DNA of 64,000 bases from Candidatus Nomurabacteria bacterium (GCA_026395955.1 JAPLXR010000004.1:3883-67882); one strand, 5' to 3'; shown: positions 1 through 64,000, counted from the first letter of the stretch. Numbers and translations are program-made. Notes: generated by a model from the letters alone, not told the origin.

Positions 1-593
1 GTCACCATTATTATGGTCTGCCCTTCTTTGTGTAAATCCAAAAAGACACGCATAACTTGCTCTGAAGTTTCAGAGTCGAGGTTTGCTGTCGGTTCGTCAG
101 CAAAAATTATTTTTGGTTCATGAGCAATAGCACGAGCGATAGAGACGCGTTGTTGTTGTCCTCCTGAAAGCTCACTCGGTAAATTATTTTCACGATCGAG
201 AAGATCAACTTTTTTTAAAGCAATACGAGCTTTGGCTTCGGCTTTTTTCATATCATATCCTTGCATCAAAAGTGGCAACATTGTATTTTCGAGGGCTGTG
301 AGTGAAGGCAAAATAGCATAATCTTGAAAAATATATCCGAGGTCATTTAGACGAATTGCTGTACGTTCTTTTTCAGAAAGTTTTACTAAATCTTTTCCAT
401 CAAGCATTACCTCTCCCTCAGTAGGTAAATCCAAAAGTCCGAGCTGGTAAAGTAGTGTAGATTTCCCTGAACCAGACTTACCTGTGACTGTTAAAAACAG
501 TCCTTCAGGAACAGTAAAAGATAAATTGTTTACTGCGACAATTCTAGCGTCTCCACTCTTGAATGCTTTTGTAAGTTTTTTTATTTCTAACAT
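1..593 (-). CDS. ABC transporter ATP-binding protein (LolD/MacB-like), 3' end outside window
   Basis: Manual translation from ATG at 593: Walker A GKSGSGKST, signature LSGGQQQRV, IIFADEPT; follows the permease gene. Confidence 0.9.
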   Translation of the reverse strand, partial: MLEIKKLTKAFKSGDARIVAVNNLSFTVPEGLFLTVTGKSGSGKSTLLYQLGLLDLPTEGEVMLDGKDLVKLSEKERTAIRLNDLGYIFQDYAILPSLTALENTMLPLLMQGYDMKKAEAKARIALKKVDLLDRENNLPSELSGGQQQRVSIARAIAHEPKIIFADEPTANLDSETSEQVMRVFLDLHKEGQTIIMV

Positions 594-595
594 TT

Positions 596-1873
596 TTATC
601 TACCTAAAATTGCTGATAATGTATTTTGCTTGATAACAATTCTAGCAGGAATATAACCAGCGACCATTGTGGTTATAAGTAATATCGTCGCACGCCAAAG
701 TGAGGTCGGAAGTGTCGCCACGAGTATACCATCAGAGAATGGGAAGTTTATCGGATGTGCTGCGAAGTATGGTTTGATTAAAAAGAAAATTAAAGACATA
801 CCAATAATAATTCCAAATCCTGCATAAATAAATGCTTGGTAAATATATGAATAAAGTATAGCTCTTTTATTTAAACCAATACCTTTCATAATACCGATAT
901 ATCGGCGACGTGTAATAGCATTCACAAAAATAACAATAAAAATAGTAATAGATGCTACAACAAGCCCAATACCAGAAATAGCACTACCGAGAATTCCAAA
1001 AGTAACTTTCATATCTTTTAAAAATTTTGGAGAAGCATCATCGGCAGTCTGCACACGTGCATATTCCCCTACTCCACTTTTTATTAAAAAGTCACGAGCG
1101 AAAACAGGATCAGCATTTGATTTTAATTTTATAGCGATTGATCCAGCATCGAGAGTTGTCTGTCCTGTTAATTTCCTTACCTCAGAATCCAAAGCAACAA
1201 CAGATGTATCAAATACATCAACCTTACTTGAAAGAATTCCTTTCACAAAATATTCTTTGGAATAATCACCGACAGTTATACGAACTCTCTGACCAATAAC
1301 AATATTTTTTAAAGTTTGAAAACCAGGAGCTTCAATAGGTGTAAATTCATACAATAAATTTTTACCGAGAAGAACACTATCTTGATCACCACTTTGTAAA
1401 TACGAACCACGAATTACGAATTTTGATACACCAGAAAAATTTTGTTCTTGTTGCGGATCAATACCCAAAAGTGAACCTGTTACTCCATCTCTCTTGTCTC
1501 CTGGTTTTATAGTATCTCTATAATTTGATTCAACTAATGCTCCACCAGTATATCTGACAGTATCAGATTGAAAATCTGGAAGTGTTTTAACTATTGATTC
1601 TACTTTTGGAGTTTGGTCAATATACGAACGATTTAAAAAAGAAGATATAACAACATCTCCTGTAGAATATTTTTTTTGTGCATCTTCTGAACCTTGAATG
1701 AGTCCAACCAAGATACCAGACACAATAATCAAGTTTAAAAAAGTTAAAGTCATTACGAAAATAATAAGAGCTGTTGTCCATTTATTCGCATGAGCGATAT
1801 CACGTTTAGCTAAAAACCAACCTACACGCAGATTTTGTGACAATGAATTTTCAATTTTTATTTTGTCGTCCAT
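596..1873 (-). CDS. ABC transporter permease, FtsX/MacB/LolE family
   Basis: N-terminal TM, large extracytoplasmic domain, three C-terminal TMs with RRRYIGIMKGIG motif. Confidence 0.85.
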   Translation of the reverse strand: MDDKIKIENSLSQNLRVGWFLAKRDIAHANKWTTALIIFVMTLTFLNLIIVSGILVGLIQGSEDAQKKYSTGDVVISSFLNRSYIDQTPKVESIVKTLPDFQSDTVRYTGGALVESNYRDTIKPGDKRDGVTGSLLGIDPQQEQNFSGVSKFVIRGSYLQSGDQDSVLLGKNLLYEFTPIEAPGFQTLKNIVIGQRVRITVGDYSKEYFVKGILSSKVDVFDTSVVALDSEVRKLTGQTTLDAGSIAIKLKSNADPVFARDFLIKSGVGEYARVQTADDASPKFLKDMKVTFGILGSAISGIGLVVASITIFIVIFVNAITRRRYIGIMKGIGLNKRAILYSYIYQAFIYAGFGIIIGMSLIFFLIKPYFAAHPINFPFSDGILVATLPTSLWRATILLITTMVAGYIPARIVIKQNTLSAILGR

Positions 1874-3378
1874 TAGTTTACAGTCAAAGCTATTTGTTCA
1901 TTTTCATTTAAACCAGAAGTAATTTCTACTAAATTATTATCACCGACAAAACCAATATGTAGTTCTCTTTGTTCGTTAGATTCACTGTTGTCATTTTTTA
2001 CAATATCTACAAAATTCTTACCATCTTTTTTTATTAGAGCTACAGCTGGTATCGCTATAACATGAGTTTTACCACCTGCATCTACATTTATATTTGCATT
2101 CATTCCAGGACGGATTATTTCATTCTGTTCATTGATACTTACTTTTATTTTATAATTTACAACACCGTTATTTGTCTGTGCAGATGGATCAATCTGAGCG
2201 ATAACTCCGGTGAATTTTTTATCATTACCAAAAGCATCAAAAGTAATATCTACATTTTGTCCAAGTTTTAGATACGCAATATTTGCTTCATTGATTAATG
2301 CTTCAATATACAGATTCTTTATATCTTCAATAGTAATAACTGATTTTCCTGCTTCAGCTAATTCACCATATTTTATATCTACTCTAGTTATTGTTCCGTC
2401 TGCTGGTGCACGTATTACAGTGTTTTCATATGCAGCTTCTGCTGACTGTAATACACCTTGAGCAAAAACAATTTCTGCTCCACCGACAGACAACTCAGCT
2501 TTTTTCTGAGATAAATTTGCCTCAGCATTAGAAACAGCAATATCACGATTTTTTAAAGCATCTTGATAAGCATTATAATTTTTTAAATAATCTACAGCAT
2601 GAGTATTTGGAATAACAATTTTCCAATCAACAACAGAAGAATTACTAGAATCTGATGGGAGTTTTATATATAAACCAGAATTTCCTAATGGTTGTGGTGT
2701 ATTATAATTCAATGAACCTGTGCCTGTTGTTAAACCAGAAAGATCAAAACTATATCCATTTACAGATTGATAATTTTTTATATTTAAAGTTCCTTCTTTA
2801 CCCAAAGAATAAGTACCAGAAATAACAGGATTTACATAATCATTACTAGAATCTTCTGGAACAGCCTCTATTGTAGAATTAAGTAAGGTATTATAAGCAT
2901 TATTAACCAAAATATCTTGTGCTTTTTTTACATTTTCTAAATCAATTTCTGCAGAAGAAAAAGAAACTTCAGACAATGCAGTACCACCAGCAGTAGATCC
3001 AGTACCATATTTAGCTTGAGCGGACATCAAACTTCCACGTGCTTGTGTGAGAGTAGCCAATGCTTCACCTTGATCCAAATGAGCCAATACTTGCCCAGCT
3101 TTGACTGTATCTCCGACAGCAACAGAAACACCTTTTACTACACCTCCTTTATTGAAAGATAAATTTAAATCAGTATTTGAAATTACCTGCCCTGTAGCAC
3201 GAACAGATTGTTTTAAATCTGTATATTTAACAGTAAAAATATTCAAGGTATTTGTTTTATTAGAACGAAAAACAAAAAAAGAAACTACAACCAAAACTAT
3301 TAAAATAATTATTGAAATTTTCTTTTTTTTAATAATTAAATTTTTAACTTTTTCAAAAGTATTTTTAAATTTATCCAT
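1873..3378 (-). CDS. Efflux RND/MacA-type periplasmic adaptor subunit
   Basis: Lipoyl-like halves (GDTVKAGQVLA, IRAPADGTIT) and helical hairpin; start moved to MDKF at 3378 because a -10 box lies 8 nt upstream. Confidence 0.85.
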   Translation of the reverse strand: MDKFKNTFEKVKNLIIKKKKISIIILIVLVVVSFFVFRSNKTNTLNIFTVKYTDLKQSVRATGQVISNTDLNLSFNKGGVVKGVSVAVGDTVKAGQVLAHLDQGEALATLTQARGSLMSAQAKYGTGSTAGGTALSEVSFSSAEIDLENVKKAQDILVNNAYNTLLNSTIEAVPEDSSNDYVNPVISGTYSLGKEGTLNIKNYQSVNGYSFDLSGLTTGTGSLNYNTPQPLGNSGLYIKLPSDSSNSSVVDWKIVIPNTHAVDYLKNYNAYQDALKNRDIAVSNAEANLSQKKAELSVGGAEIVFAQGVLQSAEAAYENTVIRAPADGTITRVDIKYGELAEAGKSVITIEDIKNLYIEALINEANIAYLKLGQNVDITFDAFGNDKKFTGVIAQIDPSAQTNNGVVNYKIKVSINEQNEIIRPGMNANINVDAGGKTHVIAIPAVALIKKDGKNFVDIVKNDNSESNEQRELHIGFVGDNNLVEITSGLNENEQIALTVN

Positions 3379-3414
3379 ATATCTAAAGAATACCAATATT
3401 TAAGCTCTTTTGCA

Positions 3415-3448
3415 ATTAAAAAACACACCTAGCTGGTGTGTTTTTTAA
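3415..3448. terminator. Intrinsic terminator hairpin
   Basis: attaaaaaacacacc-tagct-ggtgtgttttttaat. Confidence 0.75.
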
Positions 3449-3469
3449 TAAGATAAAATTTATTTTAAA

Positions 3470-4162
3470 TTATTGGTGACGAGTGTCTTCTCCAAGTTTT
3501 TGAATAAATCTACCAGCTGCATCTTTGCCACCTAGACCAAAAGCGATAGCTCCTGCGATAGATAACATGGCGATGATTCCAGTAAATAATATTTGCATAT
3601 AAGCAGCTGCAATACCGAGTTGACCTAATGCTATTATGAAAGCAAAAATCCAAACAGCATATTTAGCAATTGAAGCTAACATATTTGCTGAACGTAGATT
3701 TACAGCTTTTGCTCCTGCTGCAATTGATTTTGAAATTGCTTCAGAAACAATAGTAGCGATAAGGAGAATAAAAGCAGCAATGATAACTCTAGGCAAGAAC
3801 ATAAGAACGTCTTGTGAAAGAAATCCTGAAACAGAATCCAATCCCATAAGACTAAGTGAAGGAATAAGGAAAGCAATTAAGATAAACCACTTTACTATTT
3901 CTCCAATAAAAAATCCTGTGTTTAGACGAAGTCCCATCTTTGAGAGCATTCCATCCATACCAATAGTTGCGAAAAGCTTATCGATTTTCAATGCACTGAT
4001 TACATTCTCAAATGCTTTTGAAACTAAACCAGCTAAAACCCAACCAATAATAAAGAAGATAATCGCCAAGATTAACTTCGGAGCAAACTGAATAAAACCC
4101 CACCATAAATTTTGAAGTGAAGCATTAAAAACGTCACCCCATGTAAGCCAAATGTTACTCAT
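3470..4162 (-). CDS. TM-helix-repeat membrane protein (CmpX/MscS-related)
   Basis: Repeated 'P.LI.AII' TM units and C-terminal AIAFGLGGKD motif. Confidence 0.75.
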   Translation of the reverse strand: MSNIWLTWGDVFNASLQNLWWGFIQFAPKLILAIIFFIIGWVLAGLVSKAFENVISALKIDKLFATIGMDGMLSKMGLRLNTGFFIGEIVKWFILIAFLIPSLSLMGLDSVSGFLSQDVLMFLPRVIIAAFILLIATIVSEAISKSIAAGAKAVNLRSANMLASIAKYAVWIFAFIIALGQLGIAAAYMQILFTGIIAMLSIAGAIAFGLGGKDAAGRFIQKLGEDTRHQ

Positions 4163-4239
4163 AAATTATATTATAATCATAAACTTGTAAAAACTTTAAA
4201 GTTCGACCTTATAAAGCTATGATTCTATTATATCACTTT

Positions 4240-4821
4240 TTAGTTCTTTTTAAGTACTTGTGTGGATAACTCTTTAACTTCCACAATTACCTCGTGAGGA
4301 AAGTCAAGTATATCTAAAACCAGCTTATCGTACATATTGAAACGATACAAAAATTCTGCAGTATCAAATAAAGCATAGGTAAGTTCTTTACCAATTTCAG
4401 CTTCCATTCTTTTTAGACCATCTTCTATAACTTTACGTTTAATTTTATCCCCTACTATCAATAAGTCTACTCTGCTATCTTTATTTTTAATAAATGTACC
4501 AGAAGCAATAAGTAATTTTATTTTTCCAGCCTTTTTAGTCATTTCTAGAATTGCTTCTTTGTTTAAAGTATATGTCCCAGTTAAAAGTATTTCTATTTGT
4601 TCTAAATAAACAAAAGAAGAATTTAAAATCCAACCATTTTTATTCTTTTTAATAAAACCAATACCAGAAAGCATTGATATTTCTTTGCGAGTTATTTCAG
4701 GAGAAACTCTACTTCTATTTGCAATATCTTTATTTTCAAAAGCTCCATCAGGATTCAACAGAAAAAGACGCATTATCTTAATTCTTGCAGGACTTCCAAA
4801 TAGTTTTCCTAATATTTCCAT
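4240..4821 (-). CDS. Winged-HTH protein with C-terminal nucleotidyltransferase-like fold
   Basis: LFGSPARIKIMRLF wHTH-like start; SGTF...SRVDLLIVGD degenerate NTase motif; the track's TTG start overlaps a TATAAT box, so the ATG at 4821 is preferred. Confidence 0.55.
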   Translation of the reverse strand: MEILGKLFGSPARIKIMRLFLLNPDGAFENKDIANRSRVSPEITRKEISMLSGIGFIKKNKNGWILNSSFVYLEQIEILLTGTYTLNKEAILEMTKKAGKIKLLIASGTFIKNKDSRVDLLIVGDKIKRKVIEDGLKRMEAEIGKELTYALFDTAEFLYRFNMYDKLVLDILDFPHEVIVEVKELSTQVLKKN

Positions 4822-4873
4822 ATATTCTTTATAAACCTTTTTATTTAAAAAAACAAGGGTTTTGTGATTATAA

Positions 4874-4903
4874 AACAAAAAACACCCATAGGGTGTTTTT
4901 TGT
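4874..4903. terminator. rplL terminator
   Basis: aacaaaaaacaccc-ata-gggtgttttttgtt. Confidence 0.75.
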
Positions 4904-4917
4904 TAGAATTTATTGAA

Positions 4918-5280
4918 TTATTTAAGTTCAACCTTTCCACCTGCTTCTTCGATTTTCTTTTTCAATTCATCAGCTTCAGCTTTCTTCATTCCATCTTTCA
5001 ATGTTGCTGGAGCACCGTCAACTAAGTCTTTAGCTTCTTTCAAACCGAGGCCAAGAACTTCTTTAACAACTTTCATAACAGCGATTTTTTGTTCACCTGC
5101 ACCTGCTAGAACTACTGTATATGAATCTTTTTCTTCAGCTGCAGGACCAGCTGCAGGACCAGCTACTGCTACTGCAGCGGCTGAAACTCCAAATTTTTCT
5201 TCTAATGCCTTCACTAATTCGTGAAGATCTAAAACTGACATACTATCTATTTTTTCTATAAGATCTTTAAATTTTTCCAT
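4918..5280 (-). CDS. rplL: 50S ribosomal protein L7/L12
   Basis: [21 protein letters not shown] motifs. Confidence 0.98.
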
Positions 5281-5307
5281 AATAATTTTTGATTAAATTT
5301 TTAATAA

Positions 5308-5790
5308 TTAACTTTTCTTCTCAGCAATTGCATTCAATACGACAGCAAAGCGTTGTATTGGAGAATTGATAAGGTTAACAAATTGACCAAGGAGAACTTC
5401 ACGAGGTGGGATTGTAGCAATTGTCATCATCTTTTCAGAATTTACAAAATTGTTTTCAAAAATTCCACCCAATATGTTCAAACTTATTTTATTTGTTTTT
5501 GCAAAATTATAAACTTCACGAGCTGGGGCTAACATATCTGCACCATAAGCCAAAGCAACTTCACCTCCGAGCTCTGGGATTTCCCCTTCTGCTTTTCCAT
5601 TGAGTGCACGCTTTAACAGTGTCTTTCTTGAAACTTTATAATTTACTCCAGCATCACGAAGACTTTTGCGAAGCATTGTCTCTGTTTGTGCAGTCAAACC
5701 ATGAAAATTAACAAAAACTACAGATGAACTACCCTTGATAGCTCCTTCCAAATCTTTTATTATCTCTTCTTTTTTTGATTTTAATAACAT
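5308..5790 (-). CDS. rplJ: 50S ribosomal protein L10
   Basis: KVSRKTLLKRAL, IATIPPREVLLGQ; upstream of rplL. Confidence 0.97.
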   Translation of the reverse strand: MLLKSKKEEIIKDLEGAIKGSSSVVFVNFHGLTAQTETMLRKSLRDAGVNYKVSRKTLLKRALNGKAEGEIPELGGEVALAYGADMLAPAREVYNFAKTNKISLNILGGIFENNFVNSEKMMTIATIPPREVLLGQFVNLINSPIQRFAVVLNAIAEKKS

Positions 5791-5811
5791 ATTTGTTTTA
5801 TTTTAAATTAA

Positions 5812-5925
5812 AAAAACGACATCCAGATAAACTGGTGCCGCATATTGCCTCCCAAATAAATGGGTGTCGACCACTAGATAGGACTTCTAAGGATTTTTCT
5901 CCCTTGCCTACCTTCTTTGCAGCAG
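5812..5925 (-). promoter_or_regulatory. Probable L10 leader (ribosomal protein autoregulatory RNA)
   Basis: GC-richer structured 5' UTR of rplJ; AAGAAGGTAGG...CCTATCTAG resembles the L10-leader core; TATAGT -10 box just upstream. Confidence 0.55.
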
Positions 5926-5947
5926 AGATACTATAACATAAAGATCT

Positions 5948-6076
5948 TTATTTTGCAAAGGCTGATTTTATAAAACTAACAGTTTCTGGTTCACCAGTAA
6001 AATACAAACTTAAAAGACCTAGAGCAATAATTACGAGAAAAATAAATAGGACTTTTATAAAATGATTACTAAACAT
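5948..6076 (-). CDS. Small single-TM protein (42 aa), not in ORF track
   Basis: MFSNHFIKVLFIFLVIIALGLLSLYFTGEPETVSFIKSAFAK*; TATAAT 6 nt before ATG. Confidence 0.6.
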   Translation of the reverse strand: MFSNHFIKVLFIFLVIIALGLLSLYFTGEPETVSFIKSAFAK

Positions 6077-6147
6077 ACATGTATTATACATAAAAAATAA
6101 AATAGTTAGAACTTTACTAAAAAAGTAAACTTAAGTATAGTAATTAT

Positions 6148-7440
6148 ATGAATAGAATCTGGCTTATTTTGTTTGGGGACTTTCTATCCTTTTGGGTGTC
6201 TTTTTTTATACTTTTTAATATACGTTTAGGAAATGCGACACCTGCTAATATTTTAAACGTACATTTAACAACATTCTCTATATTATATATCTGCTGGACT
6301 ATAATATTTTTACTTTTTGGATTATACGAACTATCAAATATAAAGCCAACGATACTTCAAATACAACGTACTAGTTTAGCTCTATTTTTTTGTTTTTTTA
6401 TAGGAATAAGTTTATTTTATTTAGTTCCCTTCTTTGGTATCACACCTAAAACAAATTTATTATTACAAGTTATATTTTTTGGATTTATTTCTTTTATATT
6501 AAGAAGAATTATTTATAGTTTCTTTTCAAAACAAAATGTACGCAAAGCTATATTAATAGGAGAAACAAATTATATAAATGAGCTATACCAAATAATAAAT
6601 ACAAACCCTCAAATAGGATTAAAAATAATTTACAAAACAAAAGATTTACAAGAAGTACTAAAAAAATATTCTAATTTAGAAAATTCAGTTTTTATTTTTG
6701 AAAGTATAAACCAAGAAATTCCAGATAAAGAAATACTTAATTTATATAAAAATAAAGTTGAAATAATAGACATTGCTGAAGCTTATGAAAAATATTTATT
6801 TAAAATACCAATATATTACATAAATAAATCATGGGTAATAAAAAACATAAATACCAAAAAAGACTTTTTATATGATTCTGTTTCTAGATTTTTTAATATA
6901 ATATTTTCTATATTTATTTTAATAGTTACATTACCTTTTACAATAATAAGTTTAATTTTTATTTATCTTTATGATAATGGTCCAGTATTTTATAAACAAG
7001 AAAGAATAGGCTTAAATGGTAAAATATTTGAATTATATAAATTACGATCCATGGTTTTAGATTCAGAAAAAAATGGAGCTGTATGGTCAGAACAAAATGA
7101 TACACGCATTACACCTATAGGAAAAATAATAAGGAAAATTCACATAGATGAAATACCACAAATGATAAACATATTGAAGGGTGATATAGCGCTAGTAGGA
7201 CCCAGACCAGAAAGGCCAGAATTTGTTTCATCATTAGAGAAAACAATACCCTATTATAATTTGAGACATACCATCAGACCAGGTTTTACTGGTTGGGCAC
7301 AAATAAAATACAGATACGCTCGTACAGTCGAAGATACAAAAGAAAAATTCCAATATGATTTGTATTACATGAAAAATAAAAATATTTTTATTGATTTTGG
7401 TATCATACTTCGAACCATTCAAATAATATTCTTACACTAA
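6148..7440 (+). CDS. Polyprenyl-phosphate glycosylphosphotransferase (WbaP/WcaJ family)
   Basis: N-terminal TMs; KLRSM, DEIPQ, LVGPRPERP, RPGFTGWAQ motifs. Confidence 0.93.
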   Translation: MNRIWLILFGDFLSFWVSFFILFNIRLGNATPANILNVHLTTFSILYICWTIIFLLFGLYELSNIKPTILQIQRTSLALFFCFFIGISLFYLVPFFGITPKTNLLLQVIFFGFISFILRRIIYSFFSKQNVRKAILIGETNYINELYQIINTNPQIGLKIIYKTKDLQEVLKKYSNLENSVFIFESINQEIPDKEILNLYKNKVEIIDIAEAYEKYLFKIPIYYINKSWVIKNINTKKDFLYDSVSRFFNIIFSIFILIVTLPFTIISLIFIYLYDNGPVFYKQERIGLNGKIFELYKLRSMVLDSEKNGAVWSEQNDTRITPIGKIIRKIHIDEIPQMINILKGDIALVGPRPERPEFVSSLEKTIPYYNLRHTIRPGFTGWAQIKYRYARTVEDTKEKFQYDLYYMKNKNIFIDFGIILRTIQIIFLH

Positions 7441-7444
7441 TTCT

Positions 7445-8251
7445 ATGGCAAAAATATCAATAATAATTCCAACATATAATAGTAGTAAATTTATAAGAAA
7501 CACAATTCAAAGTGTTTTAGAACAGACTTATACTGACTGGGAACTTCTGATTATAGATGATTGTTCCAAAGACGAAACAGAAGAAATAATAAAAGAATAT
7601 AAAAAAAAAGAACCTAAAATTAAATTCTACAAAACAGACAATAATTCTGGTGGTCCTGCCCTATCAAAAAATATAGGAATAAAAAATTCTAATGGTAGCT
7701 ATATCGCATTTTTAGACCATGACGATGAGTGGCATAAAGAAAAATTAGAAAAACAAATAAAATTATTTGAAAATTCAAAAGATAAAAATCTAGGGATAGT
7801 TTCAACTTTTTTAGATATAAAAGAAAAAGAAACTATAATAAAATATAGTAAAAATTACAGAAAAGATATTTTAAAATATCTAGCTAGTGGAAACTTTTTA
7901 ATGACTTCTAGCTGTATTATGGTAAAAAAAGACGTATTTGAAAAAATAGGTTTATTTGATAAAAGTCTTTCTGTTTCAGACGATTTAGACATGTGGATAC
8001 GTATAGCTAAAAATAATTACAACTTTGATTATGTACCAGAATACTTAACAACATACATATATCACAATAAAAATGCTTCTCTTATAAACAGAGAAAATTA
8101 CACAGAAACTAAATTACTATTCAAAAAACACAAAGAAATATATCTTAAATATAATATTAAAATAGTTATATTAAATTACATATTATATTTATTTCCTAAT
8201 TCAGAAAAGAAGATAAAGAAAATAATCTTAAAGATAAAAAAATGCATATAA
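7445..8251 (+). CDS. Glycosyltransferase family 2
   Basis: ISIIIPTYN, DDCSKD, FLDHDD. Confidence 0.92.
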   Translation: MAKISIIIPTYNSSKFIRNTIQSVLEQTYTDWELLIIDDCSKDETEEIIKEYKKKEPKIKFYKTDNNSGGPALSKNIGIKNSNGSYIAFLDHDDEWHKEKLEKQIKLFENSKDKNLGIVSTFLDIKEKETIIKYSKNYRKDILKYLASGNFLMTSSCIMVKKDVFEKIGLFDKSLSVSDDLDMWIRIAKNNYNFDYVPEYLTTYIYHNKNASLINRENYTETKLLFKKHKEIYLKYNIKIVILNYILYLFPNSEKKIKKIILKIKKCI

Positions 8252-9066
8252 AATTATCAATAATAATAGTAAATTGGAATACTAAAGACATACTAAAACA
8301 GACAATCGAGTCTGTTAAAAAAGAAACGAGTTTGTTTGAATACGAAATAATTGTTATAGACAATAATTCTACAGATGATAGTGTAAATATGATTAAAACA
8401 CTATTCCCTTCTATAAAGATAATAGAAAACCAAGATAATTTTGGTTTTGGTTTTGCAAATAACCAAGGGTTAAAGATCGCCACAAGAGAATGTATTTTGT
8501 TTTTAAATAGTGACACTATTATTTTAGAAAACGCTATAGAAAAATTAGTAAGATTTTTAGATGAAAATAAGGACATAGCAATGGTCGGTCCTAAAATTTT
8601 AAATAAAGACAGAACTTTTCAATCTGCATCAAAAAGAAACTTACCGACAATAAAAAATTCATTTCAATATTTATTTTTAAATAAAAAAGAAAATAATTAT
8701 AAATTAGAAAATGAAGGAAATATTAGTGAAATAACTGAGGCTATTTCTGGGGCTTGTATGTTAGTTAGGCATTCTATATACAAAAAAATAGGAGGATTCG
8801 ATGAACAATTCTTTATGTATGCAGAAGATCTAGATTATTGTAAAAGAATATTAGATAACGGATTTAAAATATATTATTTAAGTACTGCTGAAATAATTCA
8901 CTTAGGAGGAGAAAGTACTAAAAAAAATACAGAATCTTTAAAATATTTTTATAAAACAATGTGGCTTTATTATAAAAAATACTTTTATAATAACAGAAAC
9001 TTATTTGTGAATTTTAGTATTTATATAGGCATAAAAATACTTTATTTTTATAAAAAATTATTTTAA
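8242..9066 (+). CDS. Glycosyltransferase family 2 (WbbL/rhamnosyltransferase-like)
   Basis: IIIVNWN, NFGFGFANNQG, LNSD, GGFDEQFFMYAEDLD. Confidence 0.9.
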   Translation: MHIKLSIIIVNWNTKDILKQTIESVKKETSLFEYEIIVIDNNSTDDSVNMIKTLFPSIKIIENQDNFGFGFANNQGLKIATRECILFLNSDTIILENAIEKLVRFLDENKDIAMVGPKILNKDRTFQSASKRNLPTIKNSFQYLFLNKKENNYKLENEGNISEITEAISGACMLVRHSIYKKIGGFDEQFFMYAEDLDYCKRILDNGFKIYYLSTAEIIHLGGESTKKNTESLKYFYKTMWLYYKKYFYNNRNLFVNFSIYIGIKILYFYKKLF

Positions 9067-11745
9067 ATTAATACTAAAATCTTCTCTTTCTTTTGTGAGA
9101 TTTATATTATAATAAGTATCTTTTTCAATTACTTCTTTCCATTTATTTTCCATATAATTTCTTTCAAATAAAACTCTTTTATATTTTTCTGGATTTTTAA
9201 ATTTTAAATCTTCATCAAATCCACGACTCAATGATTCATAATGATATAAAATAGAATAAGGTGTATAAACTATTAAATAATTTTTCTGTCTTAATTTTAA
9301 ACAAAAATCTACATCATTATAAGCTATAGGTAAATTAACTTCATCGAAACCACCAACCTCCAAAAAAAGACTTTTTTTAGTCAACAAACAAGCACCAGTA
9401 ACAGCACTATAATTTCTAATAACATCTAAAAAACCAGCATAACCATGAGAATTTAAATTATATTTCTTGAATGGATGACTAGCTATACCTAAACCCAGGA
9501 CTACACCAGCATGCTGAATAGTATCATTAAAATACAATAATTTTGCACCCACAGCTCCAACTTCTTTTCTCTGTATATGTTCCAACATAGAACTAAGCCA
9601 TTCGCCTTCTATTACTTCTGTATCGTTATTTAGAAATAAAATATATTCACTCTTCACAAAATTAACAGCAAAATTATTTATAGCCGAAAAATTAAATTCT
9701 TTTTCATATTTTAAAATATTTATATTTTCAATTTTATTCAAACTTTCTAAATAAGAAGAAGTTTCTTTTTCTTTACTATTGTTATCAACTAAGATAACTT
9801 CATAATTTTTATACGAAGTTATTTCTAAAATACTAGAAACACAATTTTTTAAAACTTGTACTTCATCTCTAAATGGAATAATTATAGAAACTTTTGGATT
9901 ACCAAGGATTTCTCTTTTACCTCTATAACTACCTTTAAATTTACCATACGAGAAATCCCCCCTTATATTATTTCTCTCAAAATATTCATTTAATGCTTTT
10001 TTTGCAGCTTCATTTGCGTATGATTTTGCATTAATACTGCCTGCAGTAGAACCTACTACTTTTCTCCAATGATATAAGATTTTTGATATATGAAAAATCT
10101 TACTAGAATTTGTTTTTTCTATAAACCTCAATACCAAATCATAATCTTGTGAACCTTCAAAGCCTTTACGAAAGCCACCAATATTATCAATAATTGATTT
10201 TCGATATAAACTCAAATGACAGGTGTACATTTCTGAAAGTAATAAATCGATAGACCAGTCAGGTTTGAAAAATGGATCACTTCTCTTGCCATTTAATTCT
10301 AATTTATCTTCGTCACTATATATAAAATCTATATCTTTATTTATATTTAAAACTTTTATATTTTCATAAAAAGCATTCAGAGACAATTCATCATCATTGT
10401 CTAAGAGAGCAATAAATTCACCCGTTGCTATTTTTAAGGCTTCATTTGAAGCCAAAGAAATGTTTTTATTTTCTTTACCAAAAAGTATTTTAATCCTAGG
10501 GTCAAAATCTTCCCATTTTTTTAAGCATTTTAAAGTATCTTTATTTGTAGAAGCATCATCATATAAACATAATTCCCAATTTTCATAATATTGATTCAAA
10601 ACTGAATTAATACATTTATCCAACCATCTTGGTTCAACATTATAAACAGGAGTAATTATAGAAATTTTTGGTCTATAATTTAAATTATTAATTTCTTTTT
10701 TTATTTCAGAAATATTTAAATTTTCATTATTATAAATCCAGATATCATAATCTTTATTAGAAATATTTTTTTTTGAACGAAAAATACTTTTTAATTTTTC
10801 ATATATTTCTTTCATTTTCCAAAATTTGGAAGCTTTCATAAAAGCTATTTCTTGGTTTTTTGAATTAATTATTTTGTGAAGATTTTTATTTTCTTGTTCT
10901 TTTATTTTTAATAATTCATTTAACTTTAAATGATCAATATTACTATTTAAATTAGTATCAATAATCTTATCTATTACAACTTCTTGAACTAAAGAATTTA
11001 TTTTTTTATATTCATCAACAACTTCTTTAGCAACACCAATCTTCTTAATCTCACCATTTTCTAAAATCATAGCGCGATCACAATAACGTTCTATGCTTGC
11101 TATATCATGACTGACCAAAATAACTGTTTTACCACTTGCTTTATATTTCTCAAATTCATTTATACATTTTATTTGAAAATTAGCATCTCCTACTGCAAGA
11201 ACTTCATCCATTAAAAGGATTTCTCTATTTGCATGGATAGCCACAGAAAAAGCCAAACGAACCTGCATACCAGAAGAATATTTTTTTATTTTCTGATCTA
11301 TAAAACGTTCCAATTCTGAAAAAGCTACTATTGAATCGAATTTTTCATCTATTTCTTTTTTGCATAAACCAAGGACAGTAGCGTTTAAATATATATTATC
11401 TCGACCAGAAAGTTCTGGATTGAAACCTATACCAAGTTCTAAAAATGGAGACACTAAACCATTTATTTCCAAAAAACCATTATCTAAACTATAAACACCA
11501 GCCAATATTTTTAAAAGGGTTGATTTACCACTACCATTCCTACCGAGTATACCGAAGAACTCTCCTTTCTTAACCTCAAAAGAAACATCTTTTAATGCAT
11601 AAAAGGAGTCGTAAGTTTTTTTATTAAATAAATTAATAAAAGCACTCTTTAAGGTATTTACTCTCTCATGTGGAATAATAAATTCTTTTGAAATATTTTT
11701 TACACAAATTGCATTTTTATTTTTTTGTTCATTTTCTTTACTCAT
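9058..11745 (-). CDS. Wzt-type ABC ATPase fused to a coiled coil and two GT2 domains
   Basis: GRNGSGKST, YSSGMQVRLAF, DEVLAVGD in the first ~250 aa; then ISIITPVYN and VSIIIPFRD GT2 domains in one ORF. Confidence 0.88.
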   Translation of the reverse strand: MSKENEQKNKNAICVKNISKEFIIPHERVNTLKSAFINLFNKKTYDSFYALKDVSFEVKKGEFFGILGRNGSGKSTLLKILAGVYSLDNGFLEINGLVSPFLELGIGFNPELSGRDNIYLNATVLGLCKKEIDEKFDSIVAFSELERFIDQKIKKYSSGMQVRLAFSVAIHANREILLMDEVLAVGDANFQIKCINEFEKYKASGKTVILVSHDIASIERYCDRAMILENGEIKKIGVAKEVVDEYKKINSLVQEVVIDKIIDTNLNSNIDHLKLNELLKIKEQENKNLHKIINSKNQEIAFMKASKFWKMKEIYEKLKSIFRSKKNISNKDYDIWIYNNENLNISEIKKEINNLNYRPKISIITPVYNVEPRWLDKCINSVLNQYYENWELCLYDDASTNKDTLKCLKKWEDFDPRIKILFGKENKNISLASNEALKIATGEFIALLDNDDELSLNAFYENIKVLNINKDIDFIYSDEDKLELNGKRSDPFFKPDWSIDLLLSEMYTCHLSLYRKSIIDNIGGFRKGFEGSQDYDLVLRFIEKTNSSKIFHISKILYHWRKVVGSTAGSINAKSYANEAAKKALNEYFERNNIRGDFSYGKFKGSYRGKREILGNPKVSIIIPFRDEVQVLKNCVSSILEITSYKNYEVILVDNNSKEKETSSYLESLNKIENINILKYEKEFNFSAINNFAVNFVKSEYILFLNNDTEVIEGEWLSSMLEHIQRKEVGAVGAKLLYFNDTIQHAGVVLGLGIASHPFKKYNLNSHGYAGFLDVIRNYSAVTGACLLTKKSLFLEVGGFDEVNLPIAYNDVDFCLKLRQKNYLIVYTPYSILYHYESLSRGFDEDLKFKNPEKYKRVLFERNYMENKWKEVIEKDTYYNINLTKEREDFSINLK

Positions 11746-12521
11746 ATAATTTCAGCTACTTTTTTCTCATATTTTTTAAATATAAAAAATGACAAGATAA
11801 ATACAAACACAATACTAAAAAATAAAATACTAAAATTATAAAATCCAGTAAAATTATTTGATATCAAACCTTGCTTTGAAAAATGAATTATAAAAGCCAA
11901 AGGATTTAATAATAAAATTTTCTGAGCATATATTGGCATTATTGATAGTGGATATACTATTGGTGAAGCATACATCAAAATAGAAAGTAGTACTTCCCAA
12001 ATATTAGACAAGTCACGAAAGCGAACAAAGAGTGGAGCTGTAACAAAAGAAAAGGCTACGATTAAAAGGTACAAAAGTATTGAATAAATTAAAAACATTA
12101 TAATACCTAAAAAGCTAGGCATTTTATCATAAATAAAAAAGAAAAAAGTTAGAACAATTAGATTCATTCCAAAAACAAAAAGAGAGTTAATAGTAGACCC
12201 TAAAACTATCGTCCACCTAGGAACGTAAGTTTTTGTAACAAGTTGAGCTTTTAAAACCAATGACATCATGCCGGCCATAGTACCTTCGGCAAAAAACTGA
12301 AACATTAACAATGCTGTCATTAACTCTAGAGGATAGTATGGATTAGTTGAATTCCTCATTCCGAAAATATTTGAAAAAACAAAATTCAAAACTGAAAACA
12401 TTAAAAGTGGTTTGAGTATAACCCAAACGTATCCCAAAGTACTACCATGATAACGTAATTTGAAATCCGTCTTAGCTAAACGTAAAACTAATTCTCTGTA
12501 ATTTTCATGTTTTTTTATCAT
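11742..12521 (-). CDS. wzm: Polysaccharide ABC transporter permease Wzm
   Basis: DFKLRYHGSTLGYVW, RFRDL, SPIVYP, LNPL; overlaps the wzt start. Confidence 0.9.
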   Translation of the reverse strand: MIKKHENYRELVLRLAKTDFKLRYHGSTLGYVWVILKPLLMFSVLNFVFSNIFGMRNSTNPYYPLELMTALLMFQFFAEGTMAGMMSLVLKAQLVTKTYVPRWTIVLGSTINSLFVFGMNLIVLTFFFFIYDKMPSFLGIIMFLIYSILLYLLIVAFSFVTAPLFVRFRDLSNIWEVLLSILMYASPIVYPLSIMPIYAQKILLLNPLAFIIHFSKQGLISNNFTGFYNFSILFFSIVFVFILSFFIFKKYEKKVAEII

Positions 12522-12535
12522 AAATAATCCTTTAA

Positions 12536-14521
12536 TTATAACATAATACCATTATTTTTCAGTCTTAAAATAACTTTATTATAATTTGCAACGTCTTTAT
12601 TTTGATTAAAATATTTTATAAAACTTTTATAAATATCTACGTTAATTGTTTCTTGGTTTTTAAAATAAGAAACACTTAAATCAAAACTTTTTTCAAAGTA
12701 ACTAAAAGACTCATCATATTTTTGTTGATACATCAAATTAAAAGCTAAACCATAATTCACGTCTGGTCTATTTGGAGAAATATTTATAATCTTTAAAAAA
12801 GAATCTTCTCCTTTTTGTAAAAATAAAGTATCTTTCAATAAATTACCTTTGATAGTATAAGCATTAGCTAAATACATTAAAGATTTTAAATTTAATTGAT
12901 CTTTTAGTGAATATTCTTCAGATGCTTTGATGGCTAAATCAAATAATTTTTTAGTTTTTTCATTTTGTATATTTCTATTATCTCCTGTAAATAAAACAAA
13001 ATCGTTTCTGATATCCATCTGTGCAACAGTAAAAGGATATAAAACAGAATTAATATTCTGCAACATTAGATTTTGACTACCATCAACACGTAAAGAATGA
13101 TATTTATGCATTTGTGCATAAGCAATCAAATCATTACTAAAATATATAAAAACTATAAACACAGTTATTATTGGTAAAAATAAAGTGGTAGCTTTTAAAT
13201 ATTTTTTATTGTCTTCAACTTTATTTTCTTTTTTATTTAAATCTACAGAAACAATAAAAGCTAGAATAATGAAAAATGATATATATGTATTGATTTGATC
13301 AAAGATAAATAAAAGATGTACAAAAAGTGCAATACCATAGAACAACAAAGCTATATTTATTAGAGAAAAATCTTTCCTTTTAAAAATATTTCTAAAACAT
13401 AAGAAATATATAGCTAAATAAGCTATTAGACCTAAAAAGCCATTCATCACTAAAACATCAAATAATTTATCATGTGCTCTATCAAATGAAACAACTTCAT
13501 AATCAAACTGTTTTATATTGAAATATCTAGCATAAGCTTGAGCAAAATTCTCTGGACCCCAACCAACTAAAAACTTTTTTAGACCATTATGTGCAGGATT
13601 TACAGCGTCTAAACTCACACCTACGTTCAATATCCTCGTTTGTAGAGTCGTATCATTCGAAGTCATAACCGCTACCCTAGAAAAACCAGGAACCTTTTGC
13701 CAGAAAACATTTGAACGAGTAACAATGAAAATAAGAGAAAAAGAGAAAATAATACCTAACAATATCAGAGAGATTCTACTTAAATTGTACTTTTTATAAG
13801 AAATACCCTTCCCTTTCAAACTACAGTAAATAAGTATCAGAATAATACCAATAGCGAGACCCAGTATTGAGCCTCTAGTGCCAGTAACAAATATACCCAA
13901 GATTGATAATAAAAATACTTTTACAGAAAAGTATTTCCATAATCTATTTTTTTCTTCACTAAACACAACCAATGAACAAAAAATAGCAAAGAGTAAATAT
14001 CCAGCTAGAAATGTCGGGTTACTAAAAAAAGACCCAGGTCTAGCTACACCATTAAAATATTGGAAAAATTCCCTTATTAACAAAAAGAAGGAAGTAAAAA
14101 GACTTATTTTGAAAAACCATAAATAATCTTCTTTTTCAAAAATTAAAACAGAAAATACGAAGAAAAAAAAGATATAAGCTAGTCCCACGAAGCCTTCTGC
14201 ACGCTCTATATTGCCCCAGAAAGCTGTGTATTTATCTACAGCAAGAAAAGTACTAATAGTATATATGAAGAAGAATACCAATACAGATACAATCAAAGGC
14301 TTCTTTGTGAGTCTTTTTATTTTTTCGACAATTTCTGTTTTAAAGATCTTATCAGTAAAAAAATTAGTTAAAAATAATATACTAATCAAAAAAATCAAAC
14401 TTCTAAAGAAAAAACTTTCCCCTGTTATGTAAGGGTAAAAAACATTATTATCTACTATAAGTGGAGTAAGTGCAGTTAAACAGAGTAAAATCTTTATTAT
14501 CTTCTTCATATTATTTATCAA
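12536..14521 (-). CDS. O-antigen ligase/oligosaccharyltransferase-like membrane protein with C-terminal TPR
   Basis: Many TMs; NPTFLAGYL, TGTRGSILG, GWGPENF, DRAHD motifs; TPR-like tail; the start may be 14509. Confidence 0.8.
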   Translation of the reverse strand: MINNMKKIIKILLCLTALTPLIVDNNVFYPYITGESFFFRSLIFLISILFLTNFFTDKIFKTEIVEKIKRLTKKPLIVSVLVFFFIYTISTFLAVDKYTAFWGNIERAEGFVGLAYIFFFFVFSVLIFEKEDYLWFFKISLFTSFFLLIREFFQYFNGVARPGSFFSNPTFLAGYLLFAIFCSLVVFSEEKNRLWKYFSVKVFLLSILGIFVTGTRGSILGLAIGIILILIYCSLKGKGISYKKYNLSRISLILLGIIFSFSLIFIVTRSNVFWQKVPGFSRVAVMTSNDTTLQTRILNVGVSLDAVNPAHNGLKKFLVGWGPENFAQAYARYFNIKQFDYEVVSFDRAHDKLFDVLVMNGFLGLIAYLAIYFLCFRNIFKRKDFSLINIALLFYGIALFVHLLFIFDQINTYISFFIILAFIVSVDLNKKENKVEDNKKYLKATTLFLPIITVFIVFIYFSNDLIAYAQMHKYHSLRVDGSQNLMLQNINSVLYPFTVAQMDIRNDFVLFTGDNRNIQNEKTKKLFDLAIKASEEYSLKDQLNLKSLMYLANAYTIKGNLLKDTLFLQKGEDSFLKIINISPNRPDVNYGLAFNLMYQQKYDESFSYFEKSFDLSVSYFKNQETINVDIYKSFIKYFNQNKDVANYNKVILRLKNNGIML

Positions 14522-15422
14522 AAATATTTACGAGGTAATTATCTATCGTACGTTGGTCTTCATCATAAAAATATTTATTTTCTTCATGTAAACGAGTAGC
14601 CAGTGCTACTCCTACGAAACGCCAGTGCCATGGTTCAAATTTATAATATGCATTACCATCTGGATATGAAATTACGAAACCATATTTATAACCATTGTCC
14701 ACGAGCCATTTGTATTCTGGTGTATGACTGAAACCAACCAAAATACCAGATGTTTTTGAAGTAGTGAAATCAAGTGCAGTACCTAGCTGATGTTCTGAAT
14801 AACCTTGATCAGCTGAAAAAGTATTTGCTCCTGATCCATATGCGACCTTGTAAGCATCTTTCAATGTAGATTGAGTAGCAAAAGAACGATAAGCAGAAAA
14901 AGCTTTTATAGAAACTCCGTCACTATTCCCTGCATCTATTAATTCTTGCAAAAAAGGAAGTGCATCTGTTAAAAACTGATAATTCACACTTTGCTCATCT
15001 CTGTATTCAGCAGGAACCTCAGCCAAAGAAACAGGAATATAATGTTCATTCAAAAAATAAACCTTTGAATATTTCTTTAAAAGCTCTGGATCTGTCGTAC
15101 TTAATTTTTCCAAAGCTCCGACAGTATTTGTAATCTCACTGAATTGATCATTTAAAATAGAATTTTTTTGTTTTTCTTGTTCTAATACACTAGCGATACT
15201 AGACTGAGTGGATTGTGTATTATTAATCAAATCATAAATTTCTTTAATTTTTTTCTGGTTTTGATTATTAGATACAGCCATTTGAGCCTCAGATTGAGCA
15301 ATCATTTTTTCTACACCATAAAAACGGTAATTAATATATGAAATTAGGCCAAATACAGCGATACCGATAATCAAAAAACCTAGATTATTAAGGTTTAAAA
15401 ATTTGTTAAAAATAGCTTTCAT
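14511..15422 (-). CDS. D-Ala-D-Ala carboxypeptidase (M15B/VanY) with N-terminal TM and coiled coil
   Basis: SAYRS, SEHQLGTALD, FEPWHWRFVG. Confidence 0.9.
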   Translation of the reverse strand: MKAIFNKFLNLNNLGFLIIGIAVFGLISYINYRFYGVEKMIAQSEAQMAVSNNQNQKKIKEIYDLINNTQSTQSSIASVLEQEKQKNSILNDQFSEITNTVGALEKLSTTDPELLKKYSKVYFLNEHYIPVSLAEVPAEYRDEQSVNYQFLTDALPFLQELIDAGNSDGVSIKAFSAYRSFATQSTLKDAYKVAYGSGANTFSADQGYSEHQLGTALDFTTSKTSGILVGFSHTPEYKWLVDNGYKYGFVISYPDGNAYYKFEPWHWRFVGVALATRLHEENKYFYDEDQRTIDNYLVNIFDK

Positions 15423-15436
15423 GGAGTGATTATAGC

Positions 15437-15478
15437 AAAATTAAACAACAAAAAACACCCCGTGAGGGGTGTTTTTTG
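15437..15478. repeat. 42-bp direct repeat copy 1 (contains terminator hairpin)
   Basis: Matches 15842-15883 with 1 mismatch. Confidence 0.9.
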
Positions 15479-15513
15479 GGTTCGGGTTTTCTTCTGTTTT
15501 AATAATATAAATA

Positions 15514-15762
15514 TTAAGATGCCAATTTTAAATCAAGTTTTTCAGCAATTTGTCTTATCCATTGATCATGTCTAGAAAGTTGATTTGAAATAGCTGCATA
15601 TTCTACTGTAAATTCACTTATTGATTTAGATAAAGAATCACTAGAGACAATGAGACCTTGAACAAGTTCTTTTAAACCTTCCAAGTCAACTTTAATCTCT
15701 TGAATATCATTCTTAGAAGCCAAGACGGAAGTTAATTTGTCTATATCTTGATCTGTTAACAT
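15514..15762 (-). CDS. Small coiled-coil hypothetical protein
   Basis: 82-aa heptad-rich ORF; TATAAT 6 nt before ATG. Confidence 0.7.
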   Translation of the reverse strand: MLTDQDIDKLTSVLASKNDIQEIKVDLEGLKELVQGLIVSSDSLSKSISEFTVEYAAISNQLSRHDQWIRQIAEKLDLKLAS

Positions 15763-15805
15763 ACAATTATTATATCAAACCGAAAAAACAGTGCAACTCC
15801 CCCGA

Positions 15806-15830
15806 ACTCGCAAGGACTGTCCTTGCGAGT
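15806..15830. repeat. REP-like perfect palindrome
   Basis: actcgcaaggac-t-gtccttgcgagt. Confidence 0.7.
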
Positions 15831-15841
15831 GGTTGGATGTT

Positions 15842-15883
15842 AAAATTAACCAACAAAAAACACCCCGTGAGGGGTGTTTTTTG
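15842..15883. repeat. 42-bp direct repeat copy 2 (terminator of the S-layer-like gene)
   Basis: aaaaaacacccc-gtga-ggggtgtttttt. Confidence 0.9.
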
Positions 15884-15926
15884 AATACGTTTTAAGGTGT
15901 ATTTACCAGTGCTACTCTTCTATAAA

Positions 15927-17879
15927 CTAGATAGCGTAATCAGAAAGTGTAACATCACCAGTTACGAAATCACCAAGATTTGATGAGTAGTAATTAGTAT
16001 TTGAATCATCACTTGCTGTACCCCAGTTTACTGAGTTAAGAGCTACATGGTAGAAACCATCAGAGTTTGTATGATCTGAGGCATCAAGAGCAAAGTTTAC
16101 AGTTAATGTAAATGTTCTTGAATCATTTGCGCCAACAAAGAATGCATCAACAGTATCATCTGTTGTAGCACCTGTAGCTGAAAGGATTCCAGTTGATGCT
16201 ACATATGTACCAGCTGCTGGTGCTGAATCAGTACCATTTTTGAATACACTGTAAGCATTTCCTTGTCCTGCACCTGTACCTGTACTATCTACTGTAGGCT
16301 TGTTTACATATAAATCTGTATCACCGAAATTAGATACCTTGTATTTAATAGTAAATGTACCACTATCAGGTGTTGTTGCTGGAGCTGTAGAAGAATGTAC
16401 TACAGCACCATCATTTGATGAAGAAACAAATTCTAGATTGATACCATCAGCAAAGAAGTTTTGAGTATTTCCTTGTGCTGTACCAACTCTGTTTCCTCCT
16501 GCAATAGCATCACCATTCGAATCTTCAACGTTTGAAGTTGCATAACTTACAAGCAAGTTTTCACCAGCAAGTAATGTTGCAGAAATCTTGTTAACTTTAG
16601 CGTATACATCAAAAGTTACTGTTTTTCCTGCAGCGATTTCTAAAGGATTATCAAGTGTGAATACATATGTATCATCACTAGATAATGTTTCATCGTTTGA
16701 AGCAATTTGTTCACCTAAAACCTTGATTGTAACTTCACTTGTAGCTTCAGATAATGTATCAGCTCCAGGAGTTGAAAGAGCAAGACTGATACTATTTACT
16801 GTCATTGCTGAACCAGTAGCCTTAAGTTTGAATTCATTCATCAATACACTTGTTGTAGTTGTTGAAGAAACTCTTACGTTACCAGCTGATGGCATTGAAC
16901 CTTTTGAGACTGTAAGTTTCAAATCTCCAGAAGCAAGACTATCAAAAGTTACTCCTGTATTTGTATTTGTACCATCTCTAGAAATTGAAGTAGTGTCACT
17001 CATAACCATTCCTGTTCCGTCCATCCAACGAGTTGAATCAACTGAAACAGTCCAGTCATTAGTTAAAATATCATTACTATCAATATTTGAAACTGCGGTT
17101 ATTGCTACATAGAAAGTTTGTTTATTTGAAACTCCTGCAGCTACAGTTGCACCTGTAAGTGAAATGTTTTTTGAGTAAGTTGTTCCAGATTTAACGAAAT
17201 CACTTATCAAAGCAGATCCTACTTTAGTAGAACCCATCCATACTGAAACTTCACTAGCATAACGATCGATTCTTGTTGAAGATCCATCTAGATCTGTGTT
17301 ATGGAATGAAACTTTAACATTGTTTACATTGATACTTGAACCAGCTGCTTGAGCCTTGAAAGCAAGTACTTTTGTAGCAACATCTCCTTCTTTTACTGAA
17401 CTATCAGTATCAGCTGTTGTAGCTGTGATTGTAAGATCACCTGCTGCACCTGAAAGAGAACCTGTTGTTGTTGTTCCTGGGTTAGCTGTACATGTGAATC
17501 CTGCTGGACAAGTAGCAGCAACAACTGGTGTTGTTGAAGTACATGTGAATCCTGCTGGACAAGTAGCTGAAGCTACTGGAGCTGCAGTACCTGCTAATGA
17601 AGCACGTGTAAGTGGACCTACGAATCCTGTTGAAGGGATACCGTGAGCTGTTTGGTAAGCTTTAACAGCAGCTAATGTGATATTTCCGAAATATCCTGTA
17701 GCTGGAGTAACAGCTAATTTTGTTTGAAGACAAGTAACGTCTGCTCCAGACATTGTTTGCTTTAAGTCCATTGAGATTGAACAATCAGCTGATGCCTTTG
17801 TACTTTTGAAAGTAACACCGACAACAACTAATGTAACAATCATTAAACCAAAAGCGATTGATTTTAATAATTTATTCAT
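15927..17879 (-). CDS. Secreted S-layer-like surface protein with peptidoglycan-binding domain
   Basis: Signal peptide; TGYFGNITLAAVKAYQ...TGFVGPLTRA PG-binding motif; two TCPAGFTC repeats; Ser/Thr-rich beta body; strongly biased codon usage. Confidence 0.75.
   Translation of the reverse strand: MNKLLKSIAFGLMIVTLVVVGVTFKSTKASADCSISMDLKQTMSGADVTCLQTKLAVTPATGYFGNITLAAVKAYQTAHGIPSTGFVGPLTRASLAGTAAPVASATCPAGFTCTSTTPVVAATCPAGFTCTANPGTTTTGSLSGAAGDLTITATTADTDSSVKEGDVATKVLAFKAQAAGSSINVNNVKVSFHNTDLDGSSTRIDRYASEVSVWMGSTKVGSALISDFVKSGTTYSKNISLTGATVAAGVSNKQTFYVAITAVSNIDSNDILTNDWTVSVDSTRWMDGTGMVMSDTTSISRDGTNTNTGVTFDSLASGDLKLTVSKGSMPSAGNVRVSSTTTTSVLMNEFKLKATGSAMTVNSISLALSTPGADTLSEATSEVTIKVLGEQIASNDETLSSDDTYVFTLDNPLEIAAGKTVTFDVYAKVNKISATLLAGENLLVSYATSNVEDSNGDAIAGGNRVGTAQGNTQNFFADGINLEFVSSSNDGAVVHSSTAPATTPDSGTFTIKYKVSNFGDTDLYVNKPTVDSTGTGAGQGNAYSVFKNGTDSAPAAGTYVASTGILSATGATTDDTVDAFFVGANDSRTFTLTVNFALDASDHTNSDGFYHVALNSVNWGTASDDSNTNYYSSNLGDFVTGDVTLSDYAI
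17488..17567. repeat. 29-bp intragenic direct repeat encoding ATCPAGFTC twice
   Basis: gtacatgtgaatcctgctggacaagtagc at 17488-17516 and 17539-17567. Confidence 0.9.
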
Positions 17880-18247
17880 AAAGTTATCTAATATCCCTAC
17901 ATCTGGTTCTTTATTTTTAATTTATAAAAATTAATAATGTAATAAAAAATTCAGAGTAAGTTTTTGTACGCCATTAATTAGTTTCGACAAAACCAAGGAC
18001 GTACATTTTTTCTATCACTTTTACTTGTTCCCTTTTTAATGGAATAAGGAAAAGTGGACAGATATAAACTAATCGAAAAACAATAAACTAAATCCAACAG
18101 AATTAAATTCTGTGAGATTTTTTTATTTATTTTTCAATGACCTTTCATTTCATTTATCTTGATATTCTTTCGACAAAATCTCAAAACAAATGATCGTAAG
18201 TGTATCAAAGTAATACGTAAAAATACGTGATACTCTGACACAATACT

Positions 18248-18276
18248 ATTATAATACTCGACTGTATAAACAGCAA
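18248..18276 (-). promoter_or_regulatory. Sigma70-type promoter for the S-layer-like gene (about 360-nt leader)
   Basis: TTGCTG-17 nt-TATAAT on the minus strand; DnaA box at 18285-18293. Confidence 0.65.
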
Positions 18277-18429
18277 ATATTATATGTGGATAACTAAGGC
18301 TTTTTGGCCAAAATCACCACTCCTATAGTATCGCATATTTTAAGCAAAAATGCAACTATGAGGAGTCAATATATATGACGAGATAGATGAGAAATTCTTA
18401 CAAAATTTTAAGACAGTTTCAAGGACATT

Positions 18430-19353
18430 TTACATGGACAAGAAGTATCGGGACCATCTCTTCTCTCCGGTCTTTTTTAGGACACTGTCCTTGACCATTG
18501 AGACCAATTCTCTTTGCAAAGTTTTCTCTCCACATGATACGATAGTTCCTATTTTTGTGTCCTTTATATCTTTGATAGTGAGTCCATTAGGAAAAACTTT
18601 TTTGTTTTCTTTTATTGCTTTAACTATGTCTTCCCTTCTATTCTTTTTAAGTAAATCGAAGGAAGATTTCTCCTCCCCCTTCGCTAAGGGGGAGGTTTGG
18701 TGGGGGTGTTTTGATTTCATGTCTGATAAAGCTTTCATTAAACTATGTCCGTTTTGTAGTCCGAGTCTAGTAGTTTGTATCTGTCTCTTAGTAGGGATTA
18801 ATGCTCCATGTCTCTTAAAGAGTTGTCCTTTAGAATTGTTTACATTACTCTCAGTGTTATCTTTTATTTCAGAGAAATCATTACTTTCAATATTTTCATT
18901 TTGTCCTAAACCAGTAAAAAATTCTGACAATGAAAGTTCATTACTATATGAGCTTTCTGTTACAGAATTATATAGTTGAGTGAATTCTTTTTTTAGAATA
19001 TTTTTATTCATTTCAGAGATCATGGACACAGTACTTGCGATGTCCAAGAAGTTCATAATTTCTGAAATTCTTCCTTTCATTACAGACACGAGCTGGTGAC
19101 CTTCCATAGGATTTTTGAGTGCCAAGATATTTATGTCTGAAATGATATTTGCACCAAGTGTCCTTAACTTATTTCTTATTGGTTCTTCCTTGTCCATTAC
19201 ATCTGTAACAATATATAGAGCCATAATAAGCTTATTTGTTTTTGGATATGGTATAGAGATGTCCTTTAAATCAATCTCAGTTCCAACCATATTTATATGG
19301 CCATTATCAATGTCTTTTTGACTGTCCTTGAGATTTTTATTTTCTGGTAACAT
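18430..19353 (-). CDS. Hypothetical protein with helical N-terminus and putative C-terminal winged HTH
   Basis: C-terminal LTIKDI...GEKTLQRELVSMVKDSVLKKTGEKRWSRY resembles a DeoR-type wHTH; start moved to 19353 (TATAAT 7 nt upstream). Confidence 0.65.
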   Translation of the reverse strand: MLPENKNLKDSQKDIDNGHINMVGTEIDLKDISIPYPKTNKLIMALYIVTDVMDKEEPIRNKLRTLGANIISDINILALKNPMEGHQLVSVMKGRISEIMNFLDIASTVSMISEMNKNILKKEFTQLYNSVTESSYSNELSLSEFFTGLGQNENIESNDFSEIKDNTESNVNNSKGQLFKRHGALIPTKRQIQTTRLGLQNGHSLMKALSDMKSKHPHQTSPLAKGEEKSSFDLLKKNRREDIVKAIKENKKVFPNGLTIKDIKDTKIGTIVSCGEKTLQRELVSMVKDSVLKKTGEKRWSRYFLSM

Positions 19354-19404
19354 GGTTTCAATTATATATAAAGGACAGATAAATGCAAGGGCGACAAGAT
19401 AAAT

Positions 19405-19491
19405 GAACATGGATTATTTTCTTTTTCTCAGGTCCTCGGGTCGCCTTGCTAGGCTCAACCAGACCATTCGAAAAAGGAAATAATCCATGTT
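19405..19491. repeat. Inverted-repeat element, family B copy 1
   Basis: 22-bp arms aacatggattattttctttttc / gaaaaaggaaataatccatgtt around a GGTCCT...CCAGACCA core. Confidence 0.75.
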
Positions 19492-19529
19492 TTTAAAATA
19501 CTTTTAAAAATGCTAAAATATACTTACCT

Positions 19530-21737
19530 ATGGCAAAAAATGACAAAAATAAAAAAGAAAATTTTAAAGATAAGAAATCAAATAATATTGAAAAAAAGAA
19601 ATTAAAAAATGAAACTAAACATGGCATACTCGCCGTCGTTTTTTTTGTTTTAGCACTCTTCCTATTACTAGCAGGATTCAATTCTGCAGGACCTGCAGGA
19701 AAGTTTTTTAAAGAAATTTTTACATATCTTTTGGGAGTCGGTTATGCACTGTTACCTGTGCTCTTGGTAATGCTCGGATACTCTTTTGTTAAATCTGAAA
19801 AACCAGAAATAGGTATCAGTCGTGCACTTAGTTCTAGTTTGTTTTTACTCTCAGGATTAGGACTGTTTGATATCGCTTCTCGTAATCATGCTGGTGGAGT
19901 TTTAGGAGAAATAACTGCTGCTCCTTTCGTCGGACTTTTTGATGTTTATGCGAGTATTATTTTCCTCGGAGCAATACTAATAATTTCAATCTTGGTCATG
20001 TTCGATGCCAAGCCAATGTTGATGCCATATCTAGAAAAAATTTGGATGTTCCTAAGAGGTAAAAAATCTGAAAATGAAGATGATGAAGAATATGAAGAAC
20101 CAGTTAAAAAGATAGAAGTAGAAGATGATGAAGAGGAGGAAGTTCCAGAAAAAGTTATAGAGAAAAAGAAAGAAAAAATAAAAGATATTAAACCAAAAGA
20201 AGAGGAAGATTTACCTCCACCTGTCGGCGCTAGATACGTGTCTCATGCATACGTTCCTCCACCACTTTCACTCCTCGAAGAAGACAAAGGAAAACCAAAT
20301 ACAGGAGATATAAAAGCAAATGCAAATATTATAAAACGTACACTTCAAAATTTTGGTATCGAAGTTGAAATGGATGAGATCACAGTCGGACCCTCTATCA
20401 CTCGTTATGCTTTGAAACCAGCCGAAGGTATCAAACTCTCTCGTATCGTAGGATTACAAAGTGACCTCGCACTCGCACTCGCGGCACACCCTATCCGTAT
20501 CGAAGCTCCTATTCCCGGCAAGTCACTCGTCGGTATCGAAATTCCAAACAAAGTAAAATCAACAGTTGGACTCGCTACACTCCTCGCTGATGAAAAATTC
20601 CAAAATTCTGCAAAGCCACTCACTATCGCTCTCGGCCGTGGAATCTCTGGCAAGGCCACATTCGCAAACCTCGCAAAGATGCCACATGCTCTCATCGCTG
20701 GTACTACTGGATCTGGAAAATCTGTAACCATTCACTCTGTTATTACTTCCCTACTATATAGAAATGGACCAGACGATTTGAAATTTATCATGGTTGATCC
20801 GAAACGTGTCGAGTTAACTTTGTATAATAAAATTCCTCACCTCCTAACTCCTGTTATCACAGATGCGAAGAAAGCTATCCTCGCACTCAAATGGGCAGCA
20901 AAAGAAATGGATAGACGTTATGATATCCTCCAAGAAGAATCTGTGCGTGATATTAGTTCTTATCATGAGACAGTTTATCCAAAGCTCTTAAAAAATTATG
21001 AAAAAGCTCAAGACAAAGATGATGTCATGGCTAAAGTTCCAGAACGCATGCCATATATAGTAGTAATCATCGACGAGCTCGCAGATATTATGACTGCCTA
21101 CCCTCGTGAACTCGAGTCAGCTATCGTCCGCCTCGCCCAGATGTCTCGTGCTGTCGGTATTCACATCATCCTTTCTACTCAACGTCCTGAAGTAAACGTC
21201 ATTACAGGTCTGATTAAAGCAAACATTCCTGCTCGTGTCGCCCTCAAAGTGCAATCCGGTATCGACTCTCGTACTATTCTCGATGCTACAGGTGCTGAAA
21301 AACTTCTCGGTCAAGGAGACATGCTCTATTCTTCCGGTGAAGCTCAACCAGAACGTCTACAATCTGCTTATATCTCTGAAGGTGAAGTAAAGAAAGTTGT
21401 AAAATACCTCGCTGACGCTTATGTAGATGAAATATCAAATGAAATTTCATTATCTTCTGAAAATATTAGTCACGATAAAAGTATCTTTGACAGTAATCTA
21501 GAAGACCCAAACGAAGATACAGATGAAATGTACGAAGAAGCTCGTATTTGTGTAATGGAAGCCGGCAAAGCTTCAACTTCATATTTACAAAGAAAACTTA
21601 AACTCGGTTATGCTCGTGCAGCGAGACTAATGGATATGCTCGAAGAACGTGGAGTTATCGGTCCTGGTGATGGAGCAAAACCACGTGAAATATTAGAAAA
21701 GATAGAACATGATGAGAATGGAGATAATGTGATATAA
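19530..21737 (+). CDS. ftsK: DNA translocase FtsK/SpoIIIE
   Basis: N-terminal TMs, GTTGSGKS, IDELAD, STQRP, gamma domain SYLQRKLKLGYARAARLMD. Confidence 0.97.
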   Translation: MAKNDKNKKENFKDKKSNNIEKKKLKNETKHGILAVVFFVLALFLLLAGFNSAGPAGKFFKEIFTYLLGVGYALLPVLLVMLGYSFVKSEKPEIGISRALSSSLFLLSGLGLFDIASRNHAGGVLGEITAAPFVGLFDVYASIIFLGAILIISILVMFDAKPMLMPYLEKIWMFLRGKKSENEDDEEYEEPVKKIEVEDDEEEEVPEKVIEKKKEKIKDIKPKEEEDLPPPVGARYVSHAYVPPPLSLLEEDKGKPNTGDIKANANIIKRTLQNFGIEVEMDEITVGPSITRYALKPAEGIKLSRIVGLQSDLALALAAHPIRIEAPIPGKSLVGIEIPNKVKSTVGLATLLADEKFQNSAKPLTIALGRGISGKATFANLAKMPHALIAGTTGSGKSVTIHSVITSLLYRNGPDDLKFIMVDPKRVELTLYNKIPHLLTPVITDAKKAILALKWAAKEMDRRYDILQEESVRDISSYHETVYPKLLKNYEKAQDKDDVMAKVPERMPYIVVIIDELADIMTAYPRELESAIVRLAQMSRAVGIHIILSTQRPEVNVITGLIKANIPARVALKVQSGIDSRTILDATGAEKLLGQGDMLYSSGEAQPERLQSAYISEGEVKKVVKYLADAYVDEISNEISLSSENISHDKSIFDSNLEDPNEDTDEMYEEARICVMEAGKASTSYLQRKLKLGYARAARLMDMLEERGVIGPGDGAKPREILEKIEHDENGDNVI

Positions 21738-21744
21738 AAATTTA

Positions 21745-21780
21745 CCTCACCCCGACCCTCTCCTTATAAAGTAGAGGGAG
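21745..21780 (+). repeat. REP-like element, family A
   Basis: cctcaccccgaccctctccttataaagtagagggag; a 23-bp core is identical to the reverse complement within 26733-26769. Confidence 0.75.
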
Positions 21781-21790
21781 AAAAACAAAC

Positions 21791-22144
21791 ATGAAAAACG
21801 ACGTAAAGAAAACAATAAAAATAGTTTCCCTTTTAGCTTTATTTCTCTTTATTATTATTTTTGCTTTCTTTCGCTCTAGAGAATTAGTCTTTGGAGTAAA
21901 AATTAAAAATATAAACATAGTAGATGGTACGAAATTCATAGGTAGCATACTACCTATCACTGGAAATGCTAAAAATGCTGTAGAAATAACGATAAATGGC
22001 CGTGAAATATCAGTTGACCAGAGTGGAAATTTCAACGAGACAATCGTTCTCCTTTCGGGTTATAATATAGTAGATATAAAGGCCAAAGACAAATTTGGTC
22101 ATAGTGATGAAAAAATTTATAAATTAATGTATTTAGGTTTGTAA
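21791..22144 (+). CDS. Small membrane-anchored Ig-like domain protein
   Basis: N-terminal TM; ITINGREI..DQSGNF...GYNIVDIKAKDKFG beta-sandwich pattern. Confidence 0.7.
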   Translation: MKNDVKKTIKIVSLLALFLFIIIFAFFRSRELVFGVKIKNINIVDGTKFIGSILPITGNAKNAVEITINGREISVDQSGNFNETIVLLSGYNIVDIKAKDKFGHSDEKIYKLMYLGL

Positions 22145-22208
22145 TTTTTCTTTTCTGAGTTGGTCTGGCTGACCCCCTTCCAAGGACCCGAAGAAAAGGA
22201 GAAATTAC
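22141..22208. repeat. Inverted-repeat element, family B copy 2 (opposite orientation)
   Basis: Reverse complement carries TTTTCTTCGGGTCCTTGG...TCAGCCAGACCA...GAAAAG. Confidence 0.7.
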
Positions 22209-22228
22209 AAACCTAATAAAAATCAATC

Positions 22229-23284
22229 ATGATTAAAAAACCAAAAAAAGCGGGCAATAGTGAGACAATGGATAACAGAGCACTCGAAGATACACTGAAA
22301 TCAATTCAGGCGAAATTTGGTGAGGGTTCAATAATGAAACTTGGTGAAAAACCAAAAGTAGATATCGATGTCATCCCTACTGGATCCCTCGGTCTAGATA
22401 TGGCTCTCGGTATCGGTGGTGTACCTCGTGGCAGAATCTTAGAAATCTTTGGCCCAGAATCATCTGGAAAAACAACTCTCGCATTACATATCATCGCTGA
22501 AGCTCAAAAGAAAGGTGGTATTTGTGCATTTATCGATGCTGAACATGCCATGGATCCTGTCTATGCAAAGGCTCTCGGAGTAAAAATAGATGATTTACTT
22601 ATCTCTCAGCCAGATACAGGAGAACAAGGTTTAGAAATTACTGAGTCACTTGTACGTTCAGGAAAAATCGATGTCATCGTCATCGACTCTGTCGCAGCTC
22701 TCACTCCAAAAGACGAAATCGAAGGAGATATGGGTCAAGCACATGTCGGTAGACAAGCTCGTTTAATGTCTCAAGCACTTCGTAAGCTCACAGCTATCAC
22801 GGCTCGCTCAAAGACTACAGTTATTTTCATAAATCAAATCCGTATGCAAATAGGAGTTATGTTCGGTAATCCTGAAACTACTCCAGGAGGAAAGGCTTTG
22901 AAATTCTATACTTCTGTCCGTCTCGACATCCGCCGTATTGCTCAAATTAAAAAAGGAGAAGAAGTAGTCGGTGGACGCACACGTGTGAAAGTTGTGAAAA
23001 ACAAAGTCGCTGCTCCATTTAAACAAACTGAATTCGATATTATCTATGGTGAAGGTATTTCACATGAAGGTGAACTTATGGCTCTCGGAGAAAAGCTCGG
23101 CATCATAGAAAAATCTGGTGCTTCATATAGTATGAAAGACAAAGAAGGAAATAAAATATCAATGGGACGTGGTTATGATGCTACACGCACATGGCTCAAA
23201 GAAAATTCTAAGGTCGCTAAAGAAATAAAGAAAGAAATCGAACACCGTTTTGGAGAAATCCAAGTGACGAGTGCTGGGGAATAA
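22229..23284 (+). CDS. recA: Recombinase RecA
   Basis: [29 protein letters not shown]. Confidence 0.99.
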
Positions 23285-23287
23285 TAA

Positions 23288-23320
23288 ACCCCTCCTAACC
23301 TCCCCTTATCAAGGGAGGAA
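23288..23320 (+). repeat. REP-like element, family A
   Basis: acccctcctaacctccccttatcaagggagg. Confidence 0.65.
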
Positions 23321-23388
23321 ATTTGGGTTTGATTATTTAGTCCATTTTTGATAGGATAACTATATTAAAATTTAAATAAAATACATTT

Positions 23389-23967
23389 ATGGCAACACTA
23401 GAATACAGTGAAATAAGAGAGAAAAAAATAATATTACATGATGATGAGCCATGTGAAGTAATAGAATCACATGTAGCTCGTACTCAACAAAGAAAACCTC
23501 AAAACCAAGTGAAACTTCGTAGTCTCATTTCTGGCAAAGTCTTCCCTGCTACATACCACGTTTCTGATAAAGCAGACGAGGCTGATATAGAAAAAAGAGA
23601 AGTTACTTTCCTTTATCATAACAAAGGTGAATACTGGTTCTGTGAAGTTGGAAACAAAGCAAATCGTTTCAAACTAGATGAAACATTACTCGGAAGTACA
23701 GGAAAATTCTTGAAAGAAAATGAAAATGTTACAGCTTTAGTTTGGGATGATGACGGAGATGAAAAAACAATCGGATTGAAACTACCTATCAAAATGCAAT
23801 TCAAAGTGAAAGAAGCTCCTCCTGCAGTCCGCGGAGATACTTCAAAAGGTGGTAACAAATACATTGTCTTAGAAAATGGATCATCTATCACTGCCCCGAT
23901 GTTTATAGAAGCTGGTGAAGTGGTTATCGTAAACACAGAAACTGGTGAATACGTAGAAAGAGCATAG
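23389..23967 (+). CDS. efp: Elongation factor P
   Basis: PPAVRGDTS, APMFIEAGE, NTETGEYVERA. Confidence 0.95.
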   Translation: MATLEYSEIREKKIILHDDEPCEVIESHVARTQQRKPQNQVKLRSLISGKVFPATYHVSDKADEADIEKREVTFLYHNKGEYWFCEVGNKANRFKLDETLLGSTGKFLKENENVTALVWDDDGDEKTIGLKLPIKMQFKVKEAPPAVRGDTSKGGNKYIVLENGSSITAPMFIEAGEVVIVNTETGEYVERA

Positions 23968-23981
23968 TAATAATATTTCTA

Positions 23982-24013
23982 AATTAAAAACTCCCATCTG
24001 GGAGTTTTTAATT
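23982..24013. terminator. efp terminator
   Basis: aattaaaaactccc-atct-gggagtttttaatt. Confidence 0.8.
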
Positions 24014-24247
24014 TGTCTAGAATATAATTCTTACATTACTTGACTTTTATATAACTATATGATAATGTGAGGACTGGTTTTGTACTTTGATAATATGTTT
24101 AAAAACATACTTTTATGTGAGTATAGGTAGCACTTTGGACGGAAAAATTCTTTCCAGTGTGCTCTCTATACTCTATTTGTATATGGCAATCGTTTGGTTA
24201 CCGCGAATATCGGGCCGGCTTAAAACAGTACAAAAAACAATAAAAGT

Positions 24248-26413
24248 ATGAAAAAAACAATGTACAATTGGCTATTAGTAGCTATCCTATTATTAACAGG
24301 ATTGAAAGTTAATGCGCAAATCGGCAATGCGAGTTTTGCTGTGAGTAAAGATAGTATTTGTTCTGGCGGTATGGTGTATGTACACAATACATCACCCGAT
24401 ACATTATTACCTGGTGTACAATTTATGTGGCAGTTGAATGGAAATGGCTCCCCTCAAAACTGGACGGGGTCTAGTGTTCCTCAAGGATTTCATCTTTGGA
24501 ATACTAACACTTACCAGATTAATTTAATGGAGTTAGATTCAAATGGAGTTTTCTTGGGTTCTTTTACAAAAGATATCCACGTATTCCCTGAACCTAACTG
24601 GCCAAATTTATCACCAAATAATCTTTCAGTTGAGTGTGGTCCTGTATTTATTACAGACAACAACAATACAAATGACATTTGGATGAATGCGGCAGGAGAC
24701 ACTCTAGGAACAGGTAGTTCAATTACATTGAACATTCCTGGATTTTACAATGTTTCAGCTATTAGTCCTTTTGGTTGTATTAATTCAAACCCTATGGGTT
24801 TCAATATACAACAAGGACAAACCTCTGTAAATATTGGATCAAATAGTATGAGCATGCCTTACAATAATGATAGCATTATCTACGGTTGCCAAGGTGACCA
24901 AGTTTTTCTTAATGCTAACATAAACTATATGTTTAATGGCGGAGGATTTGTTTGGGAAAATGGATCAAGCGCATGGAACAGAACAGTAACCCAAGCTGGG
25001 TATTATTCTTTAATCTATACCGGGGCAAGCGGTTGCAGTATTACAAAAACTGTTCATTTAATAATGAAACCAAAACCTCATCCTACAATCACAGCATCCG
25101 GACCAACAACCAGATGTGGTAATGAAAGTATTACATTCAGTGTAACACAAACATATATCGATTATACTTGGAACAATTGGAACTTTAGTAGCGGGAATCA
25201 AACCTTCATATCATGGAACTCAGGATATAACTATGTAGTAGTTACTGATACTAATGGATGCAAGGGTGTTTCAGATAGTATTTTTGTAACAGAAAATCCT
25301 GTACCACCACAAGCAACAATTACTCCAAGCGGTTGTAATTTAATTTCTGATATGCCAAATGATGGAATACATATCAATATCTGGAAAATAGATACACTTA
25401 GCACTATCATAGGAAGCACTCAAATGATTTCTCCTATGGTAAGTGGCGCCTATACAGATATGATTGTTGATGTGACAACAGGTTGTCACTCAACATCGTT
25501 ACCATACAGTTTTGTGTTACCACCTGTACCAGTAATTGTTGGAAATTTAGATATCTGCCAGGGTGACACAGCTCACCTTACAATATTTAATCCAAACCAA
25601 TACAGCCAGTTTTTCTGGTCGAATAGTGCTGATGGCCCTATCGATACAGCGACAGTATCTGGTTACATAAACGTTGAGGCTCAATACGGATCTCAGGGTG
25701 GTTGCATAGTAGTTAACCCTTATAGTGTTTATGTTACGGTACATCCAAAACCTATTGGAATAATAACTGCTAGTAACACTACTTTATGTGCCGGAGATTC
25801 AGTAACGCTTTCTGTTCCATCTGGAACAAATGACAGCTGGAGTACAGGCGAAGTTGGCTCAACAATTTACGTAACAAATGGTGGATATTACTCTGCTCTT
25901 ATGACAAATAGTTATGGATGCAGTTATGTAACACCAGCAGTTCATATAATTGAGCACGCAAAACCAAACAAACCGACAATTACCGGACCTTGTATACTAT
26001 CTACTAATAGTGGATTCTCTTCATACCAATGGTACGAATTAGACACATTATTAAACATGATACCCATTACAAGTTCTACTGGACAATTCTTGTCGATAGT
26101 TCACGTACCAAACTACTACACAGTAGGAGTTACTGACGCTAATGGATGTAGTAATACTTCCGATCCGTATTGGTCAAGTTGTGGAACAGGAATAAATGAA
26201 GAAACAAATACTATTTCTGAAGTTTATCCGAATCCGTTCACTAACCAAATCACAGTAAGATTTTCTGATAACAAAGAACATATGATAAATATGTTTGATG
26301 TTTTAGGTAAAGTTGTAATTTCTGAGAAAGGTCAAAATGAAATGACTCTGAATACAACTGAACTAAGTTCTGGAATTTACTTTATTCCGGGAATTGGAAA
26401 AATGATTAAATAG
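24248..26413 (+). CDS. Secreted Cys-containing Ig/PKD-repeat protein with T9SS type A C-terminal sorting domain
   Basis: Signal peptide ending VNA-Q; repeated 'Y.V.VTD.NGC' units; C-terminal VYPNPF...FDVLGK...LSSGIYFI. Confidence 0.8.
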   Translation: MKKTMYNWLLVAILLLTGLKVNAQIGNASFAVSKDSICSGGMVYVHNTSPDTLLPGVQFMWQLNGNGSPQNWTGSSVPQGFHLWNTNTYQINLMELDSNGVFLGSFTKDIHVFPEPNWPNLSPNNLSVECGPVFITDNNNTNDIWMNAAGDTLGTGSSITLNIPGFYNVSAISPFGCINSNPMGFNIQQGQTSVNIGSNSMSMPYNNDSIIYGCQGDQVFLNANINYMFNGGGFVWENGSSAWNRTVTQAGYYSLIYTGASGCSITKTVHLIMKPKPHPTITASGPTTRCGNESITFSVTQTYIDYTWNNWNFSSGNQTFISWNSGYNYVVVTDTNGCKGVSDSIFVTENPVPPQATITPSGCNLISDMPNDGIHINIWKIDTLSTIIGSTQMISPMVSGAYTDMIVDVTTGCHSTSLPYSFVLPPVPVIVGNLDICQGDTAHLTIFNPNQYSQFFWSNSADGPIDTATVSGYINVEAQYGSQGGCIVVNPYSVYVTVHPKPIGIITASNTTLCAGDSVTLSVPSGTNDSWSTGEVGSTIYVTNGGYYSALMTNSYGCSYVTPAVHIIEHAKPNKPTITGPCILSTNSGFSSYQWYELDTLLNMIPITSSTGQFLSIVHVPNYYTVGVTDANGCSNTSDPYWSSCGTGINEETNTISEVYPNPFTNQITVRFSDNKEHMINMFDVLGKVVISEKGQNEMTLNTTELSSGIYFIPGIGKMIK

Positions 26414-26435
26414 AATGCAACTATAATACAAATGC

Positions 26436-26469
26436 AAAGCCCCGTTAACAAAATGTTAACGGGGCTTTT
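26436..26469. terminator. Bidirectional terminator
   Basis: aaagccccgttaaca-aaa-tgttaacggggcttt between convergent genes. Confidence 0.8.
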
Positions 26470-26507
26470 ATTTGCACATTTTTCAAAAATAAATTTAATC
26501 TTGAAAA

Positions 26508-26708
26508 TTATTTAGCTACGAATGGGAGAAGTCCCATGAAGCGAGCATGCTTGATAGCTAATGCTAAAGCACGTTGATTCTTTGATGTAACACCAGTTCT
26601 CTTGTGATTCATTATCTTGCCGTTGGCATTGATAAATTTCTTCAAGATATCAGTATCTTTGTAATCAATGTGTTTGATATTGTTTGATGAAAAGTAATCT
26701 TGTTTCAT
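26508..26708 (-). CDS. rpsR: 30S ribosomal protein S18
   Basis: IDYKDTDILKKF, KNQRALALAIKHARFMGLLPF; no Zn-binding cysteines. Confidence 0.97.
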   Translation of the reverse strand: MKQDYFSSNNIKHIDYKDTDILKKFINANGKIMNHKRTGVTSKNQRALALAIKHARFMGLLPFVAK

Positions 26709-26724
26709 TATATTGTGTATTCCA

Positions 26725-26769
26725 TCCCGGCGCCCCTCTACTTTATAAGGAGAGGGGTTGGGGGTGAGG
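26725..26769 (-). repeat. REP-like element, family A
   Basis: cccctctactttataaggagaggggttgggggtgagg between ssb and rpsR. Confidence 0.75.
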
Positions 26770-26787
26770 TGCTAGTTAATAATTTTC

Positions 26788-27246
26788 CTAAAACGGTATA
26801 TCTTCTGGGTTTATGTCTTCTTCTGGATAGTCGATACCTCCATCTAAATCTTCATCTTTTGGTGCTCCAGCAGATACTGGTGCTGATGAAGCTGGTGCAC
26901 TACTGCCTCCTGTTGCACCTCCTCTAGGACCAAATTGAGTCTTGTCAGCAATGATTTCAGTACGATATTTCTTACTGCCATCTTTGTCGTCCCAAGAACG
27001 TGTCTGCATTCTTCCTTCGACGAGCATAGAGTTACCCTTTTTCATATATTGAGCAACTGTTTCTGCTTGGCGTCCGAAAACTACAACATTGTGGTAGTCA
27101 GCAGATTCTTGCTTTGCACCATTTTTATCTTTCCAAACACGATTTGTCGCAAGAGAAAATGAACAAACTTTTATTCCAGAAGGAAGTGCTTTTAGTTCTG
27201 GGTCTCTTGTTAAGTTACCTATGACGATTGCTTTGTTTAAATACAT
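26788..27246 (-). CDS. ssb: Single-stranded DNA-binding protein
   Basis: GNLTRDPE, EGRMQTRSW, acidic DIPF tail. Confidence 0.98.
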   Translation of the reverse strand: MYLNKAIVIGNLTRDPELKALPSGIKVCSFSLATNRVWKDKNGAKQESADYHNVVVFGRQAETVAQYMKKGNSMLVEGRMQTRSWDDKDGSKKYRTEIIADKTQFGPRGGATGGSSAPASSAPVSAGAPKDEDLDGGIDYPEEDINPEDIPF

Positions 27247-27304
27247 ATGTTTATTATTTTAATTAACTTATAATAAATACTTTAATTTTTATTTTGTTAT
27301 TAGA

Positions 27305-27787
27305 TTATGCTTCTATCATAGCATCGATTTCTTTATCGATTTCTTCTTTGTTTATTTCTGGAGCTTCTTCCCCTTCTGCACGGACTTTTGGAGTGTATTT
27401 CTTTGCAACAGCTCCTCCTGCAACAAATTTCTTTGTAGCAATTGTATTTTCACGAACAGTTTTTAATATAAGGAAACGAACAATTTTAACATCTAGATCA
27501 AGTTTCTTTTTTAATTCTAAAACTTTCTCAGGATCCATAGCAAACTTTACCCAACCGAAGTATGCATTGTCGAATTTGTGTTTCTTGTTTGCAATAATTT
27601 TTTCGATAGTATAAGCGAGTTCTATGTCTCTAGGCATTTCATCAGAAACTATTTCTCCATCGAGTGATGAAATAAGTTCTTTTAAATTACCATATTCTAA
27701 GGCTACATCTGCTTCTTCGATTGAATTACTCAAAAGGTAACCAACTTCATAAATACGAGCATCTGAATTTTTTGTATTATCTTCCAT
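27305..27787 (-). CDS. rpsF: 30S ribosomal protein S6
   Basis: YEVGYLL, LAYTIEK, IVRFLILK; rpsF-ssb-rpsR order. Confidence 0.9.
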   Translation of the reverse strand: MEDNTKNSDARIYEVGYLLSNSIEEADVALEYGNLKELISSLDGEIVSDEMPRDIELAYTIEKIIANKKHKFDNAYFGWVKFAMDPEKVLELKKKLDLDVKIVRFLILKTVRENTIATKKFVAGGAVAKKYTPKVRAEGEEAPEINKEEIDKEIDAMIEA

Positions 27788-28008
27788 TTTTGTTTAAATT
27801 TAAATTTATTAATATATGTCATGGCCATTGATCTATATAGATCAAATGCAATATAGACGACCTGCTATATCGAACATATATGCTTAAATTAGCAAAAAAA
27901 ACCTTATTTGTCAAACACAGAAATAAATAAAAACTAATAAAATTTAAGGAGTCGTGGGTCCCCTGTCCTATGTCTCCGAGGGCGAAGGCGGGAAAATTTT
28001 ATTAGTTT

Positions 28009-28800
28009 TTATTGTATTCCAAAGATTCTTTTAGCATTCTCAAAAGTAGCCATAGCAACTTCATTTTCAGTCATATTTTTAAGTAAGGCTATTTTTTTAA
28101 CGACTTCTTTTACCATGTATGGTTCACAAGTTTTACCTCGATACGGTACAGGTGCAGCAAAAGGTGAATCTGTTTCCGTCATTATTGATTCTATAGGTAT
28201 TAATTTTATAACTTCATCATAATCAGTAGTAAAAGTAATAGGTCCATCAAAAGACATTGTGAATCCTATAGCGAGTGCTCGTGTTGCAATAGTGACATCA
28301 CCGACAAAGAAATGAAAATTACCACTCAAAAAATTATTTTCTTTTTTATAATTTTCTAAAATATCAAGAGCGTCTTCGTATGCGTCCATATTCCCTTTTG
28401 ATGGTCTTGCATGTATCATCAGTGGCTTGCCTACTTTTATAGCCAATTCAATATGACTCTTAAAAATTTCTTTTTGTTTTTCTTTTGTAGTCTCATCTGC
28501 TCCACGAAAATAATCTAGACCACATTCACCGATACAAACTACTTTTGAATTTTGTGCTAATGTTTCATATTTTGAAATATCAAAATCCTCACTCGTATTA
28601 TCTGTCGGATGTAGTCCAACTCCCACCCAAATAAAATCATATTTTTCTGCTATAGTTATAGCCTCCTTCGAGGTCTCATAGTCCACACCAATAGTAATAG
28701 TACTTACATTATTTTCTACCATACGAGCAATAACCCCCTCATGATCAGACTTGAGTGGTTCTAAATTTAAATGTGAATGTATGTCTATGTATTTTGTCAT
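28009..28800 (-). CDS. tatD: TatD family hydrolase
   Basis: DIHSH, GLHP, GECGLDY, ETDSPF. Confidence 0.93.
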   Translation of the reverse strand: MTKYIDIHSHLNLEPLKSDHEGVIARMVENNVSTITIGVDYETSKEAITIAEKYDFIWVGVGLHPTDNTSEDFDISKYETLAQNSKVVCIGECGLDYFRGADETTKEKQKEIFKSHIELAIKVGKPLMIHARPSKGNMDAYEDALDILENYKKENNFLSGNFHFFVGDVTIATRALAIGFTMSFDGPITFTTDYDEVIKLIPIESIMTETDSPFAAPVPYRGKTCEPYMVKEVVKKIALLKNMTENEVAMATFENAKRIFGIQ

Positions 28801-28848
28801 ATATCTATTCTACACAAAAAAGACAAATAAAAAAGCCATAATGATTAA

Positions 28849-29856
28849 TTATTCATTATGGCTCAAATACTTATCTTCAACTCGTCTTTTTTCAGAAACA
28901 GCAATAAGCTTTTTCTGAACTCTCCTAGTGCTAAATTCAGTTTCTTTTAATAAACCTTTTCTTAAAAGAAGTTCATCACGAATGTCAGCAGATTCTTCAA
29001 ATTTTTGACTATCGTTACTTTTTTCAAGAAGAATCTTCAACTCTTCTTCTGTCATATTTTCATAATCAATTCGTTGGAAAGTATACTCAGTTGCAGTTTT
29101 AGAACACCGCATAAAAAGAGTAAGTAATCCTTTGCAATTTTTAGAATCATTAAAGTTACCAATATTAATTTTTCCTTTAACATTTCTATCAAAATACATC
29201 TTTGTATCAGCAACAAGAAAGAAAAACTTATACTCACCTAACTCTACTAGAGATACCGGATTTATAATCAAAATAGAAACATTTTTATTACCAGAAATTA
29301 TTTTATATTTTAAAAACTCTAATAAATCTGACAAGTTATTTTCATCTGGATATTCAGAAAGTAATACCGTTACTTTCCCCTGTCTATTAAGAAATCCATT
29401 CAGAGCAATAATCGCTTGATTCTTAAAAAAAGAATCATTTTGAAAAACTTCAAAAATATACACATACGATATAGCAGTAGTAAAAATACAATTTAATACA
29501 TACCGAGGCTTAACATCTTCATCAATTCCAAAGCAAAAATTTTCCTTTTTAAAAGCTTTTTCTTTAAGCCAACAATACCAATATGGGTCTGTTTTTTCTG
29601 TTGTTGTTATTTTATTATTACGATAATAACTTTCGTCTGGGAAAGAACGCATAAAAGTTTCTTTAATTTCTCTTTCTACTTGTTCTTCTTTTTTATTTTG
29701 TTCAGCTAATTGAGCTATAATTTCTTTTTTAATTTTTTCTTTTAATTTTTCTTGTTTCTTTACTTCTTGTCTTTTATAAATTCTTATAGCAATCCAAAAA
29801 ACAAACGCAATAATGGTTGTCTCTATTGCTTCTTCAAGTAAAATACTTGTATTCAT
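28849..29856 (-). CDS. Hypothetical membrane-anchored protein with UVR-like motif
   Basis: N-terminal TM and coiled coil; FEESADIRDEL resembles the UvrB/C motif. Confidence 0.55.
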   Translation of the reverse strand: MNTSILLEEAIETTIIAFVFWIAIRIYKRQEVKKQEKLKEKIKKEIIAQLAEQNKKEEQVEREIKETFMRSFPDESYYRNNKITTTEKTDPYWYCWLKEKAFKKENFCFGIDEDVKPRYVLNCIFTTAISYVYIFEVFQNDSFFKNQAIIALNGFLNRQGKVTVLLSEYPDENNLSDLLEFLKYKIISGNKNVSILIINPVSLVELGEYKFFFLVADTKMYFDRNVKGKINIGNFNDSKNCKGLLTLFMRCSKTATEYTFQRIDYENMTEEELKILLEKSNDSQKFEESADIRDELLLRKGLLKETEFSTRRVQKKLIAVSEKRRVEDKYLSHNE

Positions 29857-29922
29857 TTTTCAAGGTTTTAATTAATACTTATTTAACTTCAAAATAACAT
29901 GAAGTGTTAAAAAATACAATAT

Positions 29923-31380
29923 TTAATCTTTTCTCAAAAATAGTGGTTGTTCTGGCATTTTTCCAGATTTTGCAATTTCTACAATTTTTTTACTGGTCTC
30001 TGGAAGTACAGGCGTGAGCATCATTCCAATGTTATGAAGCTTTATAACTAGTTCTTTTATAATCTCAACAGCTTCTTCTTTATTTGTTTTCACAAGTTTA
30101 AATGGTTGTTTTGTTTGTATTAACTCATCAAGCTCAGTAACGTGTTTAAAAACTAAATTCATGGCCTCGTGTATATTAAAATTATCCATCGCAACGATTA
30201 CTGGAGCCCAATCTTCAGTAAGAGTCATTGCTGGAATCTCAGTAATAGTTTCTAAATTTGTCTCTGCCATTTTCATAATACGACTAGTAAGATTCCCTAT
30301 TCCATTTGCAAGACCTGCATTATAAGCATCTTTAAAACGTTCCATAGTAAATGGTGAATCTTCAAACGAAGAAACTTCTTTAGCAAGGAAAAAACGAAGT
30401 GCATCAGTACCGTATTCAGATACAATATCTTTCGGATCAATGACATTACCAAGTGTTTTAGACATTTTTACTCCACCATCAGCAGTAATAAAACCATTAA
30501 TAATTATTTGATGAGAATTCGGCACATCAGCTGCCATTAGCATTGCTTGCCACATTGCAGATTGAAAACGAAGGTTGTCTTTACCACAGTATTGTGTAGG
30601 ATTTCCATTTACCCAATATTTATCAAAATCTCCACTAGCCTCTGGCCATCCAAGTGTAGATATATAATTAGTTAAAGCATCAAACCAGACATACATAACA
30701 TGCTCTTCATCCCCTGGTACTGGTATACCCCATGGCATTTTATCCTTCAAACGTGAAATAGAAAAATCTTGAAGTCCACGTTCAACGAATGCTTTGATTT
30801 CATTAAAGCGAAAATCTGGTACAACAAAATTTGGATTTTCTTTATAAAAATTTAATAATTTTTCAGTGAATGCACTATATTTGAAAAAATAGTTTTCTTC
30901 TTGAATAATTTCAAGCGCACGTCCAGGATGTATAGGACACTCATCATTTACAATTTCAGAATCACTCTTGGTTTCTTCACAGCCTACACAGTATCTAGCT
31001 TCATAATTCTTTTTGTAAATATAACCATTATCATATACTTTTTTCCAAAATGCTTGAGCAGAATTTATATGATTTTCATTAGTGGTACGAGCAAAATGTA
31101 AAATACTTTCATCCATTCCAAAGATATTAACTGAGTCTTTAAATCGAAAAAAACTATCATTAACAAACTCTTGAGGAGTCTTCCCTGCAGCAACTGCTTT
31201 CTCGTATATTTTCATTCCATGCTCATCTGTACCTGTATTAAAAAATACATCATAGCCATTTAATTTTTTATAACGAGCAATAATATCAGCACGAATAAAT
31301 TCCAGTGCATGACCCATATGGAGATCTGCATTCACATACGGAAGCGTAGTAGTAATGTAAAAACTATTTTGATTCTTCAT
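29923..31380 (-). CDS. metG: Methionine--tRNA ligase (short form)
   Basis: PYVNADLHMGH, YVWFDAL, KMSKT. Confidence 0.97.
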   Translation of the reverse strand: MKNQNSFYITTTLPYVNADLHMGHALEFIRADIIARYKKLNGYDVFFNTGTDEHGMKIYEKAVAAGKTPQEFVNDSFFRFKDSVNIFGMDESILHFARTTNENHINSAQAFWKKVYDNGYIYKKNYEARYCVGCEETKSDSEIVNDECPIHPGRALEIIQEENYFFKYSAFTEKLLNFYKENPNFVVPDFRFNEIKAFVERGLQDFSISRLKDKMPWGIPVPGDEEHVMYVWFDALTNYISTLGWPEASGDFDKYWVNGNPTQYCGKDNLRFQSAMWQAMLMAADVPNSHQIIINGFITADGGVKMSKTLGNVIDPKDIVSEYGTDALRFFLAKEVSSFEDSPFTMERFKDAYNAGLANGIGNLTSRIMKMAETNLETITEIPAMTLTEDWAPVIVAMDNFNIHEAMNLVFKHVTELDELIQTKQPFKLVKTNKEEAVEIIKELVIKLHNIGMMLTPVLPETSKKIVEIAKSGKMPEQPLFLRKD

Positions 31381-32461
31381 TTTCTTTTTGTTCGTTTTGT
31401 TCTTTTGTAAAAATTTTATGCTTCTCTATATCATTCAACAATTCCATAATAAACACAGCACCAGGAATAGCGAGTACTACTCCCCAAAAACCTGCTAAAT
31501 TAAAACCTACTAATAAAGCCAAAATAACTATAAGTGGAGAAAGCCCCGTCACACGCTTTACGATGAGTGGAGCGAGTAAATAAGCTTCAAACTGGTGAAT
31601 AATGAAATATGCACCACCTACCATCAAAGCACCAGAAAATCCACTAGAAAGGTATCCTAGACCAATAGCAGGTACCATAGATACTATCATTCCATATGGA
31701 ACAAGTTCAAATATTCCTGTAAGTACAGCGAGAAGAAGTGCATATTGTATTCCTAAAATAGAAAGGACTAAGTACACCAAAATACCAACGATAAGTCCGA
31801 GCATCATTTGTCCTTTTATCCAAAGTGCAATCTTCCTACGGACACGTTCCCATAGATCGACAGCATAGTCTTCGTGTTTTTGAGGAACAACAATGCGAAG
31901 GAAACTTTCGATTCCCTTTTCTTGAATTGAAAGATAAAAAGAAATAACGATAATTAAAACTACGTTGAATATACTACCGAATGCATAAGACAATGTAGAG
32001 AAAAATCCACTTGAAAGATTTGAGATAAATGCTTTTGAAGTAGTTAACAATGTACTAATAGATAGATTGTTTTGCAAATTAGCAAAGACGTCTTTAGCTC
32101 CTGAAAAAGCATCATTGTGGAAGAAATTTACAAGACCTGAGTCTGGGAAATAATTTGCTAAAAGCGTAGAGAAATTATAAATTTCTGTAATTAAAAGAGG
32201 GGCAAATAGATAAAATACTCCTGCTAAAAAAGTAAGGCTGAAAACATATAGAAGTATTACTCCAAAAACTCTACCTATTCCTATTCTTTTCATTCTAGAA
32301 CTTGCAGATTCTACGAATGAAGCAATGACAATTGAAGTTAAAATGATAAGAACTAAATCTCTAAGATAATAAAGAACAAAGAAACCAAGTAACACTAAAA
32401 CAGCCCGAATCATAGTACTCGTAGTAATAGAAATAGCCACACTTTTTTTATTTTCTTGCAT
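31364..32461 (-). CDS. AI-2E family transporter
   Basis: Multi-TM; ELVPYG, GLSPLIVILALLVG, GVVLAIP. Confidence 0.88.
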   Translation of the reverse strand: MQENKKSVAISITTSTMIRAVLVLLGFFVLYYLRDLVLIILTSIVIASFVESASSRMKRIGIGRVFGVILLYVFSLTFLAGVFYLFAPLLITEIYNFSTLLANYFPDSGLVNFFHNDAFSGAKDVFANLQNNLSISTLLTTSKAFISNLSSGFFSTLSYAFGSIFNVVLIIVISFYLSIQEKGIESFLRIVVPQKHEDYAVDLWERVRRKIALWIKGQMMLGLIVGILVYLVLSILGIQYALLLAVLTGIFELVPYGMIVSMVPAIGLGYLSSGFSGALMVGGAYFIIHQFEAYLLAPLIVKRVTGLSPLIVILALLVGFNLAGFWGVVLAIPGAVFIMELLNDIEKHKIFTKEQNEQKENEESK

Positions 32462-32485
32462 AAGAATATTATAACATTAAAAGTC

Positions 32486-33754
32486 TTAAACTTTCAAAAT
32501 AGGTAAAAACTCGCTAGTTTCTTTGAAGGGACCAATAAGGGCAAGGTTCAAATTTTTATCTTGAAAAATCTTGCGAGCCATATCGCGAACTTGTTTAGGT
32601 GTAACTGCTCTTATTTTCTTTGCTTTATCTTCTGCATTTTCTATTTTCTTTACCATTATCTCTTGTCCCCCATAAAAATTTGCAACATCATCGGTAGACT
32701 CGAGACCCATCTTCATCCCTGCAGTAAATATTTCTTTTACTTTATTTAATTCTTTTTCGGATACTAATTCGTCTTTTAATTTTTTACATTCTTCTAAAAT
32801 TGCAGTAATAACTTCCTTAACTCTTTTATTGTCTACACCGGAAGAAATTTGAAAAACTCCATGGTCTGTATATGGATCTGTATTTGCACGAACATAATAA
32901 CAAACTCCCATTTCCTCGCGAAGCTTATGAAAAAGTCTTGAGCTCATCCCTGCTCCCAAAACTCCTGCCATTACAGAATTAATTGCATTCTTTTTATCAA
33001 AAGCATTTAATGCACGAAATGCTAGAACAAAATGTGTCTGATCTGTGGCTTTGTGTTTTATTTTAGCTTGTGGAACTGATTGTTTTTCTGTTGTTTTTAA
33101 TTTTCCAGATTTTTTCTCACTTTTCAAATGAGCAAAAGCTTTTTTAACTTCTATCATCATGTCCTTTTCACTCACTCCCCCAGCAACAACGACAGTAGTA
33201 GCTTTTGGAACGTATTGTTCTTTTTTGTATTTAACAAAATCATCACGTTTCATTTTTTTAATATTTTCTATCGGACCAGCGATGTTCCATCCTGCTGGCT
33301 GGTCACCATACAAAACGTCCATGATCATATCTTGCACATGACGCATTGGTAAGTCTTCATACATATTTATTTCCTCTATAATCACACCTTTTTCTTTTTG
33401 CATTTCTGCTTCAGGGAAAGTTGAATTTAAATATACATCACTCACAACATCAAAAATCTTTTTGAAATGTTTAGCATCACTTTTTGCATAATAGCCTGTG
33501 TATTCTTGGCCAGTAAAAGCATTGTATTGTGCACCCATAGTATCGAGCTCAGTAGTAATGTCACGTGAAGTAGGACGCTTTACAGTGCCCTTGAAACACA
33601 TATGCTCCAAAAAGTGAGACAAGCCATTTATCTCTTTTGTCTCATATTTACTACCTGTCTCCACCAAGACCAAAGCCGTAACCGTCGGGCTTTCTTTCAT
33701 TGGTATTGTTATAACTCGTAATCCATTCTTTAAAATTGTTTTTTTAGCTTTCAT
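32486..33754 (-). CDS. M16 family zinc peptidase
   Basis: HFLEH motif, NAFT, SSRLF; start moved to MKAKK at 33754. Confidence 0.93.
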   Translation of the reverse strand: MKAKKTILKNGLRVITIPMKESPTVTALVLVETGSKYETKEINGLSHFLEHMCFKGTVKRPTSRDITTELDTMGAQYNAFTGQEYTGYYAKSDAKHFKKIFDVVSDVYLNSTFPEAEMQKEKGVIIEEINMYEDLPMRHVQDMIMDVLYGDQPAGWNIAGPIENIKKMKRDDFVKYKKEQYVPKATTVVVAGGVSEKDMMIEVKKAFAHLKSEKKSGKLKTTEKQSVPQAKIKHKATDQTHFVLAFRALNAFDKKNAINSVMAGVLGAGMSSRLFHKLREEMGVCYYVRANTDPYTDHGVFQISSGVDNKRVKEVITAILEECKKLKDELVSEKELNKVKEIFTAGMKMGLESTDDVANFYGGQEIMVKKIENAEDKAKKIRAVTPKQVRDMARKIFQDKNLNLALIGPFKETSEFLPILKV

Positions 33755-33764
33755 ACGTTTTATA

Positions 33765-34262
33765 TTAGCACATTTTTTCAAGTGTTTCTTTTATCTCCCG
33801 ATTATTTCGGACAATAAATATTTTTTTAGTATCCTTATAATTTTCTACCAATAAGAGCATTTCTTTTTTAGGGAATTGAACAATATATTTTATTAAATCC
33901 CAACCAAGTTTTTGTTTCGCACCATCTGGACCCTTGAATGATTCGTGTTTTTCAAACATTCTAATAAAAGCCCTCCAAAGACATCGCCACACGGGAAAAT
34001 CAAAATATACAATCACATCAGCTCTTTCTAACCTCATGTCAATTGTTTTTTTGTAACTACCTTCTATAATCCATTTATCTTCGTCAACAATTTTTTTTAC
34101 TGCTTGTTTAAATTCAACTTTTGTCGGATAACGCCGTTGCCAATTCGAATCCCAAAATATTTTATCGAGAGATACAATCGGTCGTCCTAATTTTTTACCA
34201 AGCTCATTTGCAAAAGTAGATTTACCAGAACCAGATATTCCAAAAATTGTTATACGGTCCAT
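33765..34262 (-). CDS. FlaR-like P-loop kinase (topology modulation protein family)
   Basis: GISGSGKST, LDKIFW, WIIEGSY, RLERAD. Confidence 0.8.
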   Translation of the reverse strand: MDRITIFGISGSGKSTFANELGKKLGRPIVSLDKIFWDSNWQRRYPTKVEFKQAVKKIVDEDKWIIEGSYKKTIDMRLERADVIVYFDFPVWRCLWRAFIRMFEKHESFKGPDGAKQKLGWDLIKYIVQFPKKEMLLLVENYKDTKKIFIVRNNREIKETLEKMC

Positions 34263-34267
34263 AGAAA

Positions 34268-35581
34268 CTAATTTAGTTTTTCTTTTATATAAGAATTCAA
34301 ATCACTTACTTTTACTCTCTCTTGAGTTCCAGTATCACGATCACGGACAGTGACAGTATCATCTGTGAGTGTGTCGAAGTCGACGACGATACACCATGGC
34401 GTACCGATTTCGTCTTGTCGGCGGTAACGCTTACCAATGTTTCCATTATCATCCCAAGCAATTCTTCCAAATTCTTCTTTGAGTGGGGCAAAAACTTTTA
34501 CATTCGCATATTCGACGAGTTCAGGTTTATTTTTTAGAAGTGGAGATACACAAGAAATTATAGGAGCCATTTTAGGCTTGAATTTCAAGAATACACGAGT
34601 TTCTTCACCACTTGTGTCTTCTGTATATGCAGATAGGAATAAGGCTAAAAATGCACGGTCTACACCAAAAGATGGCTCGATGACATGAGGAGTCATCTTT
34701 TCACCAGCTTCTTCGTCAACATATTCTATTTTATGAGTATTCAAATCAAAACTTCCACGATAAGCTAGTCCAAAAAGTTCTTTGCGTCCGAAAGGATAAT
34801 CAAATTCGAAATCCACTGTACGCTTTGAATAGTGAGCAAGGTCTTCCCCTGCTACTTCGAGTTCATGGACTTTACTCATATCGATACCGATGTCTTCCAT
34901 CCACATAGACATTTGTTCTTTCCAATATTCAAAATGTTTTTCCCAATCAGCTTCACGAACAAAATATTCTATTTCCATTTGTTCGAATTCTCTTTGACGG
35001 AAAATAAAATCACGAGGAGTTATTTCATTTCTAAATGCTTTACCGATCTGAGCCATACCGAAAGGAAGTTTTGGATGATAAGCATCGACAGTATTTTTAA
35101 AATTCACAAAAATACCTTGTGCTGTTTCTGGACGTAAATATGAAATAGCAGAAGAATCTTCATTTGCTCCGACCTTAGTCTGAAACATCATATTAAACTG
35201 TCTTGGTTCACCAAGTTTACCATTACATTCTGGACAAATTTCTTGTAAATTTGGATCGAGTTGATCTGCACGAAAACGACGTTTACATTTTTCACACTCT
35301 ACCATTGGGTCAGCAAAATGATCAGCATGACCAGTCGCCTGCCAAACTTCTTGACGCATAAGTATTGCAGCACGAATACCGTACATATCTCGACGAGCAG
35401 AGACAAACCTCTTCCACCAAGAATTTTTTATATTATGAAGCAATTCCCCTCCTAGGTCTCCATAGTCAAAAGTACCAGCGAGGCCACCATATATTTCAGA
35501 ACCTTGAAATATAAAACCTCGTCTTTTGCAAAGACTTACCACTTTCTCCATCAATTCATTTGTTTCTTTTTCTTTTGACAT
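34268..35581 (-). CDS. glyS: Glycine--tRNA ligase, alpha2 (eukaryote/archaea-like) type
   Basis: LCKRRGF, YLRPETAQG, REFEQME, IEPSFG, IGKRYRRQDEIGTP. Confidence 0.97.
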   Translation of the reverse strand: MSKEKETNELMEKVVSLCKRRGFIFQGSEIYGGLAGTFDYGDLGGELLHNIKNSWWKRFVSARRDMYGIRAAILMRQEVWQATGHADHFADPMVECEKCKRRFRADQLDPNLQEICPECNGKLGEPRQFNMMFQTKVGANEDSSAISYLRPETAQGIFVNFKNTVDAYHPKLPFGMAQIGKAFRNEITPRDFIFRQREFEQMEIEYFVREADWEKHFEYWKEQMSMWMEDIGIDMSKVHELEVAGEDLAHYSKRTVDFEFDYPFGRKELFGLAYRGSFDLNTHKIEYVDEEAGEKMTPHVIEPSFGVDRAFLALFLSAYTEDTSGEETRVFLKFKPKMAPIISCVSPLLKNKPELVEYANVKVFAPLKEEFGRIAWDDNGNIGKRYRRQDEIGTPWCIVVDFDTLTDDTVTVRDRDTGTQERVKVSDLNSYIKEKLN

Positions 35582-35584
35582 ATA

Positions 35585-37504
35585 TTATTGTATTACTCTT
35601 TCTGTACCAGCTGTTTCAGTAGCAAGCCTTGTAGTTAAAGAAGCCTTGTTAACTGTTACATCTACATTAGCAAAATCATCGTGTCCGGTCAAAATTGCAT
35701 CATTTATAATTGTTGGTATATCTCCTACTTGTGATAATGAAGGTTTAAATCCAATTTGGAAAGAAACTTGTTTACTATTATTTCCACTAATACCAGCCCC
35801 TTTTGGTATACTTCCAATATTCCAAATTACTTGTTTTGAACTATCATCATACTTTACATCTTCTGAAGCAGGATCAATAGGGCCAACAAAACGAACAAAA
35901 GCAGGTAATGTCGCAGTCATTTTTGCATTTGAAATACTATTTGCAGTATTTGAAAGTGACCAAACTATTGTATAAGTAGTTTCTTGTTCAGCTTTTGGTG
36001 GTAATGGTCCACTATTAGGTAATGTGCTTCCAGAATATAAAGCCTTTACTGTGACACCAACATCTGAAATCAATTTAATTGTTTTAGATTCAGAATCAGT
36101 CAAGGAATTATTTATATTACCTTCAAGTGGTTGTTTACCTGAAATCGATACATCTATAGTAACTGTCGGACTATCTAAAAGACCACTAGAAGAAAACAAA
36201 GATAATGGAGCTAAAGAGAAATCAACAGAACCTGTATCTCCTGGATTTACTTCAGTAAAATTAGAGAAGGAACTTTTGTCCCACAACATAGTATTTGAAA
36301 CAGAATCAAAAATACCCTTAGAGACAATTACCTTTGACCGATCGAAGGCATTACCAGAAATTCTTGCAGTTATAGATAAATCGTTTATTTTTGTAGTTAA
36401 ATTATTTGCCCATTGTATTTGACCTTGAATAGGTGTCTTTGAATCAGACACATATGAATTTTGATAAATACCATTCACAAAAAGTCTCGCTTGAATAAAT
36501 GGTTTATTTATTAAAATAGTATGGCCTAAAGAATTAAATACAACACCGATATTGGCTTTATCATTTTGATCTGCTGAACCAGTAAAGAAGTGAAAGGTTT
36601 TTTGTTCACCATCTTGAGCCCCAATCATACTACCTGTTATTGTAATAGTTCTATCTGCTCCAGGAGAGATATCACCCAAATTCCAAACATTATTATCTAC
36701 CGTCGGAGAAGGGTTTGCGTTCTTGAATTGAAAGCCGACAGGATAATCAGCTTTCAACAAAAGACCTGTTGCTGATTTAGTAGAATTAAGTGTAGCCTTT
36801 ACATTAAAAGTAATATCTTGATTAGGTGTAGCTGTGTCTGGAGCATTTATTGCTAAATCAATAGGAGCAGAACTAATAGATACAGAATAATCTTTTTCTT
36901 TAACAAAGATAGCATTGGAACCTTCTACCCTATACTCTAGAGATACTTTTATTGGCCTAATACTACCTTGTTCACCAAACAATACAACCTTTACTGTATC
37001 TGTGTGTATTTGACCAGCTGGAATAGTGCCGAGTGAATCTCGAAGCTTATTTGAATCTTGAGCCAAATCAACAGCTGAACCTTTTGGATACTCAACTACA
37101 AGATCTGCTAATTCAAGTGGTGCATTATTTTTATTTGTAATTTCAATCTGTAAAGGTAAATCTTCACCCCCTGCTGTAAAAGCATTACCCAAAATCGCAA
37201 TATCAATATTATCATTAGAAACAGTATTTCCTCCACCTAAGAATGAATACAGGGCAAAAATAATTGCTAAGGCAAAAAAACATATTGAAAAAATAAAAAA
37301 CTTTTTAAAAATAGATGTTTTCATAAAAATTTTATCTGTTATGTTAGATTCCTCTTCTTCTTTCCATGAATCTGGAATGTCGTATTCTTTCTTATGAAGA
37401 ATTCCAGAACGTTTTATTTGTAGATTTTTATAGCTTTTACTAAAAAGCCTGCTCTTCATATCTTCTAATCTATGAAGTTTTTCTTTTTCTTCCTCATTTT
37501 GCAT
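35585..37504 (-). CDS. Membrane-anchored protein with tandem Ig-like (DUF11-like) domains
   Basis: Single TM followed by repeated beta-rich 'W.LG.I.PG' units. Confidence 0.65.
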   Translation of the reverse strand: MQNEEEKEKLHRLEDMKSRLFSKSYKNLQIKRSGILHKKEYDIPDSWKEEEESNITDKIFMKTSIFKKFFIFSICFFALAIIFALYSFLGGGNTVSNDNIDIAILGNAFTAGGEDLPLQIEITNKNNAPLELADLVVEYPKGSAVDLAQDSNKLRDSLGTIPAGQIHTDTVKVVLFGEQGSIRPIKVSLEYRVEGSNAIFVKEKDYSVSISSAPIDLAINAPDTATPNQDITFNVKATLNSTKSATGLLLKADYPVGFQFKNANPSPTVDNNVWNLGDISPGADRTITITGSMIGAQDGEQKTFHFFTGSADQNDKANIGVVFNSLGHTILINKPFIQARLFVNGIYQNSYVSDSKTPIQGQIQWANNLTTKINDLSITARISGNAFDRSKVIVSKGIFDSVSNTMLWDKSSFSNFTEVNPGDTGSVDFSLAPLSLFSSSGLLDSPTVTIDVSISGKQPLEGNINNSLTDSESKTIKLISDVGVTVKALYSGSTLPNSGPLPPKAEQETTYTIVWSLSNTANSISNAKMTATLPAFVRFVGPIDPASEDVKYDDSSKQVIWNIGSIPKGAGISGNNSKQVSFQIGFKPSLSQVGDIPTIINDAILTGHDDFANVDVTVNKASLTTRLATETAGTERVIQ

Positions 37505-37548
37505 ACCTTTAATTATAACACTTAAAATAATATTTTAAAATAGAAATA

Positions 37549-38145
37549 TTACATTTGTGTTTCATGTAAGGCCTTATTTATTTCTATTAAAATTTCTTTC
37601 TTATTTAGAGTTACATAAGGCAATAAACCTTCCACAAAAGGCGAAGAAACCAGTTCATCTACTTTTTCGTGATTACCTAAATATCCTAAATGATATAAAA
37701 TACGTAAAACTAAAATCATTTCTATGTTTTGTATTTCTTCTTTTTGAATTTCTTGATTATTTATTTTATTTTCTAAAATATAAAAACCATCTAAGATGTC
37801 TTTAAATAAAGCTTCATTTTGTTCCTCCCCTTGTAAAAGTCTCTTTAAGAGTTTAGATATATTAGCAACTGTCTGTAATCCTATTTCTTTTTTAATTAAT
37901 TTATCTAATTCACCAGTTTTTTGTGCACTCGTAATACGCCAGAATTCTTTACCGCGGACTAAATCTACTTTTACATAAGAAAAATCTTGTAAAACGTAAC
38001 GAAGTTTCGAAGACATTTTCCTTATCCCCTGCGCCGATGCATTTATCATGCCTAGTTCACGAGTAAAAATAGAATAGAACTTTCCAGTCTCTCCGAAATC
38101 ATTACTACCCAATATTATTCCTTCTGTGTGATAGATATGGTGCAT
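37549..38145 (-). CDS. recO: DNA repair protein RecO (short form)
   Basis: TEGIILG..DFGE, FTRELGMI.A.AQGIRK..SKL OB-fold. Confidence 0.8.
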   Translation of the reverse strand: MHHIYHTEGIILGSNDFGETGKFYSIFTRELGMINASAQGIRKMSSKLRYVLQDFSYVKVDLVRGKEFWRITSAQKTGELDKLIKKEIGLQTVANISKLLKRLLQGEEQNEALFKDILDGFYILENKINNQEIQKEEIQNIEMILVLRILYHLGYLGNHEKVDELVSSPFVEGLLPYVTLNKKEILIEINKALHETQM

Positions 38146-38147
38146 TT

Positions 38148-38771
38148 TTATTCAACTTGAAAACTTTCTTTAGATAAAGCAATAAATTTTTCATGTGTTT
38201 CTGGGGTCTTATCGTAATGCATAGAAATTATTTTACCTATCTTTTTAAATTTTTTTGCAAAAATAAATGCTTCTTCTGGACCAAATGTATAAAAGGTACC
38301 TACAGGTAAAAGAGCTAAATCTACTTCTAAACTTGAAACATCAATCCCAGATTCATAAAACATATCTCCTGCAAAATATATATTCTGCCCATCTACATTT
38401 AATAGAAAACCAAAATTTTCTTTTAATGGAGCTGAAACATTTGGACCGTGGTCAACATTGAAAAATGTTACAGTCATATCATCTATAAAAATAGTATCCC
38501 CCACCTCAACTACATTAATTTTAAAATTAAAAGATTCTTCTCCTAATGTTTCTAAACATTCCGCATTTAAAAATAAATTCTTTATTTTGAGAGATTTTAT
38601 ATTCTGAATATCAAAATGATCACCATGAATATGAGAAACGATAAATGCATCAACTCTACCCACCTTAGCTAGGTCTGAATTTGATGTTTTATTACCTATA
38701 TCAAAAGCTAGACGAAAACCACTATTATTCTCAATTACGAAACCAGATTGTTCATATTTTTCTATTTTCAT
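38148..38771 (-). CDS. MBL-fold metallo-hydrolase
   Basis: SHIHGDH, YFAGD, LLPVG, MHY. Confidence 0.88.
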   Translation of the reverse strand: MKIEKYEQSGFVIENNSGFRLAFDIGNKTSNSDLAKVGRVDAFIVSHIHGDHFDIQNIKSLKIKNLFLNAECLETLGEESFNFKINVVEVGDTIFIDDMTVTFFNVDHGPNVSAPLKENFGFLLNVDGQNIYFAGDMFYESGIDVSSLEVDLALLPVGTFYTFGPEEAFIFAKKFKKIGKIISMHYDKTPETHEKFIALSKESFQVE

Positions 38772-38799
38772 CCTTATATTTTAACATAAATATCAAATC

Positions 38800-38838
38800 T
38801 GTGGATAACTTGCTTTTTTATTTTAAATGGTGTATAAT
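38800..38838 (+). promoter_or_regulatory. DnaA box abutting a sigma70 promoter
   Basis: TGTGGATAA at 38800-38808, then TTGCTT-17 nt-TATAAT. Confidence 0.6.
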
Positions 38839-38867
38839 ATATACAAATAACTTAAATATTCTTTGTA

Positions 38868-39173
38868 ATGAATCTACCTGAATTCAAGGAATTGCTAAAT
38901 GCGATTCCAGACTCTGAGACAAGAGTCAAGGAAATTAATAAAAGTTACTTCGAGGAACAAGAAATAAAGAAAAAAAATCCCAACTTTCATGCAACTGGTT
39001 GGGAAAATATAGTTTTAGGAAAATGTCCCACAAATCTAAAAGACGATACAAAAACCTGGAAAGGTTTTGTATCAAAGTACAATGCTATAAAACGAACAGC
39101 TAAAAAATGTGGTACAACAATCAGAGAACTATTAGCAAGAGAAGATTTGATACAAATGTATCATGTGAAGTAA
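38868..39173 (+). CDS. Hypothetical protein
   Basis: 101-aa ORF with its own promoter and downstream hairpin (39178-39208). Confidence 0.6.
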   Translation: MNLPEFKELLNAIPDSETRVKEINKSYFEEQEIKKKNPNFHATGWENIVLGKCPTNLKDDTKTWKGFVSKYNAIKRTAKKCGTTIRELLAREDLIQMYHVK

Positions 39174-39211
39174 TTTTTAAAATGTCGTACAAAAGTACGG
39201 CATTTTTATTT

Positions 39212-39847
39212 TTACGAATGGAATAAATCGTAGTCTTTTTTGAAGAAATATTTATTTAAATTATAAATAGAATATGTTATGTAAAAAGCAGAAAGTACAT
39301 CGATAGTGTAATGTAAATGTCCCATCAGAACTATAGCTCCAAAGAAAACAGACATAGCTAAAAAGAAATATCTCACATACTCTTGCTTCCAATAAATAAG
39401 GGCCATAAGAAATGGTAGCCCTGTATGCCCAGAAAAAAACAAATCACCAGAAAAAATAAAATGGTTTAAAAAATTAGTAGAAGCAATAGCTATCTGTGAA
39501 GGAAAAGGTGCAATATGAGTAAGACTAACAAAAACAGATCGAGTAAGTACAAAAAATGAAATTGATTTCAATATAAAAGGAATTTTTTTAGGTTCATACA
39601 AACAAAAAAGTGTAATAATAATAAAAATCATAAAACCTCCATATATAAACAAACCATCAACATCAAAAGTACGAAGGTTGCTAAGTATTACATCTGTAAC
39701 AGAATTACTTGCTCTCTCTGTCGCATATATACCAGCATAGAAATTTATAAACATACTGCCAACAAGCATAAGAAGCCCAAAAAATATTTCTGTCAGAAAT
39801 ATTTTATTTGTAAAATTACTTTTATATGAAGTTAATATTTTATCCAT
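39212..39847 (-). CDS. Sphingomyelin-synthase/PAP2-like membrane phosphotransferase
   Basis: GDLFFSGHT and HYTIDV motifs; about six TMs. Confidence 0.75.
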   Translation of the reverse strand: MDKILTSYKSNFTNKIFLTEIFFGLLMLVGSMFINFYAGIYATERASNSVTDVILSNLRTFDVDGLFIYGGFMIFIIITLFCLYEPKKIPFILKSISFFVLTRSVFVSLTHIAPFPSQIAIASTNFLNHFIFSGDLFFSGHTGLPFLMALIYWKQEYVRYFFLAMSVFFGAIVLMGHLHYTIDVLSAFYITYSIYNLNKYFFKKDYDLFHS

Positions 39848-39872
39848 ATTTTTATTATATCAATTTAAATAA

Positions 39873-40586
39873 CTAACGTATATCTTTATATTCTTTTGAA
39901 GCAGGTTTACCTCTAAAAGAAACTGAAAAGAAGTTTAATATATACAAAATTGCAGTCTTTCCTGTTCCTTGACCCTTGAAACGCCTAGCAGAAGTATACA
40001 TAGGTAAATTTGGTATAAATTTAACTTTACCAACCTTGCTCAATCTCTTCGCTATATCTGTGTCTTCTCCATAAAAAGTGATACTTTTATCAAAGCCACT
40101 TATTTTTTCTAAAGCATCTTTTTTTGCTATAAAATTACCACCCACAACCATATAACCCGTAATCAATGAAGTAGGATAAGCAAAAAGATTCCAATACAAC
40201 CAAACTGAAAAACTTTTTAATGGTTTAACATCATGATAAATATATGGACCACTAATACAAACAAAGTGTGGATTTTTAGAAAAAGATTTCAAAACTTTTT
40301 TACCCCAATCTTTTGGCATCTTTGTATCAGCATCAATATAGGCTATCAAATCTCCTGTAGCAGATTCGAGGCCTTTCTGTCGAGCACTAGTTAAACCTTT
40401 TTGAGCTTCATGAATAACTTTTACTCCTTTGAATTTTTCTGCAACTTCCCTAGTCTTATCTGTACTAGCATTATCTATCACGATTATTTCATAAAAAAAA
40501 TCAGGTGCATTTTTAAATACACTTTCTAAACAAATGCCAATATATTTTTCTTCATTATATGCTGGAATAACTAAACTAATTTTCAT
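39873..40586 (-). CDS. Glycosyltransferase family 2
   Basis: VIPAYNEE, DNASTD, IDAD, GEDTD, TSARRF. Confidence 0.9.
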   Translation of the reverse strand: MKISLVIPAYNEEKYIGICLESVFKNAPDFFYEIIVIDNASTDKTREVAEKFKGVKVIHEAQKGLTSARQKGLESATGDLIAYIDADTKMPKDWGKKVLKSFSKNPHFVCISGPYIYHDVKPLKSFSVWLYWNLFAYPTSLITGYMVVGGNFIAKKDALEKISGFDKSITFYGEDTDIAKRLSKVGKVKFIPNLPMYTSARRFKGQGTGKTAILYILNFFSVSFRGKPASKEYKDIR

Positions 40587-40590
40587 ATTT

Positions 40591-41337
40591 TCATCGAATT
40601 ACTTTATATACAAAACGTTTCTTTAAGAAATTTGGTAACAGTGGTGGAATATTCCAATAAATAAATAATTTCCACCAACCAAATTTTTCAAATCTTCTAG
40701 TAGAAGTATAAACTTCATTAGTATCTAAGAAAAAGAATTTTCCAAATTTTTGTGCATCTTTGAGAAATTTCAAATCTTCACCCATGTCTAAATCTTCATT
40801 AAAACGTACACGATCCAAAAGACTACTTTTTATTATCTGTATTGCGTATGAAGTTTTCGTGAATTTGTGACCTATATCATAAAAACGAAACCAATGCTGT
40901 GCTTTTTTACTAAAAGGTATTGGGTTTATTTGTGTTGTTCCAACTGAATAAATATTATTAATATCTTTAATTAAAAGATTATTTAAATTATTTAAAAAGT
41001 ATTTTTCTAAAATAGTATCTGCATCTAGAAAAATAGTCCATTCACTTTTTGGACTAATTTTTTCTATCCCTAGATTTTTAGCTGGTGAGACTCCTTTTTT
41101 AGGAGAAGTAAAAATATGAGTATTCTCACTTTCAAACTTTTTAGCAATATTATATGTATCATCCTTGGAACCATTTTCTATTACGATGACTTCATATAAA
41201 TCTTTTGGATATTCTAGTAATCCTATCTTTTTTAAAGTATGTGCTATATACAAAGCTTCATTGTGAGCAGGTATAACTATAGAAAAAAACAGCTTCTTAT
41301 CCCCTCCTATTTTAGTGAATATTTTACTTTCCATCAT
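40591..41337 (-). CDS. Glycosyltransferase family 2
   Basis: VIPAHNE, FLDAD, GEDL, TSTRRF; start at ATG 41337 or 41334. Confidence 0.88.
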   Translation of the reverse strand: MMESKIFTKIGGDKKLFFSIVIPAHNEALYIAHTLKKIGLLEYPKDLYEVIVIENGSKDDTYNIAKKFESENTHIFTSPKKGVSPAKNLGIEKISPKSEWTIFLDADTILEKYFLNNLNNLLIKDINNIYSVGTTQINPIPFSKKAQHWFRFYDIGHKFTKTSYAIQIIKSSLLDRVRFNEDLDMGEDLKFLKDAQKFGKFFFLDTNEVYTSTRRFEKFGWWKLFIYWNIPPLLPNFLKKRFVYKVIR

Positions 41338-41356
41338 ATAACTGTACCACAAAAAA

Positions 41357-43699
41357 TTAATTTTTAATAAAATATCTCTTCATCAAGAAATACTGTAATA
41401 GTCCAAAAATAGACAAGATTACGAGTGATTCGAGTACATAGTTAATAGATGGGAAAGGAGTAGTAATATTAAAGAAGTTAATTAATACTGGAATCTTAGT
41501 CAAAATAAAAATCAAAACTATTTCAATAAAAGCTAAAATAAATAAATGAGATTTTTCTTTTCTAGTCAAAGAAGAAGAATAAACATTTGGAGCTAAAGCT
41601 AAGAATGTAAAACCAGAAACAATAAAACCTAAGATTGCTAAAGTATTAGGTTGTATATTTTTCAAATACTCTGGACTGATAAAAAATACTAGAGCGATAG
41701 AGATAGATTCAACTATCGCACAACACAAAACGAAAGGAAGTATCTGACCCAAAAATGTTTTTTCATTTGAAGGTGGAGTTTTTCTAGATGGTTGTATCGC
41801 CCAGAGACCAATAACTAATCCCGGAATCCCAACAGTAAAATAATTTATCAAAGTTATATTTAGCGGTGTGAGAGTAAAAGCATATCCAAATATTGAAATA
41901 ATTGTAAAGAAAAATAATCCGATTAAACTTTGATTTATAAAAACCCCAGCATTCATCTCTATACTACGAATAAAGTTGTCTGCGAGCTCTACAGCCCCTG
42001 GTAAGTCAGTAAAAGTACTATTCATCAAAACTACACCGGCGAGCTGACGAGTCACTGGAGCGCCATCAAACATCGCTACACCTAGGTCCGCACGTTTGAT
42101 AGCTAAAGCATCATTCACCCCATCCCCCACCATCGCAGTAAAACCGTCTTTTTTAAAAGCTTCAATAAGTTTTAATTTTTGTTCAGGTAAAATTTGAGCA
42201 AAGACAGTATAGTCGTGAACTTTCTTTTTGTAATCTTCATCAGTCCATTTTGAAACTTCGTCCCCTGAAATAACTACATCACTATTTTTTATTCCGACAG
42301 ACGTTGTAACAGCTCGCACAGTATCTACGTTATCTCCTGAAATAATTCTTATTTTTATTCCGCGATCTTGGAAGAAACTAATTGCTTCTTTTACTCCAGC
42401 ACGCAAAGTATTAATAAAGACAAAAACAGATACAACAGAAAGTTTTGTTTTTGAAAGCTCACGAGGTAAAGATGATTCTTCTGAACGCACAACGCACAAA
42501 ATTCTTTTTCCTGTATGTGCATTTTTTTGCAAAACATCTTCCAACCATTTTTTCTCAACAGGATTCACTATTTGTGGTAAAAAAACACTTGCAGTACCCA
42601 CGAATACAGTGCCTTTGCCGAGCTTATCATTTATAACTACTGCACCATATTGTCTCCAAGAAGAAAACGGTAAAGCATCATTGGCTTCACTCTCTTTTAC
42701 TTTTTCTTCTCCTATATATTTTTCTATAGCTGAAATAGTCTGAGAGGAATCACCTGATCCATTTATATATAGAGAAGTTAAATCAAAAACTACTTCTTTG
42801 GAAATACTTTCTGGCATAAAAACATCTTCAACAACGAGAATATTGTCAGTCAAAGTTCCTGTCTTGTCCATGCAAAGATTTTTTATTCTACCGAGTTTTT
42901 CTGTCGCATTTATTTCTTGGAATAAAACATTATGTTTTGAATAACTACTTGCTCCAATAGTGAAAAGCAATGTTGTAATAACCATCAAACCTTGAGGTAC
43001 GATAATACTAGCCAAGGCACCAATATGCATTACGATATTTACATACGCTTCATGAAAAAAATATCCACGAGCAATAACAAAAATAATACTAGCAATAAGT
43101 ATAAAGCCGGAATATTTTATAACCGTATTTATAGATCTCTGAATAGAGCTAGGATTCAAAGCGTACTTTTTTGCATCTTCAGTAATTCTAGAAATTCTAC
43201 TTTCTTTGAAAATATTTTCTACTTGTAAAATTGCATTACCGGAAGTAATAATACATCCGGCTACTAATTTATCATTTTCTTTTTTAGGAAAAGAATCAGA
43301 CTCCCCTGTGAGTAATGCTTCAGATATTTCTAAATTAATAGCAGAAATTAAAACACCATCACAAGGAACTTGATCACCTAATTTTAATTTTATTTTATCT
43401 CCAACGATTAATTTTTCAGCCAAAACATCTTCTTCGTTATTGTCTTTATTCAAACGTATAGCATGAAGTGCTGTTAGCATTTGTAAACGTTCGAGCATGA
43501 ACCGAGCACGAATGTCTTGGATAACACCGAGTAAAATATTTATTATGAATACTGCACCAATAAAAATAGAAGCTTGTTTGTTACCAAAAACATAAAGTAA
43601 AATAACAACAGCAAAAATAATACCGTTAACCAAGATTACAGTATTACGAAAGAGTATAGGAAGAACGCTAGGTAATACTCTTTTATATAATTCAAACAT
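41357..43699 (-). CDS. P-type ATPase (CtpE-like)
   Basis: TGES, DKTGT, SGDN, MVGDGVND; true start is ATG 43699 because the track's longer start runs through the tRNA. Confidence 0.9.
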   Translation of the reverse strand: MFELYKRVLPSVLPILFRNTVILVNGIIFAVVILLYVFGNKQASIFIGAVFIINILLGVIQDIRARFMLERLQMLTALHAIRLNKDNNEEDVLAEKLIVGDKIKLKLGDQVPCDGVLISAINLEISEALLTGESDSFPKKENDKLVAGCIITSGNAILQVENIFKESRISRITEDAKKYALNPSSIQRSINTVIKYSGFILIASIIFVIARGYFFHEAYVNIVMHIGALASIIVPQGLMVITTLLFTIGASSYSKHNVLFQEINATEKLGRIKNLCMDKTGTLTDNILVVEDVFMPESISKEVVFDLTSLYINGSGDSSQTISAIEKYIGEEKVKESEANDALPFSSWRQYGAVVINDKLGKGTVFVGTASVFLPQIVNPVEKKWLEDVLQKNAHTGKRILCVVRSEESSLPRELSKTKLSVVSVFVFINTLRAGVKEAISFFQDRGIKIRIISGDNVDTVRAVTTSVGIKNSDVVISGDEVSKWTDEDYKKKVHDYTVFAQILPEQKLKLIEAFKKDGFTAMVGDGVNDALAIKRADLGVAMFDGAPVTRQLAGVVLMNSTFTDLPGAVELADNFIRSIEMNAGVFINQSLIGLFFFTIISIFGYAFTLTPLNITLINYFTVGIPGLVIGLWAIQPSRKTPPSNEKTFLGQILPFVLCCAIVESISIALVFFISPEYLKNIQPNTLAILGFIVSGFTFLALAPNVYSSSLTRKEKSHLFILAFIEIVLIFILTKIPVLINFFNITTPFPSINYVLESLVILSIFGLLQYFLMKRYFIKN

Positions 43700-43700
43700 G

Positions 43701-43774
43701 TCCACCCTCATGGATTCGAACCATGGACCCCAGAGGTATAAGCTCTGTGCTCTAACCAACTGAGCTAAGGGTGG
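43701..43774 (-). tRNA. tRNA-Ile (anticodon UAU)
   Basis: Cloverleaf: acceptor CCACCCT/AGGGTGG, D-arm GCTC/GAGC, anticodon arm CAGAG-CTTATAC-CTCTG, T-arm CATGG-TTCGAAT-CCATG, A73; CCA not encoded; promoter TTGATT-17-TAAGAT at 43818-43846. Confidence 0.93.
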
Positions 43775-43848
43775 AGATTGATTTTTCCTTTTTCAAGAAA
43801 AAATCAAGGTTATTTTTATCTTATCTAATTAGTGCAATTTAATCAATA

Positions 43849-45777
43849 CTAACTAATTTTATTTTCAATATCTTTCTTCTTTGGTAAAATTCCATTCGCT
43901 ATTATTATCTTTTCGTAATCAGCTTGTTCAAGTGTTTCTACATCTATCAAAGCATTCGCAATAGCATCGAGGGCTTTTCTGTGATCAGTGAGAACTTTTT
44001 CTGCAGACTTTATTCCGTCTGTGACTATTCTTTTTACTTCACTATCTATCTTACCAGCAACTTCTTCTGAATAATCTTTTTCACTTCCACCTCCCCATTT
44101 TTGATTTCCACTATCTTCTGCAAAAACTACAGGGCCAACGAGGTCACTCATTCCCCATCTTGTAACCATAGCGCGAGCAAGGCGTGTCGCGACTTGTAAA
44201 TCAGATGATGGTCCTGTAGTAATATCTCCAAAAATCATTTTCTCTGCGACATAGCCACCCATAGACATAGCAATATCATCTATAAATTCTTTTCGACTTT
44301 GTAGTTTTCTATCTTCTAGTGGAAGCTTGAGCGTGTATCCTCCAGCACTACCACGAGCAACAATAGAAACTTTGTGAACTGGATCAGCATAAGGCAGGAC
44401 TGATGCCACAAGTGCATGGCCTGCTTCATGATATGCAGTAATTTCTTTTTCTTTTTTAGAAAGCAAATGACTCTTTCTCTCAGGACCGAGCATTACTTTT
44501 TCTATCGCACGAATCAAATCAAATTGAAAAACTTTTTTACGAGCTTCACGAGCAGCGAGAATCGCACCTTCGTTCATAAGTGAATATAGGTCTGCTCCAG
44601 AAAATCCTGGTGTTCTTTCTGCTATTACAGTAAAGTTTACATCTTCGGCAAGAGGCTTTTTAATTGCATGAATTCTCAAAATTTCTTCACGGTCTGCACG
44701 GTCAGGAAGATCGAGCATAACACGACGATCAAAACGTCCCGGGCGAAGAAGTGCAGGATCGAGAACATCTGGGCGATTTGTCGCAGCCATTACGATAACT
44801 TTTTCATTTGGTTCAAAGCCATCCATTTCTACGAGAATTTGGTTTAGTGTTTGCTCACGTTCATCATTACCTCCACCATAACCACCACCACGTACGCGTC
44901 CGACTGCATCTATCTCATCTACGAAAATAATTGCAGGAGCTGCTTTCTTTGCCATTTTGAAAAGATCACGCACACGAGACGCTCCCACACCGACAAACAT
45001 TTCTACGAATTCAGAACCAGACAAATGAAAAAATGGAACACCTGCTTCCCCTGCTACTGCACGAGCGAGCAATGTCTTTCCTGTTCCAGGTGCACCGTTA
45101 AGCATTACACCTTTTGGAATTCGTGCACCAATGTCTAGAAACTTTTTTGGTTCTTTTAAGAAATCTACAATTTCAGAAAGTTCTTGTTTAGCTTCTTTGT
45201 TTCCTGCCACATCTTTGAAAGTAACTTTATTATTTTTATCATTCGGATCTGTGATACGAGCCTTTGATTGTCCAAATGTAAATGCCTGCATTCCAGCACC
45301 CTTTACACTACGAGATAAATACCAAAAGAAAAATACTATTAGAAGAATAGGCAAAGCAAAAGGTAAAATATTCATGAGCCAATATCCGAAACCACTTTCG
45401 TCTTTAACTTGGATATTTGTTTTTGCTAATGCATCAGCTTTTACACCGTAATTAAATAATGTTTGAGATAGTGAAGCTTCAACTTCTTTCTTGGCTTCTT
45501 TCACATCTCCATTTACATATGAAATAGTTAAAGTTTCTCCTGCTACATCGATACTTTTAACTTCTCCGTTTTGCACACTTTTCGCTAAGTCAGATATAGA
45601 AACTTGAGGTGTCTCTTTGATGCTTCCAGAAATGGCCAAATACAGAGCGGTAATAATCATAAAAACCAATACCATTCCTGCTATATTCTTTGAAAAACTA
45701 CTACCCTCTTTTCCTTCCTTGCCCTTCTTTGGGTCTTTATTTTCTTTATTATTTTGATTTAAAAAATTGAAATTCAT
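43849..45777 (-). CDS. ftsH: ATP-dependent zinc metalloprotease FtsH
   Basis: Two TMs, [20 protein letters not shown]; start moved to MNFNF at 45777. Confidence 0.97.
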
Positions 45778-45830
45778 AAGCAAAGAATAGCATGAAAAAC
45801 GGAAAAATAAAAATGTGCTAATATTAAAAC

Positions 45831-46274
45831 ATGGCGAATTATGCGGAAAATAGAAAGGCGCGTTTTGATTATGAAATCCTCGAGAAATACGAGGCTGGTA
45901 TTGAGCTTCTAGGAACAGAAGTAAAATCAGTCCGTGGTGGACGAATGTCACTGGAAGGGGCTTTTGTGATCGTGCGTGGATCTGAAGCATTTATTATCAA
46001 TGCGAATATTCCACCATATCAAGTTAAAAATACTCCGTCTTCTTATGACCCGCTTCGCAATAGAAAACTTCTTTTGACTCAAAAAGAAATTGCCGAGCTC
46101 GGTGGAAGTGAGAAAAATAAAAGTTTGACTATAGTACCACTTTCAGTGTATAATAAAGGTTCCAAAATTAAAGTAAATATTGCTTTGGTTAAAGGAAAAA
46201 AACAATTTGATAAACGCGAAACAACAAAAAAGCGTGAAACAGATCGTGAAGTTCGCAGAACTTTAAAAAATTAA
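45831..46274 (+). CDS. smpB: SsrA-binding protein
   Basis: NRKARFDY, GTEVKS, RKLLL, KGKKQFDKRE. Confidence 0.97.
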   Translation: MANYAENRKARFDYEILEKYEAGIELLGTEVKSVRGGRMSLEGAFVIVRGSEAFIINANIPPYQVKNTPSSYDPLRNRKLLLTQKEIAELGGSEKNKSLTIVPLSVYNKGSKIKVNIALVKGKKQFDKRETTKKRETDREVRRTLKN

Positions 46275-46283
46275 TAGGTTATA

Positions 46284-46328
46284 GACCCCCTCGCCCGATT
46301 ACGGGCACTCCCCCTTATTAAGGGGGAG
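46284..46328 (+). repeat. REP-like element, family A
   Basis: acccctcgcccg...ctcccccttattaagggggag. Confidence 0.6.
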
Positions 46329-46369
46329 ATTGATGGATAAAAAATTATTAATAATTTTTTACTGTATTT

Positions 46370-46776
46370 GGGGATGCAAGGCATAGACAAGAAGTATATT
46401 TGTTATTGATGCATGTCGAGCATGGACGCAATCTCGTAAAAATTCGTCTAAATGTTAATTGCAAAATTAGCTACTAAGGCAAAGGATGCACTTTCTCCAT
46501 ACTTCAGTATGAAGGATTTCGCTTTTGCTCCAGCACTCGCCTAACATAACTGGCCGGTCTGGTGTCTCCTCTATCGACTTCCGATAGATAGAAAGAGGCA
46601 TAATATTATCGGGATAGGAAAAATGAATGACTCGACTTTTTTCCAAAATAAAGGGAATCGATTAAAAAATATTTTGTTTACTTAATAGTTTTTTAATTTA
46701 AACAAATAAATAAACTACACATGTAGAATTCTTTACAAACACTTTTTGCACGGGAGTTCGATTCTCCCCATCTCCA
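46370..46776 (+). ncRNA. ssrA: tmRNA
   Basis: 5' GGGGATG pairs with 3' CATCTCC-A (G3.U70); T-arm GGGAG-TTCGATT-CTCCC; tag ORF 46461-46544 ending ALA*; directly after smpB. Confidence 0.93.
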
Positions 46777-46781
46777 CAATT

Positions 46782-46809
46782 TAAAAAATCCCCGAAAGGG
46801 GATTTTTTA
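46782..46809. terminator. Bidirectional terminator
   Basis: aaaaaatcccc-gaaa-ggggatttttt. Confidence 0.8.
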
Positions 46810-46816
46810 AATTTAA

Positions 46817-49800
46817 TTACTTATATCTAGTGGCAAAATTCATTACATCGTCTTCGTTGAGTCCAACTTTAGACATTTTTTCTTTTACCACCTTTTTCAT
46901 ATATTCTTCGGCTGTATCATTATCCTTTATAGTTTCCTTGTCTTTTTTACTTGGAGTAATAAATTCAAAATGAGCTGTTGGATACTTTAATTTCAATTCT
47001 TCTATCTTCTTTTTCAAACCAGCTACTTTTGCAGGGTCTGATTCAAAAATCATAAAAGCTTGTTTATTACGTCTAGGTAAGTCTTTTGCTTGTTCTATTT
47101 TACTGTCTATTTCCCTCTCCAATGTCTTTGGAGTATCTGTCATAATAGAGAAAATATTATTGATATTTTTATCAAAAGGAACTTCTTTTATTTCTTCTTG
47201 TTTTTGATTTTTCTTTTTATTCTTTTTCTCGAAAACACTATTTATACTGTCTAGACCATTATCTAATGCATCTAATCCTTTACCCATAGTATTCTCAACT
47301 TTATCTAATGCTTCATTAATTTTTTTCTTTATAGATTTCTTTTCTTTTTCTTCTTTAGCTTTCTTTTCAGCCTTTTTATCTTCTTTCTTTATTTCTTGTT
47401 TTTTAACTTCTTTTTGAACTACCACTTTTTTAATTTCTTGTTTTGGATTTTCTATTTTTTCTTCATCTTCAATTTCTTTTTTTAACTCAAATATCTTTGA
47501 ATTAATAGCTGCTTGAACTTTAGTATTTGTTGCGTTAGGAAGATAATCTTCTAATGTTTTCAAAAATTGAGCCCTTTCTTCTTGCTTAGATAATTTTTTA
47601 TCTTCTTTTGTTTCCACTTTTTCACCTGAAGATATTTTTACACCACTCAAATATGTCTCCATTTCATTACCGATAATTTGTAGTTCTTCTTTGTTGAACC
47701 TTGTAGGTTTTTCATCTTTTATGAAAGCCAATTCATTATATCTTTTCTTTCCATATTCAGACTTGAAACTTGATTCTTCAAGCATGATAATACCATGATG
47801 TGATTGAATTTCTTTGTTCAACATTTTTAAATCATCTTTCAATCCTCCGTATTCAGCTTCGGTAACTTCTTTTGAAAATTCTTTATTTTCTTTTAATGTA
47901 TTCTTATCTTCTTCTCCATAAAAACCGTCTGTCAAAATAACCTGTCCATCTGGAGATTTTTTATCTTTAATTTGTTCTTTTTTATTTTTATCTTCTTTTG
48001 CTTTTTTCCTAGCTGGTTCTAACGGATCACCAGGAACTACTGGAATAAATGGAGGAACTCTATAATCATATTTACCAGGAATAATGAAATTAGTTTTATG
48101 AATTTCATCAACAGCTCCAGTATAAGTACTAATATCTGAAAGTCCCTTTCCTTCCATTGTTCCTAAAATTTTAAATTTACCATCACCCAAGTCTTCGGCA
48201 ACTTCACCAAATCTTCCGTTGAATTGAGCATGACCATTTACTTTTGAGAAGAATAATTTTCCAAGTTCACTATTATGTTCAACATTTATTTTTCCATTTG
48301 CATCAACATCAACCCACATAGCATGGTTCTGAGTTCCTTCAGACATAGTAAAAAGCATTTTCAATTTTCCAGCTGCTAATAATTCTCTTGCATTCGCAGA
48401 GAGGTCTCCATGAAAAGATCCATCTGGTGTCATATGACCAACGTCTAAAACATAATCTCCATTTCCGTTTATACCTGTACCATTTTCTCCACTCCAATAT
48501 GTACGCAACTCATTTTGATCAAATTCTTTTGTATCATTGTCATACCACATTTTTCTTTCAATATTATGAAAGCCCTTTGGATGATCTTTTATATAATCAG
48601 CCGGATCACTATAGGTATGTTTTTCTAAATGACTAGCATAGTTAGTATCTACTTTTATATCTATTCCGTTTTTATGCAAAACATCAATTGCTTCTTTACT
48701 AAATGTTCCATCTCCATTCATTGTTAAATGATTTCCTATGACGTCTTTTCCATTCAATAAATTAAATGAGCCATCAGGATTATGAACTAAATTCATACCT
48801 TCTGGTAATTTCATAGTATTTGAACCCATTACAAATTCATGAACATTATTGCCAGAAAAATGTGAAGACATATCACTAGAAACATAATGCTTCAAATATG
48901 CGAGTCCTGTCATTTTTTCTACTCCACCCAAAGCTCCAGTAACATGGTCACCTTTTATATCATGGTAAACATCTTCTATAATTCCTGTTCTGTGAGTGAA
49001 ATGCACTGCAGCTTCTTGGGCTAATGTGCCAATAGTAAGACCAGTTATAAATCCTGTTAATGCGGCTTTATTACCCTTACTTCTTTTCATTTTATTGAAA
49101 GCACGATCTTTGACATCTATACCATGTTCTTTATCAGTAACTAAAGCATTTACTTGTGTATCTGTCATAGCAGAAATATAAGTATCAAAATTATATCCTT
49201 CTGGAATTTCCAATTTACCAGACTTACTCATCTTAATAAGTTCTGCTTTTAATTTAGATCTTTCTATATCTACTTTCCATCTCTCTTCGACAACTTTTGA
49301 AGGGTCGGAATAATGAATCATATCTATATGTTCTTTATCAGACAAACGAACACGTGCTTCTATTTGTGAAAAGTTAACCAGAATACTTTGTAATATTTCT
49401 GGAGTTATAGATTTGTCACCACTAGCAATCATTTCTTGAACTCTTTGGAATTCTTCTATAACAGCTGTAGCACCGATAGTATCTACACGGAAATTTTCCA
49501 TTTCTTTTCTATTTAAATCTTTTTCACCATAATCTAAACCTTTTGCCATATCACGATTATGATGAGTACGATTTTGAATCATTTCTCTTTGCTTGCGACT
49601 TTTTGCAATTATCCCAGAAATCAAAGCACTACCACCGAAAGTCATAAATTGAGCAGCTTTATTACTAGCGAGTTTAGATGAAAGACTTCTAGACAAACTT
49701 GTAGCCAAAGCTATCGCAGTCGCCACTGTTGTTTCATTTACAAATTGACCGATTTTTGTCTCAGAGATCTTTTCTGCCCATTTTTCTGAATGAGTAAATT

Positions 49801-50551
49801 TTGATTCTGTACGAACATCACCTTTTGATTTTCCATATATCAAATCAATTTCAAAGTCTTCATCAGCTAAGATTTGACCATTTTCCATTGCTTTTTTAAC
49901 TTGTTTTGCAATTTCGAGCATATTAGAAGCATGCATAACATCGGTACGAACTTGTTTTCCTTCTATATCCCCTTTCAATTCACCAAATAAATGTTTTTCA
50001 AATTCTAAAAAACCCGCTTCAGAAATTTTTCCTGTAGCATATTCTTTTATTTTTTCTTTTACAAAATTTTTAACTGATTCTTCTTTTCTATTTACCTCTG
50101 AATCTTCTTTTTTACCATCATAAACTTTTTTCATTTCTCCCGCATCAGTGTGTATTGCTGTTTCGTATTCAGAAGAAAATTGATTTACGAGGTCATTAAC
50201 GAATTTATCATGATATGCTTGATCTTTATCTTCTCCTGCACCAATATTTCCACTATTTAAAATCTTTTCACGAGCCTTGTATATCTCTTTGTTACGAGTA
50301 TATTCACGTAAAATACCGTGTTTCCATATTCTAGTACCAGTACGTTTCCAAAATTCACTTTTAAAGAATTTTTTCATTCCTTTTAAATCTTCTGGGTTTT
50401 CTGGTGGTTCGAGTGTCATCTTTTCATCAGCAGCATCACGTGCAGCTGATTTCATAACGTCAGTAGTATCAACGAGAACAGCCTTAAAAACTTTTTTCTC
50501 AATATTTTGTTTTACTTCTTCATTAATGTTGTTAGGGTTAAAATTTTCCAT
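46817..50551 (-). CDS. Large hypothetical protein (1244 aa)
   Basis: Long open frame with helical N-terminal half, two hydrophobic Ala/Gly patches, Gly/Asn/His-rich middle and Lys/Glu-rich tail. Confidence 0.75.
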   Translation of the reverse strand: MENFNPNNINEEVKQNIEKKVFKAVLVDTTDVMKSAARDAADEKMTLEPPENPEDLKGMKKFFKSEFWKRTGTRIWKHGILREYTRNKEIYKAREKILNSGNIGAGEDKDQAYHDKFVNDLVNQFSSEYETAIHTDAGEMKKVYDGKKEDSEVNRKEESVKNFVKEKIKEYATGKISEAGFLEFEKHLFGELKGDIEGKQVRTDVMHASNMLEIAKQVKKAMENGQILADEDFEIDLIYGKSKGDVRTESKFTHSEKWAEKISETKIGQFVNETTVATAIALATSLSRSLSSKLASNKAAQFMTFGGSALISGIIAKSRKQREMIQNRTHHNRDMAKGLDYGEKDLNRKEMENFRVDTIGATAVIEEFQRVQEMIASGDKSITPEILQSILVNFSQIEARVRLSDKEHIDMIHYSDPSKVVEERWKVDIERSKLKAELIKMSKSGKLEIPEGYNFDTYISAMTDTQVNALVTDKEHGIDVKDRAFNKMKRSKGNKAALTGFITGLTIGTLAQEAAVHFTHRTGIIEDVYHDIKGDHVTGALGGVEKMTGLAYLKHYVSSDMSSHFSGNNVHEFVMGSNTMKLPEGMNLVHNPDGSFNLLNGKDVIGNHLTMNGDGTFSKEAIDVLHKNGIDIKVDTNYASHLEKHTYSDPADYIKDHPKGFHNIERKMWYDNDTKEFDQNELRTYWSGENGTGINGNGDYVLDVGHMTPDGSFHGDLSANARELLAAGKLKMLFTMSEGTQNHAMWVDVDANGKINVEHNSELGKLFFSKVNGHAQFNGRFGEVAEDLGDGKFKILGTMEGKGLSDISTYTGAVDEIHKTNFIIPGKYDYRVPPFIPVVPGDPLEPARKKAKEDKNKKEQIKDKKSPDGQVILTDGFYGEEDKNTLKENKEFSKEVTEAEYGGLKDDLKMLNKEIQSHHGIIMLEESSFKSEYGKKRYNELAFIKDEKPTRFNKEELQIIGNEMETYLSGVKISSGEKVETKEDKKLSKQEERAQFLKTLEDYLPNATNTKVQAAINSKIFELKKEIEDEEKIENPKQEIKKVVVQKEVKKQEIKKEDKKAEKKAKEEKEKKSIKKKINEALDKVENTMGKGLDALDNGLDSINSVFEKKNKKKNQKQEEIKEVPFDKNINNIFSIMTDTPKTLEREIDSKIEQAKDLPRRNKQAFMIFESDPAKVAGLKKKIEELKLKYPTAHFEFITPSKKDKETIKDNDTAEEYMKKVVKEKMSKVGLNEDDVMNFATRYK

Positions 50552-50571
50552 TGTATTAATTAATTAAAATA

Positions 50572-50895
50572 TTAAGCAATATATCTAGTTCTAAAGTCTA
50601 AATATTCTCCAGCTAAAACTTCTGCCATATTTGGAATAGTTGCAGTGTAAAAATCACTGATAGCTTTTTCATCATCACTATCTAATACTTTTTCAAATTC
50701 ACCAAGTTTATATTCAGGAATATTTGATAAAATTACAGCATTTATTCTATCTTCTAAACGATCTAGCATGTCTTTTTTTAATTGAGTTAAAACTTCAGCG
50801 TCTAAGTCGATAGCCATACCAGCTTCGACAATAAGCTTTTCAATAAACTCTTCATTCATATTTTTAACACTTGCGACGTTTGTATTTTGTGACAT
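50572..50895 (-). CDS. Small acidic helical protein (CPR DUF5663-like)
   Basis: 107-aa ORF 20 nt upstream of the large ORF; family assignment is from memory of similar CPR proteins. Confidence 0.6.
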   Translation of the reverse strand: MSQNTNVASVKNMNEEFIEKLIVEAGMAIDLDAEVLTQLKKDMLDRLEDRINAVILSNIPEYKLGEFEKVLDSDDEKAISDFYTATIPNMAEVLAGEYLDFRTRYIA

Positions 50896-51003
50896 AATTT
50901 TTAAAAATTAAGATTAGTAAATATAAAACTCTTTAATTATACACCCATTTGCAAAAAATCAATACTTCTGCTAGAATACTAAGAGTTTTTTAAATATATA
51001 AAA

Positions 51004-51510
51004 TTGCGAGAAAGAATAAACAATCAAATAAGAGCAAAGGAATTACGTGTTTTAGACAGTGAAAACAAGAACCTCGGCCTTTTAAGCTTCAAAGAAGCCT
51101 TAGAGTTGGCAACAAAACAAGGCCTTGATCTCATTGAAATATCACCAAATGGTAATCCCCCAATTGCAAAGATAGCTGATTTTGGTAAATACCAATACGA
51201 ACAAAGTAAAAAACAAAAGAAAGCTAAAGCTAATGCAAAACCGACTGAAACTAAATCAATTCAAGTTAAAATCGGTACTGGAGATCACGATTTGGAGTTA
51301 AAAGCTAAAACAGCTTCCAAATGGCTCAAAGAAGGACATCGTATAAAAGTAGAGCTTTTCCTCGCTGGTAGAGCTAAATATATGGATGAGAAATTCTTGA
51401 AAGAACGTTTAGATCGAGTTTTACATTTTATAACAGAAAACTATAAAATCTCAGATCCTTATAAAAAAGGACCAAAAGGTATAATAATTACAATAGAGAA
51501 AGACAAATAA
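51004..51510 (+). CDS. infC: Translation initiation factor IF-3
   Basis: RINNQIRA, DLIEISPN, DFGKYQYE; non-ATG start (TTG, or in-frame ATA at 50998). Confidence 0.96.
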   Translation: MRERINNQIRAKELRVLDSENKNLGLLSFKEALELATKQGLDLIEISPNGNPPIAKIADFGKYQYEQSKKQKKAKANAKPTETKSIQVKIGTGDHDLELKAKTASKWLKEGHRIKVELFLAGRAKYMDEKFLKERLDRVLHFITENYKISDPYKKGPKGIIITIEKDK

Positions 51511-51514
51511 TTTT

Positions 51515-51700
51515 ATGAAAACAAACAAATCATACTCAAAAAGATTAAAAGTAACAAAAACAGGCAAACTCATAACACGTTCACCTGGTTTTAATCATTT
51601 TAATGCAAAACAATCTCGTACTACACAGCTCGCTGGTAGAAAAGGCCGAGAATTTATTATCAAGGCAAAGGCAAAGAGCCATTTGTTACCAAACAAATAA
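51515..51700 (+). CDS. rpmI: 50S ribosomal protein L35
   Basis: MKTNKSYSKRLKVTKTGK; between infC and rplT. Confidence 0.92.
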   Translation: MKTNKSYSKRLKVTKTGKLITRSPGFNHFNAKQSRTTQLAGRKGREFIIKAKAKSHLLPNK

Positions 51701-51721
51701 TTAAAAGTTAACTAAAATATT

Positions 51722-52045
51722 ATGACAAGAGTTAAAAAAGGAGTACATGCGTTAAAGAGAAGAAGAAGTGTCTTGAAGCAAACAAAAGGAATGCGTCAAG
51801 AACGTTCTAGTAAGGAGCGATCTGCAAAAGATGCTCTCCTTCATGCTGGAGCTTACTCTTTCGCTCACAGAAAGGACAAGAAATCACACAACAGAAAGCT
51901 TTGGAATATAAAAATCAATGCTGGATACAGTAAAATGATCGGCGCATTATCTAAAAAGAAAATAATGCTTGATCGTAAAATCCTAGCAGACCTAGCAGAA
52001 AACAACCCTGAAGTCTTCGCAAAGATAATCGCACAAGTTAAATAA
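51722..52045 (+). CDS. rplT: 50S ribosomal protein L20
   Basis: MTRVKKG, RKLWNIKINA, LDRKILADLA. Confidence 0.95.
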   Translation: MTRVKKGVHALKRRRSVLKQTKGMRQERSSKERSAKDALLHAGAYSFAHRKDKKSHNRKLWNIKINAGYSKMIGALSKKKIMLDRKILADLAENNPEVFAKIIAQVK

Positions 52046-52078
52046 TAAATAAAAAATCCCCTTTCGGGGATTTTTTAT
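52032..52078. terminator. Bidirectional terminator (near-identical copies at about 54799-54822, 58733-58757 and 61559-61584)
   Basis: aaaaatcccc-tttc-ggggattttt. Confidence 0.8.
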
Positions 52079-52696
52079 TTATATTACTTTATTTTCTTCA
52101 GCGGCGTCTTTGTCTTTGTAGATAAGTGCGACTACTTTTTCGACGAGTTTCTTTGGGTCAGAATCGAAAACTATTTTTGCATTTGGACGATGACCTTTTT
52201 CTATAATTGTTTTAATCTCATCCCCCATCTCCCATCCAGCGTCTTCTAAGATTCCGATAGGTTTGTCATCTTCGAAAGCAACAGTGAATTCATGAATAGT
52301 ACCTATACGTCCACAGCCGAGTATTACAGCGTCAGAAGAACGAGTAAGTAGAATATCTCTCATTTGATAACCGAAACCAGTGTAAATAATCAAATCCATA
52401 TAATCCACTGGAAGCTTATAAACTTGAATATGTTCCTTTTCTGTAGCTGCAGGAGAAAGACCGACTGATATACCTCCGACTTCTTTTGCGCCCATAGCTG
52501 CCCATAATGGAAAGCCTGTAGTTGCTCCTGTTACTAACACTCCACCTTGGCGCACTATTTCAGCTCCGAGGTCTTTTGATTTTTGTAATGCATTTGGTCC
52601 ACAATGACCAGTTTCAGCTGCACCAGACACACAGATTTTTAATTGTCTGTGTCCGTGTTTTGTATAAGGGTTACTGTTTAATATTGATAAGTCCAT
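52079..52696 (-). CDS. LOG/SLOG family nucleotide-binding protein
   Basis: LVTGATTG, VGLSP, RDILLTRSSDAV, GRIGTIHEF. Confidence 0.8.
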   Translation of the reverse strand: MDLSILNSNPYTKHGHRQLKICVSGAAETGHCGPNALQKSKDLGAEIVRQGGVLVTGATTGFPLWAAMGAKEVGGISVGLSPAATEKEHIQVYKLPVDYMDLIIYTGFGYQMRDILLTRSSDAVILGCGRIGTIHEFTVAFEDDKPIGILEDAGWEMGDEIKTIIEKGHRPNAKIVFDSDPKKLVEKVVALIYKDKDAAEENKVI

Positions 52697-52716
52697 AGGT
52701 GTATATTATAGCACAA

Positions 52717-54099
52717 TTAAAATTCTAGAAAAACACTCTCTCCTTTTATAGGTTGACGAGCATTGAGACCTAGGTTGTCTCTAATTTTTTGTATTAAAAA
52801 CATTGATGAACTTGGTTCTCCCATAACAGTGAAAATTTGTTTTACTGTTTCGGCAGTACCAGCAACGAAATCTAAAAGTGCATCAGAATCTTTGTGACCA
52901 GAATAACCAGAAATCATTTCTACTTTTGCACGAATTAGAACTTGTTCACCGTTTATATAAACACTATTTTCTTTATCTTGAATATGTCTACCGAGAGTTC
53001 CAGCGGACTGATAACCAGTCAAAAGTATCGTATTATTCGGATCAGGTAAATAATTATGTTCATGGTGCACTATACGTCCACCAGAAGACATACCAGAACC
53101 AGCAATAACAATCTTTGGATTTGGTGTACGCAAGATCATTTTTGAATCTTCGGCTTCAGGTGTTTGTTTTAACCCAGGAAAAACGAAAATATTTTTTCCA
53201 GATTTAGCCATTTCTCTAGCCTCATCATTCATTTCATTCTCATATTTTTTATAAACATCAGTGAGCTTGATAGCGAGCGGTGAATCTAAAAAGAAAGGAA
53301 CCAAAGGTATACGCCCCTTAATTATAAGGTCATCTATTTCAAAAAGTAATTCTTGGGTTCTTTCTAGAGAAAAAGTAGGCATAACTAAAACACCTCTCCT
53401 TTTCACATTATCTTGAATAATATGTTCGAGTAAAAGCTTTCTATTATCTCTATCTTCATGGTTACGGTCTCCATAAACAGATTCCATTACTAGATAATCA
53501 GCATCTGTTAATTTTTCACAATCTTTTAAGATTGGTGATGGTGAATTTCCCAAGTCTCCAGTGAAAACTATTTTTTTACCATTACAAATCATTTCTATAA
53601 AAGCAGAGCCGAGAATGTGGCCAGAATTTCTGAAATTAATTTGTAAACCTTTTATATCAAATGGCTTGTGGTATTCTATCCCCTCCCATAAACGCATCAT
53701 TGTATTTATATTTTCTTCACTATAAATCTCTAAGATTTCTTTTGTAATTGTAGGATTGTTATGTCTGTTATGTGAAAGTATATGAGCTTCATCTTCTACC
53801 ATGTATCGAGCGAGATCTTTTGTAGCAGGAGTTGAAATAATTCGTCCTTTAAATCCTGCATTTATCAAACGTGGAATACGTCCGACATGGTCTAGATGAG
53901 CATGAGTTACAAAAAGTACATCTATAGTTTTAGGGTCATAAGAAAAAGCAGCATTATTGTCTTCTTCTGCTGTTTTTTCACCTTGCACTAAACCACAATC
54001 AACAAGTATCTTTAAACCCTGTTCTTCATCTTCGAGTAAATAATTCGCACCTGTAACTGTATCGACACCTGTACAAAAAGTAAGTTTTAATTTTTTCAT
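52717..54099 (-). CDS. MBL-fold beta-CASP ribonuclease
   Basis: THAHLDH, GHILGS, MESVYG, AGSGM, YSGH. Confidence 0.92.
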   Translation of the reverse strand: MKKLKLTFCTGVDTVTGANYLLEDEEQGLKILVDCGLVQGEKTAEEDNNAAFSYDPKTIDVLFVTHAHLDHVGRIPRLINAGFKGRIISTPATKDLARYMVEDEAHILSHNRHNNPTITKEILEIYSEENINTMMRLWEGIEYHKPFDIKGLQINFRNSGHILGSAFIEMICNGKKIVFTGDLGNSPSPILKDCEKLTDADYLVMESVYGDRNHEDRDNRKLLLEHIIQDNVKRRGVLVMPTFSLERTQELLFEIDDLIIKGRIPLVPFFLDSPLAIKLTDVYKKYENEMNDEAREMAKSGKNIFVFPGLKQTPEAEDSKMILRTPNPKIVIAGSGMSSGGRIVHHEHNYLPDPNNTILLTGYQSAGTLGRHIQDKENSVYINGEQVLIRAKVEMISGYSGHKDSDALLDFVAGTAETVKQIFTVMGEPSSSMFLIQKIRDNLGLNARQPIKGESVFLEF

Positions 54100-54109
54100 G
54101 ATAAATATA

Positions 54110-54511
54110 TTATACTACTTTCATATTTTTATTCATAATCACAAAATATGATGCTAAACCACCAGACAAATCAAAACAAATGTCAGATATAGTATCAAGT
54201 GTATTAAAAAACTGACCACCTAAAATATTATTAAAAATAATTTCAAAAAATTCCCAACCAATACCGACAATTAAAGTGAATAAAAATACATATAGAATTT
54301 GTTCTTTAAAATTTAACTCTAACAAGTTTATTTTTACAAACTTAGAACAATAAACAGCTAGTAAACCGACAAATACTCCCCCCAGGAAGTGCATTGGCAT
54401 ATCGAAATACCAAATAGAAATATACCAATACAGCTTTCCTGCTATAAAATTTAAAATAAAAATAAAAAAAACGAGTTGTGCCATTCGTTTTAAAATTTTT
54501 TTTCTATCCAT
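54110..54511 (-). CDS. Small membrane protein (HFLGG...WE...DT..D family)
   Basis: Four TMs; FDMPMHFLGG, GWEFFE, DTISD. Confidence 0.65.
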   Translation of the reverse strand: MDRKKILKRMAQLVFFIFILNFIAGKLYWYISIWYFDMPMHFLGGVFVGLLAVYCSKFVKINLLELNFKEQILYVFLFTLIVGIGWEFFEIIFNNILGGQFFNTLDTISDICFDLSGGLASYFVIMNKNMKVV

Positions 54512-54542
54512 ATGAATATTGTAACAAAATAAGTCTTAAAAA

Positions 54543-54700
54543 GAAAAAATCCGCCTAACGCGGAGTGCTTCTTAGGACTATTTCCAATATATTACCATAG
54601 CGTTTTAAGCTAAGTGGGTGACAGACGCTATAGGCCAAAGCCAGTAACGATCGAGCCTCCCATAAAAAATTGTTCTAGGTAATAATTGGAAATAACCCTA
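54543..54700 (-). ncRNA. Unidentified structured ncRNA with its own promoter and terminator
   Basis: About 23-bp closing stem, two inner hairpins, promoter TTGCGT-16-TATACT (54706-54733), terminator TCCGC-GTTAG-GCGGA-T6. Confidence 0.65.
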
Positions 54701-54828
54701 TCTAAAGTATACTAATTCCATAAATCAACGCAACTTTTTTATCAAAAAACCACATAAAAAAACAAAAAACAAATTGACAAAAATAATTTTACAAATCTAA
54801 AAATCCCCTTTCGGGGATTTTTAAGAAA

Positions 54829-55305
54829 TTATTCTTTATGTTCTGCGTAAACAAAATCTGAATCAATTTTTTGATAAGAAAATATTTCATCTTTTTCAAA
54901 AAAACGAGCCACTTCTATTTCACCAGCTTCTACAGAATCAGAAGCATGTACGATATTTGATTGTGTTGAAAGAGAAAAATCTCCACGTATTGTTCCTGCT
55001 GTAGCTTCCCAAGCCTTTGTAGGACCTACAAGTAAACGAATAGATGAAACTGCATTAATACCTTCTATTGCCAAAACGACAACAGGACAAGCTTTCATAA
55101 AATCACGAATACCTGGGAAAAATGGTTTATCTTTTATATGAGCATAATGTTCTTCTAATGTTGCATCTTCTAAATTCATCATTTTCATACCAGTTATTTT
55201 TAAACCTTTCTTTTCTAAGCGAGAGATTATATCCCCTACTAGATTTCTTTGAACTGCATCTGGTTTTATAATGATTAATGATTTTTCATCGTTTGGTCTT
55301 GCCAT
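54829..55305 (-). CDS. ndk: Nucleoside-diphosphate kinase
   Basis: IIKPDAV, GTIRGDF, NIVHASDS. Confidence 0.97.
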   Translation of the reverse strand: MARPNDEKSLIIIKPDAVQRNLVGDIISRLEKKGLKITGMKMMNLEDATLEEHYAHIKDKPFFPGIRDFMKACPVVVLAIEGINAVSSIRLLVGPTKAWEATAGTIRGDFSLSTQSNIVHASDSVEAGEIEVARFFEKDEIFSYQKIDSDFVYAEHKE

Positions 55306-55381
55306 AATTTTTTTTAAATTAAAATACTAATAAGCCTATACTAGCAGAAAAATACTAAAGAGGCAAAAAATAAATTACTAC

Positions 55382-58129
55382 CTAACTCTGATACCTCGCC
55401 ATAATTTCTTCTTCTATTTCTTCACGGTCGCGACCGTATTTTAGATATGAAAGTTCTTTTAGAGCTTCAACTATTTCAGGGTTCCCTGGTTCTGGAGCAA
55501 GTGTATGCATATTGAATGGCTTTGTTGGTTGACCTTTTACTAGCATTGAAACATATGCATTATAATTATCAATTTTAATAATATCAGAAGCAGCAAATGT
55601 CGGTTTGAATTTTGGTTCTAAAAAAGCTGCATCTTCAGGTGAGATACGGAATACAGCCATTGAACCAACGTTTCCAAAAACAGCATTTTTAATTCCTTCA
55701 TCAAGCTGAGAAATGTATTGATGAGCGACGTTGAGTGACAAACGATATTTACGAGCTTCAGATAAAATAGAAGAGATGGAATCTGTAGTGACATTTTGGA
55801 ACTCGTCGATATATAGATAAAAATCATTCATCTTTTGACCAAACATATCTACGCGAGAAAGTGCCGCCATTTGTATTTTACCGACAAGCAATAGACCGAT
55901 AAGGTTCGCATTTATATCTCCCAATCTTCCTTTTGAAAGATTTACCAAAAGTATCTTTTTGTTATCCATAATCTCACGGAAATTGAAAACTGATTTTTGT
56001 TGCAAAACTACAGGACGCATAATATCGTTCGAAATGAAATTATCAAATTTTGATGAAATATAAGGTACAAAGTTCGCAATAGATTGATCCCCTGTAGTCG
56101 CTTCTGCACTACGCCAGAATTCTTTAATAATTTGATTTTTACATTTTGCGAGAAGTGAATCACGATATTCTTTATTACCTAAGACACGAGTAATCTCTAG
56201 CAATGTACCAGGAGTTTCAGGATCATCCATTATTAGAAAAGCTGAGTTTTTAAAATATTGTTCAAACATCGGACCCATAGATTCTTTTGTGAAGAGCTTA
56301 TTGAAAATACCCATTAGTTCATTCACTACAAATGTCTTTTGTTCTGGATATTTTGGATCATATTCGAGCATATTGAGCCCCATAGGACGCGCAGTATAAG
56401 CAGGGTCAAAATAAATAACATCATCGATACGTTCTTTTGGAATACGAGAAAGTATCGTTTGAATATCTGTACCGTGTGGATCGATATAACAACAACCATC
56501 ACCATTCTTGATGTCTTGAGTAATCATATTAAGCAAAATATTCGTCTTACCAGTACCTGTCTGTCCGATAACATACATATGACGTACACGATCTTCGCGA
56601 GTCATACGTATTTCTGTATCTTTACCTCTATAACTATTTATTCCGAGAATAATACCTTCATCACCCATTTCCATCGGTGCAGGTGCAATACCAGCTTTTG
56701 CTTCTTTGAGTTGTGGTTGAGATGAAATTCCAACAGGAAAATGAAAAACTGACGCAAGTTCTTTTAAATTCATTGGTAGAGTTTTGGTATCAACAAATGA
56801 ACGGTATGAAAAATCATGAAAAAGTTTTTTCAAATCACTACCACTAGCTTTATCAAAAACAAAATGATTACTAGCTGGCATTGTAAATTGATTAAAAGAA
56901 GATTCTATTTCAGTCAAAATCATTTCAGCACGTTCTTTCGTCTCAGCAGAAGCTACTACTCGAATATTTGCTTTCATTATTGTACTCTTCAATTTATTTG
57001 CAATCTTTTCTGGTCCCCCATCATCGATAGCGCTATGTGCTTTTATTTTTCCTTCGAGACCTTCGTCTTTTTTATTTTTACCAAAAAACATTTCCTTACC
57101 TACAGACAAAACAGCACTATGCCATTTATAAAAATTATCATCTGCTTTTTTAATAGAAGTACCAGCTTTTACATCATTTAAAATTAAGTGAAATTGTTTT
57201 GTAAATTTATCTCCTGATGGACAAACTACCATTTGTATAGCTGCACCCTCTCCACCTTTTTTTAACTTAGAAAAGACATTCAAAATAGTATTCATCGGAT
57301 CATGATCTATTTCTTCATAAGTCTTTATAGGTAAAACTGGCTTCTCAGCAAAATGTGCATAAGCTCCGGCTGAATGTCCTTTGTCTGCAAAAATATTATA
57401 GTCATCACTCACTTCCATTATTTTTGCATTATCATAAAAAGCTAAAATTTGTTTTTCAAAAAGAGATACATATTCGTTAGGAATACCTGCATACACAACG
57501 ACTTCATCACTTTGATTACCTAGAGCAATTTCTAATGTAAAATAATTTTCTTTTTCATTGTTGTATCCAGCAGAGATTGACTGCATACCAGCATAGAACT
57601 GCTCCATAGCACCAATGAAATCTTTGAAACCTCTTTTATCAGTTCCTTCATTTGAAGGTGGTAATGTAACTTCAAAAAGAGTCATATTTAATTCTTTCCA
57701 AAGTGGTGAACCTTCTTTTAATCCATCGACAACTTGTCCTGTTTTTAAATATTGTACAAGCAAACGATGAAAGTCATCATCTATATGCGGATTATTCATT
57801 GACTCCACAATAGACATTGCATTACGTATTCCCTTTGTAAGCATAATACCTAAAATTTCTTCCATTACTACATCATGTGCTTCTGGTTTTAATTTTAAAA
57901 CAATTGCTTCGGCTTCTTTTTCTTTTATTAAAACATCTTTGTGAATTATTTCTTCAGCTGGAACTTCCATGTACTCAGTAATAACATCTGCACTCGCACG
58001 TTCGATAGAATTCTCAAAATGACCTTTTTCTATTAAAACTTTTTCACGATCAGCAACTTCGGCACGTAAAAAATTCAACTCCTCTTCGGGAGACTTAAAC
58101 TTTGGCATTTCTCTAAAAATTGATTCCAT
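55382..58129 (-). CDS. VirD4/TraD-like (HerA/DUF87 superfamily) ATPase
   Basis: HMYVIGQTGTGKT, IDPHG, YIDEFQN, SEARKYRL, AHQYISQL. Confidence 0.85.
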   Translation of the reverse strand: MESIFREMPKFKSPEEELNFLRAEVADREKVLIEKGHFENSIERASADVITEYMEVPAEEIIHKDVLIKEKEAEAIVLKLKPEAHDVVMEEILGIMLTKGIRNAMSIVESMNNPHIDDDFHRLLVQYLKTGQVVDGLKEGSPLWKELNMTLFEVTLPPSNEGTDKRGFKDFIGAMEQFYAGMQSISAGYNNEKENYFTLEIALGNQSDEVVVYAGIPNEYVSLFEKQILAFYDNAKIMEVSDDYNIFADKGHSAGAYAHFAEKPVLPIKTYEEIDHDPMNTILNVFSKLKKGGEGAAIQMVVCPSGDKFTKQFHLILNDVKAGTSIKKADDNFYKWHSAVLSVGKEMFFGKNKKDEGLEGKIKAHSAIDDGGPEKIANKLKSTIMKANIRVVASAETKERAEMILTEIESSFNQFTMPASNHFVFDKASGSDLKKLFHDFSYRSFVDTKTLPMNLKELASVFHFPVGISSQPQLKEAKAGIAPAPMEMGDEGIILGINSYRGKDTEIRMTREDRVRHMYVIGQTGTGKTNILLNMITQDIKNGDGCCYIDPHGTDIQTILSRIPKERIDDVIYFDPAYTARPMGLNMLEYDPKYPEQKTFVVNELMGIFNKLFTKESMGPMFEQYFKNSAFLIMDDPETPGTLLEITRVLGNKEYRDSLLAKCKNQIIKEFWRSAEATTGDQSIANFVPYISSKFDNFISNDIMRPVVLQQKSVFNFREIMDNKKILLVNLSKGRLGDINANLIGLLLVGKIQMAALSRVDMFGQKMNDFYLYIDEFQNVTTDSISSILSEARKYRLSLNVAHQYISQLDEGIKNAVFGNVGSMAVFRISPEDAAFLEPKFKPTFAASDIIKIDNYNAYVSMLVKGQPTKPFNMHTLAPEPGNPEIVEALKELSYLKYGRDREEIEEEIMARYQS

Positions 58130-58295
58130 TTTTTAATTATACCCTAAAAGCTGTATTTACAAGAGTTTTTATTCTATTGACTTTTAAAACAAAGTCTGAT
58201 ATAATTGATACATTAGTGGTATAGACACATATTACCTATTAGGTATATAATGTTATTATAAATGTCGCAAATTAATTAATAGAAATAATAAAAAT

Positions 58296-58721
58296 ATGAA
58301 CGAAACATTAACACCAAAAAACACAGAAGAAGTTAAATCAACATTAGATACACATTCTATTGCAGAAGAAGCAATGAAAACAGAAGGTGTAGTAGGAGGA
58401 GTTTCTCCAAAAGTAGAAAGACCAAAAGAAGACAAGAAATCATCTGGATTCATGAGCAGAATATCTTCTTTAACAAACAGAATTAAAGATCAATTAAATT
58501 CAGGAGAAAAAGAAAAACAAGAAAAATTAATGAAGAGATGGGACAGTCCTGCATTTAAAAGTGAATATACAAAATTAATGAAAGAAAACCCAGACAAAGC
58601 AGCAAAATTTAAATACGCTGTAGAAAATATAACTCAATTCGTTTGGAGTGAAGCAGACAATAATTACATGGATAAAACAAAATACTCTGTAGCTTCAGGT
58701 GAAGGAACAGCAGGAAAATAA
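58296..58721 (+). CDS. Hypothetical Lys/Glu-rich protein
   Basis: 141-aa ORF with purine-biased coding, upstream promoter-like boxes and downstream terminator. Confidence 0.65.
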   Translation: MNETLTPKNTEEVKSTLDTHSIAEEAMKTEGVVGGVSPKVERPKEDKKSSGFMSRISSLTNRIKDQLNSGEKEKQEKLMKRWDSPAFKSEYTKLMKENPDKAAKFKYAVENITQFVWSEADNNYMDKTKYSVASGEGTAGK

Positions 58722-58760
58722 TCTCTAAAACAAAAAATCCCCTCTCGGGGATTTTTTGTT

Positions 58761-59543
58761 TTATATTTTAGTTAGAATTTCAGGTTCGTTATCTGTAATA
58801 GCGACAGTACATTCAAAATGTGCACTGCGTTTTTTGTCTACTGTTTTTATAGTCCAATCATCTTTTGCAATCATGACATTTTTTGATCCGAGGTTTAGCA
58901 TTGGCTCGATAGCTATAACCATTCCCTTTTTCAAAATAATTCCTGTTCCCTTTTTACCAAAGTTTGGTATGTATGGATCTTCGTGTATTTCTACTCCGAC
59001 ACCATGACCAGACAACACATCGACGATTCCGTATTTACCCGATTTAGGACTATTGGATTTTACAAAAGTCTCAATAGCATAACCGATATCCCCTACACGC
59101 GCTCCAGCCCTCGCAGCATCGATTCCGACATGCAAAGCTTGTTCTGTAACTTCTAACAACTTTTTGTCTTCAGCACTGATTTTACCGACAGGTACAGTTA
59201 GGGCCATATCTGTAAACATACCTTTGTGTTTTACTCCTAGATCAATACAAACAATATCACCTTCTACCAGAATATGATCTTTCTTCGGAATACCATGAAC
59301 AACTTCGTCATTTACAGATACACAGAGAGATGCTGGGAAAGGTTTCTTGGCCCCTGCCGGACGATAATTCAAAAAAGCCGGAGTATCACCATATTCACGG
59401 ATTAGTTTTTCTGCATACATATCTAAATCTTTTGTAGAAATACCTGGTTTTACAAAGTCTTTTACTTTATACAAAACAGTCGCGAGGTGTTTACCTCCTT
59501 CACGAATAATATTTATTTGTTCATCTGTCTTTATTATTATCAT
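58761..59543 (-). CDS. map: Methionine aminopeptidase type I
   Basis: SVNDEVVHGIP, GHGVG..IHEDP, AIEPM, SAHFE. Confidence 0.97.
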   Translation of the reverse strand: MIIIKTDEQINIIREGGKHLATVLYKVKDFVKPGISTKDLDMYAEKLIREYGDTPAFLNYRPAGAKKPFPASLCVSVNDEVVHGIPKKDHILVEGDIVCIDLGVKHKGMFTDMALTVPVGKISAEDKKLLEVTEQALHVGIDAARAGARVGDIGYAIETFVKSNSPKSGKYGIVDVLSGHGVGVEIHEDPYIPNFGKKGTGIILKKGMVIAIEPMLNLGSKNVMIAKDDWTIKTVDKKRSAHFECTVAITDNEPEILTKI

Positions 59544-60223
59544 TTTATTTTTGTTCCTATAAATTCTAAATTATTTAAGCAATTCTCTAAATTTTCTATA
59601 TTTTTACCATTTAATATTGCTACTTCTATACCCTCATCCTCTGCTATACCAGAAGCTATCGGATCAAAAGGAGTACTGAGTCCTGGATTCCATTCTTTTG
59701 GAATCAACTCTCTATATTCAGACCAAGAAATATTTTCCAATTTTTTTGCATCTGGGTATTTGTTTGGATCTTTGTCATAAGCAAAATCAATATTTGAAAG
59801 ATTAATAACTCTCTTTGCATTTATTGATTTAGCTAGAAGTACTGCATCATAATCTGTACTCCATCCTGGCTTCCAGCCTGCACCAATGACCAATGGTTTT
59901 TCAAAATTCACTGGTAACGTAGGGTCAGTAATTATTATTTCTTCTGCAATGCCTGTGAAAAATAATTCTAAAAACTCAGCATTCAAACGAGTGGAATATA
60001 TTCCAAGCCAGTCTAAGTGCTCGAGTGATGGATTAGATATTTCCTTCAATGCTGATTGGTATTTTCTAGCTGTCTTCCCTCCTCCTGTAATTATAATAAA
60101 CTTCTTACCTTTTTCTATTTGAGACAAAATTATTTTTTTAAATTCTGTCAGAAAATCAATATCGATCTCATTTGGGACTATTAGTGAACCTCCGAGAGAA
60201 ATAATGATTTTTTCTTGTTCCAT
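59540..60223 (-). CDS. pyrH: UMP kinase (archaeal-type)
   Basis: ISLGGS, TGGGKTARKY, PGWSTDYDA, PFDPIA. Confidence 0.92.
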   Translation of the reverse strand: MEQEKIIISLGGSLIVPNEIDIDFLTEFKKIILSQIEKGKKFIIITGGGKTARKYQSALKEISNPSLEHLDWLGIYSTRLNAEFLELFFTGIAEEIIITDPTLPVNFEKPLVIGAGWKPGWSTDYDAVLLAKSINAKRVINLSNIDFAYDKDPNKYPDAKKLENISWSEYRELIPKEWNPGLSTPFDPIASGIAEDEGIEVAILNGKNIENLENCLNNLEFIGTKIK

Positions 60224-60224
60224 G

Positions 60225-60818
60225 TTAATTTTGAAAATTTAAAGATTTAATAATGTCTTTTGAAACTTCTTCGATGGTTTGGTGACCATTGATATCGTGG
60301 ATTACATAATTACTATTTACTCTAAAGTATTCCATTGCTGGTAAAACTTTATTAAAGTATTCGTTACAACGATTTTCAATAGCACTTGTATTGTCATCAG
60401 CTCTCGCACGGAGCAACATTCTCTTTAAAGCTTCTTCTTTACTAACTTGAATATTTATAATATGAATATTTTTTCTACCATAGAAATTCATAGCTTTTTC
60501 AAAAAATTCTGATTGTACAATACTACGAGGGTATCCATCTGTAATAATATGATTATCTTCTGAAATAGTATTTATTAAAAGATTCATAAAAACAGAATTT
60601 GTGAGGAAGTCTGGCTGTAACCCTCCTTCATTTAGAACTTTTCTAACCAAATCAGCTGTCTGACTGTGTGTCTCTACTATTTTTCGATATTCATTACCTG
60701 TATAAGCATGAATAATCTCTTTATTATCCTTGGATTTCAAGAAATCTATAAGTAACTGTATTTGTGTCCCCTTTCCAGAGCCAGCGATACCAAAGAATAC
60801 GAATGTTTGTGATTGCAT
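60225..60818 (-). CDS. adk: Adenylate kinase family protein
   Basis: GIAGSGKGTQ, DGYPRS, RARADD; between secY and map; start moved to MQSQ at 60818. Confidence 0.85.
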   Translation of the reverse strand: MQSQTFVFFGIAGSGKGTQIQLLIDFLKSKDNKEIIHAYTGNEYRKIVETHSQTADLVRKVLNEGGLQPDFLTNSVFMNLLINTISEDNHIITDGYPRSIVQSEFFEKAMNFYGRKNIHIINIQVSKEEALKRMLLRARADDNTSAIENRCNEYFNKVLPAMEYFRVNSNYVIHDINGHQTIEEVSKDIIKSLNFQN

Positions 60819-60855
60819 ATACACAGAATACAGGATTTTAAACACTAAATCAATG

Positions 60856-60921
60856 ACCCCTCCCCGACTTCGTCACCCCTCCCCATTTTTGTAAAAAATG
60901 GGGAGGGGTTTTGGGTGAGGT
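60856..60921. repeat. REP-like element, family A
   Basis: cccctccccatttttgtaaaaaatggggagggg followed by tgggtgagg. Confidence 0.65.
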
Positions 60922-60986
60922 AGACTTTAGCAAGAATTATGTTAATATTATAAGTAATATAAATAGCTCATTATAAAAACAAACAA

Positions 60987-61553
60987 ATGAAAAAGAAACA
61001 CATAATTACAATAGCTGGTGACCTAGGAAGTGGTAAATCAAGTACTGCAAAAGGTGAAGCTGAATTACTTGAATACAAACACTTCTCTTCTGGGGATTTT
61101 ATGCGTGAAGTTGGTTTAAAAAAGAACGTTAATTTAATGGAACGTTCAGAACAAGCTGAAAAAGACAAATCAATTGATGAAGAGATTGACGAAAAAATTC
61201 GAGAAGTTGGTAAAGGTGACAATCTAGTAATAGATTCTCGTCTAGCCTATCATTGGATTCCTGAGTCTTTCAAGGTTTACTTAAAGCTTGATCCTGAAAT
61301 TGCTAAAAAAAGGATTTTTGAGGACTTAAATAACAATCCTTTACGTAAAGAAAGTGAAGGATCTCAATCTGAAGAAGAAATTTATCAAAAAATTATCAAA
61401 CGCAGAGAAAGTGAAAAAAAGAGATACAAAGAAATATACAATCTCGACCATACTGATCCGAAAAACTTTGATTTGGTTGTAGATACAAGTAAACACAACC
61501 TTGAAGAGGTTATCCAAATAATAAAAGACGAATATATTAATTGGTTAAGATAA
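60987..61553 (+). CDS. cmk: Cytidylate kinase (archaeal-type)
   Basis: ITIAGDLGSGKS, SGDFMRE, IDSRL, SEKKRYKEIY, DLVVDTS. Confidence 0.85.
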   Translation: MKKKHIITIAGDLGSGKSSTAKGEAELLEYKHFSSGDFMREVGLKKNVNLMERSEQAEKDKSIDEEIDEKIREVGKGDNLVIDSRLAYHWIPESFKVYLKLDPEIAKKRIFEDLNNNPLRKESEGSQSEEEIYQKIIKRRESEKKRYKEIYNLDHTDPKNFDLVVDTSKHNLEEVIQIIKDEYINWLR

Positions 61554-61596
61554 TAAACAAAAAATCCCCTTTCGGGGATTTTTTAATTTATTTAAA

Positions 61597-62868
61597 TTAG
61601 TATTCTCTCATTGAGATTTGAGCGTCTACCTTCTTTATAAGGTCTAGGACAACAGAAACAACAATAAGGAGTGCTGTACCACCCATAGCGATAGCTGTGA
61701 TACCTGTAAGTGAACGCATGATGAGTGGGAGGATAGCGATGAGTCCGAGGAAGATAGCACCAAGCAATGTAATACGATTCAATACTTTAGAGATATAAGC
61801 ACTTGTACTTGCTCCTGGACGAATTCCTGGAATAAATGCTCCGTTCTTTTGTAAGTTTTCAGACAACGCTTCTGGGTCGAAAGTTACAGCTGTGTAGAAG
61901 TATGTGAAAAGGAAAACAAGAACGAAATACAAAACCATATACAACCATGTCCCTTGAGTAAATGAAACTAAAGCATGTGATAGAGAGAGCACCCAAGCAT
62001 GTGTAGATGTAGATAATACATTACCGATCATTTGTGGGAAAAGGAGTATAGACAAAGCAAAGATTATAGGAATAACTCCAGCTTGGTTTACGCGAAGTGG
62101 TAAATAAGTACTTCCTCCTGCTGTTGAAGATATTCCACGAACTTGTTTTGCATAAGTCACAGGTATTGGATGTTCTGCTTCTGTGATAACAACAACACCA
62201 GCAATAACAATTATTCCTAGAACTAGGAAAATTATAAATAAAGGAATTTGAGAAACATCAAAAGAGAATAACATTTGACTAACGTGACTAGGAATATTTG
62301 CGATAATACCAGCAAAGATTATAAGTGATACACCATTACCAATACCGAATTCAGAAATTAATTCCCCAATCCACATAAGCAATATTGAACCAGCTATTAC
62401 TACGATCAAGTTTGAAGCCATTTGGAAGCCAGTAAGTTGACCTAAAATATTTTGACGAGCGAGTAGTGTCAAAAGTCCGAAACCTTGAATAGCAGCTAGA
62501 GGTACAGCTATGAGACGTGAGTATTGAGTAAATTTCTTTCTTCCTGCTTCACCTTCTTCGTTATAAAGAGCTTTGAACTTTGGAACCATGATAGTCAAAA
62601 GTTGCATGATAATACTAGAAGTAATATATGGACCAACACCGAGCATTATTATAGAAAGATTTGTAAGTCCACCTCCAGAGAAAATATTTAATACTCCTAG
62701 AAATTGGTTATTTGAAATAAAACGAGAGAGGGCTACAGCATCGATACCAGGTATCGGAATAGTTGCGAGTAATCTGAATGTTACCAAAGCACCAATAACA
62801 AAAAGAATTCTTTTCCTTAAAGACTTGTCTTGGAAAACTACTTTTACTTTACTGATGAAATTTTGCAT
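61597..62868 (-). CDS. secY: Preprotein translocase subunit SecY
   Basis: LGVGPYITSSII, GIGNGVSLIIF, GAFIPGIRPG, GGTALLIVV. Confidence 0.99.
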   Translation of the reverse strand: MQNFISKVKVVFQDKSLRKRILFVIGALVTFRLLATIPIPGIDAVALSRFISNNQFLGVLNIFSGGGLTNLSIIMLGVGPYITSSIIMQLLTIMVPKFKALYNEEGEAGRKKFTQYSRLIAVPLAAIQGFGLLTLLARQNILGQLTGFQMASNLIVVIAGSILLMWIGELISEFGIGNGVSLIIFAGIIANIPSHVSQMLFSFDVSQIPLFIIFLVLGIIVIAGVVVITEAEHPIPVTYAKQVRGISSTAGGSTYLPLRVNQAGVIPIIFALSILLFPQMIGNVLSTSTHAWVLSLSHALVSFTQGTWLYMVLYFVLVFLFTYFYTAVTFDPEALSENLQKNGAFIPGIRPGASTSAYISKVLNRITLLGAIFLGLIAILPLIMRSLTGITAIAMGGTALLIVVSVVLDLIKKVDAQISMREY

Positions 62869-62877
62869 ATGTTTTTA

Positions 62878-63318
62878 TTATTTAGCTACTACTTCCCCGC
62901 CAGCCTTTTCGATCATTTCTTTTGCACTAGATGAAACACTACAATTAGATACTTGGATTTTAATTCCAAATTTTTCTTTACCACTTAAGATTTTAACTTT
63001 AGGAGTGAAACCTTTTACTTTTTTGATAGCTTTCTTTTCGAGTAAGATTGCAGGTGTTATAGCTCCACCAGCTGAAAAAGCTTTTGCTATAGCATCGAGA
63101 GAGATGTGTACAGGCTTTACTTCAAAAGAATGAGCACGGTATCCACGAAGTTTAGGTAATTTCTTGATGATATCACGGAGCTCTGGGCGTTTTTTGTTAC
63201 CAGCACGTGAACTTTGTCCTTTTGTACCACGGCCTGAAGTCTTAGCGTGTTTACCACCGCGTCCTACGATGCGATCCCCTTTATTCTTATGTACTCTTTT
63301 TAAATCGTGTATTTGCAT
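62878..63318 (-). CDS. rplO: 50S ribosomal protein L15
   Basis: VGRGG..KTSGRGTKGQ, KLPKLRG, IEKAGG. Confidence 0.97.
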   Translation of the reverse strand: MQIHDLKRVHKNKGDRIVGRGGKHAKTSGRGTKGQSSRAGNKKRPELRDIIKKLPKLRGYRAHSFEVKPVHISLDAIAKAFSAGGAITPAILLEKKAIKKVKGFTPKVKILSGKEKFGIKIQVSNCSVSSSAKEMIEKAGGEVVAK

Positions 63319-63334
63319 ATAATTTATATTAAAA

Positions 63335-63904
63335 CTAATTTATACTTGGCTTCTCTGTCAAAGCAACTGGAGCTTCAACTTCTGCTGTAAATCTAGGTGT
63401 TTTTACTGCTACTTGTGACAATGCAACTATAACAGCTTTTGAGTTGTTTAATTTGTTTTTTGTACCTCCGTGGATCTTTGCAGTAATGTCTTTTACTCCA
63501 GCGATATTTAAAATATCACGAACAACAGAACCTGCTACCATTCCACGTCCGTGGTTTGGCATAATAGAAACTTGTGAACTTGAGAATTTTGCAGAAACTT
63601 CATGAGGAATAGACAAAGTTTTTGTAAGCTTTAGCTTGATCATGTTTTTCTTTGCAGAACGGAGAGCTTTGTTGATAGCCATTGATGTGTCTCCTGATTT
63701 ACCGAGACCTAGACCTACTGAACCTTTCTTGTCCCCTGCTACTAGAGCAACAGAGAAAGAGAAACGACGTCCTCCTGCGACAACACGTGTCACACGACGA
63801 ATATCAATAATCTTTTGATCAAATTCTGGCTTTGGTCTGTCGAAAGAAGATGGTCGGCGACCTCCTCGTGTATTTGTATTTCTTTGTTGTGTAGTATTTT
63901 CCAT
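63335..63904 (-). CDS. rpsE: 30S ribosomal protein S5
   Basis: RRVTRVVAGGRRFSF, VGLGLGK. Confidence 0.98.
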   Translation of the reverse strand: MENTTQQRNTNTRGGRRPSSFDRPKPEFDQKIIDIRRVTRVVAGGRRFSFSVALVAGDKKGSVGLGLGKSGDTSMAINKALRSAKKNMIKLKLTKTLSIPHEVSAKFSSSQVSIMPNHGRGMVAGSVVRDILNIAGVKDITAKIHGGTKNKLNNSKAVIVALSQVAVKTPRFTAEVEAPVALTEKPSIN

Positions 63905-63913
63905 AATTGTGTA

Positions 63914-64000
63914 TTAAAAAACTAATCCTGCTGCACGAGCTGCATCAGCGATAACTTTAATGCGACCTGTATATTTAAAACCATTTCTATCAAAAACAAC
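63914..64000 (-). CDS. rplR: 50S ribosomal protein L18, C-terminal part
   Basis: VVFDRNGFKYTGRIKVIADAARAAGLVF*. Confidence 0.95.
   Translation of the reverse strand, partial: VVFDRNGFKYTGRIKVIADAARAAGLVF

Follow-up and report, generated by a model that had tools for sequence, protein, structure and literature searches.

A Candidatus Nomurabacteria gene carrying an array of the DNA word TAWNGGACA that recurs around parS: a candidate self-repressing chromosome-binding protein

Background

Why should the gene of a hypothetical protein beside ftsK be crowded with copies of one short DNA motif? The question is raised by a locus of Candidatus Nomurabacteria in the window analysed here, a stretch of 64,000 nucleotides whose positions are counted from its first letter. 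A first-pass annotation had proposed that the encoded protein, here called X, coats its own gene and forms a centromere-like, iteron-like, nucleoid-organising or autoregulatory hub. We examined the motif in the window, in the rest of the genome and in relatives of X.

Results

The array is maintained as DNA

All 15 copies of GGACA/TGTCC and all 8 copies of the 7-mer AAGGACA/TGTCCTT described for the array were recovered from the window sequence, each at its reported position. The gene and its copies are as follows.

18430..19353, minus strand: gene X, 307 aa, with disordered N-tail, four-helix bundle, disordered linker and winged helix, holding 13 copies (ORF, database gene call, model)
18421..18491, no strand assigned: copies at or just past the 3' end of X, at 18423, at 18436 and in the inverted pair AGGACACTGTCCT, 18479-18491 (sequence)
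18553..19327, no strand assigned: remaining intragenic copies at 18558, 18746, 18824, 18902, 19024, 19041, 19159, 19191, 19260 and 19323 (sequence, counts)

The genome (699,333 bases on 10 contigs) contains 628 occurrences of GGACA/TGTCC, i.e. 0.90 per kb, close to the one per kb estimated beforehand. In a genome-wide sliding count on a 40-base grid the X array was the densest 960-base window (14 copies), and the next best elsewhere held 6. When the 307-codon ORF was re-coded 5,000 times with the codon usage of the genome, the 5-mer averaged 2.7 copies and never exceeded 9, against the 13 observed; for the 7-mer the mean was 0.9 and the maximum 5, against 6 observed. The copies lie on both strands and occupy five of the six strand/frame classes, as the claim of several frames implied.

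Amino-acid repeats (KD, KGQ) or base composition might have produced the array incidentally. Many copies do coincide with KD and KG codons, and their density is higher in the floppy tail and linker (11-12 per kb) than in the bundle (5.4 per kb). The controls nevertheless refute this explanation, and its probability is practically nil: re-codings and synonymous shuffles are exceeded, copies occur on the reverse strand and in non-coding DNA, and the same word is found at parS. The constraint thus acts on the DNA rather than on the protein, as the first-pass annotation had supposed.

Orthologues gave the same picture in the codon-shuffle comparison; in each search the best-scoring 30 loci were analysed, and kin among them are not independent. 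Of the 30 family-level X genes (the 30 best-scoring loci, the window's own included and itself enriched; 67 of 81 genomes matched), 28 had more GGACA than their synonymous shuffles (p ≤ 0.02), and AAGGACA was the top de novo 7-mer of these loci (153 vs 41). Among 32 wider orthologues, counting one from G150 that belongs to another class (X homologue E 7e-103) and may be a misbinned contig, 23 were enriched over shuffles at p ≤ 0.05 and 9 were not significant; TAAAGGACA occurred in this set 63 times vs 10.5, spread over 29 genes. The G150 locus (L062, G150:C96) has a very close X homologue and the motif array on one contig, which is possibly misbinned or transferred.

The unit of the array proved longer than the 7-mer first taken for it. 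Flanking positions around GGACA in the 30 family-level genes give (T/C)(A/C)TAAAGGACA; because other orders use TATTGGACA, TAATGGACA and TATCGGACA, the full word is written TAWNGGACA. It is mostly TAAAGGACA and is not palindromic. Single changes within GGACA, AGACA excepted, were unenriched and several were depleted (AAAGGATA, 1 vs 9.6). In the 30 genes and the window, sites on both strands are spaced by 7 to 40 bases with no dominant period. The pair AGGACACTGTCCT, which had been singled out as a palindrome, is indeed exact but atypical, since only 7 inverted pairs with 6-7 bases spacing were found among 30 X genes; a palindromic dimer site as the rule was rejected for this reason.

Codon choice bears the imprint of the word: X uses AAAGGACA for 74 of 82 Lys-Gly-Gln/His tripeptides and cca for 19 of 21, compared with 30 of 108 in other ORFs of three genomes. 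Tandem pairs of the word were present in 104 of the 151 order genomes, the reversed control in none of them. Elsewhere in the phylum they stayed at background, with 14 of 201 genomes vs 13 of 201 for the control. A GC-rich palindrome, CCTCCCCCTT-CGCT-AAGGGGGAGG, with a third purine-rich arm was also seen, in frame in the X linker (18670-18709).

A copy lies on the X promoter, and the adjacent DnaA box belongs to the next gene

The likely start of X is ATG 19353, according to the database gene call of 307 aa and the starts of homologues, and the copy at 19373 therefore falls in the promoter.

19361..19388, minus strand: X promoter, -35 TTGCAT (19388-19383), 16-base spacer, -10 TATAAT (19366-19361) (sequence, orthologue layout)
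19367..19377, plus strand: best-scoring copy TATAAAGGACA, which lies between -35 and -10 and touches the latter; predicted autorepression operator (sequence, orthologues)
19530..21737, plus strand: ftsK, divergent from X (locus comparison)
15927..17879, minus strand: gene of a surface (S-layer-like) protein with a peptidoglycan-binding domain, downstream of X (locus comparison)
18248..18293, minus strand: surface-gene promoter, DnaA box 18285-18293, -35 TTGCTG 18276-18271, -10 TATAAT 18253-18248 (sequence, loci)

The word touches or overlaps the -10 TATAAT in 40 of 61 X orthologues, and promoter copies often flank TATAAT on both sides, as TGTCC-n-TATAATGGACA. An operator overlying the promoter is the established layout of an autorepressor; by this analogy X quite probably represses itself, and the autoregulatory role suggested for it gains support. 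The X mRNA is probably leaderless because the -10 lies only 7 bases before the ATG (19353-19366); the gap is about as short in close relatives.

Where the upstream DNA sufficed for the comparison, the divergent arrangement with ftsK noted in the window recurred in all 28 family loci and all 31 wider ones; in other orders it was seen in 5 of 27. The DnaA box at 18285 is exact, and an exact box in the same orientation occurs within 600 bases past the X stop in 40 of 62 loci. Its distance to X is variable, and it always stands some 7-10 bases ahead of a TTGC-type -35 followed by TATAAT. For this reason the box belongs to the promoter of the surface gene and was rejected as a member of the array beside which it had been noted; the surface-layer gene is probably under DnaA control. 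Behind this promoter follows a leader of about 360 bases (17880-18247). Contigs of four RNA-library runs span 17535-18324 at 90-99% identity, which is weakly consistent with a transcribed leader; they leave X uncovered and are uninformative on its expression.

Protein X combines an Avd-type bundle with a winged helix

The predicted structure of X consists of two confident domains joined by a floppy linker of low confidence, which measures 41-111 residues (median 87) in 61 proteins.

18934..19248, minus strand: four-helix bundle, about residues 36-140, Avd/S23/Xcc0516 fold (model, fold comparison)
18436..18672, minus strand: winged helix-turn-helix spanning about residues 228-306, in which an EKTxQRE helix and a G(E/D)KRWxxY wing are conserved (HTH_DeoR, BlaI matches)

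Residues 29-141 matched Xcc0516 (2gsc) with Z 15.1 and rmsd 1.8 over 110 aligned residues; further matches of the bundle were Avd (4dwl, Z 14.2, rmsd 1.8 over 104; 8ub7_B, Z 14.4) and BT_0352 (2rld, Z 14.4). Helical bundles score high by chance, yet the top four matches all belong to the Avd/S23 family, and Foldseek gave E 9e-4 against 2gsc. At sequence level the relationship stays below the cut-off, both for Pfam PF05635 (2 of 46 members, E 0.052) and for the Avd model (2 of 46, E 0.045). Entry 2gsc comprises five chains, and we take the bundles of Avd and Xcc0516 to form pentameric rings; by analogy, the bundle of X is likely an oligomerisation hub.

The C-terminal winged-HTH-like domain read from the sequence was confirmed in the model and by HTH_DeoR matches at E ≤ 0.01 in 49 of 62 members, the window's own protein not being among them. 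BlaI (1p6r) matched weakly (E 0.0012), and Foldseek with the winged helix alone returned generic winged helices, none at E ≤ 0.001. Domain and fold searches gave neither a ParB match nor a ligand-sensing domain.

Homologues, where named, are hypothetical proteins of Nomurabacteria/Paceibacterota/Minisyncoccia (999 matches in one search, 5,560 representatives at E ≤ 0.001 in another). A profile search detected X in 141 of the order's 151 genomes. Restriction to the order, as a narrow profile suggested (5 of 201 in the phylum), was rejected when a wider profile found X in 51 of 81 class genomes, some matched by the head only. Plasmid and phage collections contained no match to X.

A second cluster surrounds parS

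The next-best AAGGACA window of the genome lies at 681-1640 of contig C1. It adjoins a DnaA box at 1521 and, at 1656, the sole perfect parS palindrome, in a setting formed by cca, tRNA-Gly, tRNA-Arg and a yraN-like gene (cca and yraN named from their translations). At parS loci of the family (30 of 46 relatives with a match) TAAAGGACA occurred 78 times in 83,857 bases, with 2.2 expected, and in 24 of 30 loci. It was found 38 times at parS in other families of the order (17 of 21 loci) and 4 times in other orders (2 of 26); the reversed word appeared once in each of the latter two sets. Two exact-word clusters, at the gene and at parS, were counted in four near-complete genomes: G006 (7+6 of 16 copies), G078 (4+5 of 10), G032 (5+4 of 13) and G041 (4+2 of 7). 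G075 has two exact-word clusters too, the parS link being counted for the other four only. Of 30 tandem-pair loci, 13 lay at parS/cca/yraN, 10 in X, 3 at valS/tsaD/the surface gene and 4 elsewhere.

Across the 46 loci that include yraN, sites bracket parS, with 59 located in the spacer, 46 within cca, 20 within yraN, 16 beyond and 6 elsewhere. One of them forms a composite with DnaA boxes, TGTGGATAA-nnn-TGTGTACAT-tgtt-TATAAAGGACA, in which the distance from DnaA box to GGACA is 31 bases; 21 of 31 loci of the family have this composite, as do 6 of 24 wider ones, and no locus from other orders (0 of 26) has it. In the CCA-adding enzyme (L056:2360-2417 and other cca near parS), KGQ-x-x-D-x-Y-KGQ is found where two copies 24 bases apart are coded, and the protein sequence seems shaped by DNA sites. 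TTGAC between paired sites was rejected as a -35, being coding sequence of cca. In 46 of the 52 loci of the order, and in most from other orders, the parS sites themselves cluster at the start of and within the yraN-like gene (G000:C1:876-2110, L068). They lie far from parAB; in G078 and G006 the distance is about 226-294 kb.

The idea of a centromere-like hub was therefore half right: a second cluster of the word surrounds a real parS, but the X gene itself is no centromere. Its distance to parS is 116-172 kb in the 7 genomes where a single contig carries both, its contig in the window genome has no parS match with ≤3 mismatches, and ParB is encoded separately, on another contig. Because of this distance, the irregular copies and the assignment of the DnaA box to the neighbour's promoter, the X gene was rejected as centromere or origin; the irregular spacing likewise speaks against the term iteron-like.

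Further sites were observed outside the two clusters. A third cluster in G324 and G366 lies in the spacer that separates valS from the gene of a large surface protein (L254:6230-6365, L255:8720-8836), also near the end of the surface gene by tsaD, and G326 has a pair at valS. This cluster and the 4 of 30 pair loci at other genes look like ordinary regulation. Lone near-perfect sites were seen after tRNA-Leu and in a small membrane-protein gene (G000:C3:74382 and 74570), and between an rsmE-like and a secreted-protein gene (G000:C9:85743).

Presence of the word follows X and its wing

Three genomes, G379 (one contig, 100%), G383 and G386, lack X, and ftsK there directly abuts the surface gene. 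They keep DnaA, ParB and ScpA, so that X is dispensable in at least three genomes with ParB and ScpA. None has a tandem pair of the word, and TAWNGGACA numbers at parS are 1, 0 and 0, respectively. In G386, 3 of 4 exact TAAAGGACA copies lie within 6 kb of parS, and AAAGACA variants occur in ftsK and at parS. In the same genome (L294:1025-3014) a yraN-like gene and parS immediately precede dnaN, and dnaA is located on a different contig; in G379, parS is 5 kb from dnaA.

Among homologues from other orders, 14 of 19 with the ..RW wing had at least 2 sites in gene plus leader and 5 of 19 had none, compared with 0 of 8 with another wing; genome-wide tandem pairs occurred in 16 of 19 vs 1 of 8. Fisher's p of 0.0006 for the wing comparison overstates the case, because related homologues do not count as independent and the orthology of the 8 is uncertain. 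These eight (L235, L241, L246-L249, L251, L252) have the same two domains with a different wing and no word, and may read other words; a de novo search per gene gave no alternative word.

The word could also be read by another protein, such as ParB via a secondary site, DnaA or a further factor, X then being a mere target. Clusters without a detected X point this way (tandem pairs in G438, G443 and G448, and 2 sites at parS in G282, 92% complete), as do the relic sites in G386. Yet ParB and DnaA persist in the three genomes in which both the gene and the clusters are gone, presence of the word tracks the wing of X, and two apparent exceptions, G285 and G350, which keep the clusters, were rejected as losses since they are assembly gaps at ftsK. 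We therefore consider a different binder very improbable; from this co-occurrence it is highly likely that X binds TAWNGGACA.

Transcription alone would explain part of the pattern

X could be purely a transcriptional looping repressor of itself and perhaps of ftsK, the cca/tRNA/yraN block and some surface genes; proximity to parS would then be incidental because parS lives at yraN. The operator on its own -10 and the DeoR-like head fit such a role, and E. coli DeoR offers a precedent for looping, between distant operators 300-600 bases apart (PMC8053113). The third cluster in a surface-gene spacer and the joint travelling of parS with yraN fit as well. On the other hand, sites lie on both sides of parS and deep inside the coding DNA of cca and yraN. 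By inspection the DnaA-box composite has no -35/-10 layout, unlike the surface-gene promoter, and X has no ligand-sensing domain. In other orders the word stays near parS amid new neighbours, yraN mostly travelling along, and in G434, G443, G452 and G479 it remains there although the neighbours other than yraN have changed. Since yraN mostly accompanies parS in other orders, the two are inseparable as the target. Altogether, a role confined to transcription appears rather unlikely, and that X has a role in segregation, not in transcription alone, is somewhat probable.

The parS cluster is probably not the replication origin

Alternatively, X could control replication, the parS locus being an origin or alternative origin opened by DnaA and X in the manner of iteron replicons, or containing sites like datA, DARS or crtS that time initiation when they are copied. 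The fixed 31 bases from DnaA box to site suit this explanation, and so do the sites inside the own gene of X, as in lambda O and RepC. In 4 of 6 X-bearing genomes the GC skew over all bases reaches its minimum closer to parS than to dnaA, with a flat stretch between the two.

The third-position keto skew, in contrast, has its minimum nearer dnaA in 5 of 6 X-bearing genomes and midway in one (for general guidance on skew see PMC7111523). In 4 of 8 genomes, a strict pattern search found tandem DnaA boxes, NTA (trio-like) repeats and an AT-rich tract between dnaA and dnaN, an element of the type described as the basal unwinding system in PMC8287927, and TAWNGGACA occurs only 0-1 times within 600 bases of dnaA in all 8 genomes. 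The irregular spacing of sites and the three genomes without X also count against replication control, which we judge distinctly unlikely. The parS locus as oriC is weakened by the dnaA-dnaN element without the word and by the keto skew; with skew evidence mixed, the parS cluster is probably an origin-proximal centromere and not oriC. The distance from dnaA to parS is 14-60 kb, median 34 (12 X-bearing genomes with both on one contig). In the window genome a likely oriC was seen at G000:C3:40810-41060 (L071), with similar elements in G041, G379 and G006.

Discussion

A model for X

Any explanation must accommodate the word, its selection at the DNA level, the two clusters, the domain layout, the co-loss of X with the clusters and the co-variation of wing and word, all of which are observed. 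We favour, with a probability of roughly 0.55, the view that X is a multivalent binder which represses its own gene and serves as an accessory centromere factor at parS together with DnaA and ParB. In this model the winged helix would read the non-palindromic TAWNGGACA, and the four-helix bundle would join several subunits, in a five-membered ring if X resembles Avd and Xcc0516. The floppy linker of 41-111 residues would let the heads reach sites of any spacing and orientation; we propose that X binds clusters and ignores lone sites because such long linkers can span any site geometry. Its first target would be its own promoter and coding sequence, where X would repress itself and the array would buffer free protein. 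The second would be the 2-kb region cca - tRNA-Gly - tRNA-Arg - parS - yraN, with one site 31 bases from the DnaA-box pair. There, X and DnaA might shape or bound the ParB-parS complex of a centromere that lies tens of kb from oriC.

A more far-reaching version, possible but doubtful, would make X a five-armed binder and third sequence-specific part of the centromere, which with DnaA licenses or tethers a parS moved 14-60 kb from oriC; the own-gene array, 116-172 kb further, would be a sink or a bridging point whose replication times the cycle. Two of the three X-less genomes (G379 and G386) have parS back near origin genes, which fits this version, with only two cases.

Comparison with known systems

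MatP/matS, MaoP/maoS, RefZ/RBM, RacA/ram, Noc and SlmA are sequence-specific chromosome organisers. Like them, X is confined to a lineage and has a DNA word of its own that is bound to particular regions of the chromosome. Macrodomain organisers have sites dispersed over hundreds of kb, however, whereas in single-contig genomes X has two, sometimes three, clusters of 1-3 kb, one of them its own gene; Foldseek, fold and profile searches gave no sequence or fold match between X and any of these proteins. Lambda O and RepC of repABC have binding sites within the initiator's own gene, as is the case for the presumed binder X. Unlike them, X is a chromosomal core gene with no plasmid or phage match, irregular spacing and a location away from the oriC-like element. 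Iteron-binding initiators use regularly spaced direct repeats, whereas the sites of X are irregular.

With Avd, S23 (23S_rRNA_IVP) and Xcc0516, X shares the fold of residues 29-141 (Z 14-15), but its bundle is fused to a linker and a winged helix and stays below the Pfam cut-off. The Avd of retroelements lies beside a reverse transcriptase and a template repeat, while X is flanked by ftsK (59 of 59 order loci with enough DNA) and the surface gene. ParB and other Par centromere binders have a palindromic parS and an ATPase partner next door; X has no ParB match, and its word is not palindromic.

DeoR-type looping repressors, together with repressors whose auxiliary operators lie within transcribed DNA, are alike in the winged helix, the promoter operator, several distant sites and the oligomer inferred for X. 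The DeoR family, however, has an N-terminal head and a C-terminal sugar-phosphate-binding domain, whereas X has a C-terminal head and an Avd-type bundle, a non-palindromic 9-mer site in clusters of 5-15, and parS as a second target. Initiators that bind at a centromere are described for Caulobacter (DnaA at parS) and Vibrio (RctB at parS2), where, as here, an initiator element is embedded in the centromere region (PMC6399470); parS lies 14-60 kb from dnaA in our 12 genomes instead of about 8 kb. The present case would differ further by implying a third, dedicated protein with its own word in fixed phase to DnaA boxes. X thus fails at least one defining feature each of the DeoR, Avd, ParB, iteron-initiator and macrodomain-organiser families; judged from its sequence, it would work like a self-repressing, sequence-specific chromosome-binding protein. 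Main texts in open-access PMC and bioRxiv contained no description of X or its word.

Conclusions

A nearly universal hypothetical protein of a large group of ultra-small bacteria thereby gains, from sequence alone, a predicted DNA site, predicted target loci and a predicted mechanism. Codons and even residues of X and of the CCA enzyme have been bent to keep sites in a 0.7 Mb genome, which argues for strong selection. If the model is true, a ring with flexible DNA-reading arms that senses site density would be a new design, and the Avd/S23 fold would gain a role outside retroelements. If X acts at parS, it would add a new layer to ParABS and link DnaA to segregation, in bacteria whose cell cycle has hardly been studied.
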